Shown here: positions 1 through 11,799 of the stretch, one piece after another
How the letters are laid out: every line of letters begins with the position of its first letter
How positions within the stretch are numbered: the stretch's first letter is position 1
Source of the DNA: a virus
UHGV virus genome: UHGV-0101678
Length of the DNA stretch: 11,799 bases
Direction: 5' to 3' (one strand)
Notes under the pieces: model-generated
The model's input: the letters and a program-made list of their open reading frames with translations, nothing else
What the model was told of the DNA's origin: nothing
Database searches by the model: none
Position numbers and translations under genes: made by a program

Positions 1-87
1 GATCCTGATCGTCTTGCCTTATTGAATATGATTGCTATTTGCATTTAAAATCGAGACCTGGTTTTTCTACTGAAATGATTATGACTT

Positions 88-100
88 CAATGACCCTTGA
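88..100. repeat. 13-bp direct repeat, copy 1 (caatgacccttga); copy 2 at 11745-11757
   Basis: Exact 13-mer read at both positions. A single exact 13-mer pair is expected about once by chance in a window this size, so significance is weak. Left copy lies in AT-rich DNA; right copy lies at the compositional boundary. Confidence 0.3.
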
Positions 101-155
101 ATGAAGTCTATTCGGTTTTCTAAGAGACCTGTTAATTACAGGACAATATCAGGTG

Positions 156-180
156 TAGTTGGGCTTGTTCCAACCCCTAT
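156..180. repeat. 25-bp direct repeat, copy 1 (tagttgggcttgttccaacccctat); copy 2 at 3235-3259
   Basis: 24/25 identity with the copy at 3235-3259 (single t/a difference). Contains an internal 5-bp inverted repeat gttgg / ccaac. Far too long to be a chance match. Confidence 0.7.
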
Positions 181-350
181 GACTATGCAATTTAATAGTA
201 GTTTTCCAAGTATCTAAGCAGTTTCACACAGATTCTATGCAGTATCGGTATAGTCTCTTTTTACCCTAACTCATTGAAATATATAAAGAATCTGTGAAGT
301 CTCTTTTCAGGGTAAACTGTATCGTGTTAGTCGTCCCTCTCCAGACACTA

Positions 351-390
351 CATATAGTGCTATATACAGGGCTATATAACGATATATAGA
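351..390. repeat. AT-rich reiterated motif, three copies of (g)ctatata / gatatata at about one helical turn spacing
   Basis: Read directly: catatagtgCTATATAcagggCTATATAacGATATATAga, copies starting near 359, 371 and 381. Iteron-like or protein-binding array; function unknown. Confidence 0.35.
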
Positions 391-501
391 TGTTTGGTCA
401 CCATACGTTACAGTTGCAAGAGATAACAATCAGCTATGTGAAAGTTAGGAAGTGATGGTTATAGTTACCCTCCTAAAATCTTCATAGCTCCTTCATAACC
501 A

Positions 502-624
502 GTCTTAAAAGGACTTCCTTTTGAGACACTTTCAACGTAACGGTAGAATGCACCCTCAAGGAGTCTTAAAAGGTTGTTTTTGGATTATGAGACAGCTAAA
601 CTTATGAGACTAACTTTTGAGACT
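502..624. promoter_or_regulatory. res/hix-like recombinase binding-site cluster and probable autoregulated promoter region upstream of the serine recombinase gene
   Basis: 26-bp imperfect palindrome at 502-527 (gtcttaaaagga-ct-tccttttgagac, arms 11/12 complementary). Second site 563-593 pairs gtcttaaaa with ttatgagac across a 13-bp spacer. Two further direct half-sites ttatgagac (602-610) and ttttgagac (616-624) sit just before the RBS and ATG at 639. The reverse complement TGTCTCATAA resembles the Tn3 resolvase half-site TGTCTGATAA as I recall it. Confidence 0.5.
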
Positions 625-638
625 TCTAAGGGGGATGT

Positions 639-1187
639 ATGGCGGTGATTGGTTATTGCAGGGTATCAACACAAGACCAGACTGTAGACAACCAGAAACT
701 ACAGATAGAGAAGGTTCACAAGGTCGATAAATGGTTTATTGATGAGGCTGTCTCAGGAGCTACAAAGGCCACCAGCAGAGATGGTTTTAGAGACATGATG
801 AACTATGTAAGGTGTGACGATACGTTAGTTGTGGTAGCTATTGACCGTTTAGGGCGTAATACCGTTGATGTGCTCTCTAACGTTGAGTCACTACAGACTA
901 AAGGTGTGAGAGTTGTTTCTTTACGTGAAGGTTTTGACCTGTCTACACCAATCGGTAAAGCAATGCTTACTATGATGGCTGGTTTAGCTGACCTTGAAAA
1001 AGACCTTATCAGTGAGCGTAGAAAAGCTGGTATTGAACGTGCTAAAGCTGAAGGGGTTCACATGGGAAGACCCGTAAAAGCTTCTTCAGAGACTGTAAAG
1101 ACGCTTATTTCACAAGGTAAAACGAGGTTGCAGATTCAGGAAGAGCTAGGAATCTCTAGAGCAACTTATTACAGACTTGCTAAATAA
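639..1187 (+). CDS. small serine recombinase, resolvase/invertase family (Hin/Gin/TnpR-like), 182 aa
   Basis: N-terminus MAVIGYCRVSTQDQ matches the catalytic-serine motif (compare Hin MATIGYIRVSTIDQ). AIDRLGRN motif present. C-terminal GRPVKASSETVKTLISQGKTRLQIQEELGISRATYYRL is a resolvase-type HTH. RBS aaggggg lies 4-5 nt upstream. Confidence 0.9.
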   Translation: MAVIGYCRVSTQDQTVDNQKLQIEKVHKVDKWFIDEAVSGATKATSRDGFRDMMNYVRCDDTLVVVAIDRLGRNTVDVLSNVESLQTKGVRVVSLREGFDLSTPIGKAMLTMMAGLADLEKDLISERRKAGIERAKAEGVHMGRPVKASSETVKTLISQGKTRLQIQEELGISRATYYRLAK

Positions 1188-1367
1188 GTTACTGAATAGT
1201 TACATGGATGTGACTGATATTTGGCTTTTTTGCAAAGGGGGTCACATAGCTGGTGTGACGGGTACTTAGCAGCTACAGATTGATTGCAGATATTTTCGAA
1301 GATTATCGGGGAAGGGAAATGTAGAGGGGCTAGTCATTTTTTATAAAAAATTTAGAGGCTGGATATT

Positions 1368-1405
1368 ACCTGTATAGATTTTAACCAGTATAGAAGCCTG
1401 TATAA
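1368..1405. repeat. three direct copies of cc(t/a)gtata(g/a) in the recombinase-methyltransferase intergenic region
   Basis: cctgtatag (1368-1376), ccagtatag (1385-1393), cctgtataa (1397-1405). Lies directly upstream of a small RBS-preceded ORF pair. Possible operator or iteron. Confidence 0.3.
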
Positions 1406-1871
1406 CATGAGGGGTTCCTATGGTCACTATATCCCTCTTTCCCACTAAGGAAGCCTTAGCAGCACCTAGGCAACTATTGACTAAGGTCAACTTCATAAAC
1501 TCAGAGTTAAGTTACCTTGAAAGATTCTACCAAGAAACTACACAGGTATTATTTAGTCTGACTGTGAAGAGATGTTTAACGGGAGGAAGAGAACCATGAA
1601 ACCGAAGGTAGGTTCTATCTTAACAGTGACCGTAAGAAGAGAACTTGAGAGACAACTAAACAAACCTCTTAAGTAAAAGACAACACTCCAGAAAGAGTGT
1701 CTGTTTAACAGGCTTCTCAAAAGCTCTTAAGAAATCTGTTAAGTAGGGTCATGTGAACAATCTTACCATTTTGTCAAGTGTTTTGTCTTTGACCTAAATC
1801 AATAAAATGTATCGTTTGATATGCTTTTAAACAAAATAGCTAAAAAATCTTTTTAGAGGGGCGCTTCGCTT

Positions 1872-2540
1872 GTGTCACATCCAATAATCAATGTCGGTCG
1901 TTATCATGGTGGTTCTGATGACTGGCGTACACCGTATCGTTTATTTCGTAACCTACACCGTGAATTTGGTTTTTCGATGGATGGTGCTGCAACTGAGCAT
2001 GACACGCTGTTACCACGGTTCACCGATGATATTCACAATCAATCGTGGATTGGTGAACGGGTCTTCGTTAACCCGCCGTTTAGCATGGCTGAGCAGTTCC
2101 TCCTAAAAGCCCCTGAAGCTGATGTGTGTGTATGTCTGGTTCCGCACAGGTCAAAGACAACTTACTGGCTTCGGTGTGTATATACAAACCCCTTTCTGCA
2201 TGAGATTCGAACGTTACACCGAGCAGTCAAATACCTTCCACCAGCAGGGAAGAAAGGTGTTGCAGCGCGTTCACCGTTTCCAAGTTGCGTTTTGATATAC
2301 AGGAACACACCCCGCAAACCGAAAGTTGAAGTTACCCAGACAATCTATTGTGGCGACACAATGCTTTTACTTGCCGTGGTTAACAGGGGTGGTTTACGTG
2401 GAAGACCCACCATTTACCCACCTGAGACGCTCGACAGCTTCATAAAGCTATACAGGCAAGGAAAACCCATTAAGTACATTGCAGATGCTCTCAGAATGCC
2501 TCTGAGCACGTCATACAGAATTGCTCAAAGGTTGAGCTAA
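1872..2540 (+). CDS. Dam-family (phage-type) DNA N6-adenine methyltransferase fused to a C-terminal resolvase-type HTH domain, 222 aa; GTG start uncertain
   Basis: Motifs DWRTP, FSMDGAAT, VFVNPPF (NPPF catalytic motif), PHRSKTTYW, HEIRT and SPFPSCV match the phage Dam N6-adenine methyltransferase family. The C-terminal roughly 50 aa (GRPTIYPPETLDSFIKLYRQGKPIKYIADALRMPLSTSYRIAQRL) resembles the HTH of serine recombinases. Putative RBS agagggg 10 nt upstream of GTG. Confidence 0.8.
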   Translation: MSHPIINVGRYHGGSDDWRTPYRLFRNLHREFGFSMDGAATEHDTLLPRFTDDIHNQSWIGERVFVNPPFSMAEQFLLKAPEADVCVCLVPHRSKTTYWLRCVYTNPFLHEIRTLHRAVKYLPPAGKKGVAARSPFPSCVLIYRNTPRKPKVEVTQTIYCGDTMLLLAVVNRGGLRGRPTIYPPETLDSFIKLYRQGKPIKYIADALRMPLSTSYRIAQRLS

Positions 2541-2580
2541 AATTCTCATATAGAGCACTGATTATGAGAATGTTAAAGAG

Positions 2581-2613
2581 GCGATTTCCCCTGTCTGGGG
2601 TTATTCGCTTTTT
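2581..2613 (+). terminator. rho-independent terminator-like hairpin downstream of the methyltransferase gene
   Basis: gcga-ttt-cccc-tgtct-gggg-ttat-tcgc followed by ttttt. A diverged second copy of the same roughly 40-bp element is at about 2744-2783. Confidence 0.45.
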
Positions 2614-3002
2614 ACTGGAAGGGTTATTTTACAGAGGTTTTTCAAACCCCCTCAATAATAGAAACGAGCAACAAACGAAGAGCGAGAAATAAAATATTGA
2701 GACTGGTGAACGGGGTCTGTAAAGATTGTTTAAGAAGTCGGTTAAGAAGGTGGCTCTCCCTTTCTGGGGTTATCGCCTTGTATCTTAGTGAGTCCAGGAA
2801 GTTCTCTGTGAAGAGTCTTGTCAGTCCTTTATATTGGCTAATTACAACTTATTGAAAAATAAGAACTTTTAGAAATTACTGTCAGAGAGGTGAATACTTG
2901 ATAGATACAGCTTTCCGGTTCTGTCAAGCTATTTTTTAATAGATAGCACAAAATGCTAAAGATGCCCCTATACCATCACGTACAGGGGGTTTTGAAGGGA
3001 GT

Positions 3003-3179
3003 TTAACGGGGTTCTGTGTGGTCATTATCCTTAAGGTCAAGCGTCCATGTACGACCGAACAATCGGAACACAACAAGCACTCTGACGAGGACGTAGCGAA
3101 GTAGCAGGCCTGCAAGCAGTCCAACACCTCCACCAGTCCATACATCAGGTGACCCCAGTTCAGGAGGGAGATTTACCAT
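3003..3179 (-). CDS. candidate small hydrophobic protein (58 aa, one predicted transmembrane helix); speculative
   Basis: Minus-strand ORF with ATG at 3179 preceded by AGGA about 8 nt upstream. Product MVNLPPELGSPDVWTGGGVGLLAGLLLRYVLVRVLVVFRLFGRTW... has a Gly/Leu/Val-rich membrane-helix-like segment. Could be a chance ORF over a locally GC-richer patch. Confidence 0.25.
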   Translation of the reverse strand: MVNLPPELGSPDVWTGGGVGLLAGLLLRYVLVRVLVVFRLFGRTWTLDLKDNDHTEPR

Positions 3180-3234
3180 TAAATTTCCTGTGTGCAATGC
3201 AATACCATGTGACCAAATACATAGTTGATTCGGT

Positions 3235-3259
3235 TAGTTGGGCTTGTACCAACCCCTAT
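3235..3259. repeat. 25-bp direct repeat, copy 2 (tagttgggcttgtaccaacccctat)
   Basis: 24/25 identical to 156-180. Flanked by a short inverted repeat attcg (3228-3232) / cgaat (3260-3264). Upstream attcggtt also occurs at 110-117 near copy 1. Confidence 0.7.
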
Positions 3260-3346
3260 CGAATAAACCTCATAGCCACGCCTTTATATTTTCCCTCTCT
3301 CATAAAACCATTATACCACAGATGTTAATGAAATGTTAAAAAATGC

Positions 3347-3375
3347 TTGACATTAGTCTTTGAAACTGCTAAGAT
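3347..3375 (+). promoter_or_regulatory. sigma70-like promoter for the small-gene operon
   Basis: -35 ttgaca (3347-3352), 17-bp spacer, -10 taagat (3370-3375); followed by RBS gaggg and ATG at 3427. Confidence 0.4.
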
Positions 3376-3426
3376 TGTATATATGAGTTAACAGAATAAT
3401 AACATCTTATGAGGGTCAGAATATGA

Positions 3427-3981
3427 ATGAGAGACGCAGAATTTAGAGCGATGCTTCAGGCATCAAGAGAACGCAACAAGCACAACTCCTACGCTTACAC
3501 AGACACCCCCACCAGCCACGAAGTACCCAAGTTCACCAGAGCAGAACGCAAAGGCATTGACGAAGTAATTCGGGCAATTACACCGAGGAGTCGTTATATG
3601 CCAACCAGAAAGAGCACGAAGAACACTATTAAAAATTATCTGGCTAACTTTGATTCTTACGAGCAACTACCATCAAAAATTGAAGATTTAATTATCGGAT
3701 TTTGCAGAAGTGAAGGTCACCCGAAATACAACAAAAAACTATTTTATATTCTAAAGAATCTTGATGAAATTAACGCAGCCAGCGTGACAAATTATCTTCA
3801 AAGACAAGCAACCAGACTTAGCTACGAATTACCAAGCGATAAATATTGTGCATTGCTTGCTGTAATGTGTGCAAAGCTGATTGGTATTGTTGAACATCAT
3901 ATTGCCGTTGGGAATATTGAGCCAATGGAAAACGAGCAACCAGACTTTGAGTTTGACCCGTATATTTTGGAGGAATTTTAA
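3427..3981 (+). CDS. hypothetical protein, 184 aa, first gene of operon
   Basis: Long ORF with RBS (gaggg) and upstream promoter-like element. No motif recognised by eye. Confidence 0.6.
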   Translation: MRDAEFRAMLQASRERNKHNSYAYTDTPTSHEVPKFTRAERKGIDEVIRAITPRSRYMPTRKSTKNTIKNYLANFDSYEQLPSKIEDLIIGFCRSEGHPKYNKKLFYILKNLDEINAASVTNYLQRQATRLSYELPSDKYCALLAVMCAKLIGIVEHHIAVGNIEPMENEQPDFEFDPYILEEF

Positions 3982-3982
3982 A

Positions 3983-4264
3983 ATGAAAACCAGACACACA
4001 CTAACCAGAGTTACAAAGACAGCCTTTGAAGAACTTAACAAAATTAAGAAGGTTACAGGTCTTTCACATGCAGCAGTGATGAAGCTTGCAATTAACCGTG
4101 ATATTAACGAGCAGGATTTGCTTAATAGTCGCTTAGAGGCAGCAAGACACCATATCCGGATTAAGAAAGATGACCTTGATAGTCTGAAATCTTTAAATGC
4201 TTTTGGACTGGATTTAGCAAGGTTGCTAAGCATCAAAATTAACAAGCTATCTCAAGAGGTCTGA
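3983..4264 (+). CDS. ribbon-helix-helix (CopG/Arc-like) DNA-binding protein, 93 aa
   Basis: Start moved to ATG 3983 (RBS ggagg 3971-3975; the previous gene stops at 3981). N-terminal TLTRVTKTAFEELNKIKKVTGLSHAAVMKLAIN follows the beta-alpha-alpha pattern of CopG-type RHH proteins. The track start at 3881 would overlap the upstream gene. Confidence 0.55.
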   Translation: MKTRHTLTRVTKTAFEELNKIKKVTGLSHAAVMKLAINRDINEQDLLNSRLEAARHHIRIKKDDLDSLKSLNAFGLDLARLLSIKINKLSQEV

Positions 4265-4266
4265 CT

Positions 4267-4539
4267 ATGAAGCAATGGCGAGATGATATTAAACGGTTCT
4301 TTGCAACTTACTTCATGATTAATTACGAAACAGGAATGCTTGAATGGATTGATGGTGGAGAGGTTAAGACAAGAGATGACGCTTACGGTAATCCAATGAT
4401 TCGTTATGGCACTCGTGATTATTATGTGAAATATGTCATCTGGTTTTTGCATCATGAAGTTCAGGCAACTAAAAAGATTATCTTCAGGGATGGTAATAAA
4501 AGAAATTGCCACCCAAACAATTTACTACTGGAGATTTAA
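4267..4539 (+). CDS. HNH_3-like protein, 90 aa, with degenerate catalytic motif (likely inactive or domesticated HNH)
   Basis: C-terminal DYYVKYVIWFLHHEV...IIFRDGNKRNCHPNNLLLEI parallels the phage HNH_3 signature (YYxHRLxW...DHIDGNxxNNxxxNL), but HRL is replaced by KYV and DHIDG by FRDG. RBS agagg upstream; 2-nt gap from the preceding gene. Confidence 0.55.
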   Translation: MKQWRDDIKRFFATYFMINYETGMLEWIDGGEVKTRDDAYGNPMIRYGTRDYYVKYVIWFLHHEVQATKKIIFRDGNKRNCHPNNLLLEI

Positions 4540-4739
4540 TGTTATGTATTAAATTCGAATATTTGACAGATAAAATGATTAAGCATGTATCAGACCTGCT
4601 CATCAAAGAAGGTGGTTTCGGTGATGCTTGCAATCCAAAAGATATCTTCATTCATGCCACCAGCCCAAACGCAACACTAAAGACAGCAGTTACAGCGGAA
4701 TGGTTTGAACGAAATAAAGCGGAATTAGGTTATTGGTAG
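4539..4739 (+). CDS. hypothetical small protein, 66 aa (translationally coupled)
   Basis: ATG at 4539 overlaps the upstream stop (TAATG) with ggag 5 nt upstream. The track ORF start at 4506 lies inside the upstream gene. Confidence 0.45.
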   Translation: MLCIKFEYLTDKMIKHVSDLLIKEGGFGDACNPKDIFIHATSPNATLKTAVTAEWFERNKAELGYW

Positions 4740-4918
4740 TCCGAGACTTTAAGAGAAATTAGAAAAACAGCTTCTCAGACGCTCTCAATCGCATTCTAAC
4801 GCAAAAAACTACCTTATTTTAGGGTGGGTAATACCACTGTGCAGGCTACCCCTGAAAAAGACTGTTTAGCTCGTTACAGAGCGATTGAGGAGGTCTGGTA
4901 AAAAGGAGATTTTAAGAA

Positions 4919-5242
4919 ATGAATAATTACGAATTACAGATTTTCGTTGATAGCGACACCACCATGATGATTCAGGCTTTCACTGATGCAGATATTATCA
5001 TTGACTTTGATAAGTTGTTAGAGTTAATGGCTGATAATGCGGAAAGCATCTCTGACTTTATTCAGTCGGTGGAGTTTAACGAGCCTCGAATGATGCTACC
5101 AATTACAGACTCAAACATGAAAAGATTGGTTATCGAGCAAACGAACAAATACAGTATTTCCCCAGAGCAATTTTTGAAAGGTGCTGTGACAATCCTGTAC
5201 AGCGATAATATTCTGGTGACGGATTCTGTGAGGGTTCACTAA
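4919..5242 (+). CDS. hypothetical acidic protein, 107 aa
   Basis: ORF with RBS aaggag about 10 nt upstream of ATG. No recognisable motif. Confidence 0.5.
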   Translation: MNNYELQIFVDSDTTMMIQAFTDADIIIDFDKLLELMADNAESISDFIQSVEFNEPRMMLPITDSNMKRLVIEQTNKYSISPEQFLKGAVTILYSDNILVTDSVRVH

Positions 5243-5342
5243 TGATGTTAATTGTATTGTGGACACTGCTAGGGGTATTTGTTGGCTGCATTATTAACAA
5301 TGCGGTAAATAAGAATTGATGTTACCAATCTGTTAAAAGCTG

Positions 5343-5371
5343 TTGACAAATAACCTTGAGCATGACATAAT
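5343..5371 (+). promoter_or_regulatory. near-consensus sigma70 promoter driving a non-coding region
   Basis: -35 ttgaca (5343-5348), 17-bp spacer, -10 cataat (5366-5371), then tgtatatat. No convincing RBS-preceded ORF follows for about 400 bp. Confidence 0.45.
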
Positions 5372-5542
5372 TGTATATATAGGGAGAGCAATTCTCTCTT
5401 ATTTTTCTTTCAATAATCCGATGGATAGATATTCTGAGTTGGAAAGGTGCAATGCTTTTCGCTACATGGCCTTTCAGGTTGGTCTGAGAGGTCATCTCGA
5501 AAAGTCTTTGTTCATTCATTCGTTTGAATCCTTTACAGCTTT

Positions 5543-5570
5543 GCCCTAATCATGATTAGGGCTTTCTTTA
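5543..5570 (+). terminator. perfect 20-bp palindrome followed by a T-rich tract (terminator-like; alternatively a dimeric protein operator)
   Basis: gccctaatcatgattagggc (5543-5562) is exactly self-complementary, followed by tttcttta. Confidence 0.35.
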
Positions 5571-5769
5571 AGAGTTTTTAAACAGACTTTTAAAGAAAGT
5601 TTTCCTGAAACTTCGTTAACGTTATAAGCAAACCTTCAAAGCCCTTCACAGATTATGTTTAGGGCTTTTCTTAATAGAGCATCTTTAATAAATCGTTAAG
5701 TCATCTTCTAAGTGTATTGGCGTTGAAGGTGCTCTATTAAGAAATAACCACACTTAGAGGAAAATTATA

Positions 5770-6480
5770 ATGACAAACGATTTATATATTAACGGTAGAA
5801 AGGTTGATAGCTTCGGTGACTGGTCGCCACAGACTGAACATCCAGCTATCGCTATTCAGCGTAAAGAACACGATGAAAGAATTAAGCTTGAGCAATCGCT
5901 AAAGATGTCACCAAAAACAACCATCTTTGTGTATCCTGAACCTCAGGAGATGCCTGATGTTTGCAAAACTGAATCATTACTTGAGCTTGAAAAGAAATAT
6001 TACCCACTGCTAAAAGCACAGCGTATTAAGCTTGATATTGCTTACGACAATGTGAAGAACTTTGAAGAGACTGAGAAGCCAACTGATTTTGATATTGAAG
6101 TGAAAATTAGACAAAACCCATTCGTATATTACTCAGTTGAGGATAATGATGGTTTTGGTACAGCAAGAGAGAATATCTCAAAAGTTCTTCAAAACATCCC
6201 TGAAGGATTCCGTTTAATTGATGTTAGACCAGCTTCACGCGGTACAGGTTCATATATTTTACTGTCTGATAAAACAGATGAAGAGATTTGTCAGTTAGCT
6301 GAAAAGAATCTACTTGAGCGTCATAGCAAAAAGTTAAACAGATTTAAGCAAGAACTTGCTAACCAGCTTCAGGCTATGAAAGAGCTTGTGAAAGAATATG
6401 AAGATGCTAAGAAGGTTGCTATGCAGGCCGATATTGAGCAGCTTACGAAGATTTCTCAGAAATATGCAAAGGCTATTTGA
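5770..6480 (+). CDS. hypothetical protein, 236 aa, with C-terminal coiled-coil-like segment; first gene of the tail-like block
   Basis: ORF with RBS agagg about 9 nt upstream. C-terminus rich in heptad-like K/E/L/A residues. Position relative to the tape-measure gene suggests a structural or assembly role, unproven. Confidence 0.6.
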   Translation: MTNDLYINGRKVDSFGDWSPQTEHPAIAIQRKEHDERIKLEQSLKMSPKTTIFVYPEPQEMPDVCKTESLLELEKKYYPLLKAQRIKLDIAYDNVKNFEETEKPTDFDIEVKIRQNPFVYYSVEDNDGFGTARENISKVLQNIPEGFRLIDVRPASRGTGSYILLSDKTDEEICQLAEKNLLERHSKKLNRFKQELANQLQAMKELVKEYEDAKKVAMQADIEQLTKISQKYAKAI

Positions 6481-6488
6481 GGTGATTA

Positions 6489-6797
6489 ATGAATGATTTA
6501 ACAGAACGCGATGAAGCAACTAAATTTTTAATTGAGCATTTTGAAGGTAAATTACAGGGGATTCGAACGACTCTTGATGATATACAGACATACAGTGAAT
6601 ATATCATTGCCAGTTTGAAGGAAAAAACTCTTGATGAGCTAAAGTATATGGGGCGAGATGACTTAACAGTTTCCCTTATCGACCTCAAAGACAAAGTAGC
6701 TGCGCTCGATAAAGAGTATTATGAGACCTTTCTTTCACTTCGTTACGAAATTGTAAAGAACGAACGCGGTGTAGAGTGCCTTCGCTTCTTAGATTAA
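6489..6797 (+). CDS. hypothetical small protein, 102 aa
   Basis: ATG 6489 with RBS gaggtga. N-terminus MNDLTERDE is paralogous to the next ORF. Confidence 0.55.
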   Translation: MNDLTERDEATKFLIEHFEGKLQGIRTTLDDIQTYSEYIIASLKEKTLDELKYMGRDDLTVSLIDLKDKVAALDKEYYETFLSLRYEIVKNERGVECLRFLD

Positions 6798-6823
6798 AAT
6801 CGAATTAAAAAAGGTGGTGGTGA

Positions 6824-7027
6824 ATGATTGATTTAACAGAACGCTATGAACTTATTAAAGCAATTAGCGAACGATTGAAAGAACAACCCAACAAACCAAA
6901 ACGAATCAAAGCATCACCTCTAAAACAAAATGACAGAATCAGAAGAATCGCTAAGTGGTGTCTTGATAAATTACCAAGTGATTGTCAGATTGTCGGTGAA
7001 GATGGTAATTATTATCTGGTTAGGTAA
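6824..7027 (+). CDS. hypothetical small basic protein, 67 aa; N-terminal paralogue of the preceding ORF
   Basis: ATG 6824 with RBS aaggtggtgg. The first 27 nt of the coding sequence are nearly identical to 6489-6515 (MIDLTERYE versus MNDLTERDE). Confidence 0.5.
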   Translation: MIDLTERYELIKAISERLKEQPNKPKRIKASPLKQNDRIRRIAKWCLDKLPSDCQIVGEDGNYYLVR

Positions 7028-7053
7028 CAAGAATTGGTTGGGTGAAAATCTAC

Positions 7054-7093
7054 GGGAGAGATTATCGAGTGACATCGGTAACTCTCCTTTTTT
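7054..7093 (+). terminator. hairpin plus T6 tract between the small ORFs and the tape-measure gene (attenuator or terminator candidate)
   Basis: gggagag (7054-7060) pairs with ctctcc (7082-7087) around a 21-nt loop, followed by tttttt (7088-7093). Confidence 0.4.
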
Positions 7094-7123
7094 GTATATG
7101 AACACTTAAGAGGTGAAACATGA

Positions 7124-9172
7124 ATGAGCAAATTCACAGTTGATAGTTTTATCGTTGAGCTAAGCTTCAATGAAAACGTTGTTAAGGGCTTGCAAAGAGT
7201 TGAAAAGGCAGCTTTGCAGTCAGCACAAAGAATTGAACGTAATTTGAATAGAGCGTTTAAGGTCGATACCAAGCAACTTGACAGCAATCTGACAAGTTCT
7301 TTAGGGCAACTTGAAAGGAAGTTTAATAAGACCTTTGACAAGATTGAGCAGCGTCTTAAAAACACTAGAGCGTTTAAGATTAAAACGGAAATTGAGGATA
7401 CTTTAAAGCCACTTAGACAGCCAAGACAGCCACGAATTAGCGGCAACAGAGCAATCACAGCAGCTTATTCAGCGAATATGTCTAAGCTAAAAGGTCTTAA
7501 CCCAATTGTCGAGAAATACATTAAGAGTCAGTTTTATGGGCTAGCTAGTAAAGCTGGTCAGATGGATAACACCAAGTTTAATGAAGCCCTTGCTAAACTA
7601 AATTCAAGTGTAAGAGAAGCAATCACTAAAGCCAGAGGTCATACATCCACCAGCATTAATGGTGACAGAGCAGCTAGCAGCCTTGATAACCTGTCTTCGG
7701 CAGCAGTCAAAACAGCAGGTGCATTTATCTCAATGCAGGCTGTATTAGCCAGTTATCAGAAGATTATGGAAGTTGGTTTACAGCGTGCAAGTGCTGAACG
7801 TTCAATTGATTTCGTATTTGATAAAGATGCAGGTCAGGTAAAAGAGTTCACAAAGTCATTAGCTCAAACAACGGGTTTAGATATCGCTGAACTGCAATCA
7901 CAGTTTGCTGGTTTTGGTGCTTCAGCTAAAGAATCTATGGGTATTCAAGGTTCTGAAGAACTTTTTAAAAATATGATTGGCTATGCTCGTCTGATGGGGA
8001 GAAGTGAAGAAGAGATTAAGCGAGCACTGACAGCATTATCACAGATGGCTGGTAAGGGTCAGATTATGGCTGAAGAGCTTAAGGGGCAACTGGCTGAAGC
8101 TGTTCCTGGTATGGTGCAGGTGTTCGCTAAAGCAACCGGAAAGAGTGAACAGGAATTATTTGATGCCATGAAGAAGGGGGCTTTAAAATCTGCCGATACT
8201 CTTCAGAAGGTCACTCAGGAACTGAATAAACAAATCACCGCTAAAGGTGGCTGGAAAGCCATTTCAGAAAGTACTCAGGCACAACTAGGGAACCTGAAAA
8301 ACTCTTGGAATACCACGCTTGATAGTATCTTCAGAGGTTCTGAAAATGGTCTTCAAGATTTCACAAGAAGCCTAACAACGCTTTTAAACGCTCTTGGTGG
8401 AAGTGGTAAAAGTCTTGGTGAATCTCTTGGTAGCTTGATGACTGATATGTCACATGGTGTCGATTCATTGACTGATATTTCTTACAAGGTGAGAGGTTTC
8501 TTTGATGAGGTGACATTGGCTTATCGTGGTTTAACCGATGAACAAAAGAAAGTTGTTGATGCTTTAGGTTCTGGCTTGATTAATAGTTTAAAAGTCTTGG
8601 CTGGTGTTATTGCTGTGAATAAAGTTGTTGGTGTAACCAGAAGTATTTACGGGCTTATGACTGCTATCACAAGATTAGGTCAGGTCGCTGATACTACAGC
8701 GGATAACGTGAATAGAAAGAACGGGAAACCATCAAGGTTTAATCTTGGGAATATGCTATTAGCTGGTAGTGCTATCTATGCAGGTTATGAGAGATTAGCT
8801 TCTACGCCTGAACGAATGGAAGCACAAGCTAAATTACCAGAGCTGGCTAAAGAGTCTGGACTTAAGCCAGTATTTACTATGGACGATGTGAAAGGTTGGT
8901 TTAATAGTGCAGCTATGAATCTTGCTAACTTCCAGCATCCAGAATTAATCACCATGAGACAAGATGCGGCATTAACGAATACGGATATCCAAAGCCTGAG
9001 AGATGAAATTAGTGCTTTGAGCAAACGTATTCAGGAGCCTGTGAAAGTTTCACTTGGTGGTGAAGTTGCCATTAAACCAGATGAAACCAGCTTTATGACC
9101 TTTAGCAGTAATATCTACGACCAATATGCAGAAGCTACGCTATTAAGTTCATCATTCCCAGAAGATGATTAA
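7124..9172 (+). CDS. tail tape-measure-domain protein, 682 aa
   Basis: Central segment GYARLMGRSEEEIKRALTALSQMAGKGQIMAEELKGQLAEAVPGMVQVFAKATGKSEQELFDAMKKGALKSADTLQKV matches the conserved tape-measure core motif (PG-containing helix pair). Overall the protein is long, helical and low-complexity as tape measures typically are. RBS agaggtg 8 nt upstream. Confidence 0.75.
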   Translation: MSKFTVDSFIVELSFNENVVKGLQRVEKAALQSAQRIERNLNRAFKVDTKQLDSNLTSSLGQLERKFNKTFDKIEQRLKNTRAFKIKTEIEDTLKPLRQPRQPRISGNRAITAAYSANMSKLKGLNPIVEKYIKSQFYGLASKAGQMDNTKFNEALAKLNSSVREAITKARGHTSTSINGDRAASSLDNLSSAAVKTAGAFISMQAVLASYQKIMEVGLQRASAERSIDFVFDKDAGQVKEFTKSLAQTTGLDIAELQSQFAGFGASAKESMGIQGSEELFKNMIGYARLMGRSEEEIKRALTALSQMAGKGQIMAEELKGQLAEAVPGMVQVFAKATGKSEQELFDAMKKGALKSADTLQKVTQELNKQITAKGGWKAISESTQAQLGNLKNSWNTTLDSIFRGSENGLQDFTRSLTTLLNALGGSGKSLGESLGSLMTDMSHGVDSLTDISYKVRGFFDEVTLAYRGLTDEQKKVVDALGSGLINSLKVLAGVIAVNKVVGVTRSIYGLMTAITRLGQVADTTADNVNRKNGKPSRFNLGNMLLAGSAIYAGYERLASTPERMEAQAKLPELAKESGLKPVFTMDDVKGWFNSAAMNLANFQHPELITMRQDAALTNTDIQSLRDEISALSKRIQEPVKVSLGGEVAIKPDETSFMTFSSNIYDQYAEATLLSSSFPEDD

Positions 9173-9329
9173 TAATAGTCGAATGCTACGTGAATAAAGC
9201 AAAGTTAATACCCACACTAAAAATTATTTTTTACGTAGCTCACGCTTAACAGAGAAAACACTTATATATCAAAGGCTTGGTTAAAAATGATTAAAACACA
9301 CTAAGCCTTTGAAATCAAAGGAGAATTTA

Positions 9330-10103
9330 ATGATTTTTAGCAATCAAATCCGCTACAGTGGCAAAGATGGCGTTTACTTCCACTTAAGAGATAATGTAGA
9401 TGCCTTCTTAACCTTATCAGCAACTGAAAACATGGAATTTGACAGCCCTATGCAGGTGACTACACAGAACATGCAATCAGGGCAAACCGTCACAGATAAT
9501 GTGCAAAGAGCACCCAGAACAATCACTATTAGTGGTGTCGTCGTAGTTGGCTATGAAGGAAGCTTATTATTAACTCGTCAAGGCCAATTAGTAGAAAACT
9601 TCATTGACACTCTTGAAAGCTGGCGTGACCAGAAGCAGATTATTTCGGTCATCTGTAAAGATGGTATCAAGATTGATGACTCCATTATTACGAGTTTTAA
9701 AGCCTCTAAAGATGTTGGTATTTCAAATGGTCTAAGAATCCAGCTAACTTTTCAGGAAATCAACTTTAAGGCTATTGTAGGGCAAACTGATATTTCAGCA
9801 GCCACTGGCAAAACGGCTACCACAAATGATGGTGGCGCTACCAGCAAAAAGAATGCGGGTAACGTGACTACTGAACGCAATAACGCACCTATGCTGATGT
9901 GTCAGGAACTGTACAGTTACTCAGCGTCTGAGCTATCTGATGAAGCATTAAAAGCCCGTAGTAATTGCTCTAAAAATGTCACGGTGAAAGATGGTGTAAG
10001 CACCTTCACAGACTCAGCTAATTCAGGTGCTGCAAAGGTACTCAAGTCGGGTAATGCTTTACGGAAGTTTTCTGTGAATCCGAACAAGAAGGGCACTTAT
10101 TGA
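9330..10103 (+). CDS. hypothetical protein, 257 aa; candidate distal-tail-type protein by position only
   Basis: Start set at ATG 9330 (RBS aaggag 7 nt upstream) rather than the track TTG at 9309. Lies immediately downstream of the tape-measure gene. No motif recognised. Confidence 0.6.
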
Positions 10104-10108
10104 GACAT

Positions 10109-10130
10109 AAAAAGGGGCTTCATAGCCCCT
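10109..10130 (-). terminator. rho-independent terminator for the integrase gene (hairpin between convergent genes)
   Basis: aggggct-tcat-agcccct perfect 7-bp stem (10113-10130). On the minus strand it is followed by TTTT(A), and it sits 6 nt beyond the integrase stop. Confidence 0.5.
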
Positions 10131-10135
10131 GATTG

Positions 10136-11656
10136 CTACAGTTGATAAGCGTCTATTTCTAGTAGCTCTTTTTCAGCAATTTCAAAGATAGATGTTCCAT
10201 CATTTAGAGGTAGCGGGTCTGTAGGAACAATTATTTCAGTGTCGTTCTGTAGCGTTACAGTTACCGAATCCTTACCCAATGTAAGCCCTTTTAGATGCTT
10301 GGACAAAATCAACTGACACTCGACACGACCCGCTTTAGTCATAAGGTCAATATCTTTAAGCTGGGGTAGTTCCTTATCAGTGAGTGAAGCCTTACGCCTC
10401 ATGTTATCAATCATGGTCTGTAGTTCTGTGCGCTTCTGGTTCAGTTCCTTAAGCTGAATTTTTAGTTCATCAATATCATCCATCTCAAGAAGTAGGGCGG
10501 TAGCTTTCTTGATTCTGGCTGTGACAATTTCAACCTCATGCTGTAGAGATGCAATCTTCCCCTCTGCTTCTCCATCATTCCCCACGTCAATCATCCCCAG
10601 AAAATTATCAATCATCCACTTATCAAACGGTTTACGCTTCAACGGTGGAACATCACAGCGACCGTCTAAGTGGTTATTGCACCTGTAGACCCCAGCATAC
10701 TTATTCTTAGTCCCTGTAGGGTGAACACTAGCCCCACACTGACACCGGAATAATCCCTTGAAGATGTTAATCGTTAATGGGTTATCACTTGCAGGTGTGC
10801 GACCTTTACGATTTTTATCGAGGATTTCTTGAGCTTTATTGAACGTTGAAGCATCTATAGCGGCTTCGTAGTAGTTCGGTATAGCGGGGCGGTCATTGCG
10901 CTGTGATGCTGGTAGTGTACCTCTCGTTGTCTCTGACCTTAAGATAGTACGCACAGAATGAACGCTAAAACCATTAGCATCTTTACGCCGTGAGAATGAA
11001 CTAATGTTATTAGCCTGTAGGTGACGGGCGATGTTATGCAGACTTTCACCATCTAGCAGCAGCTTGAAAATCAGTCTTACAGTCTCAGCGTGTTCATTGC
11101 ACTTGAAAGTATCGGGGTCAATCCATCCGGGAACCATCTTTGTAAGACGTTGTTCACCAGCAAGGGCAAGCTTTGCACGTTGTTTCCACTTCTGGCTAAC
11201 ACGGAAAGACTTCTGCTTAGACTCTTGATGAGCTACGTAGCTTTTAACGCGCTGGATGATTGAGATTCCTAAATCATCGGATAGAGCATCCCTTGTGTAG
11301 ATTAGCCCATCCTGTAGAGTGTGAATCTCGATACCATGAGCAATAATGCGATTCATCAAGGCTTCTGTTTCAAGATGTTCAAGGCGGCCTATGCGGTCGA
11401 TAGCTTCGACTAACAGAAGTGTACCTTCTGGAAACTCCCCAGACTCAATACGGGCTAACATGTCACCAAACTGACCAGTAAGATGCTTACCTTTGTAACC
11501 ACTCAACCCTTCATCACTGAAAGACGCTACTACTTGAGCATCGCTATTCTTCTTCAACCATTGCTTGAACAGGTCATTTTGTCGTCTGGTTGAATCTGCA
11601 CCTTCAGCGCCTTGTATGGCTGATGAGAATCTCAAGTATGTTATTACACTTCTCAT
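10136..11656 (-). CDS. large serine recombinase (integrase), 506 aa
   Basis: N-terminal catalytic domain (ITYLRFSSAIQ, EAIDRIGR), recombinase domain, a Cys-rich zinc ribbon (FRCQCGASVHPTG...YRCNNHLDGRC) and a C-terminal coiled coil give the typical large-serine-integrase architecture. Confidence 0.92.
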   Translation of the reverse strand: MRSVITYLRFSSAIQGAEGADSTRRQNDLFKQWLKKNSDAQVVASFSDEGLSGYKGKHLTGQFGDMLARIESGEFPEGTLLLVEAIDRIGRLEHLETEALMNRIIAHGIEIHTLQDGLIYTRDALSDDLGISIIQRVKSYVAHQESKQKSFRVSQKWKQRAKLALAGEQRLTKMVPGWIDPDTFKCNEHAETVRLIFKLLLDGESLHNIARHLQANNISSFSRRKDANGFSVHSVRTILRSETTRGTLPASQRNDRPAIPNYYEAAIDASTFNKAQEILDKNRKGRTPASDNPLTINIFKGLFRCQCGASVHPTGTKNKYAGVYRCNNHLDGRCDVPPLKRKPFDKWMIDNFLGMIDVGNDGEAEGKIASLQHEVEIVTARIKKATALLLEMDDIDELKIQLKELNQKRTELQTMIDNMRRKASLTDKELPQLKDIDLMTKAGRVECQLILSKHLKGLTLGKDSVTVTLQNDTEIIVPTDPLPLNDGTSIFEIAEKELLEIDAYQL

Positions 11657-11744
11657 GGTGATAAACTCTCATGCAATTGATTATCATTTAAAGATGAACT
11701 TATAAACGTTATGGCTAATGCTACAATGCCGAATAGCTACAATA

Positions 11745-11757
11745 CAATGACCCTTGA
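11745..11757. repeat. 13-bp direct repeat, copy 2 (caatgacccttga), at the compositional boundary next to the integrase gene
   Basis: Exact match to 88-100. Immediately followed by GC-rich sequence (11758-11799, about 60% G+C by count), unlike the rest of the window. Confidence 0.3.
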
Positions 11758-11799
11758 TTTACCTCGCCGCTTCCCCTGGCCGACGTTACTTTCGGTCTG

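Follow-up and report, generated by a model that had tools for sequence, protein, structure and literature searches.

Genes and features of the locus

The window analysed here, a stretch of 11,799 nucleotides from the virus genome UHGV-0101678, contains a gene for a small serine recombinase, which is preceded by an array of short half-sites (Table 1). Both are carried by an 11.66-kb phage-like island of E. coli, which is inserted at the start codon of tonB and has a 12-bp att repeat at its boundaries. The island harbors phage tail genes as well as a gene for a separate large serine recombinase, by which it would have been integrated.

Table 1. Features of the recombinase locus. Positions refer to the window.
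Feature	Position	Strand	Remarks
res site I, presumed crossover site	502-527	.	26 bp, inverted repeat I10; half-sites GTCTTAAAAGGA (502-513) and TCCTTTTGAGAC (516-527)
Central dinucleotide CT of site I	514-515	.	presumed position of a 2-nt staggered cut
Promoter-like TTGAGA-17-TAGAAT	521-549	+	-35 within the right arm of site I; 10/12 in consensus scan
res site II, accessory	563-593	.	inverted half-sites GTCTTAAAAGGT (563-574) and GGATTATGAGAC (582-593), 7-bp spacer, 31 bp in total
Conserved promoter-like element, putatively of the recombinase gene	574-602	+	-35 TTGTTT (574-579, in the site II spacer), 17 nt, -10 TAAACT (597-602); alignment of 16 loci
res site III, accessory site and putative operator	599-623	+	direct half-sites AACTTATGAGAC (599-610) and AACTTTTGAGAC (612-623), 13 bp apart; repeat D9
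Shine-Dalgarno-like AAGGGGGA	628-635	+	read from the sequence; ends 3 nt before the ATG
Small serine recombinase gene	639-1187	+	182 amino acids; open reading frame and Pfam domains
Large serine recombinase gene	10136-11656		separate from the small recombinase gene

The deduced protein exhibits both features that characterise small serine recombinases, namely an N-terminal catalytic domain (Pfam Resolvase, PF00239, E = 8.1e-42, residues 3-140) and, following a GRP arm, a C-terminal helix-turn-helix (HTH_7, PF02796, E = 2.1e-7, residues 143-179). Among 17 family members the residues Y6, R8, S10, D69, R70, R73, E120 and R127 are invariant, as are G143 and R144 of the minor-groove arm, while P145 is nearly so, and dN/dS values of 0.08-0.12 against E. 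coli variants indicate purifying selection. The similarities to the structurally solved recombinases Gin, gamma-delta, Tn3 and Sin range from E = 1e-22 to 1e-14, with Gin (34% identity) as the best match by a small margin (E = 9.5e-23 vs. 4.9e-21 for gamma-delta); because the protein is about equally similar to the Gin invertase and to resolvases, its subclass is not assignable from the protein sequence alone. All matches to curated NCBIfam family models fall far under the respective cut-offs, as exemplified by the Mpi invertase model (105 bits vs. a cut-off of 272). Some of the relatives bear the name 'invertase' in the databases.

As to the carrier, its ten largest open reading frames are free of transposase domains, and no recognisable replication gene is present in the island, so that a replicating circular form able to multimerise is hypothetical. 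About two thirds of the related E. coli islands do not contain the recombinase and its sites, which are therefore dispensable. Metagenome contigs carrying a relative were considered as a sign of a free circular form and rejected as such for want of a real terminal overlap: two near-identical contigs of ~11.5 kb are not circular (identical over their overlap, no terminal overlap), and a third exhibits a terminal overlap of 11 nt only, as judged by eye. Bases 1-1300 show no DNA similarity to sequenced phages, no phage protein exceeds an identity of 41%, and the long non-coding stretches contain no known RNAs or tRNAs. The island DNA now located upstream of tonB contains no match to the 19-mer Fur box consensus at up to 3 mismatches; the sequence TGATTATCATT resembles a Fur box by eye only. 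A literature search returned nothing that dealt with this island or with phage satellites carrying a resolvase.

The half-site array

A first-pass annotation of the window had described a 26-bp imperfect palindrome together with at least four further GAGAC-containing half-sites within 140 bp upstream of the recombinase start. The palindrome is present as a 12-2-12 arrangement, its arms being complementary in 11 of 12 positions (92%), and the whole array lies inside the 137 bp before the ATG. Likewise, the four additional half-sites exist, although only three of them contain GAGAC, while the one at 563-574, which runs in the same direction as the left arm of the palindrome, reads AAGAC on the other strand. 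The half-sites form three dimer-type sites in the order I (distal), II and III (gene-proximal), as known from Tn3-type systems, and make up a tripartite res of 122 bp (502-623), the end of which is 15 bp away from the start codon. The centres of sites I and II are separated by 63.5 bp. The previous reading has to be refined with respect to the third site, which is a direct and not an inverted repeat (13 nt, 92% identical, head-to-tail).

The bare pentamer GAGAC is not enriched in the window (22 found vs. 19.3 expected), but the extended half-site TTWTRAGAC occurs eight times against an expectation of 0.81, a number reached in none of 200 shuffled sequences, and six of the eight copies are located inside 502-623.

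Two promoter-like elements overlap with this array. The AGAATGC block of the upstream one is conserved in only a part of the clade, and the function of this element is uncertain. The downstream one has weak hexamers in the window itself (7/12 consensus matches by manual count, which is below the scan threshold); its positions T574, T575, G576, A598 and T602 are invariant in all 16 aligned loci, even where the half-site motif is a different one. The -10 hexamer of this element overlaps the start of site III.

Conservation among homologous loci

Absence of these motifs upstream of homologous genes had been named in the first-pass annotation as an outcome that would refute the proposal; the opposite is seen, since the layout of six half-sites (inverted pair, inverted pair, direct pair) is kept in 55 of the 66 homologous loci, as compared to 7 of 1320 shuffled controls. 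The loci range from Enterobacterales to Aeromonas, Pseudomonas, Halomonas and Methylobacterium, those keeping the layout extend down to about 50% protein identity, and the 12-2-12 palindrome is found at the equivalent relative position in most homologues. In the 55 loci site I is inverted and 26 bp long, site II is inverted with a span of 29-33 bp, and the halves of site III are co-directional, spaced by 12-14 bp and placed beside the start codon. The distances between the centres of sites I and II fall into discrete classes of 51.5-54.5 bp (34 loci), 62.5-63.5 bp (17 loci) and 73.5-74.5 bp (four loci) with no values in between. These classes of about 52, 63 and 74 bp correspond to 5, 6 and 7 helical turns and agree with the rule for the res sites of the Tn3 family, according to which the two sites are 4-7 helical turns apart and need to be in phase (PMC12217951).

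The conservation values follow the proposed subsites, with 0.79-0.93 in the half-sites vs. 0.46-0.59 in the flanks, the spacer between sites I and II and the central dinucleotide. Values of 0.90-0.93 were obtained for the arms of site I (0.49 for its left flank), 0.92, 0.89 and 0.79 for the left half, spacer and right half of site II, respectively, and 0.83 and 0.92 for the halves of site III. The least conserved part of site I is its central dinucleotide (0.46), for which CT, AG, TC, GT, AC, TT and AT are found among the homologues.

In addition, half-sites and recognition helix of the encoded protein co-vary in sequence, the outer motif changing along with the helix in four lineages: GAGAC occurs together with the helix IS(K/R)AT(F/Y)YRL, CGAAC with KAGKTT(I/V)YRF, GAGCC with IS(P/A)ASVKRAC, and TGCACA or CGGACA with V(S/A)R(Q/A)T(I/V)(I/M)R. 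Together with the phylogenetic footprint described above, this lends strong indirect support to the view that the sites are recognised by the cognate recombinase. Among the carriers is the 3.6-kb Halomonas plasmid pIGAnt1, whose only four annotated genes include one for a replication-type protein and one for a homologue with a complete tripartite site. The homologue on a conjugative plasmid of N. gonorrhoeae is annotated as 'Res'.

Search for a partner site

In agreement with the first-pass annotation, the 26-bp site is without a second copy in the window when up to 3 mismatches are allowed. A second site I was also missing within 10 kb on either side in 36 loci, at a threshold of at least 18 of 26 matches. 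In a survey of 5,426 E. coli genomes, site I was detected in 184, compared to 180 genomes in which the left end with the recombinase gene is present. The median was one copy per genome, and no partner site was seen beyond one per recombinase gene. One genome with two copies was checked; the first copy of site I sits in an island inserted in mdtG, and the second is not within 20 kb of it. The locus therefore shows the general arrangement of res systems, in which a single multi-site res adjoins the recombinase gene and the identical site of a second element copy serves as its partner.

Comparison with known recombination systems

A close correspondence in site organization is seen with the transposons Tn3 and gamma-delta, whose 114-bp res consists of sites I, II and III (layout comparison from PMC9943657, PMC7157771 and PMC12217951). 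These systems share with the present one a small serine recombinase whose size and order of domains are similar, a single res directly upstream of the gene, in which site III is the proximal and site I the distal one, three sites within ~120 bp with a longer spacer in site II than in site I, a distance of whole helical turns between sites I and II, and promoter elements within res, which are putative in the present locus. On the other hand, the proteins are only distantly related (phmmer E ~5e-21 to 1e-20), site I of Tn3 measures 28 bp and is recombined at a TA, while that described here has 26 bp and a variable, non-palindromic centre, and the halves of site III are arranged head-to-tail, so that not all three sites are inverted as in Tn3. 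Moreover, the carrier is an integrative phage-like island devoid of a Tn3-family transposase, and its ends are formed by the att repeat in place of the terminal inverted repeats that go with Tn3-type systems.

The direct-repeat arrangement of the gene-nearest accessory site is shared with Sin and the beta recombinase, site II of Sin being defined by two half-sites in direct repeat (PMC2428073). The inverted crossover site is a further common feature with Sin, which serves in plasmid dimer resolution, and in both Tn3 and Sin the cut in the middle of site I leaves 2-nt overhangs (PMC2428073). In contrast to the locus studied here, the 86-bp res of Sin comprises just two recombinase sites with a bend by HU/IHF between them, a place taken here by the inverted site II, and the similarity of the protein to Sin (E = 1e-14) is weaker than that to gamma-delta or Gin.

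With regard to the type of carrier, the integrative island SGI1 offers a precedent, as it carries a tripartite res and a resolvase, and restoration of this system eliminates SGI1 multimers (PMC12217951). By its described layout, this is likewise a resolvase module on an integrative, helper-dependent island rather than on a transposon or plasmid, with res upstream of the gene, boxIII proximal, the promoter over boxII and a non-palindromic centre (AC) in boxI. The res of SGI1 differs in being modelled on Tn3, with a 28-bp boxI, a boxIII of weak symmetry and 51 bp between sites I and II, and the helper of SGI1 is a conjugative plasmid, whereas the phage tail genes of the present island suggest a phage helper.

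A probable self-contained resolution module

We consider it probable, at roughly 75%, that the region 502-1187 represents a self-contained module for site-specific resolution, consisting of a tripartite res and its cognate recombinase gene. The order proposed in the first-pass annotation, with the crossover site first and the accessory and autoregulatory sites after it, is supported by the layout shared among the homologues, the spacing of sites I and II by whole turns, the co-variation with the recognition helix and the location of the -35 and -10 elements inside the array. Of the designation 'res/hix-like' used there, 'hix-like' is adequate only for the 26-bp geometry of site I. In the proposed mechanism, recombinase dimers would occupy site I, site II with its longer spacer and the head-to-tail site III, and two directly repeated res sites on one supercoiled molecule would become intertwined via the subunits at the accessory sites. 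Only after this intertwining would the subunits on site I cleave the DNA at its central CT and carry out strand exchange, leading to deletion of one copy or, equivalently, to the conversion of a dimer to monomers. Since the half-sites of site III are directly repeated, one cannot simply carry over the geometry of the synaptic complex from Tn3. The biological role of the putative recombination activity is probably multimer resolution, and the most likely task in the island would be the reduction of multimers or tandem copies of its excised, replicating or transduced form to single units. Autoregulation of the recombinase gene is probable as well: it is expected from the promoter elements lying inside res, as in Tn3. 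Since the conserved -35 and -10 elements are straddled, and the region of the transcription start is covered, by sites II and III, recombinase bound there should at the same time act as a repressor of its own gene.

Taken to its extreme, this regulatory aspect leads to an alternative which appears unlikely, namely that transcriptional repression is now the main or sole function of the protein, directed at its own gene and perhaps at island genes further downstream, with the sites serving as operators and recombination being no longer relevant. Sites II and III indeed cover the promoter elements and the start region, no terminator-like site is present on the + strand between the gene and the downstream Dam gene, and TnpR of Tn3 was originally named as a repressor (PMC7157771). 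Such a role is difficult to reconcile with the invariant catalytic residues of a gene under purifying selection, and a precisely palindromic 12-2-12 site I placed 5-7 whole turns upstream of the promoter-proximal sites in 55 loci would be superfluous for a repressor. The complete site is also retained on the 3.6-kb plasmid, where resolution is an obvious need. Note that repression and resolution are compatible, and the best explanation includes both.

Far less probable is a DNA invertase of the Hin/Gin type, in which case the 26-bp site would delimit an invertible segment on one side and have its partner outside the window. The hix and gix sites of these systems are 26 bp long, with 12-bp arms and a 2-bp non-palindromic core. 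Site I shares this geometry, the recombinase belongs to the same protein superfamily as Hin, Gin, Cin and Pin, and Gin is its best solved match, if only by the small margin given above. However, neither a second inverted site nor an invertible segment has been detected, and local inversion was rejected on the grounds that no partner site turned up in the window, in the 36 loci or in the 5,426 E. coli genomes; this also upholds the preference for resolution over local inversion expressed in the first-pass annotation. Furthermore, the four conserved and phased accessory half-sites are a resolvase feature that distinguishes the locus from these invertases, and neither the identity to Gin nor the score with the Mpi model indicates a close relationship to them, the similarity to gamma-delta and Tn3 being about the same. 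As judged from these comparisons, among which that with the 66 homologous loci is the decisive one, the designation as a res/resolvase system rather than an invertase is supported.

Very little also speaks for the small recombinase being an accessory or directionality factor in excision or integration by the large serine recombinase at tonB. Both genes occur in one island, and in the excised circle they would be divergent, flanking the attachment site at a distance of ~400 bp. This role was rejected in view of related islands that occupy the same tonB site but do without the small recombinase: the locus L084 has no recombinase gene between yciI and the Dam gene, and several of the whole-window matches at the tonB site list only one recombinase family protein. 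Conversely, the same module occurs together with a tyrosine integrase (L089) and on integrase-free plasmids, and the att core AATGACCCTTGA is dissimilar to the site array. Finally, the notion that the motifs cluster merely by chance in AT-rich intergenic DNA has a practically negligible probability, being already refuted by the statistics of the extended motif (the lack of enrichment of bare GAGAC notwithstanding), the conserved layout and the co-variation with the protein.

Architecture and possible significance

The resolution module is well supported but fairly ordinary, apart from the one unusual detail in its site layout, and the findings do not overturn the current understanding of such systems. 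As a speculative and rather improbable extension, the module may represent a natural hybrid of the Tn3 and Sin architectures, the two best understood among resolvases, that has been captured as a cassette by satellite-like islands for cutting multimers. In such a hybrid, the dimer at the inverted site II may perform the bending that is done by HU/IHF in Sin, and the head-to-tail site III may do the synapsis job of site II of Sin. An equivalence of site III of Tn3 and site II of Sin has been proposed previously (PMC2428073), and the hybrid, if true, would be a realisation of this equivalence in nature. In the Enterobacteriaceae, the module may have been captured as an exchangeable cassette by phage-satellite-like islands of ~11 kb, whose head-to-tail multimers, packaged in full-size helper capsids, may be cut by it to single integrable units. 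A multimer-cutting function was not found for any phage satellite in our search of the literature.

Regardless of the hybrid reading, a family that unites three sites in the manner of Tn3 with a direct-repeat site in the manner of Sin would be a useful natural test case for models of how the topological filter is imposed by accessory sites. The presence of a resolvase implies a multimeric or tandem stage in the existence of these small phage-like islands and is a testable clue to their life cycle. The matched pairs of recognition helices and half-sites from the four lineages (GAGAC, CGAAC, GAGCC and TGCACA/CGGACA) may be regarded as candidates for orthogonal recombinase/site pairs. As to annotation, a res with defined subsites can now be assigned to ~120 bp of 'intergenic' DNA, both in at least 180 complete genomes of E. 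coli and in many other Proteobacteria.

The recombinase and its upstream site array

The small serine recombinase gene is preceded by an ordered array of half-sites, the coordinates of which are collected in the table. A repeat search of the window showed that site I consists of 12-nt arms complementary at 11 of 12 positions around a 2-nt centre, which bears out the 26-bp imperfect palindrome proposed in the first-pass annotation, and no second copy was found in the window with up to three mismatches allowed. The four further GAGAC half-sites described there are all present, but one of them has AAGAC instead. On its own, the pentamer GAGAC shows no enrichment across the whole window, where 22 copies compare with an expected 19.3; the extended half-site TTWTRAGAC occurs eight times against 0.81 expected, a count reached in none of 200 shuffles, and six of the eight copies are located in 502-623. 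Together, the palindrome, the half-site cluster and the missing second copy confirm the earlier observation.

Features of the recombinase module, its island and two module-less relatives (window positions unless a locus is named)
Feature	Position	Strand	Description
12-nt direct repeat	89-100 and 11746-11757		AATGACCCTTGA; bounds the island
Site I	502-527		Inverted repeat I10; left arm GTCTTAAAAGGA, centre CT, right arm TCCTTTTGAGAC
Promoter-like element	521-549		TTGAGA-17-TAGAAT; -35 in site I right arm; consensus scan
Site II half-site	563-574		GTCTTAAAAGGT; same direction as left palindrome arm
Invariant TTG	574-576		Inside site II spacer; 16-locus alignment
Site II half-site	582-593		GGATTATGAGAC
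Invariant A and T	598 and 602		TAnnnT hexamer, 17 nt downstream; 16-locus alignment
Promoter-like element			-35 TTGTTT, -10 TAAACT; bracketed by site II, overlapped by site III
Site III half-site	599-610		AACTTATGAGAC; 13-nt tandem direct repeat (D9) with 612-623
Site III half-site	612-623		AACTTTTGAGAC
Shine-Dalgarno-like	628-635		AAGGGGGA; upstream of ATG at 639
Small serine recombinase	639-1187	+	182 aa
Dam-type N6-adenine methyltransferase	1872-2540	+	C-terminal resolvase-type HTH_7 including GRP arm
Tape-measure and Dit-like tail proteins	7124-10103		
HNH protein			
Large serine recombinase	10136-11656	-	
Module-less interval, L083	6285-6792		Compared with window ~467-1284
Module-less interval, L084	6342-6850		Compared with window ~467-1284

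The gene product combines a Resolvase catalytic domain (E 8e-42) with an HTH_7 domain. Its closest solved structure is the Gin invertase (E 9.5e-23, 34% identity), followed by the resolvases of gamma-delta (E 4.9e-21) and Tn3 (E 9.7e-21) and, more distantly, by Sin (E 1.3e-14), and every NCBIfam match lies far under its cut-off. Judged from its sequence, the protein is a small serine recombinase; because of the mixed similarities to Gin, gamma-delta and Tn3, the 34% identity to Gin and the sub-cut-off NCBIfam matches, this does not decide between resolvase and invertase. A database search with the protein yielded 986 matches with E-values of 1e-20 or lower, and in an alignment of 17 of these the catalytic Ser10, Arg8, Asp69, Arg70 and Arg73 do not vary, nor does the Gly-Arg of the GRP arm. 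The dN/dS values of 0.08-0.12 against E. coli variants indicate a functional gene and no relic.

In an alignment of 16 loci, five upstream positions are invariant even across differing half-site motifs. The corresponding -35 and -10 hexamers of the window are weak, with 7/12 consensus matches as counted by hand, and the second promoter-like element at 521-549 is kept in part of the clade only. Both candidate promoters are overlapped by predicted binding sites. Since the TTGTTT/TAAACT pair is bracketed by site II and overlapped by site III, the bound recombinase should repress its own gene, as does the resolvase of Tn3 (PMC7157771), and the recombinase is probably autoregulated.

Conservation of layout, recognition and spacing

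Homologues of the recombinase keep the upstream motifs, a point on which the first reading had hinged. Eighty loci were fetched from relatives at 48-98% identity, one genome per species, and several extra loci from E. coli and plasmids were added. Within the 260 bp upstream of the gene, the best 12-2-12 palindrome is in most loci found 118-160 bp from the start codon. When each locus was mapped with its own outer half-site motif, the order was nearly universal: an inverted pair (site I), an inverted pair with a longer spacer (site II, spanning 29-33 bp) and a direct-repeat pair (site III, halves 12-14 bp apart) ending just upstream of the ribosome-binding site. This complete layout occurs in 55 of 66 loci, compared to 7 of 1320 shuffled controls. 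Within the GAGAC-type clade, conservation is 0.79-0.93 for the half-sites and 0.46-0.59 for the left flank, site I-II spacer, central dinucleotide and leader. The centre of site I varies freely across the family, which fits a crossover dinucleotide that would have to match only between two partner sites; an E. coli locus with a 98% identical recombinase (L002, 1980-2005) carries the same site I arms around AG, the reverse complement of CT.

The outer half-site bases and the recognition helix vary jointly across lineages: GAGAC is associated with IS(K/R)AT(F/Y)YRL in Enterobacterales, CGAAC with KAGKTT(I/V)YRF in Lelliottia, Scandinavium and Citrobacter, GAGCC with IS(P/A)ASVKRAC in Aeromonas, Pseudomonas and relatives, and TGCACA or CGGACA with V(S/A)R(Q/A)T(I/V)(I/M)R in Crenobacter, Craterilacuibacter and Pseudogulbenkiania. 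Recognition of the outer half-site bases by the helix-turn-helix would be expected to produce such co-variation. Measured from centre to centre, sites I and II are separated by 51.5-54.5 bp in 34 loci, 62.5-63.5 bp in 17 (63.5 in the window itself) and 73.5-74.5 bp in four, with no intermediate values among the 55 full-pattern loci; these steps of about 10.5 bp equal 5, 6 and 7 helical turns. For res sites of the Tn3 family, the rule given in PMC12217951 is a distance of 4-7 turns, with phasing required. Phased spacing would be needed by a synaptic complex wrapping two res sites, and not by a simple operator array. Layout, co-variation and phasing thus support the earlier assignment of a crossover site followed by accessory and autoregulatory sites.

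Resolution, inversion and known systems

DNA inversion is unsupported, as no partner of site I exists in the window or, in 36 loci from across the family, in the 10 kb to each side. The partner search suggested in the first-pass annotation was extended to 5,426 complete E. coli genomes, of which 184 contain site I (median copy number one, maximum two), matching the 180 genomes with a recombinase-bearing left end. In the one two-copy genome checked, the island carrying the first copy is inserted in mdtG, with no second copy less than 20 kb away. Relatives of the recombinase are encoded on the 3.6-kb Halomonas plasmid pIGAnt1, whose four annotated genes include one for a replication-type protein and one for a relative with a complete tripartite site, on a 27-kb E. 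coli plasmid, and on a conjugative plasmid of N. gonorrhoeae, where the relative is annotated 'Res'. Resolution, which had also been preferred to local inversion before, is indicated by the single site per replicon, the conservation of the accessory sites and the occurrence of relatives on plasmids; the module is probably a resolvase with its own res site.

On the 27-kb plasmid (pEC224_4, L085, 3840-3976), the 52% identical homologue retains sites II and III. Site I is missing and the end of a Tn3-family TnAs1 transposon lies about 20 bp upstream of site II, so this res is disrupted in the site I-II spacer, a reported preferred target of res-hunting transposons (PMC12217951).

The array resembles that of Tn3 in having three sites within about 120 bp, site III beside the gene and a phased site I-II spacing, but its site III is head-to-tail, whereas that of Tn3 is inverted, and no Tn3-family transposase is present. 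Sin site II is defined by this head-to-tail arrangement (PMC2428073), yet Sin res has just two recombinase sites and an HU/IHF bend. With its Tn3-like three-site plan and Sin-like site III, the family falls under neither definition and resembles a cross of the two. The hix and gix sites are 26 bp long with 12-2-12 geometry; site I shares these dimensions, with a variable, non-palindromic centre. No description of the recombinase family or the island was found in the searched literature, itself incomplete, and the arrangement may already be catalogued elsewhere. The finding, though unsurprising, would help those who study how serine recombinases work, and also the annotation of small phage-like islands.

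The module as a cassette in an island at tonB

Window 1-100 matches the DNA in front of E. coli tonB at 100% identity, and the last bases of the window are the beginning of tonB itself; the island of 11,657 bp lies between yciI and tonB, and its insertion point is precisely the start codon of tonB. The conserved left-end DNA occurs in 592 E. coli genomes, the recombinase in only 180. Module-less relatives show no blastn similarity to window 467-1284, although homology appears by eye to extend somewhat inward from both sides, and carry about 500 bp of replacing DNA without an annotated gene or an ORF of more than 60 aa. The res-recombinase unit behaves as an exchangeable cassette, its place being taken by unrelated DNA in about two thirds of related E. 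coli islands. It also occurs in a small island with a large serine recombinase and AbiTii, and in another with a tyrosine integrase, SIR2 and HigB-like genes. A role as helper of the large recombinase is disfavoured, because some module-less islands occupy the same tonB site. By eye, the module-less L083 retains a decayed site I remnant (CTCTTAAAAAAT...ACAGACAC) at its left junction. Defence-type genes occur among the related small islands with this cassette (L087, L088, L089): AbiTii in one, and in another SIR2 together with a HigB-like toxin and a Peptidase_M78 protein.

Six of ten scanned island ORFs match no PHROGs family, and no capsid, terminase or replication gene is detectable; with tail genes and none of these, the island resembles a phage satellite. 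Acting on dimers, concatemers or tandem copies of the excised island, the module would yield monomers. This role is plausible by analogy to SGI1, a helper-dependent integrative island with a tripartite res and resolvase whose restored system eliminates SGI1 multimers (PMC12217951), and to phage-inducible islands, for which full-size capsids can take up multimers of three copies (PMC12597102). Counting against it, the island has no recognisable replication gene and a circular form was not found.

The native tonB promoter (1-88) now reads into the island and a 4-codon stub (ATG ACC CTT GAA TGA). Upstream of the intact tonB at 11747, the island DNA contains a promoter-like GTGATA-18-TATCAT (11658-11687) and a sequence that is Fur-box-like by eye (TGATTATCATT), which failed a scan against the 19-mer consensus at three mismatches. 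The non-coding stretches 101-501, 1188-1871 and 2541-3426 are unusually long (about 400-890 bp each) and gave no Rfam or tRNA matches. Bases 183-466 are 79-94% conserved in several hundred E. coli genomes, including recombinase-less islands, and a 26-nt direct repeat (236-261 and 282-307) ends in AGTCTCTTTT.

Between the HTH_7 domain of the methyltransferase and the DNA-binding domain of the small recombinase, identity is 35% (E 6e-6). The methyltransferase has a different recognition helix, STSYRIAQR, which suggests that it is tethered to a specific site. A 233-aa protein of Shigella sonnei (P0116) unites Resolvase, Dam and HTH_7 domains and probably arose by a deletion joining the recombinase and methyltransferase genes. 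The enterotoxigenic E. coli strain E24377A (NC_009801.1; L091, 2014-2562), a sequenced reference strain that could serve for experiments, carries a nucleotide-identical recombinase gene in an island at the same yciI-tonB position.

Follow-up and report, generated by a model that had tools for sequence, protein, structure and literature searches.

We report that a gene at positions 1872-2540 of the window (the whole stretch of 11,799 nucleotides that was analysed, from virus genome UHGV-0101678) encodes a Dam-family N6-adenine methyltransferase domain fused to a DNA-binding domain of the serine recombinase type. By profile and by motifs, the predicted protein is a member of the Pfam Dam family, and its C-terminal part is a homologue of the DNA-binding domain found in serine recombinases. 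Judged from its conservation, the fusion is an old and selected event that has spread across Enterobacterales. In the window it is carried by an integrative island with close ties to the Felix O1-like phages. We tentatively read the protein as an active orphan methylase that is docked or regulated by its helix-turn-helix (HTH) and that would protect or mark island DNA at a site other than GATC. Each half belongs to a known family, and a literature search for an HTH_7-methylase fusion found no study of an orphan phage-type methylase combined with a recombinase-derived DNA reader.

Orphan methylases are common on mobile elements, yet little is understood about target choice by the small enzymes of the Dam family. 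In the present gene, a Dam domain and a DNA reader of the recombinase type are permanently linked. The gene and its parts are listed below, with positions in the window.

1872-2540, plus strand: methyltransferase-HTH fusion gene, 222 aa, GTG start, TAA stop (open reading frame list; Pfam, PHROGs and PADLOC)
1914-2384, plus strand: Dam-family (PF05869) N6-adenine methyltransferase domain, residues ~15-171 (Pfam match and homologue boundaries)
2070-2081, plus strand: catalytic motif IV, NPPF, residues 67-70 (N67, P68 and P69 invariant)
2385-2408, plus strand: serine-recombinase-type arm RGGLRGRP, residues 172-179 (predicted flexible minor-groove arm)
2421-2534, plus strand: three-helix HTH, residues 184-221, with recognition helix LSTSYRIAQRL (AlphaFold, HTH_7, PDB profile and folds)

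The initial annotation had described this gene as a fusion of a Dam-family methyltransferase and an HTH, which our analysis confirms: the open reading frame spans exactly 1872-2540, the NPPF motif is in place and the Pfam Dam profile (PF05869) matches residues 15-145 with an E-value of 2.6e-13 and 50.5 bits, above the cut-off of 28.1. In the homologues P0123 and P0127, the Dam profile extends to positions 162-164 of 169, which correspond to the modelled strands 155-171. The protein is also matched by the PHROGs family phrog_111 'DNA methyltransferase' (E 5.7e-25) and by the PADLOC 'orphan methyltransferase' model (E 1e-8). An identical gene with the same start is found in NZ_CP123593.1, where PGAP labels the product 'DNA N-6-adenine-methyltransferase' (WP_106485563.1). 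Residues 34-40 read FSMDGAA, which is the N-terminal F-x-x-D-x-A-A motif of the family, and in our alignments N67, P68, P69, E31, F32, F34, D37, A39, W59, E111 and R113 are invariant down to 31% identity. Structural comparison of the methylase domain using Foldseek returned distant adenine methyltransferases only (PCIF1, CamA, M.TaqI and KsgA), and a sequence search of the full protein against the PDB gave nothing useful for this domain.

The nearest characterized group is that of the phage-type Dam enzymes (PF05869/TIGR01712), such as PamA and the Stx phage Dam. These enzymes have in common with the fusion protein an NPP[YF] motif at about residues 65-70, the F-x-x-D-x-A-A motif and an orphan state on mobile elements. 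The fusion protein differs from them in its low identity (~30%), in its extra C-terminal DNA-binding domain and in falling under the TIGR01712 cut-off: this NCBIfam equivalog is not reached, with 35.4 bits compared to a cut-off of 97.05 and an alignment over residues 15-82 only. Staphylococcal phage Dam genes are among its best phage matches (~31-33% identity), and PamA probably belongs to the same family as those genes. In PamA, a Dam-like enzyme of a S. aureus prophage that methylates GATC, the NPPY motif lies at about residue 65 (PMC11042277). The fusion gene, in contrast, sits in an element without any GATC. The non-specific adenine methylases Hia5/Hin1523 were considered as close relatives and rejected; with their DPPY, FxGxG and recognition region they form a different class.

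For the C-terminal part, the Pfam resolvase HTH profile (HTH_7, PF02796) matches residues 177-217 with an E-value of 2e-4 and 21.8 bits, just under its cut-off of 23.8 bits. The homologue P0127 scores 28.1 bits, above the same cut-off, PF02796 is precomputed for several cluster representatives of the fusion family, and the combination of PF05869 and PF02796 is present in precomputed database annotations. Using a profile built from the C-terminal 59 residues of 11 members of the family, a search against the PDB found the DNA-binding region of the Sin/Bin3 resolvase (2r0q, E 5.9e-7), with an alignment spanning the 'KGVYKGRPLLY' arm, as well as gamma-delta resolvase (1.2e-4) and Tn3 resolvase. 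AlphaFold models three helices at residues 184-195, 200-206 and 211-221 with a pLDDT of ~90, preceded by an arm (173-180) that is disordered, with a pLDDT below 50. The top Foldseek matches of the C-terminal fragment are Sin, gamma-delta resolvase, Tn3 resolvase and Hin. The likeness of the C-terminus to a resolvase HTH is thus far beyond chance, and the resolvase-type HTH proposed from the initial reading is supported by profile, model and fold alike. The domain boundary analysis that had been suggested as a check gives the three segments listed above, and the alignments bear out the C-terminal HTH. By the same alignments and models, both domains are intact.

With the small serine recombinases (Sin/Bin3, gamma-delta, Tn3 and Hin) the fusion protein shares a G-R-P arm, a three-helix HTH and an S-T-x-Y-R recognition helix. 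The arm RGGLRGRP is invariant in 120 close homologues and aligns to 'KGVYKGRP' of Sin. Unlike these recombinases, it has no catalytic domain and is independent of the res repeats of the island resolvase. Pfam finds no resolvase catalytic domain (PF00239) in the fusion protein, compared to an E-value of 8e-42 for the neighbouring gene. Having neither this domain nor the serine nucleophile, the fusion protein cannot recombine DNA.

A search of 5.8 billion proteins found 531 proteins related to the fusion at E<=1e-3. For 119 of the 120 relatives listed, the length is 220-222 aa and the identity 73-89%; the sources are E. coli, Shigella and E. albertii. In the alignment of these 120 homologues NPP[FY], DGAA and RGGLRGRP are invariant and the two halves are about equally conserved. 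An exhaustive HMMER search extended the family to full-length fused relatives at 42-58% identity in Erwinia typographi, Raoultella terrigena and Pantoea, all of which retain the arm and the recognition helix; beyond these, the search returned stand-alone Dam domains only, of 150-190 aa. Pairwise comparison of seven E. coli alleles gives a dN/dS of ~0.1-0.3 for the methylase part and for most comparisons of the DNA-binding part. Other fusions of the Dam family are also found, with a ParB HTH (P0234) or with second methylase domains, which indicates that this family commonly forms modular fusions.

These data bear on one rival explanation, namely a recent accidental fusion or a pseudogene without any selected function. 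Such an accident could leave a junction with a recombinase 3′ end, and in one genome (L029) the fusion gene is indeed split by a frameshift. Nevertheless, the architecture is kept down to 42% identity in hundreds of homologues across several genera of Enterobacterales, and both halves are under purifying selection, so that the fusion is not a recent accident and this explanation is scarcely credible. The initial annotation had also suggested an origin by deletion into the 3′ end of a recombinase gene. The junction retains the recombinase motif [K/R/E]-G-x-x-x-G-R-P, which makes an origin by fusion to a serine recombinase 3′ end plausible as an ancient event; as a recent event it is contradicted by the conservation and by the dN/dS values.

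The genomic context of the gene is an island of 11.6 kb, with the following main features.

101-11744: integrative island (comparison with the empty site)
500-625: res-like repeat cluster, AGTCTTAAAAGGA-CT-TCCTTTTGAGACA with further copies of AGTCTYAAAAGG / TGAGAC (read from the sequence)
639-1187, plus strand: small serine recombinase of the resolvase/invertase type, 182 aa, upstream of the fusion gene (Pfam Resolvase, E 8e-42; HTH_7, E 2e-7)
4267-4539: HNH endonuclease gene, 90-aa protein (PHROGs and annotation)
7124-10103, plus strand: tape measure protein (7124-9172) and the protein following it (9309-10103), related to Felixounavirus tail genes
10136-11656, minus strand: large serine recombinase, 506 aa, presumed island integrase (Pfam Resolvase, Recombinase and Zn_ribbon_recom)

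The island is bounded by a 13-bp direct repeat, CAATGACCCTTGA, at 88-100 and 11745-11757, which includes the tonB start codon. The ends of the window match the E. coli tonB region, where related islands lie between yciI and tonB; the sites of related islands are tonB, yecE (a DUF72 gene), mdtG and a position near ymdF. Beyond the genes listed, the island encodes several proteins without a known family in Pfam or PHROGs, and a weak TerS-like open reading frame adjoins the HNH gene. No capsid or large terminase gene was found among the island genes, and the only tail genes are the two related to Felixounavirus. An Rfam search of the whole window returned no match.

Among 5426 complete E. coli genomes, 377 (~7%) have a core gene of the island and 214 have the fusion gene, with all copies chromosomal; NZ_CP123593.1 and E24377A are among the carriers of the fusion gene. 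The difference between the two counts indicates that the fusion gene is optional cargo. It lies in the left arm, where it comes first or second from the island's end. In one island without it (L009), the open reading frame is gone from about the fourth codon to shortly past the stop and the flanking non-coding DNA is kept on both sides; in another (L024), an AP2-family gene is found in the left arm in place of the methylase. Three further islands (L025, L026 and L029) contain the methylase and no resolvase. Outside E. coli, the fusion gene adjoins a small tyrosine recombinase in other island-like elements of Erwinia, Raoultella and one further assembly, one of which has a capsid-like gene. In Pantoea the fusion gene is the first gene of an island in which the tape measure gene is again present.

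The link to Felix O1-like phages comes from the right part of the island. Parts of 7115-9863 show 88-95% nucleotide identity to more than 200 genomes of Felix O1-like phages (Felixounavirus), and the GC content of the island matches that of Felixounavirus. The island tape measure protein (682 aa) is 28% identical overall to that of phage ekra (735 aa), and its closeness to the phage protein is confined to the first ~45 residues and the extreme C-terminus. The protein after the tape measure is 79% identical to its ekra counterpart, with ~97% over the first ~170 aligned residues. For 1188-3426, which includes the fusion gene, no similar phage DNA was found.

The island also shares with these phages a complete lack of GATC. 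We observe no GATC in the window island compared to ~41 expected, and the only two GATC of the window are in the E. coli flank. Four further islands, three with the methylase (L001, L002 and L008) and one without it (L009), equally contain no GATC between flanks of normal density. A stretch of 50 kb from Felixounavirus ekra has none compared to 175 expected, and the genus has been described as lacking GATC (PMC5477317, PMC4690856). The avoidance extends to hexamer palindromes, with an observed to expected ratio of 0.59 in the island and 0.56 in the phage compared to 0.87 in the E. coli flanks; 24 of the 26 palindromes missing from the phage stretch are also missing from the island. This shared avoidance suggests that the island has been under the same restriction pressure as the Felix O1-like phages. 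The relatives of the gene in Erwinia, Pantoea and Raoultella lie in elements with a normal GATC density, which indicates that GATC avoidance is a trait of the E. coli island and not of the gene.

Based on these data, the island probably travels in Felix O1-like phage particles, and we infer that it is a satellite or hitch-hiker of these phages that moves between strains. It has what is looked for in a satellite: an integrase, att repeats together with an empty site, an incomplete set of virion genes and genes related to those of a helper. A previous study noted that a tape-measure gene had passed between E. coli chromosomes and a virulent phage of E. coli; PHASTER reports no prophage at the chromosomal loci concerned (PMC11069274). 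The island resembles PLE of Vibrio cholerae (the satellite of ICP1) and the PICMI satellites in being a small integrated and highly mosaic element with a serine integrase and several integration sites, in which a few genes derive from a single lineage of virulent phages and genes for a capsid or a large terminase are missing. It differs from them in that no sequence relationship is seen and in that it brings a tape measure protein of its own, together with the protein following it. A literature search for a satellite of Felix O1 found no description of this island. It apparently represents an undescribed family tied to virulent phages that are candidates for therapy and biocontrol.

A 'Dam' gene in a GATC-free island is a paradox, which points to a new specificity or to a role directed at the host. 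A GATC-specific enzyme would have nothing to methylate in cis and would only repeat the work of the host Dam, so that the enzyme probably has another target or acts on the host. On the reading that we tentatively prefer, the compact phage-type Dam domain and the recombinase arm and HTH in one chain would make up a partner-less N6-adenine methyltransferase. The enzyme would modify adenines at a non-GATC target, not only on island DNA but inevitably on that of the host as well, and this modification would either let the island survive restriction in the next host or serve as a self-mark. The HTH may anchor the enzyme at specific DNA and in this way supply or sharpen its target choice. It is not needed for catalysis as such, since stand-alone Dam-family enzymes work without an extra DNA-binding domain. 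A methylase that is narrowly targeted would, for its part, give poor protection against diverse restriction systems.

Alternatively, the HTH could repress the expression of its own gene, like the HTH of SsoII-type methylases. M.SsoII, M.EcoRII and M.MspI are C5-cytosine methylases of complete restriction-modification systems in which an N-terminal HTH represses their own promoter. The likeness is one of principle, a methylase and an HTH in one polypeptide. The fusion protein, in contrast, is an orphan of the N6-adenine type with a C-terminal, recombinase-type HTH, and our searches of upstream repeats and flank motifs identified no operator.

Several other roles have to be weighed against this preferred reading. 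We consider it somewhat unlikely that the protein is a site-directed epigenetic switch, in which the HTH recognizes a target, a few adenines nearby are methylated and the transcription, replication or packaging of the island is controlled in this way. Such a switch would account for the separate recognition domain, which Dam-family proteins of the usual 150-190 aa do not have, and it would be in line with the different DNA binders that other lineages attach to the Dam domain. The gene also lies between long conserved non-coding regions, which are kept even in the methylase-less island L009. However, these regions are unchanged in islands without the gene, so that their role does not need it, and no conserved or co-varying site was found. 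The free shuffling of catalytic and DNA-binding alleles described below would fit a generic writer with an exchangeable reader, but the recognition helices of the two DNA-binding alleles are nearly identical and the gene is dispensable in ~40% of the islands. It is unlikely that the protein is a GATC-specific Dam acting on the host chromosome, where over-methylation would disturb SeqA, MutH or gene expression and leave the GATC-free island and its helper immune. For an element without GATC, raising Dam activity could come free of cost, and precedent exists, as the fusion protein is homologous to phage Dam proteins and PamA methylates GATC and alters host gene expression (PMC11042277). E. coli is nevertheless already Dam+, which makes the gain doubtful, the identity to characterized relatives is only ~30%, and the normal GATC density around the Erwinia, Pantoea and Raoultella relatives does not fit. 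This role would also leave the HTH unexplained. Distinctly unlikely, in our view, is the reader-writer form of the hypothesis, in which the HTH would pick a site and the Dam module, having no recognition domain itself, would write m6A beside it as a private mark for a Felix O1-dependent satellite with a GATC-free genome. If true, such a mark could separate the satellite from host and helper DNA in replication or packaging, or gate induction, and the natural reshuffling of catalytic and HTH alleles would then have produced variants that differ in specificity, as part of an arms race.

The two remaining alternatives concern the methylase activity itself and a missing partner. If the protein were mainly a transcription factor, its HTH would regulate island genes and the methylase-like domain would be an inactive scaffold or a sensor of S-adenosylmethionine. 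The position of the gene, first or second at the left end of the island where satellites often keep their regulators, is in agreement with this idea, as is the AP2-family DNA-binding gene that takes its place in the same arm of some islands. Yet NPP[FY] and the family-invariant residues are strictly kept under purifying selection, whereas in an inert scaffold their loss would be expected; the conservation of the catalytic residues makes an inert regulator decidedly improbable. Finally, the methylase could belong to a restriction-modification or defence system whose nuclease is a small island protein. Pfam, PHROGs, PADLOC and NCBIfam find no endonuclease or defence partner among the island proteins except the 90-aa HNH protein, and several neighbouring open reading frames without a known family could be added as candidates. 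The HNH gene is, however, 1.7 kb away, the adjoining TerS-like open reading frame suggests a role in packaging, and PADLOC gives the orphan-methylase model only. The HNH gene is kept in L009 and L024, which have no methylase, and a restriction nuclease could not be kept there unprotected. Consequently, the HNH protein is not a restriction partner and a system of this kind is highly improbable. The gene content argues that the fusion protein is not part of a restriction-modification system, in support of the term 'orphan' used in the initial annotation.

We also looked for the DNA target of the HTH. An early proposal was that the HTH directs methylation to the repeats at 502-624. This cluster overlaps a promoter-like site that immediately precedes the resolvase gene, and across 11 islands it tracks the resolvase gene and not the methylase: it is present in one methylase-less island and absent from the islands that have the methylase and no resolvase. 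This result indicates that the sites are not required as a target of the HTH, and the proposal is unsupported as a requirement; on our preferred reading, the resolvase and its res repeats would be a separate module. The DNA-binding domain of the island resolvase is ~32% identical to the HTH of the fusion protein.

A 25-nt direct repeat (156-180 and 3235-3259) was considered as a pair of res sites bracketing an excisable cassette of resolvase and methylase, and was rejected on the basis that the left copy is absent from L001, L002, L008 and L009. Upstream of the fusion gene we found three types of inverted repeats. Type Y occurs only with HTH allele B (4 of 4) and type X with both A (5) and B (2). 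Accordingly, there is no strict co-variation, and the upstream inverted repeat was rejected as a site matched to the HTH allele. De novo motif discovery in the gene flanks of eight diverse relatives found no common motif above shuffled controls, and the upstream regions of the E. coli gene and of the Erwinia and Raoultella relatives show no nucleotide homology.

Comparison of alleles reveals that the two halves of the gene have different histories. Between the window and L002 alleles, dS is 0.16 in the methylase domain compared to 0.88 in the DNA-binding domain. The window and L008 alleles show the opposite pattern, with a dS of 1.36 in the methylase domain compared to 0.19 in the DNA-binding domain. 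These opposite patterns indicate that the halves have been swapped by recombination within the gene. In the catalytic domain, a window/L002 type is distinguished from an L008/L025 type, and the two HTH alleles read TIYPPE...AQRLS and HIHDAQ...VQRL. By this measure, methylase and DNA-binding alleles recombine independently of each other. As the halves are naturally recombined in sequenced E. coli strains, correlating the methylation motif with each half would show which of the two sets the specificity.

Alleles of the methylase gene (window 1872-2540), in which a Dam-family catalytic domain is fused to a serine-recombinase-type DNA-binding domain, were compared with those of related loci (L002, L008, L025-L028 and L031-L036). 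The catalytic domain exists as two deeply diverged alleles, and the DNA-binding domain also as two. These are found in differing combinations, which shows that recombination has occurred inside the methylase gene. The 5′ leaders of the gene fall into three unrelated types, one of which lacks a Shine-Dalgarno sequence ahead of its ATG.

The gene lies between long non-coding regions, the downstream one with several repeats:

1403-1871 and 2541-3426, long non-coding regions on either side of the methylase gene
2572-2604 and 2741-2773, repeated hairpin-like units in the downstream region
about 2730-2760, iteron-like GGTTAAGAAGGTC repeats in the downstream region

Homologues of both regions are kept in L009, an island without the methylase gene, where the iteron-like GGTTAAGAAGGTC repeat is found in three tandem copies. 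For L008, the upstream region is around 99% identical compared to only 74.5% for the methylase coding sequence. A search of Rfam with the whole window returned no match. The two regions might act as an origin or packaging site, or encode non-coding RNAs.

Further repeats accompany the resolvase (small serine recombinase) and methylase genes:

500-625, res-like cluster with AGTCTYAAAAGG / TGAGAC repeats in inverted and direct orientation
156-180 and 3235-3259, 25-nt direct repeat TAGTTGGGCTTGT[T/A]CCAACCCCTAT

The res-like cluster overlaps a promoter-like site directly upstream of the resolvase gene and is present in all seven islands (7/7) that carry this gene. The 25-nt repeat is itself an imperfect palindrome, and its two copies bracket the resolvase and methylase genes. 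Both L001 and L008 conserve the right copy; only the window island has the left one.

Across the island (window 101-11744), GATC is entirely absent (0 versus around 41 expected) and hexamer palindromes are strongly depleted. The islands in L001, L002, L008 and L009 likewise have no GATC, while the E. coli flanks are normal. The pattern agrees with that of Felixounavirus genomes: phage ekra has no GATC in 50 kb.

The island also carries tail genes and small open reading frames (ORFs):

3980-4539, 94-aa ORF followed directly by a 90-aa HNH endonuclease
6489-6797 and 6824-7027, adjacent small ORFs
7124-10103, tape measure protein and the following protein

The tape measure protein is 53 aa shorter than its Felixounavirus counterpart, with close conservation limited to around 45 N-terminal residues and the extreme C-terminus; the following protein is 79% identical to the phage copy. 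This suggests that a satellite-like element remodels the tail or interferes; we found no published description of such an element.

The 94-aa ORF has a weak match, under the cut-off (E 5e-4), to the small terminase subunit of the P27 family. With this weak match, the pair resembles the small terminase and HNH endonuclease pairing typical of HK97-like packaging modules, and it may be a device redirecting packaging. The adjacent small ORFs share a 44-nt start (6481-6524 and 6816-6859, 82% identical; N-termini MNDLTERDE... and MIDLTERYE...), which indicates that the 5′ part of a gene was duplicated in tandem.

At its ends, the island is positioned as follows:

88-100 and 11745-11757, 13-bp direct repeat at the island ends
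11658-11687, promoter-like site upstream of tonB, from the island right end (11650-11744)

The insertion point is the tonB start codon, and the native tonB promoter region (window 1-100) is thereby cut off from the gene. A Fur-box-like sequence, ATTGATTATCATT, accompanies the promoter-like site upstream of tonB.

Distant fused relatives occur in other genomes:

L004, L005 and L006, about 8570-10700 in each, fused genes with their recombinase neighbours in Erwinia, Raoultella and one further assembly
L010, 9941-19465, Pantoea island opened by the fused gene

The first three lie within other island-like elements, one with a capsid-like gene, and in each the fused gene is around 800 bp away from a small, divergent tyrosine recombinase of 186-205 aa. 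The Pantoea island adjoins cmoA/cmoB and also encodes a tape measure protein.

Follow-up and report, generated by a model that had tools for sequence, protein, structure and literature searches.

Introduction

Homing endonucleases are recurrent raw material in the conflicts between phages and their satellites. In the HNH_3 homing endonuclease I-HmuI, Shen et al. (2004) are said to have identified Asp74 as a metal ligand and His75 as the general base. Type II antitoxins are often ribbon-helix-helix (RHH) proteins. I-HmuI belongs to group 2 of the His-Me finger proteins (HNH_3/zf-His_Me_endon), and inactive His-Me fingers can keep DNA binding (PMC5714182). The same review mentions an association of HNH proteins with terminases in cos phages (PMC5714182). 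CapR of the Vibrio cholerae PLE is a satellite repressor derived from a homing endonuclease (PMC8096241), and DndE consists of two tandem RHH domains (PMC10853773). Here we describe a 90-amino-acid HNH_3-like protein (hnh90) encoded by an island of Escherichia coli. We consider this protein a probable accessory factor that does not cut DNA, rather than a nuclease or one half of a toxin-antitoxin pair.

Results

The window (the whole stretch of 11,799 nucleotides analyzed, virus genome UHGV-0101678) corresponds to an island of ~11.6 kb located in the 5' end of tonB. Direct repeats of 13 bp flank the insertion at the tonB start. The putative core sequence of island excision is CAATGACCCTTGA. Of 5,426 E. 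coli genomes, 367 contained relatives of the island, or ~7% of the complete genomes of this species; island copies are also present in Citrobacter. The island encodes a large serine recombinase (integrase), and its tape-measure and Dit-like genes contain patches about 90 to 95% identical to Felixounavirus; capsid and terminase genes (including the large terminase) were not found in it. From the integrase, the att repeats, the missing capsid and terminase genes, and the Felixounavirus-identical patches in tail genes, we infer a satellite life style for the island, with Felixounavirus as the putative helper. A low-stringency blastn search of positions 2541-7123 against phages returned zero matches. 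Canonical HNH_3+AP2 genes are present in a sister island (L006) and in Felixounavirus. The literature searched contained no account of these islands or of any satellite of Felixounavirus.

The hnh90 gene lies in a compact operon (Table 1). The original prediction of three tightly coupled open reading frames (ORFs), with a 2-nt and an overlapping junction, was confirmed on the sequence: the 93-aa and 90-aa ORFs are separated by 2 nt, the start of the 66-aa ORF (s66) overlaps the hnh90 stop in TAATG, and a GGAG-type Shine-Dalgarno sequence precedes each of the three starts. The upstream 184-aa gene is coupled in the same way, with a spacer of 1 nt to the 93-aa gene, and the unit therefore comprises four genes instead of three. 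A promoter-like site is located ~50 nt 5' of the 184-aa gene. Searches with the 184-aa protein against Pfam, PHROG, and NCBIfam-type families gave nothing above threshold. No RNA family of Rfam was found in the window, and PADLOC returned no defense-system match for the module proteins. Two ORFs on the minus strand (3829-4245 and 4252-4512) were considered and rejected, as purifying selection acts at the codon level on the plus-strand frames.

Table 1. Coordinates of the operon features and of diagnostic hnh90 codons in the window
Feature	Position	Strand	Description
Promoter-like site	3347..3375	+	TTGACA-17-TAAGAT, extended TG; consensus scan, pattern match only
184-aa protein	3427..3981	+	ORF, family unassigned; operon gene 1, island core gene found in 367 E. 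coli genomes
93-aa protein	3983..4264	+	ATG 3983 to TGA 4264
Left junction	4247..4269	+	End of the 93-aa gene (…L S Q E V stop) with hnh90 Shine-Dalgarno; left cassette boundary
90-aa protein (hnh90)	4267..4539	+	ATG 4267 to TAA 4539; 273-bp optional cassette
Codon Lys55	4429..4431	+	Position of His in the A-H-R-L motif of canonical HNH_3 (alignments)
Codons Ile72-Phe73	4480..4485	+	Positions of I-HmuI Asp74 and His75 (alignments)
Codon Asn85	4519..4521	+	Retained HNH-motif structural Asn (I-HmuI Asn87)
Right junction	4522..4541	+	TTACTACTGGAGATTTAATG; last five hnh90 codons, Shine-Dalgarno, TAATG overlap
66-aa protein (s66)	4539..4739	+	ATG 4539 to TAG 4739

The relationship of hnh90 to HNH_3 proteins was well beyond chance. 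Its match to Pfam HNH_3 (PF13392; E = 4.4e-5, 23.5 bits) was marginally below the cutoff of 24.8 and spanned model positions 1 to 38 of 46; the score falls short because the C-terminal 8 model positions are missing. HNH families of PHROG also matched (best E value, 4.7e-5), as did 62 phage HNH proteins of BFVD at E values of ≤1e-3. A profile of the hnh90 family reached canonical HNH_3+AP2 proteins with E values down to 9e-12, and a mixed profile of His-less relatives (see below) and canonical HNH_3 proteins reached I-HmuI (1u3e) with an E value of 4.6e-7. I-HmuI was reached only once canonical HNH_3 proteins had joined the profile: a profile built solely from His-less relatives found nothing in the PDB, and a single-sequence phmmer search of the PDB with hnh90 returned antibodies and xylanases only, all of them spurious. 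These results agree with the earlier proposal that the 90-aa protein retains an HNH_3 scaffold, and the profile alignments that might have failed to show an HNH relationship revealed one. The structure model of hnh90, which has very high confidence, corresponds to the N-terminal domain of I-HmuI, with the beta-sheet region and the beta-hairpin of the beta-beta-alpha-metal motif, and the residues that define the fold are intact.

The catalytic elements of this fold are missing from hnh90. The canonical AHRLAW motif reads VKYVIW, with Lys55 replacing His, and IDHIDGN reads IIFRDGN, with Ile72 and Phe73 replacing Asp and His. Phe73 occupies the general-base column in alignments with canonical, Felixounavirus, and island HNH_3 proteins. 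The substitutions proposed from the sequence at the outset (FRDG for DHIDG and KYV for HRL) are thus present in the corrected alignments, from which the canonical catalytic residues are absent. Other parts of the motif are preserved: Gly76-Asn77 of the G-N loop is kept, and when the family is aligned, Asn85 is the one residue that never varies, with Trp59 and Leu86 almost constant. That alignment shows no conserved His or Asp elsewhere that could compensate for the loss. The chain ends 5 residues past Asn85, too early to include the helix that bears the second metal ligand (I-HmuI Asn96); in the model, no helix follows strand 2. Additionally, hnh90 has no C-terminal specificity domain (HTH, AP2, or NUMOD). 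Both hnh90 and its paralogue hnh95 are named "HNH endonuclease" in RefSeq, which, as a statement of activity, is probably wrong.

Relatives outside the islands share this loss. A word-indexed protein search returned near-identical island proteins only, and an exhaustive search of 1.8 billion representatives was required for distant relatives. The nearest nonisland relatives had E values of 1e-6 to 1e-3, and every one found lacked His at the general-base position, usually having F or Y in its place. The His-less relatives P0015 to P0024 are bacterial proteins of 240 to 455 aa with 2 to 6 tandem copies of the domain; P0023 carries such domains alongside HTH domains. They have in common with hnh90 the pattern W-F-L-x-H-G ... 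[F/Y]-[R/K]-D-G-[N/D]-x-x-N ... N-L, in which an aromatic residue replaces the catalytic His, whereas hnh90 is a single free-standing copy. No published name for these multirepeat proteins was found in the literature searched. Since the His-less state is common to distant relatives, the loss long predates the islands. The proposal of a nuclease fold without its catalytic residues is therefore strengthened by the missing Asp, His, and metal-binding helix, by the His-less nearest nonisland relatives, and by purifying selection (see below).

The paralogue hnh95 (95 aa, 40% identical to hnh90) is encoded beyond the small ORF in most islands. It scored above the Pfam HNH_3 cutoff (33.4 bits), has a His where the general base is expected, and terminates in an Asn close to the expected site of the second metal ligand. 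Since hnh95 retains this His, some members of the family may still be active. Among phage proteins, a Felixounavirus HNH protein was 33% identical to hnh90 over 57 aa (pairwise E value, 7e-9). A tblastn search of hnh90 against phages gave weak matches only (E values of 0.02 to 0.3), and an origin of hnh90 in the helper phage can therefore not be shown.

Comparisons between islands revealed that hnh90 behaves as a recently exchanged cassette. Its nucleotide identity between islands was 98.5 to 99.6%, versus 66 to 92% for the flanking genes (at the lower end, 98.5% for hnh90 between islands with flanks of 66 to 72%), and its dS was 0.02 to 0.04, versus 0.24 to >1.4 for neighboring genes. At the left junction, identity to island L004 rises from ~65% to ~99%. 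The boundaries are sharp at the ORF ends, and a clean 273-bp indel distinguishes islands with and without the gene. The right junction TTACTACTGGAGATTTAATG resembles TTAGCGATGGAGGTTTAATG, with which the 93-aa gene ends in islands that lack the cassette. All 67 genomic copies of hnh90 are at least 97% identical, and all 226 copies of hnh95 are at least 95% identical; the identity of the island core region ranges from 60 to 99%. About 293 of ~400 island copies keep hnh90 or hnh95. Like free-standing homing endonuclease genes (HEGs), hnh90 is either present or absent at one defined position flanked by conserved genes; the catalytic residues, the helix, and the DNA-recognition domain of such genes are missing from it.

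Four gene arrangements were observed among the islands. The 93-aa gene is present in essentially all of them (in L006, L007, and L012 without any HNH-like gene), and an HNH-like gene is absent from about a quarter, so the latter is dispensable for the basic life cycle of the island. In the commonest arrangement, the small ORF lies between the 93-aa gene and the HNH-like paralogue. In L004, hnh90 adjoins an unrelated 128-aa HTH protein; by subtraction, this arrangement, which has no s66, occurs in about 24 genomes. A split homing endonuclease composed of hnh90 and the 128-aa protein was considered and rejected; the 128-aa gene is mostly found alone, directly after the 93-aa gene. In L008, hnh90 adjoins a different 73-aa ORF, and codon 5 of this diverged copy, assembled from short reads, is an in-frame stop. 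The operon genes and the paralogue are under purifying selection, with dN/dS values of 0.17 to 0.28 for the 184-aa gene (versus six relatives), 0.06 to 0.19 for the 93-aa gene, 0.20 for hnh90, 0.08 to 0.14 for s66, and 0.03 for hnh95.

The small ORF gave no hits in Pfam, PHROG, NCBIfam, or PADLOC. The s66 protein is 71% identical to a 71-aa allele (s71), and the family occurs in 268 genomes (43 at ≥90% identity and 225 at 60 to 80%). By genome counts, it is always accompanied by an HNH-like gene, before or after, and the two genes adjoin in either order in every small-ORF locus sampled. Obligate adjacent coinheritance of the 93-aa gene and hnh90 is absent, as seen from the four arrangements and the discordant histories. 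If any pair exists, the HNH-like gene and the small ORF are a better candidate than the HNH-like gene and the 93-aa gene.

The 93-aa protein had been labeled an RHH protein, for which we obtained weak support. Of 21 family members, 20 matched DndE, a tandem-RHH family, below the threshold (E = 0.0067, 17.2 bits; cutoff, 25), and residues 1 to 38 aligned end to end with CopG at a nonsignificant E value of 0.8; all signals for the label were subthreshold. The C-terminal part of P27-family small terminases (TIGR01558) also gave a subthreshold match (E = 5.7e-4, 19.8 bits; cutoff, 45.6). Two pairs of helices were predicted (residues 12 to 25 with 29 to 40, and 62 to 70 with 76 to 92), with no strands, and the AlphaFold model was unreliable (pLDDT, 45). 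BLAST detected no internal repeat, and neither the family profile nor the C-terminal half found anything relevant in the PDB.

Discussion

We propose that hnh90 is the scaffold of the N-terminal catalytic domain of an I-HmuI-type HNH_3 homing endonuclease that would no longer cut DNA. Recombination at short conserved linkers of the GGAGGTTTAATG type between genes would have carried it to diverged islands in recent times; the protein would be translated by coupling from the four-gene operon, and the gene is maintained by purifying selection. Its role is most probably noncatalytic: it may bind DNA, or a DNA-bound partner, through its retained beta-sheet surface, perhaps acting together with the coinherited small protein, and may thereby alter or prevent some transaction on DNA, either of an infecting phage or of the island itself. 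For example, it could occupy sites used by the related, active HNH endonucleases encoded by Felixounavirus. Because hnh90 is without the beta-beta-alpha helix and the C-terminal HTH, which make much of the DNA contact of I-HmuI, DNA binding may be weak or nonspecific, and a protein-binding role is equally possible. Taken as a whole, this explanation (a dead I-HmuI-type scaffold, carried as a recently shuffled optional cassette, with a noncatalytic role) has in our judgment about an even chance of being right. A bolder version would place the window in an undescribed satellite or defense-island family of virulent Felix-O1-type myoviruses, in which the dead HNH protein and its small partner form an exchangeable interference cassette that turns an inactivated scaffold of the helper's own HEGs to binding, without cutting, the sites or partners of those enzymes, protecting the island or sabotaging the helper; we would give this version little weight.

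Compatible with the dead-scaffold explanation is a two-component effector module, in which the small protein might be an inhibitor, an immunity-like factor, or a cofactor of the HNH-like protein. The count of the small-ORF family (268) matches the sum of the HNH-bearing arrangements (67 for hnh90 and 226 for hnh95), the alleles appear matched (s66 with hnh90 and s71 with hnh95), the overlapping junction implies coupled translation, and both hnh90 and s66 are under purifying selection. However, hnh90 also occurs without s66, next to the 128-aa HTH gene or the 73-aa ORF, and the co-occurrence is drawn from counts and six sampled loci; such a module is a possibility worth keeping in mind, albeit an unlikely one. 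Somewhat less probable is that hnh90 is a decaying, functionless remnant of a selfish free-standing HEG, which would have entered between the 93-aa gene and its neighbor and then become inactive. The precise intergenic presence/absence with sharp boundaries, the very low diversity that suggests recent spread, the lost catalytic residues and truncated C terminus, the premature stop in L008, and the canonical HNH_3+AP2 genes in L006 and Felixounavirus would all fit decay. Yet the dN/dS values of hnh90 and hnh95, the intact fold residues in a very confident model, the retention of either gene in most island copies, and a His-less state older than the islands speak for maintenance; moreover, a dead endonuclease cannot home, and the cassette has nevertheless spread recently among diverged islands.

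Three further readings assign the locus a more conventional activity. A nuclease or nickase that works through noncanonical residues (e.g., His62, His63, or His82) or through a partner in trans could account for the homing-like spread of the cassette and for the RefSeq name, and hnh95, with its general-base His and terminal Asn near the second ligand site, lends it some plausibility. It is nonetheless very unlikely for hnh90, which has lost its general base, the metal ligand beside it, and all of the metal-binding helix; the replacing aromatic residue is conserved in distant relatives, and the family alignment offers no compensating His or Asp columns. That the 93-aa protein might be a small-terminase-like protein for DNA recognition with the HNH-like protein as its cofactor, as in HK97-like cos phages, is suggested by the subthreshold TIGR01558 match. 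Such a packaging pair is highly improbable given that not every island has the HNH-like gene and that it moves independently of the 93-aa gene, that hnh90 falls in the I-HmuI/HNH_3 group and not in the packaging HNH group, and that it is catalytically dead in an island missing the large terminase. Tight gene spacing and the weak RHH-like signals of the 93-aa protein underlay the original prediction of an antitoxin/toxin or regulator/effector pair, which the distribution contradicts: the 93-aa gene belongs to the island core and hnh90 is optional, with about a quarter of the islands having the former and no HNH-like gene, and in most islands the small ORF intervenes between the 93-aa gene and the paralogue. 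The ages of the two genes are likewise discordant (66% versus 98.5% nucleotide identity), both sit inside a four-gene operon without PADLOC matches, and the putative toxin has no catalytic element; we regard a toxin-antitoxin-like module as hardly credible.

If a function is found for hnh90, it would define a role for His-less HNH_3 domains, including the tandem arrays of other bacteria. It would also provide an entry point into an island family that about 7% of complete E. coli genomes carry and that is apparently tied to Felixounavirus, whose phages are used for typing and biocontrol of Salmonella and E. coli.

Among described proteins, I-HmuI (174 aa) is the structural counterpart of hnh90 (90 aa), which differs in being without Asp74, His75, the Asn96 helix, the C-terminal helices, and any HTH, AP2, or NUMOD domain. 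The DNA-binding domains Smad MH1 and NFI are also degraded His-Me fingers; they are distantly similar, eukaryotic, and zinc stabilized and, unlike hnh90, have kept the helix. For the 93-aa protein, the size, the two putative strand-helix-helix-like units, and the weak but consistent match to the first RHH of DndE recall the single-chain tandem RHH proteins DndE, TraY, and VirC2, from which it differs in that all its matches are below significance and no repeat was detected by BLAST. CapR, which has no sequence relationship to hnh90, is a precedent for the reuse of part of an HEG by a satellite in a role that involves no cutting. Like CapR, hnh90 is a small HEG-derived protein on a putative phage-parasitic island, with active HEG relatives in the putative helper. 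The two would have been derived in opposite ways: CapR, the best-studied case, retains the DNA-binding portion of GIY-YIG/T5orf172-type HEGs but no longer their nuclease domain, whereas hnh90 has lost the DNA-binding domain and its island keeps only the nuclease scaffold.

An endonuclease fold without its chemistry

The 90-aa protein (hnh90) has an endonuclease fold without the chemistry, is under selection, and is an optional component that travels as a cassette in a coupled operon of a phage-related island. Its relationship to HNH proteins, as originally predicted, was borne out by Pfam, PHROG, family-profile, and mixed-profile matches. hnh90 matched Pfam HNH_3 with an E value of 4.4e-5 (23.5 bits, for a cutoff of 24.8 bits; model positions 1 to 38 of 46) and PHROG HNH endonuclease families at 4.7e-5, and 18 of 1.8 billion representatives had E values of ≤1e-3 when searched exhaustively with HMMER. 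A profile of the hnh90 family reached canonical HNH_3+AP2 proteins (E values down to 9e-12), and a mixed profile reached I-HmuI, a homing endonuclease of solved structure, at 4.6e-7. The paralogue of related islands (hnh95, 95 aa) is 40% identical to hnh90 (pairwise E value, 3e-26) and clears the Pfam HNH_3 threshold with 33.4 bits. The AlphaFold model of hnh90 was well resolved (pLDDT, 93.6; pTM, 0.85), and a viral structure library gave 62 matches at E values of ≤1e-3, with the named ones among the matches listed being mostly phage HNH endonucleases.

Motifs of hnh90 were aligned with those of canonical members, the HNH_3+AP2 protein of a sister island, and a Felixounavirus HNH endonuclease. 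The A-H-R-L-A-W of canonical members is V-K-Y-V-I-W in hnh90, and I-D-H-I-D-G-N is I-I-F-R-D-G-N; by these corrected alignments, the replacements first noted (FRDG for DHIDG and KYV for HRL) were right to within one residue. In I-HmuI, Asp74 is a metal ligand and His75 is the general base (Shen et al. 2004, as cited in PMC5714182). Mapped on I-HmuI, hnh90 has Ile72 and Phe73 at these positions and retains the structural Asn (Asn85, equivalent to Asn87). At this motif the model has two strands but no helix after them, and hnh90 also lacks the C-terminal HTH domain found in I-HmuI-type enzymes. Judged from sequence and model, hnh90 is predicted to be catalytically dead, beyond the extent first described.

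A His-less branch of HNH_3 under selection

The catalytic His was absent from its column in every non-island relative found among the 1.8 billion representatives, and most have Phe or Tyr there; hnh90 is therefore a member of a His-less HNH_3 branch, with the motif W-F-L-x-H-G ... [F/Y]-[R/K]-D-G-[N/D]-x-x-N ... N-L. Such relatives still score strongly against Pfam HNH_3 (for example, 113 bits with two copies and 220 bits with five). The bacterial proteins P0015 to P0024 (240 to 455 aa) carry two to six tandem HNH_3 copies with Phe or Tyr for the catalytic His, and P0023 has MarR/HTH domains besides; they look like DNA-binding arrays made from dead nuclease modules. No published account of the branch turned up in the part of the literature that was accessible.

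Between the window and the diverged copy at the related locus L008, the dN/dS ratio of hnh90 was 0.20 (dS, 0.42), and between two islands that of hnh95 was 0.03. Together with the His-less relatives, these values indicate that the loss of activity is old and has been maintained, and a fold kept under selection without catalytic chemistry supports the proposal of a domesticated nuclease. The L008 copy (positions 562 to 834; 84% amino acid identity), from an assembly of short-read metagenome/SRA data, is interrupted by an in-frame TGA at codon 5, and the ORF after it is a different one of 73 aa; the copy may be a pseudogene, restart at an internal Met, or reflect an assembly error. At the general-base position, hnh95 (L003, positions 2549 to 2836, and relatives) still has a His (I-H-R-N-G-N), and its last residue is an Asn roughly where the second metal ligand would be; it lacks the Asp and the greater part of the helix. 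Its activity status is less clear than that of hnh90.

An optional cassette in a four-gene operon

The three coupled ORFs of the original prediction are real and form the 3' tail of a four-gene unit. Across all four frames, dN/dS values of 0.06 to 0.28 versus relatives indicate codon-level purifying selection on the plus strand, so the long antisense ORFs are not coding frames. The stretch of about 890 bp upstream, which has no convincing ORFs, contains a direct repeat, several inverted repeats, and divergent promoter-like sites, and may serve in regulation or as an origin.

Features of the island and its four-gene operon
Feature	Position	Strand	Remarks
Direct repeat, left	88-100		13 bp, CAATGACCCTTGA, which includes tonB start codon; element boundary
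Small serine recombinase	639-1187	+	resolvase/invertase type, with HTH_7
Dam-type methyltransferase	1872-2540		N6-adenine; fused to C-terminal resolvase-type HTH
ORF-poor stretch	2541-3426		
Direct repeat	2572-2604, 2741-2773		33 nt, 76% identity
Inverted repeat	3320-3339, 3388-3407		brackets plus-strand promoter-like site
Promoter-like site	3339-3310	-	
Promoter-like site	3347-3375	+	upstream of 184-aa ORF
184-aa ORF	3427-3981	+	first of four coupled ORFs; GGAG-type ribosome-binding site
93-aa ORF	3983-4264	+	start 1 nt past 184-aa stop; GGAG-type ribosome-binding site
Linker-type junction	4247-4269		
90-aa ORF (hnh90)	4267-4539	+	2-nt spacer after 93-aa ORF; GGAG-type ribosome-binding site
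Linker-type junction	4522-4541		
66-aa ORF	4539-4739	+	ATG overlaps hnh90 TAA (TAATG); GGAG-type ribosome-binding site
236-aa protein	5770-6480		relatives labeled "transposase" in RefSeq
Tape-measure protein	7124-9172		
Dit-like tail protein	9309-10103		
Large serine recombinase	10136-11656	-	506 aa; adjoins right repeat
Direct repeat, right	11745-11757		13 bp, as left; element boundary

The core of 184-aa and 93-aa genes was present in 367 of 5,426 complete Escherichia coli genomes (60 to 99% identity), and Citrobacter also has close homologues of the 93-aa protein. At least four arrangements occur 3' of the 93-aa gene: hnh90 followed by the 66-aa ORF (arrangement A; the window, L001, and L002), a 71-aa allele of the small ORF followed by hnh95 (B; L003, L005, L010, and L011), hnh90 followed by a 128-aa HTH protein (C; L004), and the 128-aa protein alone, without an HNH-like gene (D; L006, L007, and L012). 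L008 provides a fifth kind of neighbor for hnh90. Genomes with hnh90, hnh95, and the 128-aa gene numbered 67, 226, and 128, respectively, and the small-ORF family occurred in 268 (43 with the window allele and 225 with the other), which by subtraction gives roughly 43, 225, 24, and 104 genomes for A, B, C, and D. It follows from these counts that the 93-aa gene is core, and that the HNH-like gene is optional and has no fixed place beside it. This distribution is the decisive evidence against a toxin-antitoxin-like pair of RHH and HNH-like proteins, the other reading originally offered.

Between the window and L004, nucleotide identity was 72% for the 184-aa gene, 66% for the 93-aa gene, and 98.5% for hnh90 (dS, 1.4, saturated, and 0.04, respectively), and the switch coincides exactly with the ends of the hnh90 ORF. 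A clean insertion of 273 bp separates arrangement C from D. Identity is at least 97% among all 67 copies of hnh90 and at least 95% among all 226 of hnh95. The last 20 nt of hnh90 (TTACTAC[A/T]GGAG[G/A]TTTAATG) reproduce the 3' end that the 93-aa gene has in islands of the empty arrangement (TTAGCGATGGAGGTTTAATG). Their short linker, GGAG(G/A)TTTAATG, combines a Shine-Dalgarno sequence with a stop/start overlap and recurs at successive gene junctions; junctions of this type in the window and in L003, L005, and L006 coincide with mosaic breakpoints. The linker is a plausible candidate for a recombination joint in cassette exchange, and it provides the last codons of hnh90, which may explain the endpoint of the ORF.

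A satellite-like island at tonB

Both ends of the window belong to the yciI-tonB region of E. coli, and the element (roughly positions 101 to 11757, about 11.6 kb; G+C content, 37 to 44%) lies within the 5' end of tonB, whose first codons are rebuilt at the right end of the island and whose native upstream region is replaced. Expression of tonB may hinge on island sequence, which bears on TonB-dependent phages and colicins. Besides the operon, two serine recombinases, the methyltransferase, and tail genes, there are several genes of unknown family. The "transposase" annotation given to relatives of the 236-aa protein is doubtful; it had no support in Pfam, NCBIfam, PHROG, or PADLOC, and the sole match, to a small-terminase PHROG, was weak (E value, 0.1). 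Upstream of the operon in the sister island L006 lies a homing-endonuclease-like gene of the canonical HNH_3+AP2 type that appears intact (positions 447 to 971, minus strand), so the left arm of the islands is also variable cargo.

Phage nucleotide matches of the window were confined to two pieces within positions 7115 to 9863, about 89 to 95% identical to Felixounavirus, one of them (about 9345 to 9863) inside the Dit-like gene. The tape-measure protein aligns end to end with those of Felixounavirus at only about 28% identity. This mosaicism of the tape-measure and Dit-like genes suggests that the island makes helper tail parts in versions of its own. It carries an integrase, att repeats, and tail genes resembling those of a helper but neither a capsid nor a terminase gene, a gene content that suggests a phage satellite, or a defense island of satellite-like type, tied to Felix-O1-type phages. 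Literature searches found no paper describing this island family.

Possible partners and mode of action

hnh90 would act by binding rather than cutting, and DNA would be its likeliest ligand, for three reasons. The N-terminal sheets that it retains contact DNA in I-HmuI-type enzymes, His-less relatives sit in multirepeat proteins (at least one with HTH domains), and DNA binding is seen in degraded His-Me fingers, Smad MH1 among them. Since hnh90 lacks the helix and HTH domain that supply much of the grip of I-HmuI, it could plausibly bind protein instead or act as a dominant negative. The main rival, or complement, to a noncutting, binding role of hnh90 is a two-protein unit with the small ORF. 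Small-ORF members always accompany an HNH-like gene, on one side of it or the other, and alleles of the two appear to be matched, judging from the genome counts and six sampled loci (L001, L002, L003, L005, L010, and L011; seven with the window). This constancy is the strongest hint of a partner that remains, although hnh90 is also found without the small ORF.

The 93-aa protein is possibly a single-chain tandem RHH protein. Residues 9 to 49 gave a subthreshold match to the first RHH domain of DndE, which has two in tandem (PMC10853773), in 20 of 21 family members; residues 1 to 38 align end to end with CopG, an RHH repressor, at a nonsignificant E value of 0.8, and the predicted helices fall into two pairs in a model of low confidence (pLDDT, 45). 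A search for internal repeats gave none that was significant, and there was a subthreshold match to the P27 small-terminase family.

The observation behind the original prediction was essentially right. As a finding, hnh90 is a variant on an already known theme, and the island that carries it is the more unusual object. The closest functional analogue of hnh90 is CapR, the homing-endonuclease-derived repressor of the Vibrio cholerae satellite PLE (PMC8096241), which, in comparison with hnh90, kept the opposite half, from a different class of homing endonuclease.

Follow-up and report, generated by a model that had tools for sequence, protein, structure and literature searches.

A putative attenuated leader RNA at the early/late boundary of a phage-satellite-like island between yciI and tonB of Escherichia coli

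In phage lambda, the constitutive promoter PR' yields a short terminated RNA of about 190 nt (6S RNA, ending at tR') upstream of the late morphogenetic genes, which are expressed by Q antitermination. The CI RNA of P4 and the C4 RNAs of P1 and P7 are made from the constitutive-promoter leader of the operon that they control and prevent expression of the genes downstream; 5'-UTR operators that sequester the Shine-Dalgarno (SD) sequence form a further general class. The Vibrio cholerae PLE, a satellite with a large serine recombinase that parasitises a lytic myovirus, produces the small RNA (sRNA) SviR from an ORF-free intergenic region with a single promoter (bioRxiv 10.1101/2022.04.08.487710). 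The main SviR product, about 210 nt long, has its 3' end at an intrinsic terminator, and inverted repeats flank the RNA; conservation is highest in the promoter, seed and terminator, expression is induced when the helper infects, and targets have been mapped experimentally (bioRxiv 10.1101/2022.04.08.487710).

Here we report the computational analysis of a structured region (positions 5243-5769) of the virus genome UHGV-0101678, whose complete stretch of 11,799 nucleotides is referred to as the window. An original prediction had proposed this region as a candidate sRNA gene or replication origin. With moderate confidence, we favour the reading that a terminated, structured RNA encoded here is the attenuated leader of a tail-gene operon, gated by termination and by masking of a ribosome site.

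The window represents an island of approximately 11.7 kb that is inserted between E. coli yciI and tonB. When joined, the ends of the island give 142 contiguous bp of the tonB region in island-free records, and related islands in annotated genomes have the same insertion place. One strain with a related island is E. coli E24377A. The plus strand encodes, in order, a small serine recombinase, a Dam-type methyltransferase and an operon of small proteins of unknown function including an HNH protein; these are followed by the structured region (5243-5769), a 236-aa gene, two small paralogues, a tape-measure protein and finally a Dit-like tail protein. A large serine recombinase is encoded on the minus strand at the right end of the island. 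The structured region thus lies at the boundary between the early and late genes. The Dit-like gene has 92-95% DNA identity to Felix O1-like phages, and the tape-measure protein has only 29% protein identity to that of phage LTH02. By its gene content the island appears phage-satellite-like, with tape-measure and Dit-like genes that are apparently related to those of lytic Felix O1-like phages. None of 28 metagenome contigs had the terminal overlaps that would indicate circularity. The 236-aa protein matched nothing in Pfam, NCBIfam, PHROG, PADLOC or the PDB sequences, and its AlphaFold model (mainly long helices, pLDDT 70) gave no significant Foldseek match. The label "transposase" that this protein carries in RefSeq is unsupported.

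Compared by description only, the predicted RNA (5378 to approximately 5569) resembles SviR in being intergenic and about 200 nt long, with its own promoter and an intrinsic terminator. Further points in common are the ORF-free setting in a satellite-like element with a large serine recombinase, the neighbouring inverted repeats, and conservation that centres on the promoter, a core (here a candidate seed) and a terminator. Unlike SviR with its induction by helper infection, it has a promoter, P2, that looks constitutive (near-consensus sigma-70); target predictions are not significant here, whereas SviR has mapped targets; and the late-operon leader follows immediately downstream of the RNA, with which it shares interlocking structures. 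The constitutive-looking promoter, the predicted short terminated RNA and the late genes downstream recall lambda PR'/tR', but no Q-like protein or Q-binding element was recognised (Pfam and PHROG, among the island proteins scanned), and the leader is far more structured than that of lambda and has an extra translational block, an anti-SD/SD pairing. The SD of the first gene is paired by a conserved anti-SD upstream of it, as in the operators that sequester the SD; a difference is that this anti-SD is displayed in the apical portion of a stem of 20-27 bp, so that the fold would resemble a pseudoknot.

With P4 CI and C4, the RNA proposed here has in common that a regulatory RNA of a satellite or phage is made from the leader of the operon that is controlled, although termination would be intrinsic rather than Rho-dependent. 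The analogy to P4-type immunity drawn in the original prediction does not hold as family membership: no C4/CI match was obtained in Rfam (E <= 1), and internal target sites of the seqA/seqC type were not found. A search for a C4-type exposed segment complementary to two leader sites (seqA/seqC, a2/b2) returned nothing but matches of 8-14 nt that are A/U-rich and do not exceed chance. The Rfam 15 scan of the whole window (E <= 1) matched no family at all, and no description of the island was found in a literature search that covered some but not all journals. The RNA is therefore without an Rfam match and the island is apparently undescribed, and the mechanisms that we infer (a terminator-limited leader or sRNA, SD sequestration) are of known kinds.

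Homologues of the region are present in 477 of 5,426 complete E. coli genomes (approximately 9%) with 75-94% identity and are annotated in none of them; they also occur in Salmonella, Citrobacter, E. albertii and gut metagenomes. Four sets were collected: 14 RefSeq copies obtained via BLAST; two copies from other Escherichia (L030, E. albertii; L091, Escherichia sp.); 87 loci for which viral and metagenome collections were fished, with the promoter sequence as bait; and, with the downstream protein as anchor, six copies from sequencing-run assemblies, Citrobacter and Salmonella. The second set came from a scan of a genome collection with a 17-nt promoter pattern, which is too short and gave mostly chance matches, with only these two hits being relevant. 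The collected homologues comprise 97 distinct sequences. Because promoter conservation is circular in the promoter-fished set, only the 14 RefSeq copies and the six protein-anchored loci are unbiased in this respect, and conclusions on the promoter were drawn from these two sets alone. Across the homologues, the leader RNA is modular, with optional hairpin insertions and with (GAUG)n and (AUUC)n repeats of variable copy number. Shuffling has combined the modules differently in different islands (type of the loop of hairpin SL-E, type of UTR, type of downstream gene), and their association drops with distance.

The original prediction had described the region as 527 bp of non-coding DNA. This holds from P2 to the first terminator, where no ORF is conserved; it fails for the first 77 bp, which contain a conserved gene for a hydrophobic (membrane) peptide of 25 aa (MMLIVLWTLLGVFVGCIINNAVNKN; 5242-5319, plus strand). 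Its ORF is intact in all 94 homologues with enough upstream sequence, where it falls into two families (25 aa and 21 aa), and it is retained in Citrobacter too. The ATG overlaps the stop codon of the upstream 107-aa gene (TAATG), and by its sequence arrangement the peptide gene is the last of the early operon, translationally coupled to the 107-aa gene.

Promoter P2 (5343-5371, plus strand) is present as originally predicted, with TTGACA and CATAAT separated by 17 bp. It matches the consensus at 11 of 12 positions, has an extended -10 TG, and is the best plus-strand promoter match within the window. P2 is probably a strong, constitutive sigma-70 promoter, from which transcription would start at about 5378. 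The -35 box and spacer are identical in 13 of the 14 RefSeq homologues found by BLAST, the fourteenth retaining the -35 box, which is also kept in all six protein-anchored loci. The element TGTTA-N6-TGTTAAAA (5320-5338, plus strand) in front of P2 is conserved in the homologues. The window contains just two copies of it (3323-3341 and 5320-5338; 0.01 expected by chance), and these immediately precede the two strong plus-strand promoters, P1 (3347-3375, plus strand), which drives the early operon, and P2. The element may serve as an UP element or as the site of a regulator. A candidate antisense promoter at 5792-5764 was rejected upon sequence inspection, as its -10 box is not conserved among variants.

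The RNA downstream of P2 begins with a 5'-terminal stem-loop, SL1 (5381-5399, plus strand; GGGAGAG/CUCUCU), which forms stems of 5-8 bp in 16 sequence variants and may stabilise the 5' end. SL1 was discarded as an early terminator, since the U-run behind it is not conserved. A variable linker with a (GAUG)n repeat follows (5400-5445, plus strand); it is marked by indels that are not multiples of three and by module insertions, including optional additional hairpins in some relatives. The comparison of homologues next reveals a near-invariant core of 16 nt (GGUGCAAUGCUUUUCG; 5446-5461, plus strand), within which GUGCAAUGC is identical across all 67 distinct core sequences and in Citrobacter. 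The core is a candidate seed or protein-binding site.

The long hairpin SL-E (5455-5504, plus strand) consists of a lower stem (5455-5461/5498-5504), an upper stem (5466-5477/5484-5495) and a variable apical loop, and the same fold is obtained for all 28 sequence variants. In an alignment of 67 distinct sequences that was fitted to the model and thus favours structure, 95.2% of cells are paired versus 33-53% in slid controls. Two-sided changes affect six pairs in 44 cells versus 0-1 in the slid controls, and none of 500 shuffles reaches the SL-E values. In the independently found Citrobacter copy, the lower stem differs in sequence and is still complementary. An alternative hairpin, GAAAGGU/GCUUUUC, can pair in 99.8% of cases, shows one-sided changes only and loses strength in Citrobacter; that it might alternate with the lower stem of SL-E as a switch is speculative. 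SL-E is followed by an A/U-rich single-stranded linker (5505-5542, plus strand) with (AUUC)n, whose copy number ranges from one to about five among the homologues.

The predicted perfect palindrome of 20 bp (5543-5562) is present and is followed by TTTCTTT. Judged by its sequence, it is the intrinsic terminator T1 (5543-5569, plus strand), with an 8-bp stem (GCCCUAAU/AUUAGGGC) followed by UUUCUUU, which was found in 61 of the 97 homologues and is the predicted 3' end of the RNA of approximately 190 nt. The hairpin that had been noted further downstream as aaagccct...agggcttt is also there, as AAAGCCCT...AGGGCTTT (5638-5650/5656-5668). It forms the terminator-like hairpin T2 (5638-5675, plus strand; AAAGCCCU/AGGGCUUU, followed by the U-run UUUUCUU), a diverged duplicate of T1. 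The direct repeat TAGGGCTTT of the original prediction lies within a duplication of 48 nt (5527-5574 versus 5630-5677; 71% identical), which makes the hairpins of T1 and T2 (GCCCT/AGGGC) duplicates of each other. Both T1 and T2 possess, on the transcribed strand, the GC-rich hairpin directly followed by a U-run by which intrinsic terminators are recognised in sequence. At least one hairpin with a U-run is located between P2 and the next gene in every complete homologue, and one Salmonella copy has a fusion of T1 and T2. The palindrome is perfect in only four of the 61 T1 copies, and hairpin and U-run are present in all 61. Since symmetry is lost while pairing and U-run are kept, the palindromes behave as RNA hairpins and not as DNA sites.

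Structure continues beyond the terminators. The 5' arm of hairpin I2 (5562-5599, plus strand) is the U-tract of T1, so I2 would form only in transcripts that read through T1; it has 13 variants, among which UUUAAG/CUUUUAAA versus UUCAAG/CUUUGAAG is a compensatory change. The inverted repeat of 13 bp in the original prediction (5669-5681/5730-5742) extends to the 22-nt arms (5667-5688/5723-5744; 91% complementary) of I1, a long 5'-UTR hairpin (5667-5744, plus strand) whose 5' arm begins within the U-tract of T2. I1 has four types of arm sequence, and stems of 20-27 bp are formed in all of them. Because I2 and I1 use the U-tracts of the terminators, so that they would form only in transcripts that have passed T1 and T2, and because both covary, selection acts on the RNA downstream of the terminators.

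The apical part of I1 contains an anti-SD (UCUUCUAAGUGU; 5704-5715, plus strand) that pairs with positions 5750-5761. These constitute the SD region (ACACUUAGAGGA) of the 236-aa gene, the first of the tail-gene operon, and together with its start codon at 5770 span 5750-5772 on the plus strand. Nearly all of 59 distinct UTRs have a contiguous anti-SD/SD pairing of 9-13 bp, the mean being 11.3 bp versus 7.6 +/- 1.4 bp for shuffled sequence, and the anti-SD covaries with the SD across four sequence types. No match to a sigma-70 promoter was found on the plus strand between T2 and 5770. The small peptide gene, the identity of the hairpins as terminators and the anti-SD/SD pairing were absent from the original prediction.

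The region is structured well beyond chance. The RNA from 5378 to 5572 has a fold energy of -62.6 kcal/mol (z = -5.2) and that from 5378 to 5790 of -135.7 kcal/mol (z = -9.6), and in neither case was any shuffle as stable. The minus strand reaches -101.6 kcal/mol versus the -135.7 kcal/mol of the plus strand, an asymmetry to be expected from G-U pairs in the helices of the plus-strand RNA. When covariance was checked across homologues, five helices kept their pairing through compensatory changes. The conserved promoter, the lack of a conserved ORF and the covariation on the plus strand support, in silico, the earlier interpretation of the region as a regulatory RNA; the transcript of about 190 nt that had been expected to start near 5378 is now predicted to be about 192 nt long and to end at an intrinsic terminator.

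In the leader model that we favour, P2, as a strong and probably constitutive sigma-70 promoter, would direct the synthesis of a modular, highly structured RNA. Most transcripts would stop at T1 (approximately 5569) or at the backup T2 (approximately 5675), giving a stable product of about 190 nt that consists of the 5' hairpin, the invariant core, SL-E, the A/U-rich linker and the terminator. The late operon (the 236-aa gene, the two small paralogues, the tape-measure and the Dit-like gene) would be transcribed only by read-through of T1 and T2, because the conserved UTR hairpin I1 starts inside the U-tract of T2 and the operon has no sigma-70 promoter match of its own. Both the efficiency of termination and read-through as the source of late mRNA are what we infer from these sequence features; a helper-specific late promoter of unknown consensus may instead overlap T1-T2. 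In the read-through RNA, the anti-SD atop I1 would mask the ribosome site of the first late gene, and the late genes would thus be gated twice, by termination and by translation. Some factor, presumably tied to infection by a helper phage, would relieve both blocks. With Pfam, NCBIfam and PHROGs, the island yielded neither a recognisable gene for an antiterminator nor a known signal for antitermination.

It is possible, if rather unlikely, that an independent sRNA gene extends from P2 to T1 and that its product acts in trans by pairing with mRNAs of the island or of a helper phage, with the downstream hairpins being the separate UTR of the late operon. The two readings are compatible, as one RNA could hold both roles. 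A strong promoter of its own, a 5' hairpin, an A/U-rich linker and a GC-rich terminator hairpin with a U tail are the typical layout of an enterobacterial sRNA, the single-stranded core is invariant while apical loops vary, and there is a precedent in SviR, an intergenic RNA of about 210 nt with an intrinsic terminator at its 3' end (bioRxiv 10.1101/2022.04.08.487710). The (AUUC)n linker is complementary over 9-11 nt to the start regions of the genes for the small paralogues of 102 aa and 67 aa in approximately 30% of tested linker/start-region pairs versus 0.25% with shuffled linkers, but there is no covariation, and permuted pairs of islands score equally. Fourteen nucleotides of the invariant core equal positions 53441-53454 of Felixounavirus LTH02, where the core is antisense to a 69-aa phage gene beside the DNA polymerase gene; however, the BLAST E value is 0.12, the longest complementarity to LTH02 is 14 nt, and 10 of 30 shuffles reach at least 14 nt. 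Duplex energies against all start regions of the island remain at |z| < 2.4, exact complementarity of at least 9 nt to targets inside the island is at chance level, and the loop type of SL-E shows no association with the types of the modules further downstream. No target, whether in the island or in the phage, is statistically supported.

A bolder interpretation, which we regard as doubtful, goes beyond the leader model in making the RNA the infection switch of an undescribed satellite family that parasitises Felixounavirus, or in making the short RNA an antisense weapon against a helper gene, or both. As a switch, the invariant core or SL-E would be engaged by a protein or RNA of the helper, resulting in read-through and in unmasking of the ribosome site of the tape-measure/Dit operon. 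As a weapon, the abundant short RNA would hit the helper gene beside the phage DNA polymerase gene, to whose mRNA the 14 core nucleotides are complementary.

We consider a function at the level of DNA highly improbable, be it as an iteron-type origin, in packaging or, with the palindromes as operator, in the binding of an island protein. Inverted repeats are packed densely into the region, its composition is mildly AT-rich (35% GC), and TGTTA-N6-TGTTAAAA in front of P1 and P2 is a possible protein-binding site, though one for promoter control. The GC content is, however, similar to that of neighbouring windows, and the origin suggested by the original prediction is contradicted by the lack of iterons, of a DnaA box and of a recognised initiator, and by palindromes that act as RNA hairpins. 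No family of direct repeats with at least three copies was detected in the region, which has only a weak tandem repeat (12 nt x 2.3), and Pfam, NCBIfam and PHROGs identified none of the island proteins, several of which are of unknown function, as a Rep, primase or helicase. The conserved property is the RNA hairpin with its U-run rather than perfect palindromy, the folding asymmetry between the strands depends on G-U pairs, and blastn of the region against 50,697 phage records gave no DNA match.

In ToxIN, a promoter, a structured RNA, a terminator and a protein gene follow one another. The gene order here resembles this layout, but a type III toxin-antitoxin-like module, in which a leaky terminator would separate an RNA antitoxin from the 236-aa protein as the toxin, is barely credible: the tandem RNA repeats of about 34-36 nt typical of such antitoxins are absent, with only the weak 12-nt repeat in their place, the putative toxin has no PADLOC, Pfam, NCBIfam or PHROG family and a long-helix model without a fold match, and its gene heads an operon of tail genes. 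Hardly conceivable is a small protein encoded between the promoter and T1, since the ORF of 42 aa (ATG at 5422) or 68 aa (TTG at 5343), although open in this window to 5549, where it ends inside the T1 stem, has no SD sequence before the ATG and is interrupted in relatives by a 2-nt indel and in-frame stops, the longest ATG ORF of the leader varying from 5 to 57 aa among the 97 homologues.

The attenuated leader of the tail-gene operon remains our preferred reading of the region. Should the island be a satellite, or a defence element against Felixounavirus, this leader would be the likeliest decision point for the expression of its tail genes, and the terminators, the anti-SD/SD pair and the invariant core offer compact targets for mutation.

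Promoter P2, which precedes the leader RNA of the tail-gene operon, shares with P1, the promoter of the early operon (3347-3375, + strand), an upstream element (TGTTA-N7-TGTTAAAA) and an initial transcribed sequence (TGTATATAT). Divergent to P1, the - strand carries another strong match to a promoter (TTAACA-18-TATAAT plus TG) at 3339-3310; the segment 3310-3382 spans both. Inside the RNA, two repeats with a unit of four nucleotides, (GATG)n at 5419-5430 and (ATTC)n at 5511-5522, differ in copy number between islands, with one to about five copies at homologous loci.

A conserved gene upstream of the leader (5242-5319), which lacks an annotation in RefSeq, encodes a hydrophobic single-helix peptide of 25 aa and is coupled via TAATG to the preceding 107-aa gene; a 21-aa family (MELVIICFVLIGMIAGASIKV) represents a second allele type. 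The first gene of the tail-gene operon (5770-6480) encodes a 236-aa protein whose family carries the RefSeq name "transposase", which had no match in Pfam, NCBIfam, PHROG, PADLOC or PDB, and for which the structural model predicts long helices for the most part. In other islands, the same position is held by divergent alleles of this gene (24% identity). The genes of the 102-aa and 67-aa proteins further downstream have a common start region (GGTG..ATGA.TGATTTAACAGAACGC; 6481-6524 and 6816-6859). The N-termini of the two proteins are paralogous, since these start regions are 82% identical. The A/U-rich (AUUC)n linker of the RNA is complementary to this common region.

Within the near-invariant core of the RNA, 14 nt (GTGCAATGCTTTTC; 5447-5460) are identical to a site of the Felixounavirus LTH02 (PP430346.1, 53441-53454; L223 8441-8454), and after a small gap GCCTTTCA is also identical. 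The phage site lies inside a 69-aa gene on the - strand that adjoins the DNA polymerase gene. The match may be due to chance, because its BLAST E value is 0.12.

A 25-bp direct repeat with 96% identity (TAGTTGGGCTTGT[T/A]CCAACCCCTAT; 156-180 and 3235-3259) flanks the module of the small recombinase and Dam on both sides, and related elements located elsewhere in chromosomes begin at about 179-183. The repeat could be a recombination site or the mark of a composite element. Annotated genes are also absent from a second large segment (2541-3426, about 880 bp), which contains a 33-nt repeat with 76% identity (2572-2604 and 2741-2773) and unannotated open reading frames of 64-69 aa on the - strand.

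The entire island of about 11.7 kb is located between yciI and tonB (about 100-11,757 of the window) and encodes a large serine recombinase, a tape-measure protein and a Dit-like protein, the latter two akin to those of lytic Felixounaviruses; genes for a capsid or a terminase are absent. About 9% of the complete E. coli genomes carry the leader, and no description of the yciI/tonB island was found in the literature searched. The island could represent an undescribed satellite or tail-interference element.

Follow-up and report, generated by a model that had tools for sequence, protein, structure and literature searches.

A tonB-inserted Escherichia coli island with Felix O1-type tape measure and tube initiator genes, probably a phage satellite

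The window (the whole stretch of E. coli DNA analysed, 11,799 nt) contains a complete island of 11,657 bp that encodes its own versions of two Felix O1-type tail proteins, a tape measure and a tube initiator, and no other virus-making genes, so that it is probably a parasite of such phages. It represents, in full, a family of ~11-12 kb integrative elements that is widespread among enterobacteria, and we consider it most likely (probability roughly 0.55) a phage satellite with a strategy of the Vibrio PLE type, acting on the tail assembly of Felix O1-like (Ounavirinae) lytic myoviruses as helpers. The island and its relatives are best read as a new family of satellite-like elements. Felix O1-like phages (Ounavirinae) are virulent ~86-kb phages and, to our knowledge, lack an integrase; none was found in the region shown of the Ounavirinae records examined.

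An 11-bp core, ATGACCCTTGA, occurs twice in the window (90-100 and 11747-11757) and bounds the island at the tonB start codon, where a large serine recombinase inserted it with one core on each side. The features of the two ends are:

1-89, plus strand: host DNA, the native tonB upstream/promoter region, now cut off from tonB by the island (100% match to empty site L003)
90-100, unstranded: attL copy of the 11-bp core ATGACCCTTGA (exact repeat, both ends)
10113-10130, minus strand: hairpin resembling a terminator, in the gap where the tube-initiator and recombinase genes converge
10136-11656, minus strand: large serine recombinase (integrase), 506 aa, convergent (PF00239, PF07508, PF13408; phrog_95 integrase, E = 3.2e-78)
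11657-11746, plus strand: island right end, now 5' of tonB (promoter-like site at 11658-11687)
11747-11799, plus strand: attR core and tonB coding start (MTLDLPRRFPW...), with tonB annotated here in L001 and L006

At the empty E. coli site L003 the core is present in single copy and the island flanks are contiguous, and the island ends are the same in the relatives L001 and L006. Because the island is bounded by the 11-bp repeat inside the window, it cannot continue into a head module, and the leftward head and packaging module for which the initial annotation had allowed does not exist. Its five same-strand ORFs (236, 102, 67, 682 and 257/264 aa) followed by a convergent integrase were confirmed, the integrase being the large serine recombinase (domains Resolvase, Recombinase and Zn_ribbon_recom), and so was the lack of head, portal and terminase genes, as Pfam, PHROGs and NCBIfam gave no capsid, portal or terminase match for any window ORF. 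The only terminase hint in the window was a sub-threshold P27 small-terminase match of an 88-aa ORF (E = 0.0075). The GC content is 40.0% in the island, 39.4% in the phage and 45-48% in the host flanks. A sigma70-like site lies at 22-51 in the host tonB upstream DNA, and the island right end contains a Fur-box-like AATTGATTATCATTT, a resemblance by eye only.

The genes ahead of the recombinase are arranged as follows:

5770-6480, plus strand: 236-aa coiled-coil protein, island-specific (RefSeq label 'transposase' without domain support)
6489-6797, plus strand: 102-aa orphan occupying the chaperone position, built of a helical hairpin and a beta-hairpin (model pLDDT 84.9), absent from L006
6824-7027, plus strand: 67-aa orphan, N-terminus paralogous to the 102-aa protein (DNA repeat D2, 82%; hhalign E = 9e-4)
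7124-9172, plus strand: tape measure protein, 682 aa (PF20155, phrog_4036, PDB 9ndy_F)
9184-9254, plus strand: island-specific element of ~75 nt, GCTACGTGAA...TTTACGTAGCTCACGCTTAA, conserved ahead of the tube-initiator gene (alignment A5)
9330-10103, plus strand: tube initiator, Bas63 gp18 homolog, 257 aa (PF21821 Dit_like, phrog_3721, PDB 9ndy_A)

The proposal that the 682-aa protein is a tape measure held up in profile searches, with significant matches to PF20155 (69.3 bits, cut-off 41), phrog_4036 (E = 1.6e-81) and PDB 9ndy_F, which is Bas63 gp17 (E = 6.5e-67). Its N-terminal ~45 aa and C-terminal LLSSSFPEDD are phage-like and match Felixounavirus specifically; its core is only ~28% identical to that of Felixounavirus and 53-60 aa shorter, and the best phage tape measures reach just 28-36% identity to that of the island. 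In the cryo-EM structure of Bas63, the N-terminal ~45 aa and C-terminal residues of the tape measure contact the hub and the puncture apparatus (PMC12609058).

The distal-tail family suggested for the 257-aa protein was likewise recovered (PF21821 Dit_like, E = 3.6e-20), and the product is a tube initiator (phrog_3721, E = 5.6e-134; PDB 9ndy_A 'tube initiator gp018', E = 5.8e-124), read either from the ATG at 9330 with a GGAG ribosome-binding site (257 aa) or from the TTG at 9309 (264 aa). Its homologs from phages are all from Ounavirinae. The tube-like domain is ~99% identical to that of phage, the C-terminal linker is variable and the extreme C-terminus is conserved, with DNA identity to Felixounavirus of up to 95.5%, in patches. 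The far lower dS against phage of the tube-like domain (0.52) than of the adjoining segments (1.8-2.9) points to exchange with phages. In Bas63 this domain adapts the hub to the tube, and the C-terminal linker passes through the baseplate beside the spacer proteins (PMC12609058). Some relatives carry the ~75-nt element ahead of the tape-measure gene as well; it is absent from phage DNA, and the island yielded no regulatory DNA of phage origin.

Since the retained parts are exactly those that contact phage components and the rest has diverged, we strongly infer that both island proteins, tape measure and tube initiator, are built to join tail assembly of the helper; judged from sequence, both genes appear to preserve helper-compatible surfaces, and this interface-restricted conservation was seen across 5-8 island variants. 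The siphovirus tail block order that had been read into the five genes was wrong, as only these two are tail genes and both are myoviral. A satellite supplying its own tape measure to helper tails, as the initial annotation had proposed, has become the best-supported reading (complete serine-recombinase island, relatives that excise precisely, helper-compatible surfaces); tape-measure length varies across islands (682-726 aa), so fixed tail re-sizing is not obviously the purpose.

Alternatively, the island could be a cargo element, possibly replicating episomally, whose tail genes serve a non-assembly purpose (e.g. an envelope-displayed block of DNA ejection or superinfection), or its helper could be an unsequenced phage group. 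The distance of the tape-measure core from sequenced phages (at most 36% identity), the replication initiator of some members and the circles in bulk metagenomes, where phage involvement is not seen, are consistent with this. However, a tube-like domain so close to Felixounavirus (~99%, DNA up to 95.5%) together with genus-specific tape-measure termini makes little sense if the proteins do not have to fit partners of the Felix O1 type, and family scans found no signal peptide or envelope-related domains, which makes a cargo element or another helper quite improbable.

The 236-, 102- and 67-aa proteins are island-specific orphans, with no detectable homology to or fold of tail proteins. The 236-aa protein, counted earlier in the tail-like block, gave no fold match with its predicted structure (pLDDT 67.5); its 3,126 cluster homologs are all enterobacterial and without a Pfam domain, and it has only 18 representatives among 1.84 billion proteins. 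Neither fold (no chaperone among PDB or viral fold matches of the 102-aa model) nor hhalign (probability 0.2% for the 102-aa orphan against the phage chaperone) nor sequence comparison (the 67-aa orphan and the 79-aa phage chaperone show no similarity) pointed to a tail assembly chaperone among the orphans. Within flanking DNA that is ~98% identical, the tail cassette itself is hypervariable.

The left and middle modules and the control region comprise:

156-180, plus strand: 25-nt direct repeat, copy 1 (copy 2 at 3235-3259; repeat family D8, 96% identity)
639-1187, plus strand: small serine recombinase of resolvase/invertase type, 182 aa (PF00239, E = 8.1e-42, HTH_7; phrog_125 DNA invertase, E = 2e-58)
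1872-2540, plus strand: phage-type Dam N6-adenine methyltransferase with C-terminal HTH, 222 aa (PF05869, E = 2.6e-13; PADLOC orphan MTase, E = 1e-8)
3427-3981, plus strand: 184-aa orphan, first of the middle module (no family matches; 62-100% conserved in relatives including circular forms)
3998-4264, plus strand: 88-aa ORF, weak small-terminase (P27) or DndE-like match (TIGR01558, E = 0.0075; score 16.3 bits, cut-off 45.6)
4267-4539, plus strand: HNH endonuclease, 90 aa (PF13392, E = 4.4e-5; phrog_959, E = 4.7e-5)
4539-4739, plus strand: 66-aa orphan (annotated in relatives; no family matches)
4919-5242, plus strand: 107-aa orphan, opening the hypervariable cassette (25% identity to L001)
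5343-5744, plus strand: control region (near-consensus sigma70 promoter, hairpins, inverted repeat)

The 25-nt repeat pair encloses the small recombinase and methyltransferase genes, and the left half of the island matches no phage record. In wrbA-type relatives a replication initiator occupies the slot of the 184-aa orphan; the 325-aa protein there in L019 matches O-like/DnaD-like initiators (5.9e-9 to 8.7e-7) and has no similarity to the window's orphan. The HNH endonuclease is 99-100% identical in the circles L018 and L028. The 107-aa orphan is only 25% identical to its L001 counterpart in flanking DNA of 98% identity. The control region combines the promoter (5343-5371), terminator-like hairpins (5381-5399, 5543-5562 and 5630-5677) and a 22-nt inverted repeat (5667-5688/5723-5744), and has no Rfam match.

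Related islands were found in 482 of 5,426 complete E. coli genomes (about 9%), inserted at tonB, wrbA, mdtG or yecE, the other sites going with other recombinase alleles. The family extends to Salmonella, Shigella, Citrobacter and E. fergusonii, matching the host range of the helper group. Metagenomes contain wrbA-type relatives as ~11.1-kb circles free of host DNA and with a precise attP (L018, 111-nt overlap; L028, 55-nt overlap; L017, wrapping more than one unit; L029; L030), which corresponds to attL x attR of L019, and these circles share the middle module with the window. For the tonB-type island itself no circle turned up, and the attP junctions are absent from IMG/VR viral contigs; IMG/VR matches to the 236-aa family bear isolate-genome identifiers. 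Circles from bulk metagenomes could reflect spontaneous excision or episomal maintenance, not phage induction.

The severely reduced or decaying prophage also considered in the initial annotation, left with part of a tail module and an integrase, would fit phage-derived tail genes adjoining an integrase and the IS elements that interrupt some island copies. We rejected it as hardly credible: the island is bounded in the window without a head module, the conserved ~11-12 kb unit recurs without head genes at four insertion sites with ORFs intact and under purifying selection throughout (omega 0.05-0.4), excision is precise, no phage record matches the left half, and the donor lineage Ounavirinae is virulent, with no integrase in the region shown of the records examined.

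The view that such a layout is missing among satellite families has been overtaken by the Vibrio PLEs, which build chimeric tails. A chaperone, a tape measure and a baseplate hub are all encoded by PLEs that have a large serine recombinase; PLE11 puts its own tape measure and hub in place of those of the phage, in chimeric tails ~10 nm shorter, and requires them for transduction, which deletion of the PLE tape-measure gene lowered by ~99.9% (PMC11838301; PMC12987554). Both PLEs and the island are small chromosomal islands with a large serine recombinase and no capsid, portal or terminase genes, both encode their own tape measure and an adjacent baseplate-proximal component, shorter than or diverged from the helper's, both presumably have a virulent myovirus as helper, and both excise to a circle (for the island, in wrbA-type relatives). 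In contrast, the island belongs to Enterobacteriaceae and Felix O1-like phages, is smaller (about 11.7 against about 18 kb), has a tube initiator (gp18 homolog) instead of the hub BhuB as second tail gene, has proteins far closer to the helper's at their interfaces (~99% in the tube-like domain against 19-41% for PLE proteins) and inserts at 5' ends of protein-coding genes, providing replacement upstream sequence. It revealed no chaperone fold, and neither RepA nor a TcaP-like scaffold nor an Rta homolog was recognised in it; the two are compared here by description.

By analogy with PLE11, the island would excise during infection, replicate from its middle module and have its tape measure and tube initiator replace those of the phage. 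Particles carrying island DNA are thus predicted to have chimeric tails that fall short of the phage's by roughly 8-10 nm, or about two discs, and at least one fast-evolving orphan (107, 236, 102 or 67 aa) may chaperone the island tape measure or block that of the phage, lowering phage yield. The window yielded neither a terminase small subunit nor a pac site, and likewise no capsid-remodelling protein and no replication initiator that could be recognised. In Felixounavirus (Bas63, PDB 9NDY; phage ekra MN850644) gp17 and gp18 form the same adjacent pair in the same order and abut, whereas the island pair lies in a bacterial chromosome within an integrative island, is parted by a 136-nt regulatory spacer and has unrelated orphans in place of the upstream chaperone genes. 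PICI, cf-PICI and P4-like satellites are, like the island, helper-exploiting E. coli chromosomal islands of ~10-15 kb; they rely on temperate helpers, and family scans of the island detected none of their hallmarks (tyrosine integrase, AlpA, Pri-Rep/primase, TerS, capsid genes, Psu/Delta/Sid). Putative tape-measure genes have been reported for some cf-PICIs (PMC12987554, Extended Data Fig. 10 legend).

Interface-only conservation suits poisoning as well as hijacking, and the island could serve defence only, its tape measure and tube initiator being dominant-negative decoys that co-assemble into defective Felix O1-like tails or baseplates and protect the bacterial population, with no transfer in particles and rare movement otherwise. 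The diverging part of the tube initiator is the C-terminal linker, the segment that crosses the baseplate in Bas63, no packaging functions or virome matches were found, and the hypervariable cassette suggests an arms race. Yet the island possesses a full autonomous mobile-element kit, precise circles are common enough to have been recovered free of host DNA in five assemblies, the presence of the same cassette at at least four insertion sites and in several genera argues for efficient horizontal transfer, and PADLOC gives no relevant match. We know of no defence system that employs full-length structural homologs, and consider a purely defensive island unlikely. Interference with tail assembly is a known defence theme, represented by Tai (tail assembly inhibition) and PLE11 Rta, both carried by mobile elements (PMC11364771; PMC11838301); these are small proteins and not structural homologs, whereas the candidates in the island are full-length structural homologs.

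The window holds 13 plausible genes, arranged as follows.

639-1187, small serine recombinase, upstream of the block
1872-2540, phage-type Dam methyltransferase with HTH, upstream of the block
4267-4539, HNH endonuclease, upstream of the block
184-aa orphan, 88-aa ORF, 66-aa orphan and 107-aa orphan, all upstream of the block
5770-6480, plus strand, 236-aa ORF of the block
6489-6797, plus strand, 102-aa ORF of the block
6824-7027, plus strand, 67-aa ORF of the block
7124-9172, plus strand, tape measure of 682 aa (PF20155, phrog_4036, 9ndy_F)
9330-10103, plus strand, tube initiator of 257 aa, or 264 aa from an upstream TTG (PF21821 Dit_like, phrog_3721, 9ndy_A)
10136-11656, convergent to the block, large serine recombinase of 506 aa with Resolvase, Recombinase and Zn_ribbon domains

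The run of five same-strand ORFs ending at a convergent integrase, described in the initial annotation, is real, and the integrase is of the large serine recombinase type. The tape-measure identity proposed for the 682-aa protein was confirmed by profile searches above curated cut-offs (PF20155 TMP_3, 69.3 bits, cut-off 41; TIGR02675, 50.7, cut-off 21.35), by phrog_4036 (E=1.6e-81) and by PDB 9ndy_F, the 742-aa tape measure gp17 of the Felix O1-like myovirus Bas63 (E=6.5e-67). The 257/264-aa protein matched PF21821 Dit_like (72.8 bits, cut-off 24.2), phrog_3721 (E=5.6e-134) and 9ndy_A, the Bas63 tube initiator gp18 (E=5.8e-124), and its gene directly follows the tape measure as in the phage, which places it among the tube initiators. 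In the related phage ekra (MN850644) the two homologs are likewise adjacent, the tape measure with 735 aa and its neighbour with 266 aa. When the window was compared with 50,697 phage records by megablast, only Felix O1-like myoviruses matched, at 88-95.5% DNA identity and confined to patches of the tape-measure and tube-initiator genes. These DNA matches, together with those to the Bas63 baseplate structure 9NDY, indicate that the block is myoviral and not the siphovirus tail block that its gene order had suggested; the product of its last gene is a tube initiator, not the distal tail protein of a siphovirus. The phage homologs of the tube initiator belong to the Ounavirinae without exception, and no closer tape measure was found among sequenced phages, the best being 28-36% identical. 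GenBank record GU169904.1, named 'Staphylococcus phage SA1', carries Felix O1-like tape-measure/tube-initiator DNA ~91% identical to the island patches and looks like a mislabelled or chimeric record.

The description of the five genes as tail-assembly-like holds for these two; the 236-, 102- and 67-aa genes are tail-like by position only. The 102- and 67-aa genes occupy the place of the phage's two tape-measure chaperones (132 and 79 aa), and their likeness to chaperones consists in this position upstream of the tape measure. As candidate tail assembly chaperones they were compared with gpG/GT-like proteins, ekra gp90/gp89, the TAC 5IR0 of the PLEs (Vibrio satellites of phage ICP1) and HK97 2OB9, and were rejected: BLASTP returned nothing, hhalign gave 0.2% probability, PDB phmmer yielded 0 matches at E<=10, and Foldseek searches of AlphaFold2 models against PDB and BFVD (viral predicted structures) retrieved no chaperone, with a best E of about 0.15. 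The AlphaFold2 model of the 102-aa protein is confident (pLDDT 84.9) and comprises a helical hairpin and a beta-hairpin. A PDB sequence search including 5IR0 gave no match for the 102-, 236- or 184-aa proteins.

For the 236-aa protein, 3,126 cluster-level homologs were recovered, all from E. coli, Shigella, Salmonella, Citrobacter and E. fergusonii, and an exhaustive HMMER search found just 18 island-type representatives among 1.84 billion. No function emerged from Pfam, PHROGs, NCBIfam or PADLOC, and the precomputed Pfam annotation of 120 homologs held no domain. Structure prediction by AlphaFold2 produced a low-confidence coiled coil (pLDDT 67.5) with no fold match, leaving a tail role unsupported. 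The RefSeq label 'transposase' on its homologs was likewise discarded, there being no Pfam, NCBIfam or PHROG match and no fold match for the coiled-coil model. We conclude that the 236-, 102- and 67-aa genes are island-specific orphans. The N-termini of the 102- and 67-aa proteins are paralogous, and the two genes open with 82% identical DNA (6481-6524 and 6816-6859; MNDLTERDE-, MIDLTERYE-). The 102-aa gene is missing from a tonB-site relative (L006), consistent with a putative deletion between these repeats.

The two ends of the window align with E. coli chromosomal DNA at tonB, the 11-bp core ATGACCCTTGA is present at 90-100 and 11747-11757, and the flanking host DNA is contiguous in an E. 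coli genome with an empty site (L003), demonstrating that the element is 11,657 bp long and inserted exactly at the tonB start codon, with the right-hand core forming the first 11 nt of tonB (MTLDLPRRFPW). GC content is 40.0% in the island, 39.4% in the phage region and 45-48% in the host flanks. Two human-gut metagenome contigs match the window at 100% identity, and one E. coli assembly does so at 99.99%. Bearers of the island include E. coli GCA_031617835.1 and the RefSeq strains DJH_183sputum, GN25 and MSB1_9I. The reported absence of head, portal and terminase genes was borne out, no window ORF having a capsid, portal or terminase match in Pfam, PHROGs or NCBIfam; the similarity of the 88-aa ORF to a P27-family small terminase, the only hint, is sub-threshold (E=0.0075; 16 bits, cut-off 45.6). 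Continuation of the element leftwards into a head module, which would have made it an ordinary prophage, is ruled out by att sites inside the window and host DNA on both sides. Sensitive blastn of island positions 92-5800 against the 50,697 phage records gave zero matches and no phage-derived pac site or promoters. Rfam and ARAGORN searches of the window revealed no small RNA, riboswitch or tRNA, and PADLOC, searched for known defence systems, reported just the orphan methyltransferase and a spurious coiled-coil ZorA match.

With the island in place, 11.7 kb lie between tonB and its native promoter region. At the island's right end are a promoter-like site (11658-11687) and a Fur-box-like AATTGATTATCATTT, so that the island may supply tonB with a replacement, iron-regulated promoter. 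TonB is called as 251 aa, with its start within the island, in some relatives (L021 and L023). At the left, a partly palindromic 25-nt direct repeat, TAGTTGGGCTTGT[T/A]CCAACCCCTAT, at 156-180 and 3235-3259, flanks the small serine recombinase and the Dam methyltransferase; the two copies may be the ends of a nested 3,079-bp cassette or target sites of the small recombinase. The window matches of several relatives start at 183, immediately past the first copy.

Relatives of the tail block were found in 482 of the 5,426 complete E. coli genomes (140 at at least 80% coverage), all of them chromosomal and in up to six places per genome. Annotated relatives share the gene order 184-aa-type module, HNH, 107, 236, (102), 67, tape measure, tube initiator and large serine recombinase. 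Insertion was at the tonB start (L001, L006), mdtG (L004), yecE (L005, L015) or wrbA (L019), so the layout without head genes recurs at four sites, the comparative evidence that the initial annotation had called for; the large serine recombinases are merely 28-35% identical between site types. Although the left-half DNA of L001 is ~98% identical to the window and its integrase 97%, identity is only ~25% for the 107- and 236-aa proteins, 42-59% for the 102-aa protein, the 67-aa protein and the tape measure, and 92% for the tube initiator. Since these proteins diverge despite such identity in the left half, the cassette up to and including the tape measure is, judged by these alignments, a fast-diversifying, exchangeable unit. 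The wrbA-type island L019 encodes, in the 184-aa slot, a protein of 325 aa with similarity to phage replication initiators of the O-like/DnaD-like kind (E 5.9e-9 to 8.7e-7); the window's 184-aa protein was considered as its homolog and dismissed, there being no detectable relation.

Strain SCU-387 (NZ_CP051688.1) carries a yecE-type and a wrbA-type island in one genome; this double carriage and the occurrence in up to six places indicate that members with different recombinases can co-reside. The tape-measure gene is split by IS2, IS3, IS21 or IS100 in many copies (genomes H62-H69, H50, H53, H54), including a set of near-identical human isolates, so the island is inactivated in some lineages. 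RefSeq labels such as 'tape measure protein', 'phage baseplate protein' and 'transposase' give no sign of one mobile element.

Circular forms were sought among metagenome contigs. The 11,210-bp ENA contig L018 has an exact 111-nt terminal overlap, equal to the assembly k=111, and hence represents an 11,099-bp circle, whose junction agrees base for base with the attP predicted from attL and attR of L019. The wrbA-type crossover is GTGCTTT at codon ~7 of wrbA (L019 15881-15981 and 4292-4392; L018 4255-4355). An exact search for this attP detected three further metagenome contigs, among them L028 (11,233 bp, 55-nt overlap), an 11,178-bp circle of a distinct variant; both circles share the window's middle module, with HNH genes 99-100% identical. 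Contig L017, from another metagenome, is 99.8-100% identical to L018 and wraps more than one unit. These wrbA-type attP circles establish excision for the island family, as seen in wrbA-type relatives only. The tonB-type attP junction was absent from the viral and metagenome contigs searched, contigs with an exact tape-measure match all being integrated forms and none a tonB-type circle, and neither attP type occurred in IMG/VR viral contigs. The wrbA-type island brings a substitute wrbA 5' end (MSVKARILVL- in place of MAKVLVL-), so RefSeq still annotates wrbA as intact, and 5'-end insertion with repair of the target gene seems to be a habit of the family. A severely reduced prophage, the second reading initially offered, is excluded: the element is bounded by att sites and host DNA, has no continuity with head, portal or terminase genes, and has a left half with no counterpart in the phage records; all homologous phages are Ounavirinae, and the layout belongs to a widespread family that recurs at several sites and excises precisely in relatives.

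Positions 1-320 and 10624-11501 of L017 represent two variants of the small-serine-recombinase region, one with a 384-bp deletion, an indication that circles of more than one kind were present in the sample. The yecE-type contig L014 (Logan SRR29454733_31861; 11,680 bp) has an exact 30-nt terminal overlap and therefore forms a closed 11,650-bp cycle. Its junction (~2619-2634) joins host yecE to a point ~330 bp inside the island through an imperfect 15-nt microhomology and not at att; it was rejected as evidence of excision and is an aberrant circle or high-copy tandem amplification.

Island and phage tape measures are 28% identical overall and ~80% over the first ~45 residues, and at the C-terminus island LLSSSFPEDD aligns with phage LLSSSYPEEE; both conserved termini are invariant in 5 island variants (682-710 aa). 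In the cryo-EM structure of Bas63, the C-terminal 25 residues of the tape measure touch the puncture apparatus and hub, and the tube initiator forms a tube-like hexamer, which serves as adaptor between hub and tube and sends a C-terminal extension of ~100 aa through the baseplate (PMC12609058). Residues 13-180 of the tube initiator are ~99% identical between island and phage, the following ~70 residues are divergent and the extreme C-terminus is conserved, a pattern seen in 7 island variants. At the DNA level, similarity between the window and ekra is limited to 9345-9863 (91.5%), 7115-7258 (77%) and 10050-10101 (79%). All segments of both genes are under purifying selection (omega 0.05-0.4). 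Measured against the phage, dS is 1.8 in the C-terminal part of the tube initiator and 2.9 (saturated) in the tape-measure core, but far smaller in the tube-like domain, at 0.52, which is also the value found between islands. On these divergence estimates, the tail-gene mosaic implies exchange with phages. The comparisons describe a self-contained serine-recombinase element whose two tail genes keep predicted helper-compatible surfaces under purifying selection. The restriction of conservation to the interfaces also shows what assembly requires of the tape measure and the tube initiator of a myovirus.

That the tail genes are cargo with another function, or that the helper is an unknown phage, is disfavoured by the genus-specific near-identity to Felix O1-like phages. 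We are rather confident that the element is a mobile element specialised to interact somehow with Felix O1-like tail assembly, and assign a probability of roughly 0.55 to its being a tail-hijacking satellite of these phages. The satellite reading offered initially is plausible and is backed by comparative and excision evidence in relatives, which falls short of proof. A defence-only 'decoy' island also fits the interface pattern of conservation and accords with the lack of packaging genes, but it accounts less well for the abundant circles and for the efficiency with which the family has reached four sites and several genera. As a satellite, the island would feed its tape measure and tube initiator into the Felix O1-like tail assembly pathway and, by analogy with PLE11, could transfer itself by means of chimeric tails, with one of the orphan proteins possibly acting as chaperone of the island tape measure or as inhibitor of the phage one. 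The island tape measure is shorter by 53-60 aa, predicting tails ~8-10 nm (about two of 26 discs, each of 3.8 nm) shorter, although this re-sizing may be incidental because island tape measures span 682 to ~726 aa.

Satellites that rebuild tails with their own tape measure are a finding of 2025-2026, and to our knowledge the Vibrio cholerae PLE-ICP1 pair is the only case in which a satellite of a strictly lytic phage has been described in detail. The PLE is the closest functional analogue of the island, a comparison made by description and, for the island, from genes only. In PLE11, the satellite tape measure and baseplate hub replace those of ICP1 and give tails ~10 nm shorter, deletion of the tape-measure gene cuts transduction by ~99.9%, and the small protein Rta blocks the phage tape measure (PMC11838301; PMC12987554). 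Both elements have a large serine recombinase as integrase, their own tape measure and a baseplate-proximal tail protein, no head or packaging genes, a lytic myovirus partner (presumed for the island) and precise circular excision (for the island family, in wrbA-type L018 and L028). They differ in host and helper and in the second tail gene, a baseplate hub in PLE and a tube initiator in the island, whose interfaces are far more similar to those of the helper than PLE's are. Unlike PLE, the island has no recognisable chaperone, RepA, TcaP or Rta homolog, and it inserts at gene 5' ends with replacement upstream sequence. Hallmarks of PICI, cf-PICI and P4-like satellites (tyrosine integrase, AlpA, Pri-Rep/alpha primase, TerS, capsid, Psu/Delta/Sid) were absent when every ORF was scanned against Pfam, PHROGs and NCBIfam, the sole hint being the sub-threshold P27 similarity. 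The satellites that PMC12987554 lists as bearing a tape measure are only Vibrio PLE-like elements and cf-PICIs. Full-text searches, in a body of literature outside which most subscription-journal papers fall, turned up no account of such an element, whether from E. coli or with Felix O1-like phages as helpers. The concept is known; for the family, its helper group and the pattern of interface mimicry, no description seems to exist in the searchable literature.

Felix O1-like phages are widely used in typing, biocontrol and therapy of Salmonella and E. coli. We tentatively consider, at slightly worse than even odds, that the islands are the first satellite family recognised as parasites of virulent Felix O1-like phages, with E. 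coli, Salmonella and their relatives as hosts. This enterobacterial PLE counterpart would swap the helper tape measure and tube initiator, build chimeric tails and sabotage the phage, and at about 9% of complete E. coli genomes it would be common enough to affect the outcome of therapy and biocontrol with Felix O1-type phages. If so, a separate, abundant Enterobacteriaceae family doing the analogous thing would make the strategy general, and E. coli would become a tractable model system in which interfaces could be mapped with the BASEL phages Bas61-63 and the solved Bas63 baseplate. A widespread determinant of resistance to Felix O1-like phages, at present unannotated, would be identified as well.

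Overall counts in sigma70 and terminator scans of the window were not above those of shuffled sequence. The region 5343-5744 contains a near-consensus sigma70 promoter (TTGACA-17-CATAAT with TG), then terminator-like hairpins, then a 22-nt inverted repeat that immediately precedes the 236-aa gene. A small RNA, or a leader that terminates conditionally, could lie here, and the region has no match in Rfam; some gene callers put a 65-aa minus-strand ORF in the matching region (L026, a further relative, 5393-5590). A ~75-nt conserved element with inverted halves GCTACGT...ACGTAGC (window 9184-9254; L005 10401-10470; L018 10482-10551; L015 ~21290-21370) was considered as a copied phage late promoter and rejected, being absent from the phage structural region and the phage records. 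It lies upstream of the tube-initiator gene in all islands and of the tape-measure gene in some, and is probably a shared operator or promoter.

Follow-up and report, generated by a model that had tools for sequence, protein, structure and literature searches.

The window, the whole stretch of 11,799 nucleotides that was analysed, appears to contain, complete, an 11.6-kb mobile island that was placed at the start codon of Escherichia coli tonB by the large serine recombinase (LSR) that it encodes, a reading to which we assign a probability of roughly 85%. The observed basis for this view is the boundaries of the element, the LSR domain architecture of its integrase, the finding of diverged relatives at this site in several hosts, and a single contig with a joined attP. 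The element is of an ordinary kind at an unusual and apparently undescribed insertion site; a search of the literature returned no description of an att site at the start of tonB or of the element itself. The features discussed below are as follows.

1-87, plus strand: native tonB promoter and 5' leader (B arm of attL), from identity to K-12; no longer adjacent to the tonB coding sequence
22-51: promoter-like sequence TTGAAT-18-TAAAAT in the native tonB upstream DNA
24-42: match to the Fur consensus at 12/19 positions, also in the native tonB upstream DNA
88-100, plus strand: attL core, the left copy of CAATGACCCTTGA; predicted crossover dinucleotide AC at 93-94
95-126, plus strand: P' arm of attP; distal motif CTATTCGG at 108-115
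101-11744: integrated element, 11,644 bp, 40.0% G+C, bounded by the 13-bp repeat and absent from K-12 and ~95% of complete E. coli genomes
10114-10129: hairpin GGGGCT-TCAT-AGCCCC, between the convergent Dit-like and integrase genes
10136-11656, minus strand: large serine recombinase (integrase), 506 aa, start at 11656, from Pfam, PHROG and family-profile matches
11657-11746: divergent integrase-tonB spacer, 90 nt, 32% G+C, which substitutes for the native tonB upstream region
11673-11691: conserved Fur-box-like block GCAATTGATTATCATTTAA (reverse complement TTAAATGATAATCAATTGC), from consensus match and conservation
11711-11713, plus strand: upstream ATG in frame with tonB, which would add the 12 residues MANATMPNSYNT if used
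11725-11757, plus strand: P arm of attP with the attR core; CCGAATAG at 11729-11736, CAATGACCCTTGA at 11745-11757 and predicted crossover AC at 11750-11751
11747-11799, plus strand: 5' end of the tonB coding sequence (MTLDLPRRFPWPTLLSV...), from RefSeq annotation of matching genomes, K-12 identity and translation

The element is bounded by a perfect 13-bp direct repeat, CAATGACCCTTGA, at 88-100 and 11745-11757. This sequence has exactly two copies in the window, while two copies were found in none of 200 shuffles. Positions 1-100, the repeat included, are identical to E. coli K-12 (NC_000913.3; 2001-2100 of locus L002), and 11745-11799 are identical to K-12 starting with these same 13 bp. Across over 5,000 E. 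coli genomes with an empty site, homology ends at window position 100 and restarts at 11745. The element displays the features of a genomic island, namely terminal direct repeats, an empty site in related genomes and a foreign base composition (E. coli DNA is ~51% G+C). Scans for tRNA and Rfam genes in the window returned no RNA gene at the junction, which rules out an att site within a tRNA gene.

A sequence-only reading of this DNA had proposed that a large serine integrase starting at 11656 abuts an att junction marked by a turn to GC-rich sequence at about 11758. Both proposals were upheld: the open reading frame at 10136-11656 encodes a full-length LSR, and alignment to empty sites, the check suggested at the time, puts the junction at 11745-11757. 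The comparison of base composition, also suggested then, gave 59.5% G+C for 11758-11799 against 33.7% for 11657-11757 (40.1% for the whole window), and an AT-to-GC step of this size is seen at only 9 of 11,658 positions, six of which lie within 11744-11758. As the GC-rich side comprises only 42 bases the step is weak evidence taken alone; it is real because 11758-11799 is tonB coding sequence, and marks the point at which element DNA meets that sequence.

The integrase contains a Resolvase domain (PF00239, residues 4-162, E=4.6e-16), a Recombinase domain (PF07508, E=8.7e-16) and a zinc ribbon (PF13408, Zn_ribbon_recom, E=2e-6; 28.5 bits against a curated cut-off of 25.3), and matches PHROG 95, 'integrase' (E=3e-78). 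A resolvase-type catalytic domain followed by a recombinase domain and then a zinc ribbon is the defining architecture of LSRs, and is the domain order of the A118/LI, phiC31, Bxb1 and TP901-1 integrases. The motifs YLRFSS, DEGLSG and DRIGR are present; the Y, R, S, S and Q residues and the R...R of DRIGR are invariant over 15 relatives, in which the Cys residues are also conserved. A match to solved structures required a family profile in place of the single sequence, as phmmer with the integrase protein returned none of these structures at E<=0.01. The profile aligned with the C-terminal domain of the A118 integrase (E=1.2e-12, residues 32-318), and also matched the catalytic domains of phiC31 and TP901-1. 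The A118 alignment extends to profile position 465, spanning the region in which the coiled coil is expected; this motif, within the zinc-ribbon domain, controls directionality in LSRs. The best NCBIfam match was CcrA, far under its cut-off. Downstream of the integrase gene the hairpin at 10114-10129 (fold energy -16 kcal/mol, z = -3.5) is likely a bidirectional terminator.

The att sites are consistent with recombination by an enzyme of this type. In the rebuilt attP, dyad symmetry is maximal at the AC dinucleotide, with 14/22 matches compared with 3-10 at neighbouring centres, and a value of 14 is reached by only 10 of the 11,748 centres in the window. The distal motif of the P' arm, CTATTCGG (108-115), is the reverse complement of CCGAATAG (11729-11736) in the P arm, each located 13 nt from the central AC. 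The symmetry of attB is weak (8/22) and has the same centre as that of attP. Both sites are short, with an imperfect dyad around a central dinucleotide and a 13-bp shared core, as is typical of LSR substrates. In a related element, at locus L012, the cores of attL and attR differ (CAATGACCaTTGA and CAATGACCtTTGA, respectively), so that the crossover must fall within CAATGACC. Its most likely position is the AC that opens codon 2 of tonB.

The P arm of attP ends in ...CAATG, and integration would therefore rebuild the ATG (at 11747 in the window) and keep the whole TonB reading frame, while exchanging all of the DNA upstream of tonB codon 2. The native tonB promoter and leader would be left at attL, 11.6 kb away and directed into the element. 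The displaced tonB ATG at attL translates to MTLE-stop, and no terminator-like site was found downstream of attL. Homology to a yecE-type element, which has a different integrase, starts just past the P' arm, at ~127-183.

In the excised form the joined attP junction is predicted to read ...CAATGACCCTTGAATGAAG.... A metagenome contig of 12.8 kb (L055) proceeds from the integrase through attP into the left end of the element without chromosomal flank. Its attP has one additional T in the P' arm (CCCTTGTAATGAAG vs CCCTTGAATGAAG), and the ends of the contig do not overlap. A contiguous attP was absent from 5,426 complete genomes and from viral contigs. The exact degenerate 44-nt attP pattern gave no match, because the sole attP contig carries the extra T; this contig was recovered by a shorter P-arm pattern in the metagenome scan.

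The ends of the element are present, always on the chromosome, in 244 of the 5,426 complete E. coli genomes (~4.5%, from many sources), including the ETEC reference strain E24377A. Integrases that are 92%, 73% and 57-59% identical to the one described here are located 89-90 nt upstream of the tonB ATG and point away from it, and same-site integrases occur in Citrobacter and other enterobacterial backgrounds with different cargo. At 42 metagenome loci the P arm abuts tonB, with at least four alleles of the gene paired in varying ways with at least four types of spacer. Most of this diversity came from protein-cluster look-ups and the metagenome pattern scan, the scan of genome contigs providing one relative (Citrobacter). 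Neither the integrase nor the P arm was found in viral contigs.

The only recognisable virion parts encoded by the element are a tape-measure protein and a Dit-like baseplate protein. The two genes are collinear with their Felixounavirus counterparts; the tape-measure gene is divergent, and over its first two-thirds the Dit-like gene shares 95% DNA identity with virulent Felix O1-like phages. Searches with Pfam, PHROGs and NCBIfam identified in the window neither capsid, portal or terminase genes nor a recognisable gene for replication, and the set of capsid, portal, terminase, lysis and repressor modules that distinguishes a complete temperate prophage is not present. No marker genes of phage satellites (P4-like, PICI, cfPICI or PLE) were recognised in the element, PADLOC reported no defence system, and a paper on 'Tai' tail interference proved to be unrelated. 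For a 236-aa protein labelled 'transposase' by PGAP, searches of Pfam, PHROGs, NCBIfam and phages gave no match. It was also observed that a small serine recombinase gene (639-1187) is on the opposite strand in locus L001. The idea of an invertible segment to which this gave rise was rejected, as the L001 region is unrelated and the gene has no convincing flanking inverted repeats.

The shortage of phage functions is relevant to the view that the element is a fixed, decaying remnant, with a relic integrase and relic att sites, in a copy that has lost the ability to excise or transfer. Decay of this kind would also be in keeping with the lack, in the window, of the 325-384 aa HTH_36 protein seen in L001, L012 and L055, with IS insertions in relatives, with truncation of the integrase at ~5 of ~50 loci, and with the failure to observe a joined attP in any of the 5,426 complete genomes. 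The integrase, however, is full length and retains all of its invariant residues, the 13-bp repeats are perfect, the same module is found in several tonB alleles and genera, and a joined attP is present on one contig (L055). A remnant is considered unlikely, and a mobile island remains the preferred reading.

The region between the integrase gene and tonB is of particular importance to the fate of the target gene. Its length of 89-90 nt and the same conserved blocks are common to eight elements whose integrases are 57-94% identical, and the tonB open reading frame is intact at each of the 34 occupied sites with full coverage; the annotation of matching genomes likewise gives the gene as intact. 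That tonB is intact at 34/34 sites, though its native promoter is 11.6 kb away, indicates that the spacer probably supplies expression signals, in the form of a promoter and start signals that sustain tonB expression. The integrase promoter must also lie in the 11657-11746 spacer.

The conserved block at 11673-11691 matches the Fur consensus at 13/19 positions, compared with 12/19 for the native tonB box. The score of 13/19 is not significant (equalled in 169 of 2,000 shuffles), and the fact that the native tonB region itself scores only 12/19 suggests that the test has little power. The central 11-mer, TGATAATCATT, is matched at 10/11 positions in this spacer (33 of 3,000 shuffles do equally well) and at all 11/11 in spacers of four further types (no more than 1 of 3,000), although it should be noted that this test was selected after the match had been seen. 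Invariant columns make up 12/17 of 11673-11689 against 7/20 of the next stretch, and the region upstream of the unrelated yecE-type integrase has no Fur-like block (8/11, not significant). More tentatively, the pattern of conservation raises the hypothesis that the block, TGATAATCA(A/T)T, serves as an operator for Fur, such that tonB, the integrase or both would stay iron-regulated. The block could equally be the -10 element of the integrase (GATAAT on the minus strand).

A simple promoter scan of the spacer revealed no strong sigma-70 promoter towards tonB; its sole match in this direction, GTGATA-18-TATCAT, is at chance level and not conserved. No Shine-Dalgarno sequence is evident ahead of any candidate ATG, and likewise none is evident in the native leader. 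The in-frame ATG at 11711-11713 is invariant, and the 12 codons that it would add are open, in 8/8 aligned elements; gene callers lengthen TonB to 246-255 aa in L005, L006, L008, L009 and L012.

An alternative to continued expression is that integration silences tonB, or strongly lowers its expression, the gain to the host being resistance to TonB-dependent phages and colicins. The displacement of the native promoter by 11.6 kb and the lack of a convincing sigma-70 promoter in the spacer towards tonB are compatible with this proposal, and the hairpin at 10114-10129 counts against read-through from plus-strand genes of the element. Conversely, an intact tonB at 34/34 sites across several host backgrounds is unexpected for a silent gene, the length and several blocks of the spacer are conserved between integrases that are only 57% identical, and the element is found in ~4.5% of complete E. 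coli genomes, whose sources are many. Silencing is, on balance, improbable, and expression of tonB from the spacer is favoured.

The earlier suggestion that the element extends beyond position 1, with a 6-bp inverted repeat as part of an att arm, can be dismissed, since the AT-rich left edge, with 35% G+C at 1-100, is host promoter DNA, these positions being the tonB promoter and leader of K-12 with the left junction at 88-100 fixed by empty-site alignments, and since the repeat is at chance level. The two arms of this repeat, tgataa (11659-11664) and ttatca (11681-11686), are located where the sequence-only reading had them, but at least one such repeat occurs in 46% of dinucleotide-preserving shuffles of the 101-nt stretch, the left arm is unconserved in related elements, and the att arm is instead at ~11725-11757. 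The right arm alone falls within the conserved block, and is a possible promoter or operator element.

The island can be compared with several known systems. LSRs recombine attP with attB without host factors, while excision requires a directionality factor; no such factor was identified for this integrase. Indirect signs of such recombination here are independent insertions at one site and the contig with the joined attP. As in phage-type LSRs, the att sites are short and quasi-palindromic with a short identity between them, and the integrase gene adjoins attP. In contrast to those enzymes, the sequence of the integrase is very distant and its target is the tonB start codon of Enterobacteriaceae, which was not found in the literature searched. 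LSRs also operate switches that interrupt genes, examples being SPbeta/SprA in spsM, skin/SpoIVCA in sigK, phi10403S in comK of Listeria and the XisF fdxN element. The island resembles these in that an LSR-borne element is inserted within a host transcription unit whose original arrangement is restored by excision. It differs in that the coding sequence is uninterrupted, the cut being between codons 1 and 2 with only the promoter and leader swapped. Phage 21 and e14 in icd, and elements integrated in tRNA genes, rebuild the end of their target gene, although these use tyrosine integrases and duplicate the 3' end. The tonB element likewise carries a copy of the gene segment overlapping attB that keeps the host gene whole, but its enzyme is an LSR and the part that it replaces is the 5' control region.

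The integrase of phi80 is of the tyrosine type. This complete temperate phage integrates within yciI, a neighbour of tonB (PMC5727415). Both phi80 and the island occupy the same small chromosomal neighbourhood (kch, yciI, tonB), but they have no sequence relation. The PLE of Vibrio cholerae carries an LSR and is a satellite of ICP1, a virulent myovirus that supplies the directionality factor. Like PLE, the element described here is a small chromosomal island with an LSR, no capsid genes and sequence ties to a virulent myovirus (Felixounavirus); unlike PLE, it contains no PLE marker genes. The resemblance is best regarded as a lead only. A broader model, in which the integrase-attP cassette acts as a promoter-swap integration module, with co-directional cargo read from the iron-regulated tonB promoter of the host and tonB served by a replacement promoter, possibly Fur-responsive, in the attP arm, and in which the island is in addition a PLE-like satellite or tail-assembly parasite of Felix O1-like phages, is doubtful as a whole.

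Felix O1-like phages are used for the biocontrol of Salmonella and E. coli, and the link to the cargo would matter if the island interferes with them. The integrase is a candidate tool for single-copy integration, with sharply delimited attP and attB of ~45-50 bp and a natural landing site in nearly every E. coli. With respect to the host, TonB energises all high-affinity uptake of iron and vitamin B12 and is needed by several phages and colicins, and its native promoter is Fur-regulated. In occupied strains tonB is detached from this promoter and must be expressed from element DNA. Carriers may therefore depart from the K-12 model in how they respond to iron, in iron uptake linked to virulence and in their sensitivity to phages and colicins, and genes of the element itself may be coupled to iron starvation.

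When 5,426 complete E. coli genomes were searched by Megablast, the window mapped between yciI and tonB; its GC-rich end belongs to the coding sequence of tonB, whose ATG is at 11747 and whose product reads MTLDLPRRFPWPTLLSV. On alignment with the empty K-12 site, positions 1-100 are identical to K-12 through CAATGACCCTTGA inclusive, and 11745-11799 are again identical, starting at the same 13 bases. The window contains two copies of this 13-mer and no more, at 88-100 (attL core) and 11745-11757 (attR core); 0 of 200 shuffles contained two. Against thousands of element-free genomes, the match to a left-junction query stops at 100 and that to a right-junction query begins only at 11745. The sequence-only reading had placed an integrase beside an AT-to-GC boundary, with an att junction near 11758 and an element probably running beyond position 1. 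The composition step is as described: G+C is 59.5% in the last 42 bases (11758-11799) versus 33.7% in the preceding 101 (40.1% for the whole window), and a step of this size is found at only 9 of 11,658 positions, 6 of them clustered at 11744-11758. Taken alone, 42 bases of flank carry little weight; the empty-site alignments with K-12 and the thousands of other genomes put the right junction at 11745-11757, where it had been guessed. The extension past the left edge is refuted, as the left junction (88-100) lies inside the window and 1-100 are K-12 sequence; the AT-rich left edge is the promoter of the host's tonB and not part of the element. The element is thus complete within the window, whose features are the following:

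101-11744, whole element, 11,644 bp, 40.0% G+C
22-51, native promoter-like hexamers of tonB, left at attL
24-42, Fur-consensus match of the native tonB region, left at attL
639-1187, plus strand, small serine recombinase/invertase
1872-2540, plus strand, Dam-like methyltransferase with an HTH_7 tail
4267-4539, plus strand, HNH endonuclease
7124-9172, plus strand, tape-measure protein
9309-10103, plus strand, Dit-like baseplate protein
10114-10129, strong hairpin between the plus-strand genes and the convergent integrase gene
10136-11656, minus strand, large serine recombinase (LSR) integrase, 506 aa ORF

The integrase contains Resolvase (residues 4-162), Recombinase (187-282) and Zn_ribbon_recom (298-345) Pfam domains, each exceeding the curated cut-off, and matches PHROG 95 'integrase' (E=3e-78). 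The serine-recombinase motifs YLRFSS, DEGLSG and DRIGR are present in the translation, and the key residues do not vary among 15 aligned relatives. As a single sequence the protein matched no solved structure; a family profile gave matches to the integrase of Listeria phage A118 (C-terminal domain, E=1.2e-12) and to the catalytic domains of the phiC31 and TP901-1 integrases. By these homologies the protein is a genuine, if distant, large serine recombinase.

Joining the right end of the element to the left rebuilds an attP of the form ...GCCGAATAGCTACAATACAATG-AC-CCTTGAATGAAGTCTATTCGGT..., in which CCGAATAG (11729-11736) and CTATTCGG (108-115), both 13 nt away from the dinucleotide AC, are exact reverse complements of each other. 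Scored for dyad symmetry over arms of 22 nt, AC gives 14/22 and neighbouring centres 3-10; only 10 of the window's 11,748 centres attain 14. The attB site is weakly symmetric (8/22) about the same centre, and TCAA..AC..TTGA can be read directly in its sequence. In L012, an independent element from another enterobacterium whose integrase is 57% identical, attL carries CAATGACCaTTGA and attR CAATGACCtTTGA; as these cores differ, strand exchange must fall within CAATGACC. Taken together, we infer that the crossover is probably at the AC that opens codon 2 of tonB (93-94 and 11750-11751). A sister element with a different integrase shows homology beginning just past the P' arm (the left half of attP), at ~127-183, which would fit an attP of ~50 bp. 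Two metagenomic attR loci are altered directly to the right of the predicted crossover, ATGACCTTTGATGATTTACC in L036, an in-frame 3-nt insertion, and ATGACCATTGAT in L028; the tonB frame is kept in both.

The integrase family is small and confined to the Enterobacteriaceae. In all relatives examined, at 92% (Citrobacter), 73% and 57-59% identity, the integrase lies 89-90 nt upstream of the tonB ATG, pointing away from it, beside locally diverged tonB alleles, and some of these tonB-site relatives have quite different cargo. A scan of metagenomes with the P arm (the right half of attP) returned 43 loci, 42 of which are attR junctions. Among these, four or more spacer types occur with four or more tonB alleles in varied combinations, indicating repeated independent insertions. 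In many metagenomic loci (L016, L019, L032, L034, L046, L050-L052, L054 and L057) the contig ends ~40-230 nt from attR, the assembly behaviour expected when element-bearing and element-free strains share a sample.

The element ends were found in 244 of the 5,426 complete E. coli genomes, every time in the chromosome, and in none of these genomes were they joined to each other. PCR across the excision junction had been proposed from the sequence; its in-silico counterpart is the remaining P-arm locus, contig L055 (CYGL01000620.1; 12,790 bp), which runs from the tape-measure gene through the integrase and attP to the left end of the element and the Dam-like gene, with no chromosomal flank. It is the sole contig with a joined attP, its ends do not overlap, and within 3840-3970 its P' arm is longer by a single T (CCCTTGTAATGAAG). 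A search for attP in viral contigs found none. The integrase of L055 starts with GTG, not ATG, a variant common to many metagenomic copies.

Because the predicted crossover directly follows the ATG, the start codon is restored by the P arm (...ACAATG), and the TonB frame is untouched. All sequence upstream of codon 2 is swapped upon integration. Even so, tonB is intact in every one of the 34 occupied loci that are fully covered, and also in RefSeq annotation; the 90-nt spacer (11657-11746) therefore probably supplies the promoter and start signals of tonB. The native leader stays at attL, where the displaced ATG opens a four-codon frame (MTLE-stop). Transcription from the displaced promoter would enter the element; the element genes from 639 to 10103 are all co-directional with it, and no terminator-like site was found downstream of attL. 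Read-through from these genes into tonB is unlikely given the hairpin at 10114-10129. In the 7.8-kb chassis of L012 (16032-17455), the attL-proximal genes for a DUF4145 protein and a 243-aa protein are likewise co-directional with the displaced promoter and start ~130 nt beyond the junction.

The spacer measures 89-90 nt throughout, even among types whose integrases are only 57% identical. Three blocks are conserved: the integrase start and leader; G.AA.TGATT.TCA.T at 11673-11689, with 12 of 17 columns invariant versus 7 of 20 in the next stretch; and TATG with the P arm. The last holds an ATG (11711) in frame with tonB, opening a 12-codon extension that is uninterrupted in 8/8 aligned elements and is often picked by gene callers as a candidate tonB start. 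A 6-bp inverted repeat, suggested earlier as part of the integrase promoter or an att arm, does have its hexamers at 11659-11664 (tgataa) and 11681-11686 (ttatca), but a repeat of this kind turns up in 46% of shuffles and so is no more than chance would give; its left arm becomes TGGTAC or TGATAG in relatives, and the conserved block at 11673-11689 includes only the right arm. On the minus strand that block reads TTAAATGATAATCAATTGC, which agrees with the 19-bp Fur consensus at 13/19 positions; the native tonB box scores 12/19. The 13/19 score is not significant by shuffling (169/2000); the native site itself scores 586/2000, so the test has little power. The central 11-mer TGATAATCATT is matched at 10/11 in the window (equalled in 33/3000 shuffles) and 11/11 in four other spacer types (at most 1/3000); the region upstream of the yecE-type integrase, which is unrelated, reaches only 8/11. 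These figures are indicative only, the 11-mer having been picked after the match was seen. As the block includes GATAAT on the integrase strand, it could equally serve as the -10 element of the integrase.

No capsid, portal, terminase or lysis gene is present in the element, which rules out a complete prophage; PADLOC detected no defence system in the window, and several other element proteins have no detectable relatives. The same 11-kb chassis occurs in other E. coli inside yecE, a DUF72 gene that is split in two, with an integrase only 34% identical (NZ_AP027854.1, 5908-17165, the counterpart of window 183-10087), and the tonB-type integrase module also sits on the different 7.8-kb chassis of L012. 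The integrase-attP unit is therefore an exchangeable cassette.

Several further features of the chassis were noted. The repeat GTTGGGCTTGT(T/A)CCAACCCC occurs twice in direct orientation, at 158-177 and 3237-3256, 3.1 kb apart and flanking the small recombinase and Dam-like genes (two copies in 0/200 shuffles); the yecE-type element L003 has the second copy only, and both copies are missing from two other related elements (L001 and L004). The repeat may be a target of the small recombinase. Upstream of the small recombinase gene, 522-623 contain four TGAGAC copies in 100 nt, in repeats such as AACTT(A/T)TGAGACT and AGTCTTAAAAGG surrounding a promoter-like TTGAGA-17-TAGAAT; these could be operator or iteron-like sites. 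The 890 nt at 2541-3426 lack a sizeable plus-strand ORF and any Rfam match, and local G+C peaks at 0.50 (3001-3200). Read by eye, a minus-strand ATG at ~3176-3178 after AGGA opens a hydrophobic frame of ~60 codons. Other family members encode a 325-384 aa HTH_36 protein in this region, which the window lacks.

The tape-measure/Dit-like gene pair has a collinear counterpart in virulent Felixounavirus (Felix O1-like) phages: their tape-measure gene and the gene that follows it. The body of the tape-measure protein is only 28% identical to that of Felixounavirus; its first ~45 codons (7115-7258) show 73-85% DNA identity to phage EC106 in the window and three related elements. In the Dit-like gene, the first two-thirds (9345-9863) show 92-95% DNA identity to over 200 Felix O1-like phages. 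Across related elements this identity ranges from 66% to 95%, suggesting recent, repeated exchange with these phages. A further matching stretch lies at 10050-10101.

The mechanism is that of a standard LSR integrative element; what is particular here is the target, the first codon boundary of tonB, and the fidelity of a whole integrase clade to it. SPbeta, skin and phi10403S are LSR elements that split genes, whereas the tonB element spares the coding sequence and replaces the 5' control region; icd or tRNA integrants, in contrast, rebuild the 3' end of their gene. Phage phi80, whose integration site is in the adjacent gene yciI (PMC5727415), is unrelated to the tonB-site element. Full-text literature searches found no description of this att site or element. 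The proposed promoter swap, the possible role of Fur and the link to Felix O1-like phages could, if experiments bear them out, raise the importance of the element.
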